DNA of 64,000 nt. Source: Novakomyces olei (taxonomy: Eukaryota). Below the pieces are notes generated by a model that searched no databases, was not told the DNA's origin, and was given only the letters and a program-made list of their open reading frames with translations. Where the stretch lies: NCBI GenBank assembly GCA_016906335.1, contig JADEYG010000002.1, positions 620,001-684,000 of the forward strand, given 5' to 3'. Positions 1-64,000 of the stretch are shown here, one piece after another. How positions within the stretch are numbered: the stretch's first letter is position 1; every line of letters begins with the position of its first letter. Position numbers and translations under genes: made by a program.

Positions 1-1372
1 CGAGTAATTTCAATACTAGACTGCCCATAGATGTCGGTGGTAAAAACGTGCTTTATCGCAGCAATACACTCTTGCTGAGGTTTTGTATTGGCCGCATAAG
101 CTGCCCGTCTAACAACCATTCGTATAACTATGTCTCTAAAATTAAAGTGATTTGCAAACATTAATAGGCGGCACGCACATCTTACTGCCGCTGAATGAAC
201 TCTGTCCTGTTCAGATCCTTTTTCTCCGGTTTTGCCTGTGCTAAAGCCTTTTTTAACGTCATTCTGAGGCCGGGTCTCTTCAATTATAAGTCGCAAACGA
301 TCCACGTATCCGTGGTACCGCGCAACCAGAGACTCTTCATACTCACGGAGTCGTCTGACGTCCTTTGTTACACGTTGAACACGTTCTGCATCGGAGAGAG
401 GCCGTATAGAATACCCGGGCAAAATGTCCTCGTAAACGGCAGCCTGTGTGAGTAGCGCTAACTGCACAATTGCTTTAGGATTGCGCGGCGATTCGAGGTC
501 ACGAATTTTATTGAGATTACGGAGATTTTGCTCCGGATCGGCAATTATTTCTTGACTCAGCGTGGCCAACAGTTCTTTGGCTTCCAGCACAGAAATAGGG
601 CGCACTGCAGTTTGCTGTCTTGAGTCTTCGTCACTTTCGCTTGCTGATTCTGCTTCGCTGTCGTCGTCCGCGTCAATATGCCTCTCATCTTCTGCTTCAC
701 TTTGTTCTTCAAATTTCGTTTCGTGTACTAAACCACCATTGACTTTTATTGGGAGCCTCTGAGGTTTTGAGGGGGGTTCAAGGGTTCGAGGTTGCAGTTC
801 ATAGTCTTGTAATGAGTCTAAATTTTGTACGTCCACACGTTTTTGCTTTTCCACTTTTCTAGACGGGTCAGTATTCTTTTGAGCTTTGTATGTCTGTGGT
901 AAACACAAGCGAAACCAGTCTCCTTTATTCTTTGAATTAAGCCAGTTTTTCTTTTTTCTAGATTTTTGCTTTTTGTATTTTCTTGAATTTCTGGTTTACT
1001 CTATTTGATTTTGGTGTTAATTTATCTCTTACTTTGCCAGCTCAAGAGGTTTGATTTTCGTTAAAAACCCGGCATATTGGGCATACTCGCCCAAATCTTC
1101 ATCATCAATAGCGGTTTCATCATTGCTTTCGTCTCGCGATAGCGCGGGAATATCAACATATTTACGTTCCGCTCCAGACTGCTTTTTTTTTGCTTGACTT
1201 GCTCTTTGCTTTTGTTCTTCCTGTAACCTCTGTCAATAACGATACGACAAAATATTATAAAAACAGCATTGGATCGACGTACTTTTTGCGCTCGGAGCTG
1301 TTTGTTCTTTGACTTGTGGCGTATTTTTAATGCGTCTGTACGCGGCCTTCCAGGTGCGTTCTTCGACCGCAT
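1..1372 (-). CDS. NOC3: Nucleolar complex protein 3, 5' part; continues beyond window start; two introns (~1233-1282, 859-1032)
   Basis: Manual minus-strand translation gives QDYELQPR, RLPIK and AVYEDILPGYSIRPLSDAERVQRVTKDVRRLREYEESLV, typical of Noc3; GT..AG introns with branch motifs restore the frame. Confidence 0.85.
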
Positions 1373-1870
1373 AATGAAACCCCCAAAAAAAAAAAAAAAG
1401 ATATGAAGACTCCTTTACCGAAACTGATAAATTAAAGATATTTCCAGAAAGATTAAAAGATATAGTTCGTCTAGTCATAGCAATAGTAAGCCAGAATAGG
1501 TTAGGGTTAGGGTTAGTTACATAACCCTAACACTAACTGTTATAAATGCTGGCAGAAATAATTTTTAATATATCTTTTCACAAAACAAGAAGCATTCTAT
1601 GCAATAAAAATAATGTATAAAATGCAATAGGAATTGTACAGACAATTCGTGCTTATATATCAGAGGTAACTAGTACTTATAAACAAGAAAATAAAAGCAA
1701 CATAATAATAACATTGCAATAACAACATTAATAATAGCACTTTTATAGCAACACTGTAATATGATAAAAGTAACCCTATGTCAAACTTGTGGTGGGGAAA
1801 GTACGATATAAAATCCAAGTAAATCTGGAGATTCGTAATCGGCGGAAGATTCGGCAAGATACAGCGAATA

Positions 1871-3055
1871 ATGGAGACGGCTTTGGGAGCTGCGCCTGGA
1901 ATAACAGGCAATACTAAAGGTAAATGCTCAGGTTTTGCACTATTAATTCTAATCTTTGAGGTCTGCCCAGCAAAATTGCTGCTTGGAGTTATAAAGACCA
2001 TGGAGAGCCGGAGACCGTTCTTGAACAACGGGTCGACTTTCCCTTTGAAGCTCTTGGATCTATGGGACCGAACGATGTGGTTATCCGTGTAAGGGCCGTG
2101 TCATTGAATTGGTATGAGTGTCTCAATCTAGTCTTTATTATTTTAATTTTTTCTTTTCCACAATTTAACATGCAGGATCGACTACAAATTGATGACGGCG
2201 AGTGCTCTTGTCAATATGGCTATCAAGAAACCCGCTATTCCTTGCCTCGATTTTGCCGGTGATGTAGTTGCTTTTGGCGGGCTGGTGGACTCGTTGCAGA
2301 TCGGTGAACCTGTCTTTGGCCAGCAGGATGTTAGTAATATTATGAAACGGCCCAGTGGTGCTTTAGCAGAGTACATAGTGGTGAGCGCTTCGTTTTGTAA
2401 GCCGATACCCAAAGATCAATTGGATTATGAAGGCGCTGCAGTTCTACCTGTAGCGTGCAATACCATGTACGATGCAATCGTTACAACGGGGAAGTTGGAG
2501 TCCGGTTCACGTTTATTTATAAACGGAGGCAGTGGTAAAACTGGAATTGCTGGTATCCAGATAGCCAAGGCTTTAGGCATCTATGTCGAATGCTCAAGCT
2601 CGCCAGCAAACGTTGCTCTTTGCGAAGAACTGGGAGCGGATTATGTGCACGATTATACTTCAAATTTCACAGAGTACTTATCAAACGCATACAAGACAAA
2701 AAATTTTGATATGGTCCTCGATTGCCATGGAAGCAGTGATCTATATTACTCGTGTCATAATTTCTTGAAGGAAAGCGGAGTATTCGTTGATATTGCCTGT
2801 GAGATCTCTCCAAAGGCCGTAACTTCACTCGTCAGCAAATCGTTTCTACCCGGTTGGCTTGGTGGGGGTCGGCGCAAGTACGTTTTAAAAATGGGCCAGG
2901 ATACTGGCACTGTTTTCAACGAAGCGTACCCGCTTATCAAGTCGGGTAAAGTGAAACCAGTGGTGGACAAGGTGTATACTTGGGCTCAGGCCGTAGAGGC
3001 GTTTCAGGCTCTGAAAAAGTACCACCGTATTGTTGTCACTGGGTACCAAGATTAA
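1871..3055 (+). CDS. Zinc-type alcohol dehydrogenase-like/quinone oxidoreductase (MDR family); introns 1920-1960 and ~2112-2175
   Basis: Spliced IRVRAVSLNWIDYKL, DFAG, GALAEY, INGGSGKTG nucleotide-binding motif, GKVKPVVDKVY. Confidence 0.85.
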
Positions 3056-3528
3056 TTAGGCGTTGAGGTTTGGCGAGGGAGTGATCGAAATCCAAATTGC
3101 CTTTTAATACGAAACGTACCTGTCGTGTGTGCTAAACGGTTTGAGTTTTGGTGTAATTTAGGCGCGGTTTCTATGATGTTCACGTATAGTACGTTACTGA
3201 TTCATCATTAAATCTAGGGTTAGGGTTATTATATTGTTTTAAGTCAGTACAATTATTCGTATAATGCCCCCTACGTAATTGTTTAATTATTGTTTTATGG
3301 TGGTTTATTGAGCATAATAAACCTAATTGTACAAAGTTAGGGTTAATAGATCTGTGTAGGCGTCTGCTCGCTGTCCACGTATATAATATAATATTATCTC
3401 GTAAATAAAGCCCGTATATTCTGGTTACGAGTAAACAGTCTTAGTCAACGGCACTCTGTCCGCCTTTTGCACTGTAATTCTGGCGCCTGTTAGCGCGTCC
3501 GCTCGCAATCGTCAGTTCAGGAAACAAA

Positions 3529-5445
3529 ATGGCAGTTCAAACAAAGGCGGACGATTTGGAACCGCTGCGGCAGTCGCTCACGTGCGCTATTTGCGTCGAA
3601 TATATGTTCCTTCCTTTTGTGCTTCCATGCGGACATACGTTCTGCTACGCGGTAAGTTTTCTATGCAAAGGAACAGCGCTTTCCCGTCCCGTCCCGTTCG
3701 ATTTTGTATTTATTTTATTTTATTTCCTTTTTAATTTGCGAATTTGCGAAACGCGTGAAGCGTAAACGTCCAGAACGGCTAAGAAAAGTCTTGTTTGATT
3801 TATTATAAGTATTTGCTAATGTATTGTAGTGCATTAGAGACTGGTTGCAGCAGAAGAAAACGTGTCCAAAATGCCGTACTCCTATACGTACAGCTCCTCA
3901 TATATGCTACTCTGTAAGTTGCTTCACATCGCGTGTTTCCGTGCTGAAAAGCAATTAAAGAGAGAAATATCGGAAATAGAAAAGATATTGGAAAAAGATA
4001 TTGGAAAAAGATATTGGGGAAAACAAGAATAGTGGATGTTAAAATTCCAATAGTGATGATGGCATGAAAACGAAAACAGCCAAATCCGCAATGGCAGTGA
4101 CAGTGACAGTGATATCGAACTTGGTGCTAACAAATAGATGCGAGATATTGGACAGATAGTGTTTGAGCGGCTGGAATCAATGATTTCCAAGAGCGAATAC
4201 AAGAGCATGATAGATCAGCGCGACGAGCAGCAAAAAGAGTACGATTCGCGTGTGGCACAGAAAACTGTGTTTGGAGACATGTTTGCTACTCCGTGGCATA
4301 CAACCACGATTGACAGTTTAGACGGAGTTGTAAGGTGCCGTCGGTGCTTTTGGGAAGTAGAAGGCAGTCACTGTCCGCACTGTGGACTCGAGTTCTCCGA
4401 GTTTGAAGTCTCTGCCGACAATGACGAGTTTTCCTCGCATGACTTTGAGGATGGCGAAGACGATTCTGTAGACGATTATGATTACGATGATGCCTTCATT
4501 GATGATACAGAGCCACATATGCCTGGTGCCTTCCGGCCCGAGAGTGATAGTGAAGATTCAGCGATAGACAGTGAAAGCCATCATGATGAAGAGCAGCATC
4601 CTCAGCACGTGGATTTGACCGACGACAGTCTTGATGAAATCGACGATATTGATTCAGAAGAATTGGATGATATTGAGGACGAAGAAGACGAAGAAGGAGA
4701 TCTCCGTCGTCATCGTCTTCGTCATCGTCTTCAAATGATCTTGGATGAACTGGAAGACGATCGACAAGTTTTAAGTCGTGCTGAGCGGGGATGGGACGAC
4801 TTGAGGCATATTAGTCGAAATAGTTATGGGCGGGAGACTAGAAATGACAGGATAAATGCTGCGGCCAACTGGAGAACTGATCAGCCAAGGCGGTTGGCTC
4901 AAGGGTTAGGCAGGGCTCCAACACAGCATCGATATGGCTGGAATAACGAACCTGATGCAAGCAGTTGGCTCGATCATGACTATGAAGATGAGGACGAAGA
5001 GGATGATGACGATTGGGGTACTGCGTCTTCAAATGAACAAGACGATGATGCGGATGGAGATGGAGACGATGATGACGATGATGATGACGATGATGAGGGT
5101 GGAGACGCTCGTCTGCGTTATAGTAATTATGTCGCAATGCATGATGAAGGCTCTCATTTCAATGAGGAAGATTTCGATATTGACGACGATGATCTAGTTG
5201 CTATAGAGGCAAATGAACAAGAGGCAGAAAGGCGAAGGAGTCTCCGGCGGAAGGAAGAAGCTCAGTCTTCTTCCGAGAGGAGAAAAAGACAGAAACGTGG
5301 ACAAATGACGGAGGAAAGTATTTGGAGCAGTGACGATGAGCCTACGTCGAGTCGTTCGACCAGACGGCCTTATAATAGACGAGCTCCTTCAAGAATCATT
5401 CCAATCGAATCCGACGAGGATAGCTTTACAGCGCTGGCAGACTAA
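3529..5445 (+). CDS. PSH1: RING-finger E3 ubiquitin ligase, Psh1-like; introns 3652-3829 and 3914-4137
   Basis: Spliced C3HC4 RING (CAIC..PCGHTFCYACIRDW..CPKC), DGVVRCRRCFWE..CPHCG zinc ribbon, long acidic tail. Confidence 0.75.
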
Positions 5446-6079
5446 ACAGCTAGCTGTTTAAATTATATTCTATTCTGCTTTATCTTTTCTTCATATGCTT
5501 TTCTATATTATATCTACTGGTTCGAGACGAATGGCAGATATTCGATCGCATCTTCAAGTTTGGTTCTTTTCTATGTATTTTACGGAGCTTTGGTACATTT
5601 ATATTTTATTCGAGGTTTGTATTTTGCAAAAAAATGCTGTATTTTGTACATTGCTAGTGGGTAGATTCCCGTGGTGAGGCGTTACCTGGATACTTTGGCG
5701 TGTGTTGAATGTTATAGAGGCCGAGGAGCATCATTGATCATTTATATTCTAATAGCAAACTGTCGAGGTCAATTTTATTATTAAATAGTATTCTATAGCG
5801 TAGAGGGAGTGTGGGTTACTAATAAAATATATTATACTACGCATATAATTTCTACGCGTTATTATTACGCATAAACACATAGTTAAAATTAATGCCCATT
5901 TTGAAGTACGAATGATGATTAACTTGACTATACGTTGAATTAATCCAAAATGTTCCAAATATTCCAAATATTCCAAATATTCCACACTATTTTATACTTT
6001 AGCATTACGTAATATTATTTAAAAGTATATAATATAAAATTAATTAAATAAAGAGCAATCGTAATCTTGATTCACTCAC

Positions 6080-7051
6080 ATGTCAGTGCCGTTCTTCAAA
6101 AAACGAGCGCGGCGACCGACGACCGTTAGTAAGCCGTCACTTGGCTCACGGAACGATGAAAAATCGGACTCTGAAAGTTCCGAGTTTTCAGATTTGGAAG
6201 ATGAGAGTGGGAACAGAAATTCAGGCTTAAACAGGCGAAAACGGCCTGATACCTCTGTATTTTCGTCGCGGAAAAGAGCAGATAACAAAGAGGATCCATC
6301 TGTAGTTTACGGTGGTACACTAGATCGTCGGAAGCCCGCGGTTAATGAGGCAACTAAAGCCTCTGACTGGTTCGATGAGCCCGCAGAAAAGTCAAATGGG
6401 CGAGTCAGTAAAACTGAAGAGGCTCAGGGTAATAATGGTCCTGCTGCTGATCCATCACTGTACACCGGACAAGCGGGTTATCAAAAGTATGTACCGGAGC
6501 GTGAAGTGCTGAATAAAAAAGCTCTTCCTGGCCCCAAAAAGGCTATGAACAGTAATATACGCACGGTTACCGTGGTTGATTACCAGCCGGATGTGTGTAA
6601 AGATTATAAGGAAACGGGGTTCTGTGGGTACGGAGACTCGTGCAAGTTCTTACATGATCGTGAGAACTACAAGGCTGGATGGGAGTTAGATCGGGAGTGG
6701 GAACAAGTACAGAAAAAAAACACTGGGAGAAATGGAAACAGCTCTCAGGCTCTTGCCAATAAAAGTGATGACGAGGACGATGACGAGGATAGCGAGGACG
6801 AAGATGATATTCCTTTTGCCTGTTTTATTTGCCGATCAGAGTACAAGAATCCTATTGTTACTCGCTGTGGCCATTATTTTTGTGAGAGCTGTGCCCTGGC
6901 TCGGTACAAGAAGAACCCGACTTGTGCAGTTTGTGGATCGGGTACCAACGGGCTTTTTAATGTGGCGAAAAATGTAAAACAAAGGCTGCAAGCAAAGCAG
7001 GACCGTGTGGCCGCACGCAAGGCTGAGAAGGCAGAGCAGGACTCTGAATGA
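6080..7051 (+). CDS. CWC24: Pre-mRNA splicing factor Cwc24/RNF113 (CCCH zinc finger + RING)
   Basis: DYQPDVCKDYKETGFCGYGDSCKFLHDR and IPFACFIC..CGHYFCESCA motifs. Confidence 0.95.
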   Translation: MSVPFFKKRARRPTTVSKPSLGSRNDEKSDSESSEFSDLEDESGNRNSGLNRRKRPDTSVFSSRKRADNKEDPSVVYGGTLDRRKPAVNEATKASDWFDEPAEKSNGRVSKTEEAQGNNGPAADPSLYTGQAGYQKYVPEREVLNKKALPGPKKAMNSNIRTVTVVDYQPDVCKDYKETGFCGYGDSCKFLHDRENYKAGWELDREWEQVQKKNTGRNGNSSQALANKSDDEDDDEDSEDEDDIPFACFICRSEYKNPIVTRCGHYFCESCALARYKKNPTCAVCGSGTNGLFNVAKNVKQRLQAKQDRVAARKAEKAEQDSE

Positions 7052-7557
7052 TGATGTACCGCAGAGTTTGTTTTTATGTTATGAAGGGATTTGCCATATC
7101 AGGATTGCTCTAGATCATGATCGTTGAAGAAGACCTTTGTCAAAAGGCGTCGTGTGCCGATAGTCTCGTCGATTCATTGCACGTATAGTAAAACGATATC
7201 GACAGCACCAATAATACGATTGTACATTCTATAACAAACATCTTTAATAGATCATGCAGTGCCCATAATTATACCAAACACAAATGCATGCTATAACTAA
7301 CTCGCACTTGAATGGACGGGTATAACACCCACGCCCTTCCTATAAATAATATCTTGTTATTACGAACACTATTTATTTCAAGCCAGCCGGCCACTCAGAT
7401 TTCGGGTTGTAATATGTAAAAATATTTATTGACATAAACTCGCGGTCGATCTTTAACGAGATCTTAGAACACTCGGTAGGCTATATAAATCGATTTCTAC
7501 TTTCCTCTCAATAGAACAAGACTCTCATTCATGCAATCGCAATTGTAGACGTTAAAG

Positions 7558-7934
7558 CTAATGAGTAAGTGACCGCCGTTGCTTTAGTCTTCGTCGCTTT
7601 ATAATATTCCGGCCACCGTGCTTTTTCATGCGCGCGAGAAACCCAAACTTGCGCTTCCGCTTCCGCTGTGAAGGATTGTACGTTGTACTCCAACGCACAC
7701 CACCAAGTGACAAAGCGTTTGGTGCTGTTAACTGTGGATTTGTCCCTAATGCAAGACGGGAGTATGGCGAAAGTCTTTTAATTTAATACGTTAGCCAACA
7801 GTGCTCAATGCCTTAAAGTACTAAACTTACAAGCTGCGGACACTTGATAATTGTGAATTAGTTCCATTATACGCTCGAGCAGCTGCCTGCGGCCGAAACG
7901 CACGCGCCAGCGTGCTCAGGCCGATCCGGATCAT
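7558..7934 (-). CDS. MRPL34: Mitochondrial ribosomal protein bL34m; intron 7775-7830; absent from the ORF track
   Basis: Spliced product ends [42 protein letters not shown] (L34 signature), after a basic presequence-like N-terminus. Confidence 0.9.
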
Positions 7935-8519
7935 GAGCAAGTGTGGTTGCTCTGTTTGAATAATGTTGGATTTTAATTATTTTTTCTTCATATACGCCAT
8001 ATATATGCTAAATCATAAACTAAGTCTTCTTTTTACATGTCTTGTTACTATCTACGTATAATAATATACATCGCTATTTCTGTGACATTTATTAAACGAT
8101 ACGCTCCCATGAATGTTAAATTAGGGTTAGCTAGGGTTTTGGCAGATTCACTATTTCGAAATGGGTGAGTAAATCAGAGACGGCTGTTTTTCCCACTCTT
8201 TCTATTTTGCGTGCATTTATCCTAATTTCTATCCTATTATCTATTTATCTATTTGTTCATTTATTTGTTCGTTTATTTATTGTATTTTATTCTTGTCTAT
8301 TATATTTGGTTTGTTTACATATCAAGACCAAAGATCATTTCATCTCGTTTGTTGTGTGTAAATGCCATCGCTATGCTAGATTCGCGGAAACAAAACTGTG
8401 TAGATCAAAAAACATAGTCCAAAATTGATTATAACATCAAAAAATTTATACGAAGATTCAAAATAGAAATAAGAAACGTGGAAAAAAAATCAGTAAAAAC
8501 CAATCTCATAAACCGACCG

Positions 8520-11110
8520 CTAATGGCTGACGGACGATTCTATTTCGTGAATACATTCGCGTCGTTTCGGAGAATCTGCAAAAGAAGCACGAATCAGCCT
8601 CGTTATTTCTCCAGTACTGAAATCGACCAGCGATCCTTGGCGCCATAGGTACATTATTTCTGACAGATTTGCCTCTAATATTTCGATCAGATAACAATAT
8701 TTTAACCAGCTGGGCACGTAAAGCGCAGTTAGCGGTGGCGAATCGGTCTCGTTGTCAGCTTGGAAAAGTTGCTCTAAAGAATTCAATTGCCGCATAGCAG
8801 CAGCGTACTGTTCTGATTGAGTGCTTGAAATTCCATCAAAAGTATTCATTTCGTCAATTAATTCTGCCACGACTTGTTCCATTAAGTCGCCCATAATTTG
8901 AAATAAAAGAGGCTTTGATAATATGCCTTCTAGTTTCCCAGCTACGCCTTGGATCCATCCGCTGATTGCTGATAAATATTCCTCTGTAAATGAAGTTGCT
9001 GCCGCTATTTTTTCTCTGTTTTCAAATGAAATCTCTGCCAGTTCTCGACGCAGTTTTTCCAGCGCATGATAATAAAGCCTGGCTGCTAATTGCGAATATC
9101 GATTGCTCTGGTGCAGGGGTTTCGATTGCAATATATCTTTTGTAGCCTGATCGAGGTACAGAAAAGTTGTGTAAGCAGAGAAACATTGAACTATTCCGGC
9201 TTCTGCGATTGGCTCTGGCAGTAGAAACAATCGAGCAAGACCAAGTGCCTGCTCGGGAATTTTTAGCGAACTTTCATCCTGAAATAGCTGTATAAATTCT
9301 GTGGCGGACTGATAAACGCCTAACGTCTCGTGGCCCGTGACTATATTTTCTTGCTCTCCAGTACTGCCTTTGTCTTCCATGTTTTTGTTTGCATTTTCGT
9401 GTTGATTATTTTCGTTATTATTTTCGTAATTGTTTCCATTTCCCTCTTCTTTTTCTTTTCCATCTTCATCAACATTAACTTCAGCTTCGCCCCATCCCCA
9501 TCCTGCATTGCTACTTACCTCGGACGCTTCTTCCTCATCCAAATCTCGACTAGCGCCTTCTTTGGTAGTGTCTATATCCATTTTTTCCTCCTCATCGCTC
9601 CAGTCCCAACCTTCCTTTTTCTCGGGTTCTTCTCTTGTCAAAGACTCTACATTTTCTGGAGCCAAAGCTTCTTTCAAAACATTGTCCTTTGCAACACGGG
9701 TCTGCAAATGCACTTTTACCAAATCAAAGGCAGTCTTAGACTTGAATATTATTCTCACGCGTCCAAGGATCGAATTAGCAAGGGCATCATTACAGCTTTG
9801 CAAGATTCTCTGTACGAAAACCTTCTTTTCCTCCTCCGGTGGCACAGAAAACCAGCCTTTACTATCAAGGCTATCCGCCAGATTATCAACTTTTTCCGCT
9901 GTAAAAACAGTAGGAAATAAAAGCGCCTTTTTCTCTAATCGGGAGGCAAGGCTCTCGATAATATGGGGAGCAAATAAGACGTGCAAAGAAATAGGCAAGA
10001 GCTTATTTAGTCCATCGACCACTGTCTCGATGTCATTCCAAATATCCTCTGCATTATACAAATCTTTTTCGACTTTGCGCAAAAGCAAACATGACTTTGT
10101 CTCATCGTCTAAAAAATTGCCTTTATAATCATGGGCAATAGCATTATCCAAAAAACCAGCCAGAGCCGGGATCTTTTGTGCCATCCACCGGGAGAGGACG
10201 TCGAGCAAATCAGCTGCAGACACTGCAGAGTCAATAAGGCTTCTTTGCGCCGAGACCTCAAGGTCAGTGATTTGAATAGCGCACTGAAGCTTCTGTTCTG
10301 CGAACACGCGAGCACGCTGCTTTAACGCATCCACACGAGCGTGCAAATCTCGTCCTATTTTGGAGTCTGTACCCAATTCGCTGCATACAATGTCGGCTAA
10401 ACCGATGTTTTCAATACATTCAATACTTAATTCATGATTGTTGGGGTTTGAGTCTGAGACTTTGTCAACTTTCTCTTCCTTGTTTCCATCTTTTTCCGAT
10501 CCTAATTGCTCCTGTACTGTTGCCAGAATATTACTCGCTTTTTGTACGAGCAAAAGTGCATTCTGGCAAGCATATACGTCCGTCTGTACCGGTACGGATT
10601 GTGGTGTGTGTGAATTATTTGAATATGCACTTGAGCTTGTATCCGAGTCGTAAATATTGTCTAGTCGTGCTTCAACCTGTGCCACAAAAGATTCTACTCT
10701 ATTCAAAGTTTCAGAATCATCTTGAACGGCAACAAGCTGATCGTCCAGTCTAGCCTGCACTTGTTAGACCAAATAACAATTTAATTTGATACAATAAACT
10801 CATTAAATCCAAAATCAGAAATAAAATAACAACCAGCCAAACGTATCAGGAGCGAGTAAATAACATTATATCCAATGAGCCCGGGAAAATACAGGAATAA
10901 AACGAGCATCAATCAATAATATTAAAAGCCATTTGGCGATCTGTATGTACGTACCTGTCTCGCAGCAATCTCAGCGTCAAACACGCTTATTGCCTCGCTT
11001 AAAGCAGTTGAATCAAATGGTAACTCTGCGAGATGTGCTAGCTCATTCATAGAATTGTCGCCGCCCGTTATATGGGCGGCCAGCGCCTTAGCTGCAGTGG
11101 TCGCGCTCAT
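8520..11110 (-). CDS. DSL1: Dsl1/ZW10 ER tethering complex subunit; intron ~10755-10955
   Basis: C-terminal VPSWLKYCYLIEILEANL..LIRASFADSPKR resembles ZW10/Dsl1; acidic Trp-containing lasso (GWDWSDEEE, GWGWGE). Confidence 0.75.
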
Positions 11111-12230
11111 TCAAAAACCATTCATGAGCTGCGACAGAACGAAGAAGGATATCGGGATATTTCTAGTGGATTCGCTTTGCGCTGGGTCACCTATGGCCGT
11201 TGGGTCTGGTAATGATTTGTGCAATTAGGGTTAACTCGCAGAGTCTAATATAAGAATACACAACAAGCTTTCTCAATATTAACATACCTAATTGTTATGA
11301 TCAATATTTCTAGATTTAATACAGCGTCATTTTAAACACATAAATGATGGTTGAGCAGGTCACTTTTAATCATATCATCGTTCGTCCCAAATTAAACGTC
11401 ATTTTCTTTGCCTTCAGTGATTTTGAAGTACCGTTAAGCATCTCTTAATTTTTAAAACCGCGATTGCTAATAAAAACGTGGAACGCGTGAACGAAGAATT
11501 ATATTCATGCTGGCAGATGATTATGAGAAAAGTATTTAATGTAGCTGTTTTGATGTCGCTAGTACGCAATATCCTTGAAACGACATAAATTGCCTACTAG
11601 TTTTGCCTTTTCACCTTTTCAAATTTTCAAAGAACTGGCCCCTTCTTTGATTTATTCATTGCCATATTGCCCTTGACATGGCTAATGTATACTATATTAA
11701 CCCTAATAAACCCTAATCGTTTACTGTGCAAACTAGTTAGTTGCCTTTCATTTTTCTCTTGACCGTGCGACACCTTATCTAATCAGTAATAAATCAGCGA
11801 TAAAGCCTCGTATTCCCAAACAAGAATCAAATTATCAATCGATTAATCAATCAATCAATTTAATCGAAAAAATCTATTTCACTAAATAAATTAAGTTGAG
11901 CGCGGACGCAATTTTCGGTGGTTGTTTGTCCAATTTTAACGCTAAAATATACAACGTAAATTGGTCTTCTCTCCTTTTGGTCTCGTCCACTATCGACTGA
12001 ATTATTTGGATAATAATTCTGCGCATCGCAATTGGTGAATGCCACAGTACGAACCTTGTTTCATGCGCTTCGCGAGGTGGTTGATTTGATCAAATAAACA
12101 TACGGGATCCAATCACTCTTGAGCCAGATTTTTGAATTTGGCAGTCGAGAGGCATTTACTGAAGAAAGTTGTTGAATAAAAAAGCATTATTTGTTTGGCT
12201 GTTTATACGCAATCTACAAATTAACCCAAA

Positions 12231-13979
12231 ATGACGCAGTCTGCGACTACAGTGACAATCCTAAATTACGGTGCGGGAAACGTCCGTTCTCTCGTGAACG
12301 CGGTAGAACGTGTCTGCCCCGGAGCACAAGTTGCTTGGGTCAAGAGTCCGCGGGATATTGAAACGGCACAGATCTTGATCTTCCCTGGTGTCGGCGATTT
12401 TGGGTACGCGGCACGGAGACTTCGAGAGCAAAATCTCGAGTCGGCTCTAAAGCAGTATATTAAAGACGGAAAACCCTTTCTCGGCATCTGCGTGGGCATG
12501 CAAGTCCTGTTTGACGGCTCACAGGAATCCTCAGAGCCGGGGTTAGGGCTTATACCCGGAACCTTAGAGAGGTTCAATGATCAAGACAAAGCGGTGCCGT
12601 GTATTGGGTGGAACAGTGTGCAATTGGAGAATGCTGAGCAAACTGCTGAGCCTGAAGACAATGGAATAGCGGACGGGCAAAAATACTATTATGTCCACTC
12701 GTACTTTGTACCTTTTGCGCCTGTACGGGGCTACGCGCTGGCCAAATCAAGGTACGGGTCGCAACTATACGTGGGCGCAATTATGCACGGACGTAACTTT
12801 GTCGCCACACAATTCCACCCAGAGAAAAGTGGGCCAGCTGGTCTTAAAGTCATAGAAACATTTCTCCTGAATCACTATGGTGGAGACAGGTCTCGGATTG
12901 TTGAGGATATCGACAGGATTGAGCGAGACATGAAGCATAGACAGGACGTTTCTAGTGACACTGCTCTAAAGGCTGATACTAGTATTAATACTACGTCTAC
13001 TTTTGCCAACAACCTGACCCGCAGAATTATAGCGTGCCTCGATGTTAGGAGCAACGACAATGGAGACTTGGTTGTTACTAAAGGCGACCAGTACGATGTG
13101 CGGGACAAGGCAGCAGGTGGAAGTGTACGTAACTTGGGCAAGCCAGTAGCATTAGCGCAACGTTACTACGACGAAGGAGCCGACGAAATAACATTTCTCA
13201 ATATTACATCCTTTAGAAACTTGCCTGTTCACGATGCCCCCATGTTACAAGTTTTGCGAGAAGCAGCCAAGACTGTTTATGTGCCCATGACTGTTGGTGG
13301 AGGTATCAGGGATGCAGTTGATCCGGATGGAACGCGATACTCGGCTCTCCAAGTGGCAGCTATGTACTTTGATTCAGGAGCAGATAAAGTATCTATTGGC
13401 AGTGACGCGGTACTCGCTGCCGAGGAGTATTATAAAAATATAAAAAATAACATTGGGCAAGAAGGATTGACTGGCTCAAGTGCAATTGAGACTATTTCAC
13501 GTGCTTACGGCCGGCAGGCAGTTGTTGTCTCTGTAGACCCCCGGAGAGTTTACGTCCACAGTCCTCAGGAGGCTCCTAGCCACCATGTTATTCGTGTCTC
13601 GAGACTCGGGCCGGAAGGCCAGCAGTTTGCCTGGTACCAGTGCACAATAAAGGGAGGCAGGGAAGGCCGAGATGTAGACGTTTACCAGCTGGTAAGGGCG
13701 GTTGAGGCGATGGGAGCGGGTGAAATTCTTTTGAATTGTATGGATCAGGACGGGACGGGCGATGGGTTTGATACGGATCTTATTAAGAACGTCAAAGAAG
13801 CCATAAGGATCCCTGTAATTGCCTCCAGTGGTGCTGGGAACCCGGAGCATTTTGCACAAGTTTTTAATGAAACTGGATGTGAGGCAGCTCTGGCCGCTGG
13901 GATTTTTCATAAGAATATCTGCTCAATTGCTTCAGTGAAAGCGTACCTTGCGCGTGTGGGTATCATTGTGCGAGATTGA
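12231..13979 (+). CDS. HIS7: Imidazole glycerol phosphate synthase HisHF
   Basis: YGAGNVRSL, FLGICVGMQ, QFHPEKSG glutaminase motifs; RIIACLDVRSND cyclase domain; AALAAGIFH. Confidence 0.97.
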   Translation: MTQSATTVTILNYGAGNVRSLVNAVERVCPGAQVAWVKSPRDIETAQILIFPGVGDFGYAARRLREQNLESALKQYIKDGKPFLGICVGMQVLFDGSQESSEPGLGLIPGTLERFNDQDKAVPCIGWNSVQLENAEQTAEPEDNGIADGQKYYYVHSYFVPFAPVRGYALAKSRYGSQLYVGAIMHGRNFVATQFHPEKSGPAGLKVIETFLLNHYGGDRSRIVEDIDRIERDMKHRQDVSSDTALKADTSINTTSTFANNLTRRIIACLDVRSNDNGDLVVTKGDQYDVRDKAAGGSVRNLGKPVALAQRYYDEGADEITFLNITSFRNLPVHDAPMLQVLREAAKTVYVPMTVGGGIRDAVDPDGTRYSALQVAAMYFDSGADKVSIGSDAVLAAEEYYKNIKNNIGQEGLTGSSAIETISRAYGRQAVVVSVDPRRVYVHSPQEAPSHHVIRVSRLGPEGQQFAWYQCTIKGGREGRDVDVYQLVRAVEAMGAGEILLNCMDQDGTGDGFDTDLIKNVKEAIRIPVIASSGAGNPEHFAQVFNETGCEAALAAGIFHKNICSIASVKAYLARVGIIVRD

Positions 13980-13988
13980 TAAGATAAC

Positions 13989-14402
13989 ATAAATATAAAT
14001 ATAAATATAAATATAAATATAAATATAAATATAAATATAAATATAAATATAAATATAAATATAAATATAAATATAAATATAAATATAAATATAAATATAA
14101 ATATAAATATAAATATAAATATAAATATAAATATAAATATAAATATAAATATAAATATAAATATAAATATAAATATAAATATAAATATAAATATAAATAT
14201 AAATATAAATATAAATATAAATATAAATATAAATATAAATATAAATATAAATATAAATATAAATATAAATATAAATATAAATATAAATATAAATATAAAT
14301 ATAAATATAAATATAAATATAAATATAAATATAAATATAAATATAAATATACATGTAATTGTAATTGTAATTGTAATTGTAATTGTAATTGTAATTGTAA
14401 TT
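13989..14402. repeat. (ATAAAT)n perfect satellite (~360 bp) followed by (GTAATT)n
   Basis: Directly visible, starting ~10 bp after the HIS7 stop, between convergent genes. Confidence 0.97.
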
Positions 14403-14541
14403 ATGCAATGTGCGGCCTGGATATGTGCATTAAATGTCTTACAAAATACATCTTGTATGTAAGCCTATCCTATACAGCACTCAAAAAAAAGTTATTTAAA
14501 TGAACTAAATGATTATGAAAATTCAAATATTAAACGATTTT

Positions 14542-16210
14542 TCATGCCTCCACGAACGCCCGGTATACGATTAAATCGTCATGCATCGAAGTATTCGATA
14601 TTTCCATTGACTTTTTCGCGGCAATAAACAAGACAGTGCCCATAGCCAAATCCTCATTCCCTTCAACCCCAGCTAAAGCGTACCCAGATCCGCTCGTGAC
14701 TATAGCAATACTGGGTCCATTGAGAGCCTCAATCTTTTGTGTTCCCCCCGCGGGAATTGAACTTAGCAAGACACTGAATTCCTTGATAGGAGGATCAAAA
14801 AGAAGACAAGTGCCGTTGCCAGAAGCCCGTGCAAATTTAGAAGGCGTCATCTTTTGCGCTTCGGGTCCAGCGGAATTGTAAGTAAGCATCCGTACTAAAT
14901 TGTGCACGTCTTTAAATTTGGGAGTAAAGCCGGCACGCACTACATTATCACTTGCAGCCATACACTCTACTACATCTCCGGAAACATAAGCGTGAGGGTC
15001 ATTTGCTTGCAGGTACATTGCTTGGCCGGGTTGCAAGTGTACAAGGTTGAGGATGAAAAGACAAAACAATCCAACGTCCCTCGGGAATTGATCATTTAAT
15101 TCGTGAACGAGGCCAAAAATCTCTTCATCGTGCGATTCACGGGCAAAAGCAACCAATTCATCAGCACATTCTGCCACAGTTTCCGGTGACTGGGTCATTA
15201 AAGCATGAAATAGGGATTGTAAAGCGGTTTTGCCTGTGCTCGTTTGTGATTCCTGTTCATTGCTTGTCGCTTTAACGAACTCATTGTGGGCTTTCCCTCC
15301 GACTACTTTAGCTAGAGCTGGTATTTTATTGAGGAAATTGGCGATTTCTGATAATGGTCTGAATCCGCATAAGCCGGTGAAAGGTGTGATAGCGATTGTC
15401 ATCTCTGGTTTATGATTGCCGTCTAACGTTAGTTGTGTCGGAGAGTTGATGGGCTATGGCAAGATGAAAAAAATAATAATAATTAAATCCTGGAAGAAAT
15501 ATCATAAGAAATATAGGCAAATAAATTTGGCAAACATGTTTGATTTGGAGATTCCACTGTCGTCCATTTGCATAAATGACAGATATTTAAATCCAGCGGC
15601 CTTACCTTTGTAATTCTCAGGATCAGACTCGTGCAACTGCTCAGCCAGTGATCTGTCAGGGTGCGCTTGAATAGAAAGCGCTTTCCGTATCGACAAAATC
15701 TTGAATAAAAAAGGCAATTCGCCATGTGCATCGGCAAGACCGGCACTGCTTTCTGGATTCTGAGCCAAGATCTCGCTCAGCAGCCGACCAGATTCCACAT
15801 CGCGTGAAGGCGCGGACGGATGAGTTCCCATCCATAGCTAAATGTAAGAGACCCGAAACGCGTAAACGTAATTATCTTGAAACTAATTTTAAAGATAGAT
15901 AGACGAAAACAAGGTAGTAAAAAGACCGATTAAAGTTAAATCAATTGCCCAATTTGACAAATAAAAGGTGAAGAATCTTTTAATTATCCTCAAAATCGAA
16001 AAATTAATATCAAACATACTTCAGCGTACGGTTTTTCTTCTTCAATAGAAAAGCCTTCAGTGCCAGCAGCACAACGCGCTGCAAAAGAATCCGAGCCGAT
16101 TTTTCCTTTCCAAAAGTCAGTATCGGCTAATGAGACGATACATTAAACAAATTACCCCAATCGTATTGCTGGCAGCTGCAGCGCAGCCTTAGCATATCGG
16201 CACCAGGCAT
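14542..16210 (-). CDS. PMI40: Mannose-6-phosphate isomerase; three introns
   Basis: Spliced YDWGKIG, PYAELWMGTHPS, LPFLFKILSIRKALSIQAHPD, NHKPEM, HAYVSG, ECMAASDNVVRAGFTPK. Confidence 0.96.
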
Positions 16211-16282
16211 ACTGTGGAGTGAGAAAAGGATAAGTGGAGTATGTGACTATAAATGATCTAAAAATATACGGTGTGTTTTAGC

Positions 16283-17225
<943 letters not shown>

Positions 17226-17419
17226 GTAACGTTGAAAAGATTGTAAAAAAAAAGCGAGATTCAGATATAAATTTAGTATCAAGCTTGTCCATAATAAATT
17301 GAAAACATTATTCTTATATGGAGACTTTGACGCGAGTCGGGTATCGCTCCACGGCGATCCCCGCAAGCATAATGTGCATTTTGTAAGCTCGACGGGCATA
17401 ATCAAGCAAACCAAAAGAA

Positions 17420-18382
17420 ATGGTCTCGCGCCGAGCGTTGTACAACAGCACTCTGGCCGCTGGCGCGGTGGCAACAATATTAATAATTTTTGTTTTCTCA
17501 AACACACGGGCCATTCAGCCTTCGTCTTTATCAGTTCGGCTTTTTGTCGGTGTAATGAGCGGAGTGGAAGACTTTGAAAGACGTGCGCTATTGCGAATGG
17601 CTTATAACGAACAAATGAAACGCGTTAGGCCTGGTGATTACGTGGAAGTACAGTTTGCTATGGGAGAAACCGACGACCCTGTAGCGAAAAGTGCTCTCGC
17701 CATAGAGAACGCGCATTATCACGATATTCTTACAATTGCATTGCCAGAATCTAAACGCTCTACTGCCTTGACGTATCCTTTGGCTCGGGTATGTTTTTGA
17801 TCCCGTCTTTTAAAGCTACAGAGAAATTAACTCAACTAGCATCTCGGAGCTTTTCTCGCTCCCAGGGACAGGAGTCGCAACGATTTCAATTATGGGCTGT
17901 TTATAGAAAGCGATTCCTATATTGACTTGTTACTGCTGGCGGATACTTTGCGCTCATTGGCTCCGGCAACGCGTGTCTTTCTTGGCAGTACGGCAGCCGA
18001 GAGCAAGGCTTATGTGCTTTCGTGGGATATGCTGAGCCTTATCTCCAAATTTCGAGATCCCGCGCACATCGGCCCTGGAGAGGACACAGACCTGGTTCCA
18101 AAATGGCTGCAGCAAATCGACGCGTATCGGTACGCGTCATGTGCTAACGCGACTTTTGTCTCTGCTGCTCAGTGGGAAAAAGCATATATCGATGGTGCTA
18201 GGCTCGTGGCGCATAATCTTACAAGCACAAGGGCTCTTCTTGAAGTTGCGGGGCTCATGAGGGAAAGCGATTACGCTTGGCGGCCGGATGCGCCTGCACA
18301 AAGAGACCCTGATTACTACTCATCCCCTTTCAAAAACTTGAAGAGCCTCAAAACGCCTTATCGTGAGCCATTGGACGCTTGA
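17420..18382 (+). CDS. Type II membrane protein, GT31 beta-1,3-galactosyltransferase-like; intron ~17789-17839
   Basis: N-terminal TM anchor, RLFVGVMSGVEDFERRALLRMAY, ENAHYHDIL, YVLSWDM; DxD position reads ESDSY. Confidence 0.55.
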
Positions 18383-19039
18383 AGAATAATACACTCGGGT
18401 GCTTTTATACAGCTATAGACGATTGTTTTGCTTTTGTTATTATGATCATGATTATGATTTCTTTCTATTTATGCCGATAGAGACTTTTTGCGGAGCTTTT
18501 GAATTGAGAATGAAAAGTTTTGGAAGCGGACCAGCAGTGATACAAAACAGAGACGCGATTGTCAGTGTATTAGAATTACATCACGTTATGGAGCGGGAAC
18601 CCATAACCACGACTCACTTTTTTTGCTAGAATTTTAAAAGACAGGCATTTGCTGTGCCAAAATGAATACAGATTGATATTTAATATACTGGGGACAATAC
18701 TCAGTGTCTTGCTATATATAAAGCTTTAGAGAATTCAATTGTTGAGACAGACAAGAATAGCCGTGTTGACTCCTGAACCTATTGTAGATTTTTTATGTTC
18801 AGTTGCGAATAATAAATACAAAATATTAATATCGGCGGCTATATAAATTAGATAGCATGTAAAGGTTATACAGCGTAAAAGCTATATATACAGAAACATA
18901 AAGTTGTAGAAGTTTTACAGTTTTACAGTTATATTTAAATTTTAATAAAATAATAGCAGAGTAATGCAAGTTCAAGCGTAACACTAAAACAGAGCTCGTT
19001 TGACATTTTGCTCTTGGAGTGTATGGTTATTCATTTCTA

Positions 19040-19264
19040 ATGGATAAAGTCACTGCAGAATATCGCGTCGGCGATAAGATTCAGCAGACCTTCGCGGAAG
19101 AAATTGATGCTGCGGACGGTGCTACAGACGCTCAAAAGCTTTACGCACTACAGACTGCAACACTTAAACTCGCCGATGATATAAACTCAACGCTCACGGA
19201 ACAAATGAAGGCGGAAACGGGCGTAGACAAGGCTGACGACGATGAGCAACCTATCGTTTTATAA
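19040..19264 (+). CDS. GON7: EKC/KEOPS complex subunit Gon7-like
   Basis: 74-aa acidic protein with VTAEY N-terminus and LADDINSTLTEQM, resembling the Gon7 LQDxINxFLTxxM motif. Confidence 0.65.
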   Translation: MDKVTAEYRVGDKIQQTFAEEIDAADGATDAQKLYALQTATLKLADDINSTLTEQMKAETGVDKADDDEQPIVL

Positions 19265-22200
19265 TAACGGACATTTGTTATTTTTGTTCAGAGTGATTCA
19301 GGGATAAGGAAGCGTTCTGCCTTTTGTTTTTTGGTACAACGCAAACGCAGCATCAGAATGTGAAGAAGGTAGGGTAGGGAAATGTATGAGAATGTATGGC
19401 AGACTTATGTTATGTGGAATAAAGTACGACAGAATAAAGCATGGTAGGCTCTTTCGGTTTTGGATAGGAGATAAAATGTGTTTACTGTATGGAGTCAATG
19501 GACCCGTGTCTAGCTGCCGAAACGTGACGACTCGTGTCCCATCAAGGTGAAGGCCTCATCAAGATGAAGGCGAGCAATCGTCACTGCTATTGGACTCAGG
19601 CCAAGGTACTAGATCCATACCTTTTTCCGGGAGCAATTTGCGCTTTACACAGCCGCTTACATACGTGGGTGGACGCTACGATTGCGGCCACGATTCGCGC
19701 TTTACTATGAACCGGGTCGAGACCGTGAATACATTTACTTGATTACGGCTATGTACTCGCTGAAGAGCACAGCGCTGTACGGAACGTCTCTCACAATTTT
19801 GGGGCAGCATATACTTCTTTGTAGCCTCTTTTACCTTTGGGATGGAAAGGCTCTGCCCTGGAAGTACTACTGGGCCATTTCCAGTACCGCGCTTGGCCTT
19901 GTGAGAACCGCTGTATTCGTCCATCACGAATCTGTTACTAAAACTGCTCTTGCTCTCCCGCAATTGCTCCTGCAGGGCCAGCTTGCGCACCCAACTACAC
20001 TGGCCAGTGTTTATGCGGGGTTCTCAGCCTACCCGGTTCCGTTCAGCCTGCTGTCGTTTTTCCAGGTTCTCTTATCAGAAACTGCTACGCGAGCAGGCGG
20101 GCGCTAAATGGTCGTGTCGCGTTCGCACGCCTGGGGGGATTGCTTAAGGGCTACGTCATTGACCCGGTATGGAAGTTCAAGCTTGATTGTAAAGTATGGC
20201 AGGAATTTGATGGTGCTGGGCAAATTTTACGTTTCAACTTTTACGGAAAATACAAGCAAATGCAAGTTGTTTGCTTAGGTCCCGCAAATTTGGGGCAAAT
20301 TATGGTGTTTTATGGCACTGCTTTCACATTTCTCTTTGCATTCGATCACAGGAGTAGGGTCTCTATATTTTTCAATTATGTTTGGGTTGCGTTTGGCGTC
20401 ATTTATGATTCTTTAGCGTAACATGTCTATGCTATTAACGTGTTCTTCTACAATGCTAATACTGCTAAAAGAACATGATGTATTGACGTCAATGGTCTAT
20501 CTTTGCCGGAGCAACAGCACTATACGGGCGTTGCTGGATCTGATGCTATTGTGCAAACCCTTTTGCGCCTCGGGCTCGACGAAGTGTTTTGTGATTTCCG
20601 GGTAGCCGTATGCAACACCGATGGATTGACATCTAGTTTTTCGCTCCGGCTATTCGTGCGGCCATGGATATCCGTAAATTCGAACGTCCTGTAAAGGAAA
20701 TTGTTGTGCAGGCGTATCTCACGCCATTAGCCGTACTTTTAGCGTCTCCTCTGGCGTCAGTGCTGAGGCAGTTGTTTCTTCCGTTATCGCTACTGCATAA
20801 CGCCTCTGTGTAATTTTTATGTCTGCTAGAACTCTCAATAGATCTATTCAATTGACCCTGTGTGAACATTGTCGCCGTTCAAATTAGCAGTGTTAGCGTG
20901 TATTATGAATCAGTATGAACGAAGTAGAATAGCAAATCAATGAAGTGAAATCTTTGTAACGAGTACCTGTTAAGTCGTTTTTAAAAACAATAAAAAGCCC
21001 CTGAATTCCCTTAATTCCAAATCAAACTGTTGAGCAAAGTTAGACAATGGCAATGTGCCGACAAACCTTCTTCTGGTCCATGATGAACTTGATGGCACCA
21101 TGAACCATTAGGAGGAATGTCGGCTTTGTCGATTGTCAAAATCGAAAATGATGACTGGCAACTAATGGAGACCATGCAGCACTGTACTTGTCCAAAACAC
21201 GAACGTGTAATAGCCATTGGAGAAAGCCAGGGGGCCACAAGCGATAGAGTCCTGCCTGAAGTACTAAGTAGGCGGTGTCCCACCAAGACGCTGAACAGTC
21301 CATAGCACTCACCACCATGACAGCACAACCACCAGGTTTGAGAGCTTCCAAGCGAGCCATTATCGCTGCGAAGTTGAAACAAGGGTTATGCCGGACACAG
21401 CAGATATGGAAAAGACAGTGGGTCAAGGAAAATCGTGTCCCAATAGTCCGTCGAACTCACCTCTCAAACTTCAATCTGCCACCAACATCCTTCAGCGGAA
21501 AACTAGCCCCTGTCCCCAATAAAATTGAGCGGAATATGGTCCGGGCCTGAAGCATGCAGTCCCAGAGGAGGGGGCCACTGCCCCAAGATATTGCAAGAAG
21601 ATCCACAAATAACCTCACAAATCCCATACGAGACAGCAGCCTTCCCCTGGTTATGAACATTCCACCAAGCGGAATACTAGCCTCTACCCTCAGTCCAGGA
21701 TGTTATCCCTGAGTGGAGCAGGGCCCAGCAAAGAGGGGGGATGGTCCGGTCCTCGGGATCTTGGAAGATGAAGATTCAAGAGTGCGAAAGCGCCTTGCTT
21801 TATACCCTCGGGAAAAGGCCTCAATTTAACAGCGAGCACAAAAGCATTCAAATGCCTCAACTTCAATTACCAAAGTAGGACATGTGCTCGAAACCGTACC
21901 ATGGGCGATCCTGTTTTCGTTACGATTAGCCTGTTTGGGTTATATAGGGGACACGATGCTGCATTCTTATTGGTCAGAATATATTGGCTGGGCACGTTTT
22001 CGTGCCTATTCTGCCAAAACAAGTAACATGCTTTACTTGCTAGTCATGTTTCTGTGATATACCTTAATATAATAAATGTTTAGTGTTATACAGGACGATT
22101 ATTTTCAGGATTTGCTTCCTTTTGAGATTGCAGTCCCGTTTTTGTGACTCTGGTCTGAAAACACGATTGTCTCCAAGATCAAAAACGATGTCAGAAATTA

Positions 22201-23156
22201 AAATTGAACCAAAGTCTGAGGCAATTATTTGTATACGTATTTGTTGTCTTTTATTTTGAGGGAGAAAGTTTACATGTACAAGGTCGAGACGAATTCCGCT
22301 TGCTTTGCAACCGGACCTAGTTGCCGCCCTCTTATTTAATTTTAATTTTTTTTTATAATCTATTCTACAATTTTTTCTTCCCTTATTTTCGTTTTGTTCT
22401 TTTGTAGAGGCTGAAGTGTGGACGCCTCCATGTGGATTTTCAATAGAAACTGGGCCTGCGTAGGCACGGTTGGCGTTTTATAGGGGCTCAAGTCCGGGGC
22501 TGTTTCAATCACTTGCGTAGCATGTTTTAATAATGGTATAATTGCAGTGAAAAACAACGTGATAAATTGATCATCAAACTTGTTTCATTTTTCGTGAGCA
22601 TAAACAATATTGAAACCAATACTAAACTTGTTACGTTACGTAACTGATACGAAAATTCAATATATTGAAGTTAGCGAAAAGAGCTTTGATTAAAGCATAA
22701 CAGCCAATAATTGAATTTAACTGAAAAATCTCTTTGGCTTTTCCAAGAGCGCGAATAAAAATGACGAATGTTGTGAGCAATCAACCCAAAAGAGAGCCCA
22801 AAAAACTACTTTAAACTCTAACACTGGCTGTAGGTTTGACATGGATTTGTGCATTTTACATTCATCTGATCTGCATTTATTGTACAGTAGTACAGTGGTA
22901 AATCGTCTGACGTTGGCAAAAATAGCCCGCCTCTAAATTAAATATGTAATGTATATTATGTGTTTTAATTTTTGACTGTTTTTTGTTAATTATAAATAAT
23001 TCTGTACAATGTCTTTTCGTTTATACAATATTTTTTCTTGATACATTCTTTTTTCTTTCAACATTCCTTTTTCTTTTATATGTGTATAGTGTAAATGAAT
23101 GTACGAAACAATCTATAACTATCTGTATCTGTATAATATCTCGTCGCGTTCACATT

Positions 23157-24811
23157 ATGAGCTCGACTCATGACGGCGCTGACCGTAGTGTAAGCGTCCT
23201 GCATTGGCCAATTACTGATCCTCACAGTCACCGAGCTCGGCCAACGTTAAATCCGAGGCTGCGGGCAGTATAGAAAGCGCGGGCCATGAAGGGAATGAGC
23301 AGCCAGCAAACGGCTCTGTTCCTGACAGTGCGACAGGCAGCATGGAAAACGACGGGGAGTCGAAAGACGGAAGCAAATCTGCCCTCAATGGCGATCTCAA
23401 ACGGCCAGCAACTGAATTTTCTGGCAGTGGCATGGGTGACAGCGCCTCTAAACGCCCTCGATTAGAGGCGACACCGGAAGAGCCTCCGTCTGCTGACAAA
23501 GTGCCTTTGCCGCAGGCAGCCACGGCTACCGTGGACGGCGACGGCAAGGAATCTCTGCAAAATACTTTAAAAGAGCCTTTAAGAGAGCCTTTACAAGAAC
23601 CGCTACAAGAACCGCTACAAGAACCGTTACAAGATTCTTCTATACAGCCTTTACAAGAGCCGCTACACGATTCTTCTATACAGCCTCTACGAGAGAATTT
23701 ACAAGAACCAGAGCAAACGGTTCCATTACAAGATCCGTCTACTCTACAAAGTGCATCTCCGCAGGATGATACTAGACTGCAAACTGCAAAAGAGCCTTTG
23801 AACAGTATAAATGCGGGAAACTTGGAGCAAAATACGGTGCCACAAAATGGCTTGAAACCTTCTCTGCCACAGTCGTCCGACGCACAGTCTTTTGGCAAAA
23901 CCACAGCCGCTGAGCAGGCGTCTGATGCTTCGCAATTGCCTTTGCAACTGCCTTTGCAGACTCCAAAGCCTCCGCAACTTCACCCACCATCTACAGGCAT
24001 CCATTCTGGCGCTCAGAGCTCGGCTGCGACTGCCCCTGCGCTTCCACTGCTGCCCTCCTTACCACAAGACTTGTTTGCTCTGCAGGGCACTGATCAAGGC
24101 GATACTGTAGACACAACGGACGCGGATCCAGGAACAAATGCGCCCACCTTGTTTGCCCCGTCAAAGGGCGAACCGCCATTTAAAATCTGTCAGGAAGTCG
24201 CTTTGGCCAATGGCTTTTACGAGCACAATATGTACTTGCAAGACTCGCTACGGGCTCTAGCCAGAGATCTAGAAGCTTCTGCGCGAGCACGTGATCGTCC
24301 AGCGCAAACAACAGCGCAAAGGCAAAGTATCGCTGCTTCAACGCCTCGAGTTTATCACTCAGCGGCCGCAGAAGCCAGTGCAAAACGCGAGTCTTCTGGT
24401 GCTCATCCAGGGCTGCTTACATCTTCGTCTTCTTACAAGTTAATTGGGCTTGTGACAGAGGGTATTTTGCACATTGGCGATCTGTGGCGGTACACTGCGA
24501 CTTTCGGACCTCTCGAAATCCAAAGGGAGTGCCAGTTAATGACGAGTAATGCTACAGGGTTAGTATTCAAAGTGGCCAATGTGGATGTTGGCACTGTGGC
24601 AAACGCTGGTCCAGGAGATGTGCTGATTGCGAGCTTTGTTACTTCTCCAGAGATGCTCGAGTGGCGGCTGTTGGATTCGGATAACCGTATCGGCCCCATT
24701 GATCGGTCTGAGGGAGATCCGTCAGTGAAATTCCGGCTGGTACGAGACGGTCAGGATATCGGGACTCTGAAAGAAGTGTGTGCCGCTGCTCGTCAATCGA
24801 AACCGGACTAG
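23157..24811 (+). CDS. Putative ASX-homology (DEUBAD-like) chromatin protein with EPLQ repeats; intron 23190-23227
   Basis: In-frame splice; FYEHNMYLQDSLRALARDL resembles DEUBAD; C-terminal GDLWRY..RECQ..DGQDIGTLKEV resembles the C-domain of fungal ASXH proteins (from memory). Confidence 0.45.
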
Positions 24812-25025
24812 TGCCGCGGCGGGGAAATGCAATGCATAAATCATTGATAAAAGTTGGCCAGTTGAAGATGTGTATAAATATATTTATACATTTATATACT
24901 TTTTGAAAATAAAAAGTTAATTAATCAATTAATGAATATTTAAATCTAAGAGTATACAAACATTTCTAGTATAAACACTCATTCACAGTTGCTCATCACT
25001 TTATCATCCGTCTACGCTCTCACAA

Positions 25026-26254
25026 TCAAGGTCCACGAAAGAGATCCGGTATCGTCTTTCCCTGCTTTACCGTCTGCTCTATAATTTGTACAACGTTTGC
25101 CGCGGTTACACGGCCGTACCACACAGCGTTCACGAACCCGCCATTGCCAGCATCACGGTGTCTGTACACAATAACGTTACCCGCAAACTTGTGTCCGCCA
25201 CTTTGACATTAGTTTTTCCATACTACAATAATTTGTCTCTGTAAATTTGCTTCTAATTATTTGTCCTTTCAATGCTTTTTATCATGCTTATCAATTATTC
25301 TGTTTTCTTTTGTTTTGCCAAGTCTTTTATTTCCTTTTGTTCTCCTGATTTATTTGACGAAATTCAATTTTAAAATTGATTTTGTTCCTTTCGTGTCACT
25401 TACACGTGTGAAATCAAATCTACGCAAACAGGCAGCTTGCGCTGAGCTATTTCTTGCTCAAATTTCTGACCGAGAATGGGTCCAGTTACTCCACAACGAC
25501 GGTCTCTTGCCATGTGCGCACAAATGAGAATGATAGAAGACTGTATTGCTTGCACTGTTAAATGCGGGAAATACTGTCGCAATTTTTCTGTGCATTCTTC
25601 TCGGTGTGGTAAAGCGTTCTTCACCGTCTGTACAAAGGGGGAGATATCTTTAGCCTGTAAATTTTGAACTTGAAGACCCAACGGCAGAATGGTGACGGTC
25701 GCTCCATCGGGACTTGCGGCCGGCTTGGCTACTGCTTGAGCTAGGAGTCGCGAAGGCTAAATTTGTCAGTTCAAAATCAAACGAATTCAATAAGACTAGC
25801 AAGAGCATTGGTGAAGAGGGTGCGAAAATGCGGACAGCACGACAACCGAAACCACCATGAATTCGTCCCTGGTTGAGAGAAGAAATAGCAAACAAAAATC
25901 GGCAATTAACCAATCGATCTTCTTAAATAAATAAATAAATTAGCCAGCCAACCCTACCTTTTTGAAAAGGCCGCCACTGCTCTTCTTTTCTGCAACAGCA
26001 CGCGCCAGCTCAGAAACGACAGGGTTCGACAGGGTCTGTATATCGTACCCCCACTCACGATTGCCTGTGTGCACGAGAAATTGGGCGTCATAGGGCCGTA
26101 CAGAGCCTCGTAGCGGCGATGTGTGATCGATCTCCGCCCAGATATCTGAAGGGAACCCTGATCCTTCACTGCAGGAGCAGTTCCAGCGCCTTTGGCCACG
26201 AATAGCTCCGAGCATTGATCGGGACATGGAGAGTTTAGCCATTAGGCGCATCAC
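25026..26254 (-). CDS. APD1: Apd1/Aim32-type sucrase/ferredoxin-like [2Fe-2S] protein; introns 25757-25957 and 25201-25403
   Basis: LICAHMARDRRCGVTGP and spliced ISHVGGHKFAGNVIVY..WYGRV. Confidence 0.85.
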
Positions 26255-26461
26255 GCTTAGCTGTTTTGGCAGTATCGGCCAAATGCCGGCCGATGTCGGA
26301 GTTATTGCGGACTAAAAAACAGTCCCTGACTTTGACACTTGAATCTACAATTTGACAGTGGATCAGCGCTCAAAAGTCATTGGCTATGTGCTGTAATATT
26401 ATGAGCCTGTGCCAAAGGTTCGGCATGATCTGTCCTCGATTGCCGTCTTTTAGAACTGACC

Positions 26462-26850
26462 ATACATTATTGATATTATTGATACATTATTGATACATTA
26501 TTGATACATTATTGATACATTATTGATACATTATTGATACATTATTGATACATTATTGATACATTATTGATACATTATTGATACATTATTGATACATTAT
26601 TGATACATTATTGATACATTATTGATACATTATTGATACATTATTGATACATTATTGATACATTATTGATACATTATTGATACATTATTGATACATTATT
26701 GATACATTATTGATACATTATTGATACATTATTGATACATTATTGATACATTATTGATACATTATTGATACATTATTGATACATTATTGATACATTATTG
26801 ATACATTATTGATACATTATTGATACATTATTGATACATTATTGATACAT
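26462..26850. repeat. 11-bp (ATTATTGATAC)n minisatellite
   Basis: Directly visible, in the APD1/SEC59 divergent intergenic region. Confidence 0.97.
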
Positions 26851-27163
26851 TGTTGATGTATTATTGATTCATTGATGATTCATTTTTACAAATTATTCAA
26901 GTTATTCATACATTATTCATGCGTCTTGATAATTCTCGTATAACATACCTGCAACGCGCATCTAATGCACTTCAATAATTATTTTATTATTCAATGCTAT
27001 GGTAATGTAAATTATATTCACAGGATAAAGCTTCCAATTATAGGAGGCGCAAACACCGTATGATTTATTGGCAAAAATACACGAAAAAGACGAAATGCAT
27101 GATCTACAGGGCTACGGCAGTTACGACTAGATCGGCCATGCCGCAATTAATCGTACTGACTTG

Positions 27164-29173
27164 ATGAAGCACACTGGACGCGCAGGCACTTTAGCGACTC
27201 TGACAGCGCCAATGGCAGAGACCCCGGGTGCTCCCGTTGTCGTTGTGCCACGGCGCGTTAAAGGCCACACGCTTGGCAGCAGCAGCAACAGCCCTCCTTC
27301 TCCTAATTCTAACCATGTAACGAGCGTGTCCGATGACGGAGACGACGAGTTTGATGACGAGGCCGATCAGGTTTCTGTTGAGAACAGCGAAACGCACTCG
27401 AGCTACTCGAGCCTGAGCGCTCGGCTCTCACACTCTGCTACTCTGCTCCTGCTCGCTCCTCTCTCGTCTTCATCGGTAGAAAGAAGGATTCTACACGATT
27501 CTCAGGGAGAGCATCCCACCGCAAATGGTGACTCCTCTACTACGTCGTTGCTGGAGTGGGCTATTGTGCTGGCACACGTGCTCAATGTCTGCCGATGGCC
27601 CTCGGCTCTCGGACTGCTTCTAGTCCTGCCGTGCTCCCGCCTGTTTCAGCGGTATATGGGGTGAGTCTAGCCTGTGATTTTGTTTGTCTATTTGCTTGTT
27701 ATTTTTAATTAATTAATTAATTAATTAATTATTTATTTATTCGTTCATTTATTTATTTATTCATCATTCTTACTGACCACGAGAACTGGGTTGCTATGGA
27801 TATCCGTATTCCCGCTAGTCGTTGGTCTGGCCAAAGCACAGTCTCTACGCCCGCAGTACCAAACTTTATCCGATGAAATTACGCGCACAAACGGCTGTAT
27901 TGCTATTACAAGCGCAGTTTCCCTATTGCCAGGCAAATTTTTCGCAGTGGCCATTGACTGTTTGGCCGGGGTTGCTGATGGAGCAGTAGTGCACCGCCAT
28001 GTAATCTGTACACTAGAGCAAGTCACTTTCCGATCTCTCTCAGTGGAAGAAACGGCCATGCTGGCCAGTGCTGTTTCAAATATTATCATGTACATGCACA
28101 ACCTGCCTTCAGGCATTCTTGCACCGGCCCCAGCATTTATTCTCGTGGGCTGTGTCGTTGTTCCACTCTGCCTTTGGCCGGCGACTCCGTACTTTGCCGA
28201 ATGTGCACAAATGGCCAGAACAAGGCCGAATATGAGGAAACCGGGCTACGGAGAGCAAAAGTTACGTTTGACTCTGGGAGGAAGTGCCCTGTTTATCTGC
28301 TCAGCATTGGTACTTGTGCCCGCTGTTCTTACAGGCAGGCTGGGCTGCGATCCTTTCCTGTGGGCTTATACCTACTTTTTTGCCTCTCCTCAAGCACCAT
28401 TAAGGCTGGCAGTCATTGGCTACTGGTGCCTTTGCTTAGCCCTAGGGTTAGGCACTACTCCCCTAATTCTAGGCACTGCCGGTCGTCATAGAGGGCATGC
28501 TTTATCAATGTCTTCGGCTGCCTTGAACCGAAGACGCAAATTTTTCCATTTCCTTGTCGTCGTCATGTTTGCTCCTGTAATTGCTCGGGCATGGGAAATG
28601 GTGGGTATTGCTTTTGCCTGTGCTTTTGCCTGTTTTTTGCTGGCTGAAGTGTGCAGAGCCTGCTCGCTTCCGCCCATGGGCATTGCATTGCACAAGTACC
28701 TCACAAATTTCACTGATCAGAGGGATGCTCGGGGATGTATGATTATCTCTCATATCTTTTTGCTGCTCGGAGTCGCCGGACCCGTTTGGGCCAGCGGGGA
28801 GACAGGGTTTAGTCCTCCAATAGCTCGCCATACTTTAGCTGCTCTTAGTGGAGTCTTATGCCTTGGCTGTGGAGACGCGCTGGCCTCGATAGTGGGTAAA
28901 AAACTGGGTCGGCATCGCTGGCCGAGAACGGGAAAGACCGTTGAAGGCTCTCTCGCCTTTGTAGCGGCTATGCTGGCCGGGGCCGCACTGGCAGATTGGT
29001 TAGGGTTTTTGTCCTCTGACACTGGAGGCAGTGCTCTGTCTGTAAAGGACTGGCTATTGTATGTGCGTGCGACAGTAGCAACGGCCCTGCTGGAAGGATT
29101 GAGTCTGCAAAACGATAATTTGGTGATCCCCATGTTTATGTGGAGTATTTTGGAGGCGAATCAGAATGGCTGA
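27164..29173 (+). CDS. SEC59: Dolichol kinase; intron 27661-27783
   Basis: LNRRRKFFH, FTDQRDARG, ISHIFLLLG, LGCGDALASIVGKKLG, KTVEGS, QNDNLVIP. Confidence 0.92.
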
Positions 29174-29375
29174 GGCATGAATTGCACAAAACATGTACTT
29201 GTACAATTTTATACATTGAACTATACATTAATTTGTAAACATCTTTTGCAATAAATTTATATTTACAGCCGCAGCTCTGCCATCTATACCGGAATGTGCC
29301 TGATTAGACTTGCTAATGCCACCTTTATACACAGTACAATGAGACGGACAAGACGTTGTTCTTGTTTTCAATACA

Positions 29376-30279
29376 TCAGCTGCTCTTTACCAACTCGCTC
29401 GCCTCTTCTGGCGACACCGGCTTATCCGACCCATCGACGACGGTGAAGGCAATGCAAAAGAAAATGTCACCGGTCCGTTTGGATTTGCAAGTATACCGCA
29501 AAGGCTGTCCGTCCCAAAACTGCAAGGCTGGAAGCGGCCACGGCACGTAAGGCAGGTTGATGGCAATGTGCTGAAAATCAATGTAAGGATTACTGAAATC
29601 AAACATGACAAGTGTCTCTCGGCCAACTGCAACTGCCTTGCGCTTTGCAGGATCAGCCATAAAAGCTTTCCGTGCTTTAGCAGACGCGTCTGCTCCATCA
29701 GCCGCCCAAAGTCGTCCGCTGTCCTCTGTACCGCGTTGCAGTAGCGATGCACTGTATTCGCCCGTGTGCCGAACTTGCACGATATTTGCTGTGGCTAAAA
29801 GAGGCGAAAATGCGTACGGTTTGTCAGCGTACGCGTCAATTTCCATACAAGGATCTATAATATGTAAAGCGCGTAGCGCCAACGATGTTCCCCTGAAAAG
29901 TATGAGCAAAAAGAATGAGCAAAAACAAGTAGATAAAATAGCAAAGACGATATTACGTAGGCAGATTGTCCCTTATCGGCCGATCAAAGTCATTGCCAAA
30001 CAGTATATCGTCAGCAGTCAGCCCAGTGTCCTTGAAACTCCCAGCGGCCTGAATACTAAAAGTATCGTTGCTGCCGTCAAAGTAGGCTTGATCGTGAGGC
30101 TGTGATCCAGCGGCAGTATTAGCCTCCGACCCGTTCGTAAAATCGTTGATGCGCACACAAACACGTCCAGAAAAATGCTCTGAGCTTATTTCTGTCGCGC
30201 GCTCAGCACCGCCATTAACACTGGCAGGCGTCAAATCGTCGTGCGATGGGCCAATGCTGACGGCAATGCGCAAAGGCAT
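29376..30279 (-). CDS. DUF1769 (UPF0590) family protein; intron 29893-29956
   Basis: FSGRVCVRI, FSIQ, DDILFGNDFDRPIRDNLP, ADKPYAFSPLL, DFSNPYIDF, WDGQPLRY. Confidence 0.85.
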
Positions 30280-30858
30280 TGTAACGTCAATGATATCATC
30301 CAGCCTTGCCGACCTCTCGCAATACCAGGTAAACCCTAACCCTAACCCCACTTTGATCAGAATGTCCTTAATGGGCACAGTGTAGGGAGTGGGGGACAGC
30401 CAGTGCTGCATACAGTATTACATAAAACAATACGCATAGTAAAATGTAAAATATGCAAAGTAAATACAATCAATTATAGAAAGTATACATGAAAAACGCA
30501 TGTAAACTGTATATACGAGCACGACACAAGAGACCAAATATACCGTGTTTATTATGTATACACAGTTACTGACACAAAGCTAAACGCATCGATCGCCACA
30601 CTGATCCTCAGAGCACCGTCGCCCTGACAGATTTGCGTCGGGTCCGTGGGTAGATATAGGCGTCTGACCCGTCAGCACGTAGACAGCAGCAGCAACGTGC
30701 TATAGCGAACGCGTTCGTTGCGCGTAGTCGCCTTGGGTCACGCAGATTTCTTCAGTTTACACGCCAGAGTCTGCTTTCAGCTAATGTGATTATATTGTTT
30801 TGTTTCCTGCTCCCCTATTTGTTTGAGTTTGTGTTCGCAGGGAAAAATACTGCTCGCG

Positions 30859-33072
30859 ATGGATTCGAAACTGAGCTCAAACAATCCGTTCCGATCAATT
30901 CTTGAGTCAAAGGCGAGTGGGAACATTGCCCATCGCCGTTCGCCTTCGCCCCCACAGCTACCGCGCTCAAAACCTACAAATCCGTTTTTGGTTCCGGAGC
31001 TGGACGATTTTGCTTTTGATGTTTCGCATACAGTTTTGGCGCCACAGCAGCATTCACGGTCAGACTACCACCGTGGCCGTTCTCCCAACAAGGTTTGTAT
31101 TTACAATTATTTAATTTAATTTAATTTAATTTATTTATTTATGTATTTTGTTTTATAATGGGCCTGCTTTATTTTTTTCTGTCTGTCACATTTGCGTTTG
31201 GTACTTATGGAGGCGTTTTTCCATTCTATTATAAATGTTTGCGTTGATATGGTTTATACGCTTTTAGTTATCTCCATTTCCTGTATTGCGGCGATTGATT
31301 TAATGTCTCACCCGGTACTCCTACTCGCCACGAGTCACATGATTTTTACGACCACGTGATGATTTCATAATGCCGCTTGTTTTGTTGAAATGCTGTGTCT
31401 TTGCTTTACGTTTGTTCTTCCAGTATGAGGCCTTTTTGCATCACATGATCATTATGCATTGCGCATTTATCTACTGAGAATTGCAGCTTTATCACCAGTC
31501 ATCATTTATTTTGCCGATAAGCTTTGAATAGAAACCTGTGTGTTTTTTTTTTTTATTTTTCCTCTTCGGTTTTTGTTTAATTTTTTTTTTAATTCCCTGT
31601 TTGGTCAAATTGTTTTTTTCTTTATTGTTTGCCAAAACAGCCATTCCCTTTCGCCCCCGAACGTTTGATTTTACAAGGCCAATTTCACGAATAAATTCAC
31701 GCATTGAGCCCAATAATTAACTGCCCAGGATACATCCCAAACTTTAATTGACGTTGGTTCTCGGCCAAGTTCGGCGGACTCTGCGCTGCGTACTCGGACG
31801 CACAACTACGAGAGCCGTAATCGGCACCGCTCGTCATCAATGACGAAACCCGATCGTTCTGGCCGGGATCGATTGGGCACGAAAAACTCTGGGGTATCGG
31901 CAATGTCGTCTTCTCCAGACAAACGGCATGGCAAAATTGCAGGAGGCGGCTCCTCCTCCTCCAACTCTGGATCCTCTCGGCGCAATGAAACGGAAGAGCA
32001 AAGAGCAGAGCGGCATCGTAGAAGGCGAGAGCGTGAGCGGGAAAGAGACCATGAAGACCGGCATAGGTCGGGCAGCGGTCGCAGCCGTAAAAACGGCAGT
32101 AGTAATCACCACCATTCCAAAGACACTGCGGGCAATTCGGGAGACAAACCACGCAGCTCTGGAGACAAGACAAAGTCAGGCAAGAAGCCTCCAAATTCAC
32201 TAGACAAGATTGATCGTCTAGATGTTACTGGACTATACGGCAATGGGTTCCATCACGATGGACCGTTTGATGCGTGCAATCCTTCGCGTAATAAGAACCA
32301 GCAAAAAGCGCCTGTTATGGCTTTCCCCGAGGATTCAGTGAGCAATACAATGAAACTTGGAGTTCCTGTCCCCGAGTACGATAGAGCTAGGCTGTTTGGT
32401 GAAGAGCCAGAGGCGTATGAGGACTTTGCTAATGCTCACAATGGCAGTAATAATATCGGCCATCACGCTGCAGGCAAACTCCGGCCGGCGCTTGAGGCTG
32501 TTTCAGTGGCCTCAGCGTTTGATCCAAAGCAGCCTGCTCGGGTTCATGGAGACGAGTCTCTGGGTTTGGGCACTACTACTTTTCTTGAAGGAACGCCGGC
32601 ATTCACTGCCAGCCGGCCAATGCAGAGAGCTCATTCTGACTCACGGACGCCGACAGACAACAGTTTTCTGCCTAGAAATGGCGAAAAGGATGGTGGTGAT
32701 GGTCGATTTTTGGCTCCTCTAGGTGCTGGAGGACTCGGGCGTAAACTGAGTCTCGCTCAAAGGCTTCGCAAAACGAGTAAAAGCGTTTCCTCTACCGCGG
32801 AGTCTTCGGGCAGTCTTCCTTCTTCCTCTTTAAATTTGCCATCCGCCAATTCGTCTACTTCTGCTTCTGCTTCTGCTTCTGCTTCTGCTTCTGCTGCTGC
32901 TTCGGGCAAGGAAGCAGTTGATACGGCTGTTGTTGCGTTCAGTGACAATAATCTGGGCCGAACACAATCGCAGGAAAAGACGCGTCGAGATCCATCGGCC
33001 TCAGCGGGCGGAAACGGGTTGCTGAAACGAGTACGGAGTCTTCGTGTCAGTGGTAAACGGGCAAATTCATGA
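30859..33072 (+). CDS. PAL1: Pal1 cell morphology protein; intron 31093-31728
   Basis: NPF motifs, LDKIDRLDVTGLYG, FHHDGPFDACNP, HGDESLGLGTTTFLEGTPA, LLKRVRSLRV. Confidence 0.9.
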
Positions 33073-33979
33073 TTTGGGACTGGATATACGACAGACTTTA
33101 TCAGTCTTTGCAGAGAACCATTAAGGGTAGTCAAGACCGGAAAACGAACAGACAAAAAGATCATTTATGTATTTTCTGGGAATAAAAGGACGAAAAGAGA
33201 GAGGCATTTCATATAAATACGCACACCCTGGTCATCTATTTCCTCGGTCTGATCTCTGTTTCTATTCTTTCTCACATTCGATTCTCATTTTTGGACTAGA
33301 TAACTCTTGAATAATCTGTGTTTGGATTAAAGTGGTTGGAGCTTGGTTCTTTTAGCTTAATACATTAATCATGCTAGTTGTATTTTGGAAACGCGCCTAT
33401 TGTGATTTTTTGATGGCATGGTACAGCTGGAACCCGTGTTTTTCTATTCGTTTTAATCCCAATTTTGAGAAATCTTTAATCCGGCACGTACAGAGCAATT
33501 TTGGCCAGATAAATATATGCAGAACCAATTTGTTGATGGATTTCTTTTATTTGCGGCGCCAACATTTTTTTTACAAGCAGGGAAATTTTAATAAAGGCAA
33601 CTAGTACGGTCGAGTGCCACTATAATATTTACTGTCTCGATATATTAATATAGTTGATATAAAATGAATAATTGAATATATATATATTATAGGTTTAGTG
33701 CTGTAATGTTACTTGATCACAATTACCCGCATTACGTCGTTTACATGTATATTTATGTGCAAAAATATTCCCGCATCCTATCATCATTATAGAATAGTGG
33801 CATAAATGTGTATTGCCAAGTTATACAGCTCGTGGGACAATGGATAAGTGTAAATTGTATTAGTGGAGTGAGTAATTCGCAATAGAAATTTATTATAATT
33901 ATCATTAGAAAAAGGGAGAAGAACGAAAAAATTAAAAGGCCATTAGATCAGTGACTGCCTTTGCCTGAAAGACTCAGCA

Positions 33980-35897
33980 ATGGCTGCGGTCAACAGCAAA
34001 AACTTGTTTGCGCTTCTTGGTAAGTTGTCTGGTTTTGATTCTGTTATATTTGCTTGCTCTTTTCCCATTGGCTTTTGCTGCACGATCGACTGGTCCCGGC
34101 GCTACTTGTCTCATTGTATATGAGGGAGGGAAAATTTTTTTTTCCTCAAAAGTTCTTGTGGCTGCTTTGGCAGAGAAGAGTTTTTGGTTGGCAGTCTCTG
34201 CCTTACACCTAATTCCATCACTGCCTGAGCGGGAAACGCTTTACTGCTCAATTGACTTGAAATTTCAGTATTATTATACTGAAAAGCGGGGCTAGCTTTG
34301 CGGGTCTCAGGCACAATAGTCGGATCCTGAGGCTGGCGAGTTTCCCTTCATCAATGAAGGGCTGATTTTACACCAATGCAGTAGTCTGAATAGGCCAACT
34401 GCGCGGATAAGCATCCAGCGAGAGCCGTTAACGGGTTTGCCAATGGCGTACTGAGGATTGATTTGTGTCTGCAGATTCCTGTTACATCGAACTGCGTTTA
34501 TGCACTGATCAATGATGGCTATGCAGTGAGACTCTGGAGCAATTGCACTCTACGAATTGGGTTTTGTACATCAGCGTGTTTAGCCTACTTTGTTGAGAAT
34601 AGACTTATTTCACGACACTTTTTTCGAGGGCCAGTTTGATCCAGATGCAGTGCAGCGTTAACCTTTAATACTAACAGCTCAGGCGAAGACGACACCGACG
34701 GTCAACCTCGTGTCTACGATAAAACTGCACCTCCCCGTCAGCCTGCACCTGCAAAGGAGATTTCTTCTAAGGACACGCACTCTCATAAGCGCAATCCTAA
34801 TGCACCAACGCCGCGTGAGCGTCACTTGAAAACCTCGACTGAGGGCAAGACTTTTAAGGAGCGCTCTCGTCTTGGAGGAAATGAAGGAGGTAAGCCTGCC
34901 AAGATATTACAGCAACAGTCGACTGGAAGATTAAACAGAGACAACTATATCATACAAATAAAGGGATTAATATATATTATTAATTTTATTTTATTTTATT
35001 TTATTTTCATTTAATTTCAATATTACATCAGTAATTTGTGTTGGCCTATTTGAGTTTATCATATGCTGCTTTTTTACTGTTATGTACTGTCGTTTTTCGT
35101 ACTAATTTCCAGCTTTCCGCGACAGGGCAGCAGGCCACCAGGTCAACCAGGCCAAGCCTCTTGAAGAAAACCCTGCCTCAGGAAAACGTCCTACTCCGGT
35201 CTTCAACAAGCCACGTGGAGGAGCACGTGGACGTGGCCGTGGAGGCGAACGCGGTCGTGAGTTCGATCGTCGCTCGTCTACTGGCGTTCGTGATACGCCA
35301 AAGAACGTGACGCGTGGCTGGGGAGAGGAAGCTTCTGCTGAAGCTACTGCCGAATCTCTGGCGGCCAAGGATCGTGATGAGGAGGCAGTTGAGGACGCGG
35401 TACCTACTGAAAAGGGCCCAGAGGGCGATGACGTTGTTGTCCCCGAAGACTCTGAGGATGCTGTCCCTAACGAAAAGTCCTATGACGAGTATCTCGCTGA
35501 GCTCAAGGCCAAGAGCCCAGCGGTATCAGCGCTGAAGCCTCGTGAGGCTGAGGGAGGAGATGAGTTTGTTCAATCTGGACGTTTGAACAAGCCGTCGGAT
35601 GAGGACGCCAGCTATTTCAATTTCGGATCTAAGAAGGAGCATAAAAAGGATAAAAGCAGCAAGAAACAAGGGAAACAATACGTTGAAATTGAGCAAATTT
35701 ATGCTCCTACCCCGGCTGAACGTGGCCGTGGAGGCAGCGGCAATGGCCGTGGAGGCCCTCGTGGTGGTGGCGGGCGTGGACGTGGCAATGGCAGTTCTCG
35801 TGGAGGTTCTCGAGGCGGCCACGATCGTCCGGCCGGTCGACCTGCTGCTTCGCGCCCCGTCGAGTTTAACGAGACCAACTTTCCCGCACTGGCGTGA
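33980..35897 (+). CDS. STM1: Stm1/Oga1/SERBP1-family ribosome hibernation protein; introns 34020-34682 and ~34890-35112
   Basis: N-terminal SKNLFALLG, REFDRRSSTG, GWG, KSYDEYLAE, RGG boxes, C-terminal NFPAL. Confidence 0.9.
34203..34620 (+). ncRNA. Candidate large structured intronic RNA with H/ACA-like 3' end
   Basis: Nested stems; ANANNA box ACATCA at 34568-34573; terminal hairpin CGTG..CACG; ACA followed by 3 nt. Confidence 0.45.
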
Positions 35898-36445
35898 ACT
35901 TGCTAGTTAAATCATTGACCTTTCTAATCTGATCTAGCTCCAGGTTTTAAATGTTTATTTTCAACAGCATAGTCGAGGCAAATGTGTGTGTCTGGGCTAG
36001 TCGTTACGTAGCCCTTACTTTCTAAAAGTCTCTCTTATATTGATTTTCCTGCTCTATATGTTCTTTTACTCTATCGTAGTCTTAGTTTTGTAGCCTACAC
36101 ACTTGACTGACTGTAAACTGGTGGAGGTGTTGTGTAGCACTGCAAAAAGGCAAAACTGACGTCTATCGAATGGCTGAGGTCGATTTTAAATAATACAATT
36201 TAATTTAAAATAATTTGGTCTACCTTTACGCTTTTTTAGCGCATAAGGACCAATGCCGTAACATTGGTCCCACTTTCACAACCCGTTTGGCCTATGTAAG
36301 CCTTCTTCACATGCGGGGAACATGTCAGCTTTTACATCATGGGAAGCAGAATTCTAAGATAAAAGGACGCGAATCCCTGATCAGTTTTCTCCACAACCCA
36401 CTCACTGACAAACGCATTTGAGAGAGAGTTTACACACAACCTAAT

Positions 36446-36649
36446 ATGTCTGAGCAAGTCAAAGAAGCGGCTGAAAAGGCCTCAGACGCTGTGAACCAAG
36501 GAATCGAGACTATGCAACAAACATCGCAAGATGCTCTTCAAGGCGCCCAAGATATGGCCCGCGACGCGGCAGAGGGACTCAGCGGTGCTGCTAATGACGC
36601 ACAAGCTCAAGCACAGGACGTCAGCAGCAAAGCAATGGACTCGATCTAG
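36446..36649 (+). CDS. Small LEA/hydrophilin-like stress protein (67 aa)
   Basis: A/Q/D/E-rich amphipathic repeats; clean ATG-to-stop ORF in an otherwise empty interval. Confidence 0.6.
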   Translation: MSEQVKEAAEKASDAVNQGIETMQQTSQDALQGAQDMARDAAEGLSGAANDAQAQAQDVSSKAMDSI

Positions 36650-37122
36650 AGATAGTACAGTTCTTTTTCGTGTCGCCCCATGATTATTTTGCAAAAAAAC
36701 GAGCTGCTTTTTGTGTTTTTGGATTGCCTTATTGTTTTCTCGCGTTTCTCGCAAATATTTTCCTCATTGCAAGTTACTACATAGTGAATTAAACGTCAAT
36801 TTGGATTGAACATTTGGCCAAATGGACTCCAGTCGGCAGCTTTGCTGATGGCGGCCATTGTAGCTACTGCGCGCGAATACGTCATGAGTAGTAGTTATTG
36901 TGACTTGTGCTCGTTGTAAAGTCATTCAGCAGCAAAACCAGCATTATAGCGACTCCGCTAATATAGTAGATTATTATATCGTAGATTATAATATAGTAGA
37001 TTATAATATTAATTGCGTTAGATAAGCGTAAATAGACGTATATATATCAAGTCAGTTCTTGATCAGTCGTACGGAGTAGGCAGAAAGGACGGGTCGACAA
37101 ATATCGCAGTTCGCCTTTCAGT

Positions 37123-38302
37123 ATGCGGAAAAAAGTCTTGTTGATGGGCAAATCGTATGCAATGCAAAAGAAAACACGAAAGATATATGATTTATATAAC
37201 TGCGTTGTTTGATCTTGTTCTAACGTTAAAGTGGCTCGGGAAAGTCGAGCATGCGCAGTATTGTCTTTAGCAATTACGTCGCCAAGGACACGCAGCGATT
37301 AGGCGCTACAAGTGAGTCGTAAATGAACAAGAAAATTAATAAACAAAATGCTCCAGAGCATTAACATCTCCTTTAGTTGACGTGGAGCATTCACACGTGC
37401 GTTTTCTCGGGAACCTTGTCCTCAACTTGTGGGACTGTGGAGGGTTTGTATTCTGTACTTTTCAAGCTAATCTTCTAGACAGGATGCGTTTATGGAGAAC
37501 TACCTCGCCACGCAGAGAGACCATGTATTTAGAAACGTTGAAGTGCTGATCTATGTGTTTGATATCGAGTCGCGTGAGTTTGATCGGGATTTGCACACTT
37601 TTGACTCGTGCTTGGATGCTCTGAGGCAGAATTCGCCGCAGGCACGAGTGTTCTGTCTTGTGCACAAGATGGATCTTGTTCAGGACGAATTACGGGAGCA
37701 GATTTTTGCTGAAAGACGGCAGATTTTGCTTGCACGCGCAGGCGGACTGGAAATGACTTGTCTCGCCACCTCAATCTGGGACGAGACGCTGTACAAGGTA
37801 TAAAAAACATTGTATACTAGATCGGCATACTGATAGCCAGGCGTGGTCGAGTATTGTGTACACGCTTATCCCCAATATTCCTACACTTGAACGCCATCTT
37901 CGATCGTTTGTAGACAAAATGGAAGCACAAGAAGTCGTGCTATTTGAGCGGACGACTTTTCTCGTCATTTCACATGCTTCAGCACCTTCAAGCTCGGCTG
38001 CTATGGACCCACACCGGTTTGAAAAGATCAGTAATATCGTGAAGCAGTTCAAGTTGTCGTGTACAAAGATACAGAGCCAGTTTACTTCGTTTGAGCTCCG
38101 AACCAGCATGTTTTTCGCCTTTATTGCTCCTTATACGAACGACACCTATGTAATGGTCGTTGTTAATGACCCTACTATACGTAAGCTCTCGAGTACTTTG
38201 CAATTACTCACATACAACTTAGACTCGGCTACCACACTGCTCAACATCCAAATTGCCAGAGCAAGGTTTGATCAAGAGCAGGCACAGTTGGAGGCTGTTT
38301 AA
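37123..38302 (+). CDS. GTR1: Rag GTPase Gtr1/RagA; five short introns
   Basis: Spliced [68 protein letters not shown]. Confidence 0.97.
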
Positions 38303-39149
38303 GCGGATGCCTTATACTTGGCGTAATGAGATACTACTATACCCATGTCTGCGTCTGGCTTTTATTTATTCGAGTAAAGCATTGTGGTTTACCCACGGTC
38401 GCGGATGTTTGTCCATAAAGTAGATATAATTAGTGATGTGTTTGCTCGTGTATATATTCTGGTCCTATATAGAAATGAAACGTTGCCTTTTGGTTGCGTA
38501 TACTGAAACGCCGTCCGCCGTTCTGTCACGACTATACTTTTCACCTTTAGTAGTGATAAGTCAGCACGATCTCAAATCTAAACGAGTATTTCTATTTCGA
38601 CTCATCCCTTGTATAATTGTATTGCCCACGAAATGTCTACTCGGCAACGGCAAATACCGTGGAGGAAAGCAATGATCCAATAAGAATCGCACAGTAAAGT
38701 TAGAAAAAAATAAAATAAGTAAAGCAAAGCAATAATCTAACATTAATATTATTAGTCATTCCTATATTGCCAATCTTAATTGTCTCGTGCGAATGTTCGG
38801 TCCCGCAGTGATCTGAATTACTTGAATATAGTCTTTGTAATGAGACACCCATGACCGCTTACTTGTACCTTTTAGCAAGCAATATCAAGTAATTTTTCAG
38901 CGCGCCCGCGTAAACAAACCGCCTGCCCGATTCGGTTCAGGTTAACAAACAAGGGCGATCAGAGTCTGCGCGTCACTTTTATAAAAGAAGCAGAGCAATT
39001 GACGCGCTGTTTGTTGCTTCACAACGGCCGCCTTTATCTTTTGAAAAGTTAAGCACCGACGCGTCAGCAGACGCTCGGTGGTTGGCTTTTTCCCGTATCT
39101 TATTCGCCGCCCGTATACTTAAAGCAAAGGATCAGTATTCGTTACCGAT

Positions 39150-41853
39150 ATGGGCACCGACACGCAAAGGCACAAGAAAATACATATACGCCATATAAGC
39201 GATCCTAAAGCGCGGGTCAAGACGTTCCTTCGTCGGCGCAATGGGATTTTACGCAAAGCTCACGAGCTATCGGTGCTCTGTGGAGCCCGTATAGAGATTG
39301 TTATGATGGACGAGAAGAATATGTGCCATGTGGTATGGTCTACTAACGCAAATGCAACCGTTTCTTTTTGCCCACTTTGAAATTGCTCTTTTCTCGAAGG
39401 CTGAGCGTGGCTTTGTTTGTTTTTTCAGTTTTTTTTTTTTTCAGATTTTTTTTGTTTATTTTTTTCGTTGCTTGTTTACGTCTAACACGAACAGTACTCG
39501 TCGACCGACACGGATCAAGACCAGCTGCTCAAAACTTACTTGAACAAGGCTTTTATAACCGTTGATCCCCGCCGCAATTATGATATTGATACGGAAATTG
39601 GGTACGAGAGCTGGAGCCTGGAGGAATTATACCTGCTTTTATATTCTTTCTAGTTTAAGTCTTTTTTAAAGCTCTTGTTGTCCAAATTTTGAATTTTAAC
39701 TGTTTTTTATTTTTCAATTTAACTGACAAAAAAGTTGCCCGGATATGCCACAGGAAAGGGTGGCTATAGTCACGCATTACCGTGTTCTAACAGCTTCGGA
39801 AAGAGCAGCACAAAAGTCATTGGGAGCCAAATTTTTGGATGACAATGATGCCGATGACGAAACAGATCAATTGTACGTTGCTGCAACTCCGTCTTTCCAC
39901 ACTTCAACACTCAGCTCGCAAACACCGAGTTCGGTTAGCGAAAGTCAAGGCGCATTTTCTCAGGCAACGCCTTTCTCATATGAATCAGACACTACAGACA
40001 CTCAGCCACAGAACCACCGAGTGCATGACACCGGAGCCTTCAAGCCGCATACGCCTCCAAGTACGAATCTTTCGCATCCACCATCAGCGACTGGTGCAGA
40101 AATAGACAGAGAATCGAACAGGTCGCAAGGCTACTTGAGCCATTTGCCAATGCATGCAGTGCCTCATGATCTACAGCAATTGCCACCGCAATTCCACAAT
40201 GAAATGCATTATCCAGATCCGTACGGAACGCCCAAGGATCCCGTGGATGAACAGAATCCGGCTGATTACAGCAGTCCACACGGGTTCGCGCTGCACGACA
40301 CTCAAAACCTTCAGCCTTATGTTGGACAGGACTACAATGCCGTAAAAGAGCAACAGTCTATGGCGCAGACTTTGCACAATTACCAGCCTCATCATCATCA
40401 GTTCACCAAGCAACGCTCTGTGCCTAATCTTGCTTGGCCGGCAGCTCACGGACTCGGGATTGATGTAGCCGAACTCGGCGTTTCGGCAATATCTTCGGCA
40501 CCGAAGCACTATCACGCACAATACCGAACCCGTGTAAAGCAGGAGGCCAAGAGTCCCAATCCGAATCATAGCCTAACCCCTAATCTAAATATTGATGCCG
40601 GGCTCGCTAATTATCCTTCGGTCTGGTCGCAAGCCGGGGACCTTGCGATTGGTGAAGCTCAAGATCAGCATTGGGGTCATAGTGTACCGGGCTTTAATGC
40701 CTGTGCACCAACTCCCTCAGCTTATTTGCCGCCCAGCGAATCCTTGCCTCCGTCACCTACAAAAGTCTGGCCTGCGTCTCCGAAACGCTCTCCGTCAAAA
40801 TCGCACCTTAAAGCTGCTCTCGCAGCTACATCGCCTTATGCCGGGAATTTTAATAAGAATAATAATGGCAATAATGATGGCAATTATTCCCTTGGTAATC
40901 CCGGACAGAGATCGCCACGACGCAGTGGAGGATTGAGAAAAGCCGCGAGTCATTCTGCTTTGGGAGGAAGAGCAAGGGCGTCTGACTTTAACAATAACAA
41001 TGTTAATCCAAACTACGAACCGCCTCCACCAATGCCCTCACTTGATCTGCTAAGGCAGTATACGAAACAGCAGCAGCAGGAAGCAGACCAGTCTGTCTCT
41101 GTTCAGCCTCAAATGCTGCTAAACTCGTTTGAACCTGGTCAGGTTGCTCCTCGTTTGGCAAAGCAGCCAAACAAGCAGCCAAACAAGCAGCCAAACAAGC
41201 AGCCAAACAAGCAGCCAAGCAAGCAGCCAAGCAAGCAGCCAAGCAAGCAGCCAAACAAGCAGCCAAGCAAGCAGCCTAGCAAGCAGCCAAGTCAATCCAT
41301 GTTTAGCTCTGCGTTTCCAAAGGCTTCACGCTTGAGCACCAAGTCTCCGGCTTTGCAATCGGCCAGTCTTCCTCACTCAGGGCTGAAGACTCCCGATCTG
41401 CAAGCCCAAAGTAGCCATTCACCAGCCCTGCAATCGTCTCCGTCGCCGAAAAGTCGGCATGATCAGTCTGATCAATTGCAGCCACAGCAGCAGCAGTCTC
41501 TGAGTCTTGAAGATTTTTCTTTCCCTCCAAGAGATGAAGGTAGTGCACGAATTGCTCCGTACGATACCCCCACCGTTGCTTCGCAATCAGAGGGCAAAAA
41601 GACTCATATGCGAGGTCTCAGCCTGCTGGATGAAATTACAGCCACGTTTCACGAGCCAACGCCGGCCGTTATGGATGGCAATGAAATGTTTACCGGGTTT
41701 GATGAGGGCAGTAACGGTGGGCAGTATGGGCAGGTTGGAGGTGATTTTGGACGACGTGTGGAGGAGGATATAACGGAGGAAGAAAGCGACAATGAGGAGT
41801 ACGAGTCCGAGTATGTTCGCACATTGGGGTTTGGCACTGAGGGCATATATTAA
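39150..41853 (+). CDS. mbx1: MADS-box transcription factor, fission-yeast Mbx1-like; introns ~39333-39493 and 39602-39734
   Basis: TFLRRRNGILRKAHELSVLC MADS box, spliced CHVYSS..LNKAFITVDP extension as in Mbx1, long disordered tail. Confidence 0.75.
41161..41292 (+). repeat. Coding 12-bp repeat, 11 x KQP[N/S]
   Basis: AAGCAGCCAA(A/G)C tandem units. Confidence 0.95.
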
Positions 41854-42282
41854 AAAGTGATATCCTTGTCGATTTTTGGAAAATTTCTGCCGTGGCGTTT
41901 GCATTCTATTGCCATATCCATTCTTTTGGTCATGTTTGTTGGGTTTTGCTTGCTTGATACGGTGCTTTTGGATATAAATAATAATTAATTCAACTATTAT
42001 AATAATTATACTAGAATTGAACGTAATACTAGAATAATAAATATAATACGACTCATACCATCAAGCAGATTTAATCGCCAGCACATGTAACCTTGCAAGC
42101 AATATTGCTTGCGAGTAGAGGTGTACAGCTATGGGCTTACGGGTTCACATATCGCTTATATTATATGACTAAATATATAACAATTTTATAGAGCAATTGA
42201 ACCAAAGATACACAGAGCACAGAGCAATTGGACATAAAAGTCATGTATTAAAGCAGGCATTGTGTCTGTCAATTGCCACTGA

Positions 42283-43773
42283 TTAAACGGGCACTTGCTT
42301 CTCCGACCGCTGCCGCGTTTTCTCGCGGTCCGCCGATTCTGATGCGGCCAAGCGTCCGGCCAGTTTACGACGGCCATTTTCGCCTGCACGAGCAAGCACA
42401 CCGGCAATCATGCCCACGCTACGCAATGAATCGTCATTGCCCGGGATAGCGTACGTAACCCACTTTGGATCACAGTCGGAATCAATGATTCCGATAGTGG
42501 GAACGCGCCGGGCGGCACATTCGCCAAGGGCCACTTGATTCTCTCGAGTATTCAGTGCAATAACCAAGTCAGGACGAAGCATACGGGGAGCATCACGCTC
42601 GCCGCCATGTAAGAGCCCAACCAGTCGATCGTTCTCGTACCTGCGCAAAAGCCCTTGGCCGTCGTGTTCTAGTGTAATCGCTGCGTTTGTCAGGATTCCG
42701 GGGACCCAACGTTCAAAGACATGGTAGCCGTTGCAACGGCGAGCAGTATCAGTCACTATACTTTTCATGGGCTTCATTGTTCCCAGGACGAGAATAATGC
42801 CATTGCGTTCACAAACGGCCTCAACTACGCCACTCGCACGCCTCAAGTGGGACAGAGTTTCGTCCAGTGAAATGATATGAAGGCCCTGCCGTTCGCCAAA
42901 GATAAATGGCTGCGCTGCCGGATTCCAGAGCGACCGAGAATGGCCTAAATGGCACTGTGCTGCAAGTAAATGGTGCAGATTGACCTCGTGAGGAGCCGGA
43001 ATATTGGCGGCAAAATTGTGCGGCGAAAAGTTTTCGTGCTTGCGCGAGCCCAAGTGGGAAAAGATATCAGCTGGTCAACGTTTAGCAAAAACTGGTAGGC
43101 CAAGGGGAAATAGGGACACGTTTGTGCAAATCGATTTCAAGATATTTGTCAAAGAACGCATTAAACAAGTCTGCTCGACGCTGGCAGAAAGAATATCACA
43201 ATTGGCTCGTAAATGTAAATGTGCCTGGTAAATATTTGAATATAGTGTAATAATTTAGTAAGCAAAGACTGAGCAAACGAGTACCCTCAATCCCGGAACA
43301 GAGAGCAAATGCCGAAAAGGCGCAGCCCATTCGTCCAAGTAATCGTCTGCTGCAGCATTGGCCGCCTACTGCGTTTATCATACACGATAAACAAGGTAGG
43401 GGGGTACATTCAACTTGGCAGGCAAATTGGCAGGCAAATTGGCAGTAATGACAAAAGCAGGCAAAAAAAAAAAAAAAGGTATAGCCTTACCGACACGGGT
43501 GTGTCTCTGATACAGCTCATCAGAGCTTAGCTGCTCATGCACGTTAGGGGTATCTTGAGACGCTGTCAGCGAGGCATCCACGGCAGCGGCAGTAGCTGCC
43601 TCGTCGTCTTTCCGTGGAGAAGCAATCTCATCTCGCTCTACGGGACTCGTCTCATCCAAGAGCTCGTCCAGGTATCCCTGCGGCACTTTGCTGTACTGCC
43701 TCGTACTCGAACAGCGGCACGTGAAGCACCGCCGAGCCAATGCCGGTGCTGCTGCGTAAAGCCGCATCGCCAT
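42283..43773 (-). CDS. MRP4: Mitochondrial ribosomal protein uS2m; intron 43071-43490
   Basis: LLAAQCHLGH, IFGERQGLHIISL, RWVPGILTN, PTIGIIDSDCDP, IPGNDDSLRS; presequence-like exon 1. Confidence 0.92.
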
Positions 43774-43825
43774 GCTCAAACAATTTTTGATCTTGAATAT
43801 TTTGTACTGTATTAATTAATTAATT

Positions 43826-43858
<33 letters not shown>

Positions 43859-44100
43859 TTCATTTATTCATTTATTCATTTATTCATTTATTCATTTATT
43901 CATTTATTCATTTATTCATTTATTCATTTATTCATTTATTCATTTATTCATTTATTCATTTATTCATTTATTCATTTATTCATTTATTCATTTATTCATT
44001 TATTCATTTATTCATTTATTCATTTATTCATTTATTCATTTATTCATTTATTCATTTATTCATTCATTTATTTATTTATTTATTTATTTATTTATCTATT
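43826..44100. repeat. (ATTCATTT)n / (ATTT)n satellite
   Basis: Directly visible, in the MRP4/MUG70 divergent promoter. Confidence 0.96.
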
Positions 44101-44237
44101 CTATTTTATTATCCTATACTCATTTCTTACCATTTTATTCTGTCAGTTATACTTGTCCGGGTTTTCTCGGCCAGGGTTTTCTGTTTCCACGTAAACAACA
44201 TGTGAAGGCCAAATCCTCATACCCATCACGTGTATTG

Positions 44238-46921
44238 ATGTCTCGGAATACGCCTTCTGGACGGCGACCTGCCAGCGATCTCGGCCACCATCACGGTGCT
44301 CCTTCGCCGTCTGGAATTCCGCTGCCACGTGGTAACGGAACCGCGTCGGCAATGGCTTCTCCGGCCGATATCGGTAGTGATGCCAGGCGCCGGCACCAGG
44401 CGCGAAAAGACGAGGTATACCGCTCTGCTTTAACCCCATCCATCCTTCATCCTCGTCCTATTTCCGCTATAAATCAATTCAATTTTTTGAATTTATTTTA
44501 GTTTAATTAATTAATTTAATTTAATTTATTTATTTTATTTTTATTTTTATTTTTATTTTTTCTTTTCTAACGCCAATAGGCGATACGCAGGCGGCTTGAG
44601 CACGATTTAAACAAGAAAAGGCCCACGCCAGCACGGACGAGGCACACGAAAAAAATCCAGCCTGGCACAGTTTCTGCTTTAAGGCCGTCAATGCCTCTCA
44701 CCGTGAATCCTCACGTGACCGTAGCAGAAGCAGCTCAATTGATGGCAGCGAAACGCGAAGACTGTGTGCTTGTTGTAAACGACGAGCAACAGCTTGCTGG
44801 TATTTTCACGGCAAAAGATGTAGCCTACCGTGTCGTTGGCCAAAACATCAATGCTCGAGATATCACGATTGAGAGCATAATGACAAAGAATCCAATGTGC
44901 ACTCAGATCGATACGTCTGCAACAGACGCGTTAAATCTTATGGTCTCACGTGGATTTCGGCATTTGGTACGCGAGCAAGATTTTTACAACGAGTATGATG
45001 GACTAACGTTCAGCCCGTAACCGATCTCGACGGCGATGTGTGTGGCATTCTCGATATAACAAAATGCTTTTATGAGGCAATGGAGAAGGTAAGGTTGGGT
45101 GGACGCGTCACAAGCTTGTATCTGTGTTTGCCGCATAAGCAGGTCTTTGCTTACAGACCTTTAATTGAAGAATTCAGTAAAGGACTAATTTGTGTGTTAG
45201 CTGGAACGGCAGTATGCTGCGTCACGCAAGCTGTTCGAGGCAATGGAGGGAGTCCAAAACGAGTGGGGAAACGCTCAACAGCCCGCTCAGTTTATCGAAT
45301 ATGTCGAAGCTTTACGACAAAAGATGTCTGGCCCAGATCTGGCTTCAGTTTTGGACGGAACTCCTCCAGTCATTGTCTATGTGCGGACAACAGTAGCCGA
45401 AGCTGCTTCTCTTATGCGCGAGCATCATACCACATCTGTTCTCGTAATGGATCAGAATAATATTGCGGGCATTTTTACAAGCAAAGACGTTGTTCTTCGT
45501 GTAATTGCTGCCGGTCTGAATCCTCAGGCATGCTCTGTCGTCCGAGTGATGACGCCACATCCTGACTGTGCTTCTCATACTCTCAGCATCTCCGCAGCAT
45601 TGCGCAAGATGAATGGTAGGTTTATATATATTGTGTTTTGTTTAATATCGATTCTTTAGTTATTTATTTATTTACACATTTTTGTTTTATTTCAAAGCAA
45701 ACTCTGCAAAATGCAAAGCCTTCGTCTATGCGCTTATGCGCCATCTATCCCGTCAATTTTTACACGGGGTGGTATTTAGACAAAGGCAGATTAATTGGGC
45801 TCGTTGAGTCTGGCCCACTGTATATGATCGGTTGGCCAGAATTTTGTAGCTCGACACTTACGATTTGTTGATCGTGCTATAATAATAATTATGGAGATCG
45901 TCAAGTTTTTTAATTATTATGATTACTATTATTATTATAATCCCCCTATTTTATTTATTTTAAAATTGAGCTCTTCTAACTGTCCAGATGGCCATTATTT
46001 GAATTTACCCGTTGTTGACGAGTCGGAACAAGTCATTGGCATGGTTGACGTCCTGAAGCTGACGTATGCTACGCTGGAACAGGTGAGCTGCTTTACTTGT
46101 ATATTTAGTTATTCATGTATTAAATTAAATATTTATTTTCCTCATTAATTTGAATCATTATTGACTGTTGGAAGATGAACTCTGGAAACGCAGAAACCAG
46201 CGAGGGGCCAATGTGGAACAGGTTCTGGAACACTTTGGGTGATGAGGACACTGATTCTGCATTGTCGGACAATATTGCTTCAAGAGCAACGCCTTCAGAT
46301 CTCACACAGGACGATGCTGCTGGCAGTTTACGGGGCAAAGCATCGGTGAACCGGTTGGCAGAAGCGAGCAAAGTTGCCGAAGTTGATCCGACAGAATCTG
46401 CCTCCCAAGTCGATGAGGCGCGTGAGCCGGGAGGCCAGGCAAAACCTCCCTCGGACGAGGTACCGTTTGCCTTCAAGTTCAAGGCTCCCAGTGGCCGTAC
46501 TCATAGATTTCAGATTACTGCAGCCAAAGATGGAGGCCATGAAGGGTTTCGTGCTCTTGTATCAGAGAAACTGGGCCCAGAAGTAGATGCCCTGGGCGGA
46601 ATTGAGCGGTACTGTATTGCCTACATTGATGACGAGGCAGATGTAGTGGAAATAATGTCCAAGCAGGATATTGTCGACGCTATAGATCTGGCTCGGCGCC
46701 AGCAGGCAGACAAGGTGGGTTTACTGGTTCACCATCCGGACGCCAGTGCAGAGTCGCTTGTGCCTTTGGATTTGCGAGGCCGAAAGGGATCTCGACGCCG
46801 TACTGGCGGTGTCGATACGTCTTCGTCAATTATCGCTGGAGTGCCAAACGATCTACTCGTGCCTTGCTCTATCGGCGTTCTCGCCGTGGCGCTTATTGGA
46901 ATATTTGCATTTCGGCGATGA
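44238..46921 (+). CDS. mug70: CBS/PB1 domain tail-anchored protein, Mug70-like; five introns
   Basis: AAQLMAAKREDCVLV, GIFTAKD, GFRHLP, LDITKCFYEAMEKLER, CSVVRVMTPHPD, FKFKAPSGRTHRF, C-terminal TM segment. Confidence 0.88.
45716..45859 (+). ncRNA. snR36: Intronic H/ACA snoRNA, snR36/SNORA36-like
   Basis: Hairpin - AGATTA (45788-45793) - hairpin - ACA (45854-45856); 3' pocket strands GTTGAGT and AATT pair around 18S AAUU-U-G-ACUCAAC; 14 nt from pocket to ACA. Confidence 0.8.
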
Positions 46922-46964
46922 GCGTCGACCCGTGGATGATGGCGCTTTGATGCATGCGTCAAGT

Positions 46965-47035
46965 GTGATTGACGTATAATATCGTGATTGACGTATAAAA
47001 GCGTGATTGACGTATATAAGCGTGATTGACGTATA
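46965..47035. repeat. Four copies of a 19-bp unit containing TTGACGTA
   Basis: GTGATTGACGTATA at 46965, 46984, 47003 and 47022. Confidence 0.9.
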
Positions 47036-47185
47036 GATTTGGGTAAAGAGTGGTTATAGGGTTCTATTTATCGTTTATTTCTACATTTTTGTTGTGAATA
47101 AAAAAATTATGAAAACCCATTGTCCATCCAGTGTACAAAAAACGGGTTATAAATATAAATAATCCAAGATCACCACCGAGTCTGC

Positions 47186-47226
47186 TAGGGTTTAAAGAAA
47201 AGGGTTAACCCTAACCCTAACCCTAA
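47186..47226. promoter_or_regulatory. Telomere-like TTAGGG/CCCTAA cluster upstream of ARE (one of about ten such sites)
   Basis: CTAGGGTT..AGGGTTAACCCTAACCCTAACCCTAA about 100 bp before the ATG. Confidence 0.55.
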
Positions 47227-47326
47227 ATGGTGCTGGTACAGTATCTGTACTCAATCTGTCTATAGAGCTGTAGAGCCAAAGGCGTAATATTATTGCAGAG
47301 GCCGAACGCGACTCGCATCCATCCAT

Positions 47327-49185
47327 ATGGCTTCGTCGGATAGTCGGCAATCTTCGGTTCGGCCGAGACCTCTAAGCGAGGCTAATGGCGCAACCTCGAA
47401 ATCGTACCTCTCACAGACCTCGACGGGAGACGGAGCGAGGACGCCGACGGGAGTTCCTCAGGTTGCTAATGCCCGAGCGCGTCATATGCTCCCTGTCGTA
47501 CCAATGTGCCCTCGTTCCTCGTTGATGGACCGTGTTGGCATGGGCAAGGCCACCGATTTTTCAGGGTTTTTCATATTATTTTGGGTTCGTAAGGCGGGGA
47601 AAGAGACTTGATTATTAGAGCCAACAATATATTATTTTATTATTTCTCTTGTTTCAGCTAACGGCAGATTGGCCTCTTCATCTTGTGCCTGACAACGGCG
47701 CTAAGGAACTTGCGCGATACTGGACGCGTCTTTGGCGATAATATATGGAAGCTTTTTACGACCAGACTGTTGAAGCTCGTCGTCCTGGACTGGACAATGG
47801 TGGGCAGTTCAGCGTACGTGTACCTTTTCGCGAAAGCGTACAGGACAGGGTTTCTCAGGTTCAGCAGGGCGCACCAGGCTCTGCATTTACTAATTGAACT
47901 CGGCTTCCTCGCCTTTTGGACACTGCTGAGCTACCGGCAAAAATGGTCCTGGACCCATGAAGTTTACTTTATCATGCACACAATAGTCATGGGCATGAAA
48001 ATACACTCTTACACTTTTACAAACGGACCTCTGGCAAAAGCGTTCCACGAAGCTTTGGATATTTTAAAGCAAACAACGACCACTGAGCAAGACAAGGAGA
48101 ATACCAAGCATTTGGGGGAACGAGTGGGAAATGGCTCACAAACCGCTAAAGACCAAACCCAAAAAGACCAAACTGAAAAGGTCCAAACCCAAAAAGACCA
48201 GACTGAAAAACTTGCGATTTCTGTCGGTACAGAATACTTTGATGAAAAGGCTCATTTGCAAGTAGCCAAGCTGCGTGAAATTTTGATTTCGCCCTACCAT
48301 CCTGAAATATCGTACCCTTCTAATGTAAGTTTTTCAAACTTTATTGATTACCTCCTCGTGCCTACTTTGTGCTACGAGATCACGTACCCGCGTCAGACAA
48401 CTTTCAGCGTATATTATATAGTGGAAAAGATACTGGCTACACTGGGGACACTATCCTTGTTGGTTATTATTACAGAACATCATATTCTCCCTGTTTTGGA
48501 TTATACAGACTCCAAATTATGGTCTGCGGGTATTTCGCATTTGGACAAAGCCTTGTACGTTGCTGAAGCAGTTTCCTCGTTACTGTTTCCTTTTCTGCTC
48601 TGCGTGCTGCTCGTGTTTTATATCATCTTCGAAGGGATTCTCAACGTATTTGCTGAGCTTACGTACTTTGCTGATCGCAATTTTTATGACGGTGAGTTTA
48701 TATTGTTTCTTTTTTCTCTTCTTACTCTTATTTTAGTCTTTAACCCTTTTATTCCCGTCTTTTCCTTAGCTTTGGTTTTGTCGCCTTCCTTTTCTGTGAT
48801 TACAATCTCAACGTTATTCTAATATAATTATCTAGAATGGTGGAATTGTTATAATTGGACGGCGTTTGCACGGTGCTGGAACAAACCAGTCCATCACTTT
48901 CTACACAGGCACGTTTACGTGGCATTGAGAGCCGGACGCATTTCTAAAACTGCGGCTTCAGCTGCCACGTTTCTGCTATCGGCTCTACTGCACGAACTCG
49001 TCATGTCTAGTATTTCACGGAAAATTCGAGGATACGGATTGTTTTTCCAAATGTTACAGATACCCTTTATATCGCTGGAAAAAGTCAAATTTGTCAGGGA
49101 CAGACATATCCTCGGCAATATCATGTTGTGGAGCTGCATTATCTCGGGAACGGCCATGATGTGTGTTCTTTACGTCCTTGTTTGA
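47327..49185 (+). CDS. ARE1: Sterol O-acyltransferase (MBOAT); introns ~47585-47668 and 48692-48835
   Basis: MKIHSY, PTLCYEITYPR, AELTYFADRNFYDEWWN, WNKPVHHFLHRHVY, SALLHE. Confidence 0.93.
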
Positions 49186-49783
49186 ACCTCAGCTTTGGTT
49201 GTATTTTATAGTTGGCAATTATACTAGTGTTGTACTATATTATTACTGGTTCATCTTCTCATATAGTGAGTGAATCGTAGCCAATTCGTGTACTTGTCCC
49301 GTGTTCGGCATACAATTTTGGTCTTGGAAAGGTTTATTTGTCTATTTTCTATCTGTTTTGTTGACGTGTCGGTTTGTTATTTAATACATTTCTATTATTC
49401 AAGATATTCCTATTATTCGATATACTTTTTGTCAGCCCTTTATATATTGTCAGCCCTTTATACATTGTCAGCCCTATATATTGTCGAGTATTTTTCTATT
49501 TTTCGACCCTAACCCTTACTGACCCAATGACTGGTTTGTACGGAAAACATTATTAATGTACTATAAATGTACTCTATTCTGCGAATCAACAATATAGAGA
49601 AAAGATTTAAAAGCGAACGGGACCTCAAGATTAACTCTAAAGCTTCTAAACGTAATTTCGATAATAACCCCATTAATCCCCACAATCTATCCGCCAGTGA
49701 CTTGCAAGCTCCCTTGCATCCATCTCTTTCACCTTTTCTCTTTGACCTTTTCTCTTTCTCTGCTGGCTGGCTGGAAGACTGCT

Positions 49784-52700
49784 CTAATCCTCGTCGGAAA
49801 AGACCTCTTCGCCACGCTTGCGACGGGCCATACGCTCCTTCTTCTTCTTCCGCAGCTCAGCACCCGTAAGAGCCTTCTTCTTCTTGGGAGCGTCAATCTT
49901 GTTGCCCATAGCATCAAACTTATCCTCCTCGTCCTCCTTGTTGGCCTCCAGTCGCGGCCCAGAGCCCTGGCCCTTGACCCAGTTGTGCCCAGAGGGCGTC
50001 ATACGGCCGTTTTGTACCGCCCAAACCTCCTCGGTCAAGTTCTTTGTAAACTCGGCCGAGTGTGTAATAATAATCACACCTCCCTCAAACTCCTTGAGAG
50101 CCTTGGAGAGCGCTCCCAGAGAGTCCCGGTCGAGGTAGTTGGTGGGCTCGTCCAGCACGACCAAGTGCGGCCGCTGCCAAGTGCAGGCAGCCAACACCAG
50201 TTTGACCTTTTGGCCACCGGAAAGGCCGCGGATACGAGAGTGGGAGACAATCTCTGCCTCCAACCCCAAATTGGCACAGTGGGACTCAATCTCCTTGCGC
50301 ACAAGAGGCCTAAACTGGCCCGACTCCATAGCCGCTTTCAAATCCACTTCGGCAATCATTTTGCCATGAGACTCGATCAGCTCATTGCGAGGCAGCCAGC
50401 TGTTGTCTGCCGACATCATCGGCGTCCATTTTTCGCTCTTCATTCCGATATTTGTGCCCAGCAGCCAGGAGACCTCGTACTCGTACGAGTTTTTAAGCTT
50501 TCGGCGTGAATGCACTCCCGCAATACGGCGCTCTGAGCCCTCAATCTTCCAAATCTTGAGCATTGCCTTCTCATCGTCCTCTGTGACTTTACGAGCCTCT
50601 CGGTCCATTGTCTCCCGATCCTCACCGGACTGGAACCGCCACTGAATGTACTCTGAGGGCGTATTGTCCAGGTGGGAGTCAATGTGGTGGAAGGCGTGCT
50701 GAGCAACGTAGGCGATTCGCAAGTTTGGGTGTGTCCATACGTCACCGATACTCGGCACCAGCTCGCCAGTGAGTACTTTGATAAGCGTCGATTTGCCTGC
50801 GCCATTGGGGCCGATAACTGCCACTCGAGAGGACAGTGAGCATTGGAAGGTAATGTCCTCAATCTGTGGACGGGAGGTGCCAGGGTACTGGAAGGTCATA
50901 TTGCTCACTTTTACGATAGCCCTCTGCTTTGTCTTTACTCCCTCCAGCATCCCGGGCTCGGGGAACCGGAAACTCATCTCCGAGGCACCCAGCTCGTAGT
51001 ACGACTTGGCAGAGGGGACCTTTTTGACAAACTCGGAGAGGTTGCCAATGTACTTTTTCAACTTGAACCGCTCATAGTGGATAATGCTCTGTACTACATT
51101 GTCCAGGAACCCAGAGTCGTGCGAGACAATGATGGAGGTCACGTCTTTTTGCGAAGTCAAAAAGTTCTCCAGCCACGCGACATTGACCACGTCGAGATGG
51201 TTAGTGGGCTCATCGAGCAAAAGGATATGAGGATCCTTCAACATGGCACGTGTAAGCGCCAGCTTCATCTTCCATCCGCCGGACAGAGAGCCGATAGGCA
51301 TATTGATCAGCTCGTCGGTGAAGGAATTTGCCTTGAGCGCTTCAATAACCTCGTCACGTGTCGTCTGTGGCACATCCTTGTCGTTTTGGATAAACTCGAC
51401 TGTCGTCATCTCTGCCTCGGTGGCATCGATATCGTGCTCTACGTAAACGGTACGCAAATGTGTTGGAAAGCCTTCAACTTGATGGTTCACTATAGCACGC
51501 ATAAGCGTTGATTTGCCTGATCCGTTAGGGCCACATAGACCGTAGCGGCGGCCTTTCTTCAGACGCAAACGGGTACGGTTAAGCAGGATTTTGGCACCGT
51601 ACGCCAGGGAGAACTCGCAGTTACACAAATCTTCACCTTCTTCCTCCTCTTCGACTCCAACACCGGCCTCTCCGAGGGCAGAGATGGATCGTTTTTGAAA
51701 GTCTTCAACGGCAGCCTGAGCCTCGCCCTCTGGGACAAACTGGGTCAAGTAGGGAAGAACGTTGCTCGCCCACTCGGCACTTTCATTGTTCTTTTCATGC
51801 ACAAGCTGGGCAGCAATGCTGGAGATGTACTGAGCAATCGGATCTGCCCATTGCGGGATCTTGTTGTTGGCCAGTACTTTTTGCAGCGTGTCCAGTGTGA
51901 CCTTGGGAGAAATTGCAGTAGAAATGTCGGGGATCTTTCCATCCGTAACGTTACCCACCCGGCAAAGCGTGTTGATTGCCCGGGAGACTACGTCACGGCA
52001 CTCTGGGTCGCCGATAGTGTCCTTGATATGGTTCAGTGTGGGCAGTAATTTGGGTAGAAAAGTGGCAATTTCGTTGGGGTCGTCCACGAGTTTACACATA
52101 TTGTCAATAATAACTGCACTCTTCCGCTTGATTGGAGTAGCCCGCTCGTTAAGGCCGCGCTCAAGCAGCGGGACCATGATGGACAGGGTGGGAGCCTGTA
52201 CCTCAGTGACAAACGTCGTTGCGCCCAGAGTGTGGATGGTCTCGGGCACCTGTTCCGGATGGGAAATGCACTCAATAAGCGCCGGGATGAAACGATCAAT
52301 ATCGTGGTTTGCAATAAGCGTACACACTTTTGTCATTGTGTCCCGCGACTGCTTCTTGATCTCGTTCTTGGTATCCCACATGCTCTCGGACACGACGGGG
52401 ATGACGTCAGGCAAAAGGCGGGAGAGCTGCGAGGGTGCTGATTCAACGAGAACGTCAAACAGCTGCAGAGACAATTGCTTCTCTGGCCACTTCATTGCCT
52501 TGTGAATAAGCTCAACGATGACGGGGACAACTGCCTTGACAGCGTTGGGATTGAGAGAGCGTACAAGCTCTTTAGCCACAGCAGGGGCAAGAGCTTTCAC
52601 GCTCGCCTGCTTGTCGTTGACCTTGTCAACAATTTCGGGCAAAAGGCCGATCAAGTACGGCTCAACACCGGCAGAGACGTCCTCGCCAGCGCAGATGTTT

Positions 52701-53137
52701 GCTACTGCATGCAGACCCTTCTCACGCGCAGCGGCATCCTTCTTGTTGGTCAAAAGAGTCTTGAGCGATTCAATAGCTTTTGTTGGAGCACTGGAACCGA
52801 ATTAGCAAAGGTTTAATTGGATAAAGCAATGATCCACATAGTGTGGCACGACTGTTGGATAAACGAAAAGAGACGCGGCAAAAGGGCGTAAGCCCATAGA
52901 GACGAAATGTAGGGGCATTTGGTCGCAGAAATCCAAATCGGCATCCAAAAAAATTAAAATTAAAGTCAAAACAAAAATTAAATCTGCATACTGTTGTTCT
53001 TCAATAGGTCCATTGATAAACGAGGCAATATTGCGTGAAGCAGAATCAATAGCCTCTGGAGTGCCGGCAATAGACAGCGCATTAAAGAGCTGATCCAAGT
53101 CCTTAATGGACGCCTTATTTCCGGTCTGTGCAGCCAT
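49784..53137 (-). CDS. YEF3: Translation elongation factor 3; intron 52791-52991
   Basis: HEAT N-terminus, [18 protein letters not shown], two ABC cassettes ([18 protein letters not shown]), chromo insert, basic C-terminus. Confidence 0.97.
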
Positions 53138-54062
53138 TTTTAGGTCCGTCCTTCGAGTGCGGACGTTGTTGGATTTGGCGACTTTTGGTTTGCAGGAAAT
53201 TTTTTTTTATAGCCTAAAATTTTTGCTGATATGTGTACTTTAAAATTTCAAGTAGTATCCGATAATGGTTATCTCGACACATTAGGGTAGTATTAATGGT
53301 ATTAATAGTAATAAATAGTGGAAAAGAGAATAGGGAAAATCGTGGATTTACGGTATCGAAGGGGGAAGCGTCGGTACACTAGAAACGGCAGGGAACACCG
53401 GACCTGTAGACTGTTTAACGCCTAAACACGGGCAAAAGCATACAGCACGCAGCGTTTAATATGCTAAAATAATGTGCATTAAGAATTTATAAAGTCACTC
53501 GTACCATACTTGGTTTATACTAGTTTTATACTTGTTCTATAGCACATGACCTGCCAGTTCGGGAGACCCACGCGTATACATTGGCTTGAATTGCCTGCTC
53601 TTTCCATCACGACTGACGGCTATATCACCTTTAATTTTGGACCAATTCTGGCGACTAGAGGGATATTAGATAGACAGATGTACAGATAAATCGCGGTATT
53701 TGCGCTTGTCTGTTGGCTATGCAGTGTAATAAATGTCGAAATTAATAATTATAATTAACATCTTTATTTCAATAGTAATTATCGAGTCGACTACGCAGCG
53801 CAATATTGAAGAAAACAGAGTACAAAACATTATCGATATCTGAAACTTTTTTTAATTTTCAATCAATATTTACTCTAATTTAATACTTATTCTAATTATA
53901 ATTCAATATTTATTGTAATAAAATATTAAATATATATCCCACTCATCTGCTTACGCCCAATTACCGCCAACGGCGCCCATCGGCAGAGCTGTGAAGCGAT
54001 GAGCGTATAAGAATCCACTGACACGACGGACAGAGGCCTATAAATCTGCCAAATTTTTGGCA

Positions 54063-55076
54063 ATGTCGGCTGTTCCTCTACAGCTGCATTTTGCGGCAAA
54101 CACGATCCGCACAGCGGCACTGCCGTCGACACGGATCCCCGTGTTTGCTGCCCTTCATGCAGTGTACCTGTGCCGCGCTTATTTTATCGGCGTCCGAAGT
54201 CAAAGGCGGTCGCCGCCCGTCAGCTTGGCACAGGGACTAGTAAGTGTCTTGTTGAGTTTGGCTGCTGGCAGTATAGCCAGTGCCGTCCTGTTCAATCGGC
54301 CAGTAACTTTTGTACTGAGTGATGTGGCAGTGCCATTGTACTCTGCCGTCTTTGTTCTGCTCTACTACTCGTCTACTCTGCGAAATGCTCTTTTACAGCT
54401 TCCAGATCTCGTTGCGGACGCGGTGCTTCTCGTGCCGGACACGGTCTTCCGGTCCGATATGTTTTTGCGTCAAGGGTGCGATCTTGCCGCTCAGGCAAGC
54501 AAGGAATTAGGACTCGCGTCTTGTACCGTCGGCCGGGTCGTAGGAGGCGGGATTGTGGGTGCCGCTGGGCTGTTCACCGTACTCACGGGCAACTTGTTTG
54601 CGCCTGATTGGGGGGTTTCTGCGCAGGCGTTTACCGTTATCCCTCTAGAGCTTTGGGCGTAAGTTGCCTTTAATTTATAATAATAGGGGTTGGGTTCTTT
54701 ATCGGCTCAGCTTACTGCCTCGTTTGTGTTTTTTAAATTGTTTTTTCTAGGCCATTTACCTGTTCGATTGTTGATTGTTGATTGTTGATTGTTGATTGTT
54801 GATTGTTCGCCTCCTTGTAACACTATTTATTCTAATCTTAGGCCCTTTTTCATCTCTGCCCTGTACACTGTTTTGATCGGTGGCGTGCCTGCCGGTCTCC
54901 CTGCCGGTCAGACTGCAGCCCAGTTCGAAGACGCGCGTCTTATCGCCACGAGCATCTATCTCTTGTTGCGGGTGCTTAATTTCACGGGAATTTGTAATTT
55001 GTCAATTAGTGCTCCCACGCAATCTGCAACATCGGTCAAGCACCGCAAGAAGCCTCATCGCAAAAAGGAAGAGTGA
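54063..55076 (+). CDS. Multi-pass membrane protein, TRIC/TMEM38-like; intron 54660-54842
   Basis: Repeated TM pattern AAGSIASAVLFNRP..PLYSAVFVLLYY and a second Gly-rich helix; basic C-terminus. Confidence 0.5.
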
Positions 55077-55287
55077 GGACAGGTGAATAAGTGTGGTAAG
55101 AGAGGATTGGGAGGCGTTACAAAACGTTTGGAATAGAATAGGCACCGTCTGTCATGTGCTATAGACATTATTTAATAAAATCTTTATTCATAGTACATTA
55201 TAGGCGCATAAACAAGCAAAGAATTAAAACGATCTGTACTTGAATTTCTTGCACTCTATAAATCCCTGGTTCTCTGTCTTTTCTCCG

Positions 55288-56288
55288 TCACTGAGCATTA
55301 TCGACCTAGAAAGTAAGCAAACGTAAAAACCTGAAAACATACCCGGTCGAGCAGTGATTGTGTCCACTTTACTGCCTCTTTACGCTTCAACCTATCAGCG
55401 GTGTCATTGGCCACATCAATTCCGTCCAGTTTCAAGAGCCGTTGAAGCAGCATCTCAGCTAGCCGGTCGTGCTCTTGCTTACGTTTGGCCGGGTCGAGGG
55501 GTGGGGTCTTTTCAAACTTCTCAACCAGCGGCGACATTAATTGATCAGTTTCACGAGCAGATTGTTCGATTTTTTCTTGGCTTGTTAGCGGCCGCAGAGG
55601 TTCTGCCGCGTCCTTTGAGCTTCCGTTCCCGGCGCTTGAGCCGTTGGCATTCGTATTGCCTTCTCCTTTGCCTCTGGTGTCTTTCTCCAGTGAAGAATTC
55701 TGTCCTTTATCTAAATTGCCATTCTGTTCCTTGCCCAAATTGCCCCTTTCTTCCCGTGATGCTTGACGATTGTGGCCTTTATTTTGTCTCCCGTGATTTT
55801 TACGATGAGGCCGCTGCTGTCGGCCATAAGCTTCTGTATCAAGCTGTCCCCCATCAGACTGATGATCTTTTGAAGTCTGCTCTTTACTGGCTCCCGTATC
55901 CCGCGCAGGCGACATGCGGTCCTTGAGCCATCCCACCGTATTGTCTACTATATTGTCCCTCACCGCCATGCACAGTATCTTTGATCCGTTCGATATCCGG
56001 TAGCTCGCCAGTGACCGGTTGTCGTCCTTGAGTATTTGACCGCCGGCCAGTAAGCTTAGCTTGTCTGGACGTACGCCCACAGCAAGTGCTGCCCGGTCTT
56101 TTACTTCCGCAATTTTGACAATTCCATCGGCAATCGCGCCCTGAGCAAACTCAAAGTAATATCTATCAGGCAATTAGATTGCGGTTCATTCGTGATTCAT
56201 TGGCCCACTAATTGAAGCGAGACGCTCTTTGAGAAATGTAAGCTTACCGGTTCTTCCCATACTGAACAAAAATGTGATCGTTCGGCAT
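55288..56288 (-). CDS. BAG-family Hsp70 co-chaperone with ubiquitin-like domain (Bag101-like); two introns
   Basis: UBL-like LLAGGQILKDDNRSLASYRI..SKILCM; BAG domain RLAEMLLQRLLKLDGID..RKEAVK..LLDRVD. Confidence 0.88.
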
Positions 56289-56850
56289 TACGGCAACGCT
56301 GCACGCCGTTTCGTCAATATCAATCGATTGATCGGCTGTAATTATTTAATGCAAATACTTGAATTGTTTCGCTCTAACTTGCGATTAAAATATTGAACAA
56401 ATAAACCCTAGGGTTTGTTCTGGCTCAGATTTTATTTGTCACAGCTCTTGCTCTGCTTATCGCGCTTTGGCGACTAAAAAGCCCTATCGCTTATACTTTA
56501 CTATTCACGTATACTTTATTTCACTAGCCAATCTCTATACAACTTTTGCTTGCTATACTCTTTTTGCTCGCTATACACTTTTTGCCCGCTATACTACTTT
56601 TGCACATCGCACTAATATTTTGGCACTCGCTCCATCCTGTAATCCTTCCACATCCCATATTTAGGAGCGCTCAGAGTTGGGTACAAAGTGCCAAAAAATA
56701 AATGTACTGGACTTTTTACACAAATGCTTATTAATACTGTGGCTATGATGTAGCGAGCGATTCCCACTTTTTCCAACTACGTAAAATGTAGCGATTGAGC
56801 TGCCAAACAACGCGCTCCTGTCAGCTGTCAGCGATGTCCCGATAAAGAGG

Positions 56851-58860
56851 ATGTCGCAACGCGAAACGAGTCCCGCCAAAAGGCGCCGGCGTAATAAGCC
56901 GTCGCTCAATTGCAGCGAGTGTATTCGGCGCAAGATAAAGGTACGGCCAGCTGTGCTTGGTGCCCTCGTCGCCTGGGCCAGGTTTATCTTTTTAAAATTT
57001 TTTCCTTCTTTTGCCGTTTCCTTCTTTTACTGTTTTCTTCTTTTACCGTTCCCTTCTTTAACCGCCTTTCTTGGACAAATTGCTAACGGCAAGTGTGGTC
57101 GAGAGCGGCCGGTATGCAAAGCGTGTGTGGCTGGAAACCGTGCAAACAGGTGCGAGTACCAAGATTCTGTCTTGTTTGATCTGCCAGAGCTCGATCATCG
57201 CTCAACTGTGCTTTTAGTCAACAGACTGTGTGCCCAAGTGCATTCTCTGGAAGGCGAGTTGGGCCGTATGGCAAACAGGACCATCAGGAACTCTGGAGAC
57301 GGTGGTGACGATGGAGGAGCAGCGCCGAATAACCAATTGCCGCTGGTGCACGATAAGCAGGATGACTCAAAGTCAGGCGGCGATACTGGACAAGTGCAGG
57401 ATCAAATGTACGTCGGCGTGGCGCTCGGCAATGGGCCTGTTATTGGCGGAGTCTTTGAAGGCTCACTCGAGTCTGGCTACCCTTTCCTCAATTTTTCCAT
57501 GCTAAAAACGACACGGGACCTGGCTTACCTCTTACCGCCTCCACACCGAGGCCGTGTGCTTATTGACGAGTTTTACGATGCTTTTGGGTTTCTCTCTGGC
57601 CATTTTGACCGCGAATGGTTCCACCAGAATTACCTGGCCTACACGCAGCCAGGCGTGCAGGTGGACTTGTCCATATTAACCCTGATATTCTCTGTTTTAG
57701 GGATCGGCGCCCGTGTCTCCATGGATGCTTCTGCCGGTACCTCAGCGGAGCGCGATGAGTCGGCCAGCGGTGCGAGTGGGGAACGGTTAGCGCCTCCTTC
57801 CGATGTTTACTTGTCTGTCTGCATGCAAGGCATCCGTATTTCCGGTACTTTTTTACGGACGAGCCGTGTCATTACACAAACATTGTTTTTCATGACCCTA
57901 CTGCTATTAATTAGTGCTCGGCCTAATGAAGCTTGGCATTTTTCCGGGCTTATGGTCAGGCACTCGTCTTCACTGGGGCTCCACCGTGATCCAGAAACGG
58001 TGCTAAAGTCAACAGACGCCGACTTTATTGAGCGGAGACGGAGATTGTTTGCAAATCTCAAGTACTTGGACTCGGTGCTTGCCTCCTTGTTCTGGAGACC
58101 GTTTGGGTTTAATGTTTATGATACAAGGGAAAGCGCTGATCCCATGATGGCCAAATTGCTACAGTCTTCAGATCTGATGACCCGCTGCCTACAAGTGACT
58201 TACTTGGAAAAATGGGAAGAAATTGAGCTATTGTCGAATAAAATCAATGCCTGCATTCACACCATGGACCGTGAAATGACTGTCAAGTCCTTTGGCTTCT
58301 TTGTAGTAAAAATGTCGCTATTGTATGCTCTAGTCATGAGCAATCGGCCCAGCTTAATGCAGTTTCTTCATGATGCTAAGCATACGGTAGGGACACCAAA
58401 ATTTCCGCCTGCCTCAAAGCTGCTGGCGGTAAATTCTTCACTAGAATTGTTGCAAGTGTTTTTTTTCCAGCACTCTTTATTTCCAACTTGGTCACAGAAT
58501 GTTTGGCTGCTTCATTTCTACCTTTTTTCGGCGACACAGTTTCTCAAGGAAATATCTTCGATGCAGCCTGAAAGCATTTCTGCGTTGGATCCAAGTGGGC
58601 ACTGTGCAACTGTGCTTGTAAAGGCAAGATCATACATTGATTTGGCGGTTAATTTTTTCGCTGTTCGGGCGCATTTTAGCACATTTTACCATAGGTGCAA
58701 TTCCATACTGGAGAGCATCCATGAGAAACCTGAGGAGTACCCGGCTTCGAATTACGCCTCACAATACTTTTCGTTTCCGCAAGAAATGCCCTCGTACTTC
58801 TTCGAGGACAATACAAAGGTACTCCTTGAGGAATGGGATCAGCTATTTTATCAGTTATAG
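56851..58860 (+). CDS. Zn(II)2Cys6 transcription factor with fungal TF middle domain; in-frame intron 56941-57093
   Basis: Splicing joins CSECIRRKIK to CGRERPVCKACVAGNRANRCEY; SLGLHRDP..ERRRRLF motif. Confidence 0.92.
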   Translation: MSQRETSPAKRRRRNKPSLNCSECIRRKIKVRPAVLGALVAWARFIFLKFFPSFAVSFFYCFLLLPFPSLTAFLGQIANGKCGRERPVCKACVAGNRANRCEYQDSVLFDLPELDHRSTVLLVNRLCAQVHSLEGELGRMANRTIRNSGDGGDDGGAAPNNQLPLVHDKQDDSKSGGDTGQVQDQMYVGVALGNGPVIGGVFEGSLESGYPFLNFSMLKTTRDLAYLLPPPHRGRVLIDEFYDAFGFLSGHFDREWFHQNYLAYTQPGVQVDLSILTLIFSVLGIGARVSMDASAGTSAERDESASGASGERLAPPSDVYLSVCMQGIRISGTFLRTSRVITQTLFFMTLLLLISARPNEAWHFSGLMVRHSSSLGLHRDPETVLKSTDADFIERRRRLFANLKYLDSVLASLFWRPFGFNVYDTRESADPMMAKLLQSSDLMTRCLQVTYLEKWEEIELLSNKINACIHTMDREMTVKSFGFFVVKMSLLYALVMSNRPSLMQFLHDAKHTVGTPKFPPASKLLAVNSSLELLQVFFFQHSLFPTWSQNVWLLHFYLFSATQFLKEISSMQPESISALDPSGHCATVLVKARSYIDLAVNFFAVRAHFSTFYHRCNSILESIHEKPEEYPASNYASQYFSFPQEMPSYFFEDNTKVLLEEWDQLFYQL

Positions 58861-60186
58861 GAGCTTCAGGTGCGATATTACGCAAGAACGATAATTGTCA
58901 GCATTGCATAAATTTGAAGAAAAACAATAAATAGAAATGTACAAAAGAGAAAGTTTTGCGCTGCCGACGTGCCCACGCTATACGGGTTTGTGAATTATTT
59001 TTATTTTATCAAAATTATTAAGATTTGTCTTTTCTTTTTCATTTTATATAGGAAGTTTCACTCTTGTTTGGATACCGGTTTCAGATGGCATATGCTCCGA
59101 TATACAAATAGCATGAAGCCTTCGCAACCCTAGATTTCAAGAAAATGGTCTCTATTAAACTTTAAAAGCTCGAGCTGAAAAGCTTTAGGTATTTCTGTGC
59201 GAAATTAATGATCATAATTTGCGATTATGATTATGATTATGGTTCAGAGCTATTAATAACATTAAATTATTCGGGAATTCATTTCATTTGGGCAGCTTTG
59301 ATCGTTGGCCATAATACTGTTGATTATATAAATTAATTGTTTTAATTTCAGACTAATCAAATAAAAGTTTATTGACTGCTCCGCTTGGTTTCAAGCGACA
59401 AAAAAAGATACATAGCAGGATATTAATTTTCTCGCACAATATAAAGACGATACCTTCATTACATGTCATTTAATTTTGGAGTACATATGGCGTTACGCTC
59501 AATCACAAAATTTTGAAATTGAATAGTCAAAAATGCCAAAAAATATTTGTTGTATGTCGTCAGTATAAAATTTGTGTCCAAAAATAAAAATACAAATTCA
59601 AAAATGAAAAGAATACGATAAACAAAATACTAATATTCTTGGCTTAAAATATTTATTTTTGGCGGGAACGAAGCTATTTCCTCTCAATGATGCCGAACTT
59701 GGATGACCCTCACGAGCAAAATATCTCTCTTAGGTCATAGCACGCAAGATTGTTTGCCGTATACAGGCAAGGACCATACGCCAAAGTGGGTTGGAAATTG
59801 GGTGGTATTTATAACATAATTTTTATGTATAAAAAAATTGTAATGTGAGCTGTAGTGTCTCGTAACGAAAATCAATAAAATATCCGAGCCAAAATCTAGA
59901 ACAATTATCTCAATATTCTCAATCGATTCCTATTACAGTAATTATAATGTTGTTTTAATATGATGAAATGACAAATTTCGTGATTACAGCACTTGAAATA
60001 AAAGTTTTGAATAAAATTTCGTGGAAATCAGCGCTATATTTAAATAGAGGCGCACTTGTCATGCTGAAGAGCAAGAGCGAGTCAAGCGACTTGACCTCCA
60101 AGCGTCCAAATAGATTTTTCAGATATTTACTAGAGGCGCCCAGGACAGGTCAAGAGCTTGGTGTATAATTCTACTTTTAACTCAAT

Positions 60187-62097
60187 ATGGCGTCAAAAAA
60201 TGTCTCCTTACCCATAAAGTCGGCGATCGAGGAATCAAGCAAATTAACTTCAGATGAAGTCCCATCTAATGAAATTGAAGTAAATGTTGGTGGCCAGGGA
60301 CGGACGCAGCGCCGGCTGCGTGATTACCAAGTCACCATGATCGGATTTTGCAGTGGGATCGGTACAGGTCTTTTTATTGGAACTGGAGCCGCGTATGCTA
60401 ATGCTGGTCCTGCTGGTCTACTGCTCGCATTTATTGTTACTGGCTTTGTGTTGTGGTGCGTCATGCAGAGCATTGGTGAATTAGCTACTGTGGTATGATT
60501 TTTAATTCCTTGGCTTTATGCCGATATATTCATTATTATCCTTATTTTGTTCTTGCAAGAATTTAATGGCTTTTGAGCGCCTTGCCGTTAGTACCGCTGT
60601 TTGTCTTTGCTTCGAATTGATTTGCCTTTATCAATGCCTTTCTCCTTTTATCAGAGTCTTTTTTGTTAAACATTTTTCTTTTAGTTTATTTTATATTTTA
60701 TATTTTACTATTTGTTTCTTTGTTTTTGGTTGCCATTTCCAGCACCAACTCCAGCAAAACTAATTGCCTAGTTCCCTACTGCTGGCTCTTTTCCTCATTG
60801 GGCAACGCGCTTCATCGACCCTTCTGTCGGCTTTTCCCTTGCTATTTCATATGGGTATTGCTACACTATAGCCATTGCGTCCGAATGTTCGGCCGCTGCC
60901 GTACTCGTATCCTATTGGTCCGATATCTCTGTAGCTCTTGTTATCTCCATTTCTCTCGCGCTCATTTTGGGCATCAACCTAATGAGTGTCAGGGTGTATG
61001 GTGAAGTAGAAGTCGTTTCCGGTGCGATTAAAGTTTTGTGCTTTTTCGGCCTCGTAATCGTTGCTATTGTAATTACTGCCGGTGGAGGGCCAAATCATGA
61101 AACTATCGGCTTCCGCTTCTGGCACAATCCTGGTCCTTGGACCAATTACAATGGCATCACAGGCTCAACGGGCCATTTTCTCGGATTTCTCTCCGCTTTT
61201 GTCAATGCCTCTTTTTCATTTATCGGAGTGGAAACTGTAGTCATCACGGCGGCTGAATCATTAAACCCTCATCGTGCAATTCCGAGCGCAACCAGACGCG
61301 TAACGTATCGTATCGCGTTTTTTTACATTCTGGGCGCCCTGCTTATCGGCATTATCGTGGACCCGAGAGCTGCCGATCTCGTTTCCGGCAGCGGCAATGC
61401 AAACAGCTCTCCGTGGGTGATTGCCATCAAAAACGCTAATATCCGCGCTCTGCCTTCTATTGTTAATGCCTGTATTCTTGTCAGTGCATGGTCTGCTGGA
61501 AACTCTTACTGCTGGGTGGGATCAAGAATGATTGTAGCAATGACTACGGACCATCAACTGCCTCAAATCTTTGGGCGCACAAACTCAAAGGGCGTGCCCT
61601 ACGTAGCAGTTCTAACTGCCTGGATGTTTGGCCCATTGGCCTACTTGAGCCTTGGAAGCGGAGGTGCTTCTCAGGCCTTCACTTGGCTCCTGAGCCTGAG
61701 CACAGTGGCCGGACTCATTGCCTGGGCCACTCTTTCCATTTGCTATATTCGATTCTACAGCGCTCTTAAAGTCCAGGGCGTTAGTCGGGATACTCTGCCC
61801 TGGAAGAGTCCCTTCCAGCCTTATACGGCCTGGTTCGGGTTTGTAGGCAGCACTATTCTTACGCTCATTTGCGGGTTCAGTGTTTTCCTAAAGGGCAATT
61901 GGTCGGCTTCCACGTTTGTCGCCTCGTACGTTGGTATCCCCATTTTTATTGTGCCCATTATTGCATGGAAGCTGTGGAAGCGGACGCCGTTTATCAAGGC
62001 TAAAGACATTGATTTGTATTCCGGCAGGCTGGACGAGGCAGACGCGTATATTAAGCGGGGAAAGATGGGGTTGCGTGGGCTGGCGGATTTATTTTAA
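60187..62097 (+). CDS. Amino-acid permease (APC/YAT family); intron ~60493-60771
   Basis: RRLRDYQVTMIGFCSGIGTGLF, YGEVE, GFRFWHNPG, ANSSPWVIA, LPWKSPFQPY. Confidence 0.95.
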
Positions 62098-62155
62098 TGA
62101 AAAATAGAAGTTAATGTATGTATACGTGTTAGAATAATAAAGATCCATTGTCTAT

Positions 62156-62256
62156 TATAAGGTCTATCTTTATAAGGGCTATCTTTATAAGGGCTATCTT
62201 TATAAGGGCTATCTTTATAAGGGCTATCTTTATAAGGGCTATCTTTATAAGGGCTA
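62156..62256. repeat. 15-bp (TATAAGGGCTATCTT)n minisatellite
   Basis: Directly visible between the convergent permease and methyltransferase genes. Confidence 0.95.
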
Positions 62257-62472
62257 TTATTTATATAGGGATATTTATAAAGGGCTATTATTGATCAAAA
62301 AATGTTACTGGAGACTAATTCGAGATCCTGTTAAATATGATTTGGCAGCCAATGGCGATAATAGTCTTGCAAAACCTAGTACGACCAGGCTTGCACACGG
62401 CAGACATCAAGTTTAACCCCCTTCTAATTCTATTATTACAAATAGTATACAACTATACGAAATATTTGTGCA

Positions 62473-63501
62473 TTATGCGTTCAGCTCAGCAAACTGCCCA
62501 CGCAACAGCTTAATATCCTTATCCGTAGCTTTACAGCATCCACCAACCAGAAAATCTTTCCAAAAATTGCGGTTTTGCGCTTGTCTAACAACGGTGGCCA
62601 GCTGCACTTCCCATGGTCTCGGATCACCCGGCGTTGCTTGTTCCCCCATTACTGCTGGCGCGTCCCAAGTTTTTGTAACTGGATTATACACCTGTCCGTT
62701 TGTGCCGTCAGGGTAGAGGACAAGGCACGGTGGGACAGAGCCGGTTACAGAGACGGCGGCTCTTGCTGCTTCCTCGTACTCTGCAACAAGCCGCGCCAGT
62801 TTGTGCACGGGCGCGCAATTAATGCCGATCCCCCACAACTCGGCCAATCCTTGGCCGGGGCATAATGCTGCTTCCACAGCCCGCGCAGCAATATTGCCGT
62901 CCGGCAGCGAGCAGCCGCTGCCCGGGTACACGCAGGAAACCCACGCTCGGCAATTAAAGTGCCACAATGCCCGTCTTATCGCTCTCACTTCATCCAATCG
63001 CGGGACCGTCTCAAACGCCACGTATTTGATATGCCGCTGCACACTGGGCAGCTGGAAAAACAGCTTCAGGCGGCACAAGTGCCAATGGTAGAGCTGCTCT
63101 TCGTCGCTGTGGTCTGCGTCATAGGCGCCCGTGTACTCCTGTCCCGGAGACATGGCAGCGCCGTATGGGCCGAGGCTTAAGGCAACGCTGCTCCGGCCTG
63201 CCGCAGCGGCAACTGCCGTGTCAATTGCCGACTCCAGCAGAGGGATGACATCATCACCTCGTATACCGTGGGGGAACGCTGCCGTCCGTGTGCGGGCAAA
63301 CGTATCTGCCGAAGCCTGGTACGTCGCTGTCAGTACTATATCGGCCCCAGCCAGTACAAAATCGCGCTGGCAGTTTAGCAGCGCTGATGGCTTGTTCAGC
63401 AGTGTGCCTGTAGACCATAAGGCGCCCTGTGCGTCCCTGTAATCGACTCCATACTTGTCCTCAAGACTCGTACCCAGACCGCCGTCGAGTATTTGTATCA
63501 T
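62473..63501 (-). CDS. SAM4: Homocysteine S-methyltransferase (Sam4/Mht1/MmuM family)
   Basis: ILDGGLGT, TATYQAS, SLGPYGA, AFETVP, and zinc ligands GINC and GGCC. Confidence 0.95.
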   Translation of the reverse strand: MIQILDGGLGTSLEDKYGVDYRDAQGALWSTGTLLNKPSALLNCQRDFVLAGADIVLTATYQASADTFARTRTAAFPHGIRGDDVIPLLESAIDTAVAAAAGRSSVALSLGPYGAAMSPGQEYTGAYDADHSDEEQLYHWHLCRLKLFFQLPSVQRHIKYVAFETVPRLDEVRAIRRALWHFNCRAWVSCVYPGSGCSLPDGNIAARAVEAALCPGQGLAELWGIGINCAPVHKLARLVAEYEEAARAAVSVTGSVPPCLVLYPDGTNGQVYNPVTKTWDAPAVMGEQATPGDPRPWEVQLATVVRQAQNRNFWKDFLVGGCCKATDKDIKLLRGQFAELNA

Positions 63502-63559
63502 GACTAGAAATAATTCGGCGTCATTTGTGCGCTGTATATTACAAAAAATATAAACTCAA

Positions 63560-63837
63560 TATATAAAATTATAAAATTATAAAATTATAAAATTATAAAA
63601 TTATAAAATTATAAAATTATAAAACTATAAAATTATAAAATTATAAAATTATAAAATTATAAAATTATAAAATTATAAAATTATAAAATTATAAAATTAT
63701 AAAATTATAAAATTATAAAATTATAAAATTATAAAATTATAAAATTATAAAATTATAAAATTATAAAATTATAAAATTATAAAATTATAAAATTATAAAA
63801 TTATAAAATTATAAAATTATAAAATTATAAAATTATC
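63560..63837. repeat. (TATAAAAT)n satellite
   Basis: Directly visible, about 60 bp upstream of the methyltransferase ATG. Confidence 0.97.
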
Positions 63838-64000
63838 AATATCTATGAATGAGTGTTTGTTATCGGCCGTGTAGTAAAAAAAGGCTAGAATGTGTTGGGG
63901 TTAGTATTAGCCAAATCTTTGACAAAATCAATAAACAATATCGAGCACTGTTTTAATAATATAACTATTTTGTTGGTCAGACGCTGGACGCCGGCCGCGT

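Follow-up and report, generated by a model that had tools for sequence, protein, structure and literature searches.

A long, structured first intron in a predicted STM1/oga1-type gene of Novakomyces olei

The first intron of a predicted STM1 gene in the window (the whole 64-kb stretch of DNA that was analysed) is 663 nt long, and its size and fold raise the question of whether it encloses an RNA of its own, whether its structure serves the splicing of the host transcript, or whether it is a long intron that folds well by chance. The original prediction had offered two readings, an oversized H/ACA-like RNA of ~420 nt or a splicing-related element. We find that the structure of the intron is real and that the H/ACA RNA with the proposed 3' tail is not. 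The explanation that we tentatively prefer is a clamp of the zipper-stem kind.

The host gene and the size and composition of its first intron

The gene model on which the analysis rests is as follows.

33980..34019, + strand: STM1 exon 1, called from the sequence, with the ATG, 13 codons and 1 nt (MAAVNSKNLFALL-G)
34020..34682, + strand: STM1 intron 1, 663 nt, with a GTAAGT 5' splice site and a CAG 3' splice site
34683..34889, + strand: STM1 exon 2, called from its translation and reading frame
34890..35112, + strand: STM1 intron 2, 223 nt, GC 0.27, unstructured, used as an internal comparison
35113..35897, + strand: STM1 exon 3, which carries the stop codon and the HABP4_PAI-RBP1 domain

Judged by its sequence, the host is an STM1/oga1-type gene predicted to encode a member of the Stm1/HABP4 protein family. 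Exon 3 matches PF04774 (E 1.1e-6, 29.8 bits against the Pfam cut-off of 21.8), the protein has 36 homologues with a top identity of 47% (P0001), and its N-terminus is of the Stm1 type and can be aligned by eye with that of P0003. The junction created by joining exons 1 and 2, ...SKNLFALLG|EDDTD..., agrees with the homologues, for example P0003 (SKNLYDLLGNDVED), and homologue N-termini reading KNLYDLLGND continue into exon 2 with no extra residues at the junction. A branch box, TACTAAC, occupies 34669-75; its branch A, at 34674, lies 8 nt ahead of the intron's end. Intron 1 is a genuine spliceosomal intron, and an outsize one; the boundaries first proposed for it agree with the splice signals and the homologue junction alike, and the motifs quoted in that proposal all lie at, or at most one base from, the positions assigned to them. 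A short distance from branch point to 3' splice site is apparently usual in this genome, on our own reading of intron 2 and of an intron at 45617-45988.

Searches of metagenomes with the exon 3 protein gave 188 pattern matches, among which tblastn identified no relatives. The sole metagenome match to a degenerate pattern of the exon 1 peptide followed by GTAAGT (L001) was rejected by eye as an unrelated AT-rich contig with a tRNA-like gene.

Intron 1 is unusual in both length and base composition. It is about three times as long as the other first intron examined, that of the EF3 gene (~200 nt on our own reading; the closest EF3 protein, P0037, is 90% identical). Its GC content is 0.449, against 0.269 for intron 2, and at 0.45-0.48 it lies at about the 95th percentile of 186 non-ORF windows, whose mean is 0.346. 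Five short plausible introns (3652-3829, 17789-17839, ~45616-45987, 48692-48835 and 54659-54841) have a GC content of 0.31-0.35, a comparison that is indicative only, as these five were drawn from a census of 12 rows and the seven left out, which overlapped or were unverified, have values of 0.37-0.49.

Fold strength and long-range helices

The sense strand of intron 1 folds better than its composition predicts. Its minimum free energy is -214.7 kcal/mol (z -3.57), a value reached by none of 120 dinucleotide shuffles, the control that had been suggested along with the original prediction; the antisense strand gives z -1.82, with 5 of 120 shuffles as good. A smaller control of 20 shuffles gave z -2.1 for intron 1, with both strands alike. 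The signal stems from a 425-nt domain at 34108-34532, for which z is -4.91 on the + strand (0/100 shuffles) and -2.92 on the - strand (1/100). Intron 2 of the same gene is at z +0.78, with 156 of 200 shuffles folding as well. The ensemble of intron 1 is also sharply defined: its diversity is 94.4 against 171.7 +/- 30.7 for shuffles (1 of 45 equal), and 35% of its bases have a partner at P>0.9, compared with 16% in shuffles (2 of 45 equal). G-U pairs make up 31 of the 152 high-probability pairs (20%), and this share, together with folding that is much stronger in the sense than in the antisense strand, indicates a symmetry at the level of RNA rather than DNA.

The helices responsible for this fold, and the domain they enclose, are these.

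34077..34096, + strand: outer clamp, 5' strand (GCUGCAC plus GAUCGACUGGUCC), pairing with 34628-34656
34628..34656, + strand: outer clamp, 3' strand (GGGCCAGUUUGAUC, an 8-nt bulge, GUGCAGC)
34108..34120, + strand: inner 13-bp closing helix, 5' strand (-22.1 kcal/mol, mean P 0.98)
34520..34532, + strand: inner 13-bp closing helix, 3' strand, pairing with 34108-34120
34108..34532, + strand: 425-nt structured core, comprising a hairpin at 34121-48, a sub-domain and an arm at 34424-34519

In the sense RNA, two nested long-range helices are predicted to clamp this multi-hairpin core. The outer clamp is an interrupted 20-bp helix of 7 + 13 bp (cofold -28.3 kcal/mol) whose 3' strand stops 12 nt short of the branch box, and pairing probabilities in its 13-bp part are 0.92-0.98. 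Only 1 of 300 shuffles equals its local duplex energy of -27.0 kcal/mol, as do 3 of 126 pairs taken from the genome with the same geometry; a looser measure, the duplex of the whole arms, fails to reach significance, as good a value being found in 219 of 1000 shuffles and in 71 of 191 genomic pairs. Within the core, the sub-domain is closed by 34154-67/34409-23 and holds six abutting hairpins within 34169-34406. The outer stem was part of the original prediction and survives these comparisons. The second long-range stem proposed there, 34207-15 with 34554-62 (-9.3 kcal/mol), is not among the high-probability helices and its bases pair locally instead; the inner clamp is in fact 34108-20/34520-32, at P 0.98.

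Candidate RNAs within the intron

Two segments of the intron were considered as H/ACA-like RNAs.

34568..34620, + strand: proposed ACAUCA / CGUG..CACG hairpin / ACA-CUU tail; motifs present, structure unsupported
34223..34395, + strand: weak candidate consisting of a hairpin at 34223-34312, ACAAUA at 34313-18, a hairpin at 34320-89 and AUA at 34390-92, drawable in a suboptimal fold only

The reading of the intron as an oversized, snR30-like H/ACA RNA of ~420 nt, with its 3' end formed by 34568-34620, is scarcely credible. All four tail motifs exist (ACATCA at 34568, CGTG at 34575, CACG at 34611, and GACACTT at 34614 with its ACA at 34615-17), and the portion of the intron upstream of them is highly structured; short motifs of the ACATCA and ACA type are, however, expected to occur by chance. 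In an H/ACA RNA the ANANNA box occupies the hinge, ACA lies three nucleotides from the 3' end, and directly before it stands a hairpin made up of lower stem, pseudouridylation pocket and upper stem. The fold of the tail is worth no more than -5.9 kcal/mol; its closing stem, of 4 bp, is AU-rich and there is no pocket, and 34533-34625 is structured at chance level (z +0.05, 142 of 300 shuffles), as are sliding 200-nt windows across 34350-34749 (z -0.13 to +1.94 over the two strands). GACACTT had been presented as the same 3' end as that of a snoRNA near 45859, yet it occurs 4 times in the 64 kb against ~3.9 expected; at that frequency the sharing is uninformative.

In snR30/U17 the 3' hairpin has an internal loop in which the m1 and m2 motifs lie opposite one another. 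The STM1 intron resembles snR30/U17 in its size range and in an extensive structured region on the 5' side, after which come short H/ACA-box-like motifs, but it contains no such hairpin: intron 1 has no m2-like 7-mer at up to 1 mismatch, and its lone m1-like 9-mer, with 2 mismatches, lies at 34473 in an apical region. That m1 and m2 are missing from the terminal hairpin had been recognized at the outset. The tail is moreover unstructured and, as for the intron as a whole, without an Rfam match; the claim of an H/ACA-like RNA ending near 34620 fails these tests.

The Rfam search had likewise been suggested from the start. It returned no gathering-level match for intron 1 and, in E-value scans of the region and its parts, no convincing family: nothing in 34400-34682, and no H/ACA family in 34200-34420 at E<=10 by the same procedure that found an snR36-like RNA elsewhere in the window. 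A match to SNORA1 at 34107-34182 was set aside, since it covers half of the model and, with 22.9 bits (E 0.057-0.4), falls short of the cut-off of 70. No box C/D candidate was found on either strand of intron 1 (criteria: a C box with at most 1 mismatch, a CUGA D box lying 40-250 nt downstream of it, and 4 bp or more in the terminal stem), no tRNA in 33000-36500 and no rRNA within the 64-kb window, and inspection by eye for telomerase-template, Sm-site, U1/U2/U5-like and RNase P/MRP-like motifs turned up nothing convincing.

A different stable RNA might nonetheless be trimmed from the excised intron, either the 173-nt unit at 34223-34395, as a lineage-specific H/ACA-like RNA, or the whole 425-nt core, with the clamp serving mainly to keep the host intron spliceable. 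We consider this possible but somewhat unlikely. The same genome provides a precedent: the 372-nt intron at 45617-45988 (z -4.08), in a housekeeping gene, contains the snR36-like H/ACA RNA (RF01439, E 0.019) at 45734-45859 as a GC-richer structured island in an AT-rich intron, and the STM1 core is equally structured (z -4.9) and GC-rich. A hairpin-ANANNA-hairpin-AUA arrangement can be drawn at 34223-34395, and the H/ACA scanner total for this double hairpin with boxes, -50.9 kcal/mol, is reached by none of 35 shuffles (best -37.6). By our own count in the constrained fold, the upper stems terminate at 34299 and 34374, 14 and 15-16 nt before the boxes, and in both hairpins they can be drawn to end 14-15 nt before them; the H/ACA criterion puts 14-16 nt between the top of the pocket and the H or ACA box downstream of it. 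Against this, the H/ACA-constrained fold (-46.7 kcal/mol, against a minimum of -61.1) lies 14.4 kcal/mol above the optimum, and its basal stems have P ~0 in the ensemble of the intron. The unit also differs from intron-hosted H/ACA snoRNAs in lacking a family match, in its small pockets (4+6 and 5+9 nt), in ending with AUA rather than ACA, and in its setting, a GC-rich part of ~600 nt without the AT-rich flanks that border their 130-200 nt and that are seen in the snR36 host intron. The empty C/D scan counts against an embedded RNA of that class.

A bolder proposal, which we regard as distinctly unlikely, is that the intron encodes, in its core at 34108-34532, a structured RNA that is new and lineage-specific, that would be set free as a stable RNA or retained in the excised intron, and that would couple STM1 splicing to growth state, for instance as an intron RNA stabilised in starvation. 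One report (10.1101/426049) describes excised linear introns of S. cerevisiae that are stable and accumulate on TORC1 inhibition, states that for stabilisation a short gap between the branch point and the 3' splice site is both necessary and sufficient, and notes that these introns share no common structure. STM1 intron 1 resembles them in a distance of only 8 nt and in its host gene, whose product is a ribosome preservation factor controlled by TORC1 according to PMC9975950. It differs in that so short a distance is, on our reading, apparently the norm in this genome.

A zipper-like clamp and its rivals

The best explanation of the clamp, which we hold tentatively and at somewhat less than an even chance, is by analogy: a zipper-stem-like helix would make the outsize STM1 intron spliceable around its structured core. 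Acting as the zipper stems of S. cerevisiae do, the clamp would cut the 654-nt path from 5' splice site to branch point to ~70-95 nt, which is roughly what an ordinary intron measures in this genome, and a long intron with its path so shortened could still be spliced. The same clamp might give the cell a handle on STM1 expression, and the core could serve as a platform for regulation in cis, or as the precursor from which a stable RNA is made. The second of the original readings, a splicing-related element, fits the evidence in this form; there is statistical support both for the end-to-end helices, one nested in the other, and for the well-defined fold of the 425 nt.

The geometry of the clamp is borderline. 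As given in PMC12350175, the linker of a zipper stem measures 42-85 nt and, by the S. cerevisiae rule, the stem stays 20 nt or more away from the branch box; this rule comes from the S. cerevisiae spliceosome and is applied here to a different yeast. The stem itself, with 7 + 13 bp at -28.3 kcal/mol, falls within the zipper-stem definition in that text. The outermost 7 bp leave a linker of 57 + 12 = 69 nt (range 69-74), inside the window, but at 12-17 nt they are too close to the branch point. The 13-bp part, at 27-32 nt from the branch point, is far enough away, but its linker of 64 + 27 = 91 nt (range 91-96) is above the 85-nt limit. In the predicted ensemble, moreover, the splice signals are mostly paired (P unpaired 0.33 for the 5' splice site, 0.27 for the branch box and 0.17 for the 3' splice site), which would hinder splicing rather than help it.

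Comparison with the zipper stems described for long S. cerevisiae introns (RPS17B, RPL7A/B and RPL28, in PMC12350175 and PMC12311795) shows both likeness and difference. The host gene is ribosome-related in each case, and the RPL28 intron has interior multiway junctions and long stems, as does STM1 intron 1. The present host, in contrast, belongs to a Taphrinomycotina-like yeast, a distant one with mostly short introns, and its predicted clamp satisfies the geometry rule only in part. A zipper accounts for the clamp and not for the 425 nt of GC-normal structured RNA inside it; a plain zipper calls for an interior neither as large nor as ordered as this one (z -4.9).

Two further accounts dispense with a function for the fold. 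The simpler, that this is a long intron of near-average GC whose favourable fold arose by chance, is unlikely in our judgement. It draws on the background, where z -3.3 was attained by 1 of 12 segments of 663 nt taken at random from the window and ~5% of non-ORF windows have equal GC, on the whole-arm duplex test, which is not significant, and on there being no family or box set that would back a function. It has to contend with several partly independent oddities that coincide in one intron: a length three times that of the EF3 first intron, a GC content in the top ~5%, a core at z -4.9 with strand asymmetry, a sharply defined ensemble, and a clamp that only 1 of 300 shuffles equals. The other account, that the intron or its interior goes back to a small transposon with inverted repeats or to an introner-like element, with the clamp helices as terminal inverted repeats and the fold as a by-product, strikes us as very unlikely. 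Fungal introner-like elements, as described in PMC3609843, are longer than regular introns, with stable predicted structures and pairing ends, and the STM1 intron shares these traits. Its 20-nt inverted repeat (34077-99 / 34625-56) encloses ~580 nt with a GC content unlike that of other introns. Yet no second copy exists in the 64-kb window, where the best other blastn match is 28 nt at 82%; no target-site duplication adjoins the repeat (CCATTGGCTTTT and GTTAACCTTTAA share no duplicated word); the 6 intronic ORFs contain no Pfam domain at E<=1; and the G-U share and much better sense folding reported above point to a symmetry at the RNA level.

The present result is chiefly a correction of the first reading of this intron. 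Should the zipper-like clamp and its core prove to be conserved, they would constitute a clear case, beyond the Saccharomyces lineage, of an intron with a zipper stem, located in a poorly sampled early-diverging ascomycete and in the gene of a TORC1-controlled ribosome preservation factor. Such an intron would offer a simple system for studying how RNA structure lets yeasts with short introns tolerate an outsize one, and whether outsize introns carry regulatory or stable RNAs.

The host gene and the limits of its first intron

The + strand of the region carries the gene for a Stm1/HABP4-family protein (STM1), with three exons and two introns; exon 3 contains PF04774 (E 1.1e-6) and has 36 homologues, the top identity being just 47%.

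STM1 features as read from the sequence
33980-34019, + strand: exon 1
34020-34682, + strand: intron 1
34683-34889, + strand: exon 2
34890-35112, + strand: intron 2
35113-35897, + strand: exon 3

The spliced N-terminus, MAAVNSKNLFALLG running on into EDDTD, aligns without extra residues with MSQVVSKNLYDLLGNDVED of the Stm1-type homologous protein P0003, and because it fits the homologues in this way we regard intron 1 as real and free of a hidden coding exon. The intron starts with GTAAGT, carries TACTAAC at 34669-75 and ends in CAG 8 nt past the branch A, and its 5' splice site lies 654 nt from the branch point. Neither a Pfam-bearing ORF nor a tRNA was found within it. We also note CAGTGACTG at 33949-33957, 23 nt 5' of the STM1 ATG, and a near-copy, CAGTCTCTGCC, inside intron 1 at 34192; the former includes the reverse complement of CAGTCAC, the HomolD box that marks promoters of ribosomal-protein genes in S. 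pombe.

The nearby EF3 gene shows 72% identity to S. pombe, 69% to Saitoella and 90% to the closest assembly protein, with no named close relative among the matches listed; to judge from these identities, the organism would be a Taphrinomycotina-like ascomycete that has been poorly sampled. EF3 intron 1, delimited by eye (52792-52991, - strand, GTATGC...CTAAT...CAG), is about 200 nt long, its 5' half very AT-rich and its 3' half GC-richer.

Composition, folding and long-range helices

The GC content of STM1 intron 1 is 0.449 (0.464 for 34077-34656), that of intron 2 is 0.269 and that of the whole window 0.437. A motif-and-frame census gave five short introns that are plausible, with values of 0.31-0.35; 7 further rows of it were left out as overlapping or unverified. 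A 300-nt window of intron 1 has a GC content of 0.48, against a 95th percentile of 0.459 (mean 0.346, sd 0.08) in 186 non-ORF windows of that size outside it. The window end, 63556-64000, is extremely AT-rich (GC 0.14).

The entire intron has a minimum free energy of -214.7 kcal/mol. Of 120 dinucleotide-shuffled controls, none equalled the sense strand (z, fold energy relative to shuffled sequences, -3.57), and 5/120 equalled the antisense (z -1.82). A set of 20 shuffles gave z about -2.1 on either strand. In sliding 200-nt windows the signal lies at 34100-34400 (z to -4.2 sense, to -3.0 antisense); windows across 34350-34749 range from -0.13 to +1.94.

Folding against shuffled sequences
34108-34532, + strand: structured core (425 nt), z -4.91, equalled by 0/100
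34108-34532, - strand: core, z -2.92, equalled by 1/100
STM1 intron 2, + strand: z +0.78, equalled by 156/200
372-nt intron hosting an snR36-like RNA, + strand: z -4.08, equalled by 0/100

The predicted ensemble is sharply defined, with a diversity of 94.4 versus 171.7 +/- 30.7 in shuffles (1/45 as low) and some 25 helices of pairing probability (P) above 0.7. Every motif quoted in the original prediction was found in place or within one base, and its outer stem is supported as 13 bp with one bulge (34084-96/34628-41, P 0.92-0.98), which 34077-83/34650-56 could extend by 7 bp across an 8-nt bulge (cofold -28.3 kcal/mol). In a windowed duplex test this stem scored -27.0 kcal/mol, equalled by 1/300 shuffles and 3/126 same-geometry genomic pairs; by a looser whole-arm measure it was not significant (219/1000 shuffles and 71/191 genomic pairs as good). 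A second stem, proposed at 34207-15/34554-62 (-9.3 kcal/mol), is absent from the ensemble, the actual inner clamp being 34108-20/34520-32 (13 bp, -22.1 kcal/mol, P 0.98). G-U pairs make up 31 of the 152 high-probability pairs, which accounts for the stronger folding of the sense strand, and this share argues for structure at the RNA level over DNA palindromes.

Searches for a resident RNA

The predicted H/ACA tail at 34568-34620 did not survive examination: its fold, at -5.9 kcal/mol, is closed by a stem of 4 bp and lacks a pocket, structure across 34533-34625 is no better than in shuffles (z +0.05), and GACACTT, proposed as a shared snoRNA-like 3' end, has 4 occurrences in the window against an expectation of about 3.9. 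For the motifs of the oversized H/ACA RNA snR30, intron 1 has no m2-like match and a single m1-like 9-mer with 2 mismatches. The Rfam scan suggested with the prediction gave no match at gathering level. Apart from evident noise, scanning the region and its parts by E-value gave a single hit, to half of the SNORA1 model (34107-34182; 22.9 bits, cut-off 70, E 0.057-0.4). No box C/D candidate was found in the intron.

As a positive control for the E-value procedure, the same window yielded the RNA near 45859 that had been called a clear snoRNA, which matches S. pombe snR36 (E 0.019); the match supports that call.

45734-45859, + strand: snR36-like H/ACA snoRNA in intron 45617-45988 (RF01439, 23 bits against a gathering score of 50)

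With conserved pocket strands and ACA at 45854-56, it is probably an snR36 orthologue missed by the gathering threshold. Elsewhere, a weak match to Plasmodium RUF3 (13868-14051, - strand, 41 bits, E 0.11) falls where long open frames of the two strands overlie each other (13907-14503) and is probably a compositional oddity, and a very weak match to the H/ACA-type GlsR24 (62813-62932, + strand, 20.6 bits, E 0.84) may reflect either noise or a further snoRNA that is not annotated.

A simple scanner reported one H/ACA-like candidate in intron 1, at -50.9 kcal/mol in total; shuffles averaged 0.26 candidates each, the best at -37.6, and 0/35 equalled it.

Candidate unit reported by the scanner
34223-34312, + strand: first hairpin
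34313-18, + strand: ACAAUA box
34320-89, + strand: second hairpin
34390-92, + strand: AUA box

Upper stems ending 14-15 nt before the box can be drawn in both hairpins, but the H/ACA fold of 34223-34395 lies 14.4 kcal/mol above the segment minimum, the intron ensemble gives its basal stems a probability of essentially zero, its 3' box is AUA, its pockets are small and it matches no Rfam family; we retain it only as a weak candidate for an H/ACA-like RNA.

A possible role in splicing

A neutral explanation for the fold is possible, in that one of 12 background 663-nt segments (mean z -0.48, sd 1.17) is likewise an outlier at -3.33; STM1 intron 1 therefore lies in the tail of the distribution, yet is not unique. 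The outlier, 42001-42663 (z -3.33 on the + strand, -3.01 on the - strand), takes in the end of a minus-strand ORF together with an AT-rich gap and, around 42093-42115, a palindrome that is nearly perfect. That the intron arose from an introner or transposon seems improbable, there being no second copy within the 64-kb window and no target-site duplication.

CTCAGGC occurs at 34306 (34306-34313) and again over the 3' splice site at 34678 (34677-34684, GCUCAGGC), and both the splice-site word and the internal (C)UCAGGC(A) are perfectly complementary to 34222-30. These complementarities could form mutually exclusive pairings in which the 3' splice site is masked, or they may be due to chance. The splice signals are mostly paired in the predicted ensemble; together with the repeat this would fit a regulatory switch, though it could be coincidence.

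The clamps would shorten the unpaired path from 5' splice site to branch point from 654 nt to 69-74 nt via the outermost helix, or 91-96 nt via its 13-bp part. The zipper-stem geometry published for S. cerevisiae (PMC12350175) has a linker total of 42-85 nt, and intron 1 agrees with it only in part; we therefore describe the clamp as like a zipper stem and not as a tested member of the class. By this analogy, the clamp of STM1 intron 1 would most likely work as a zipper stem does.
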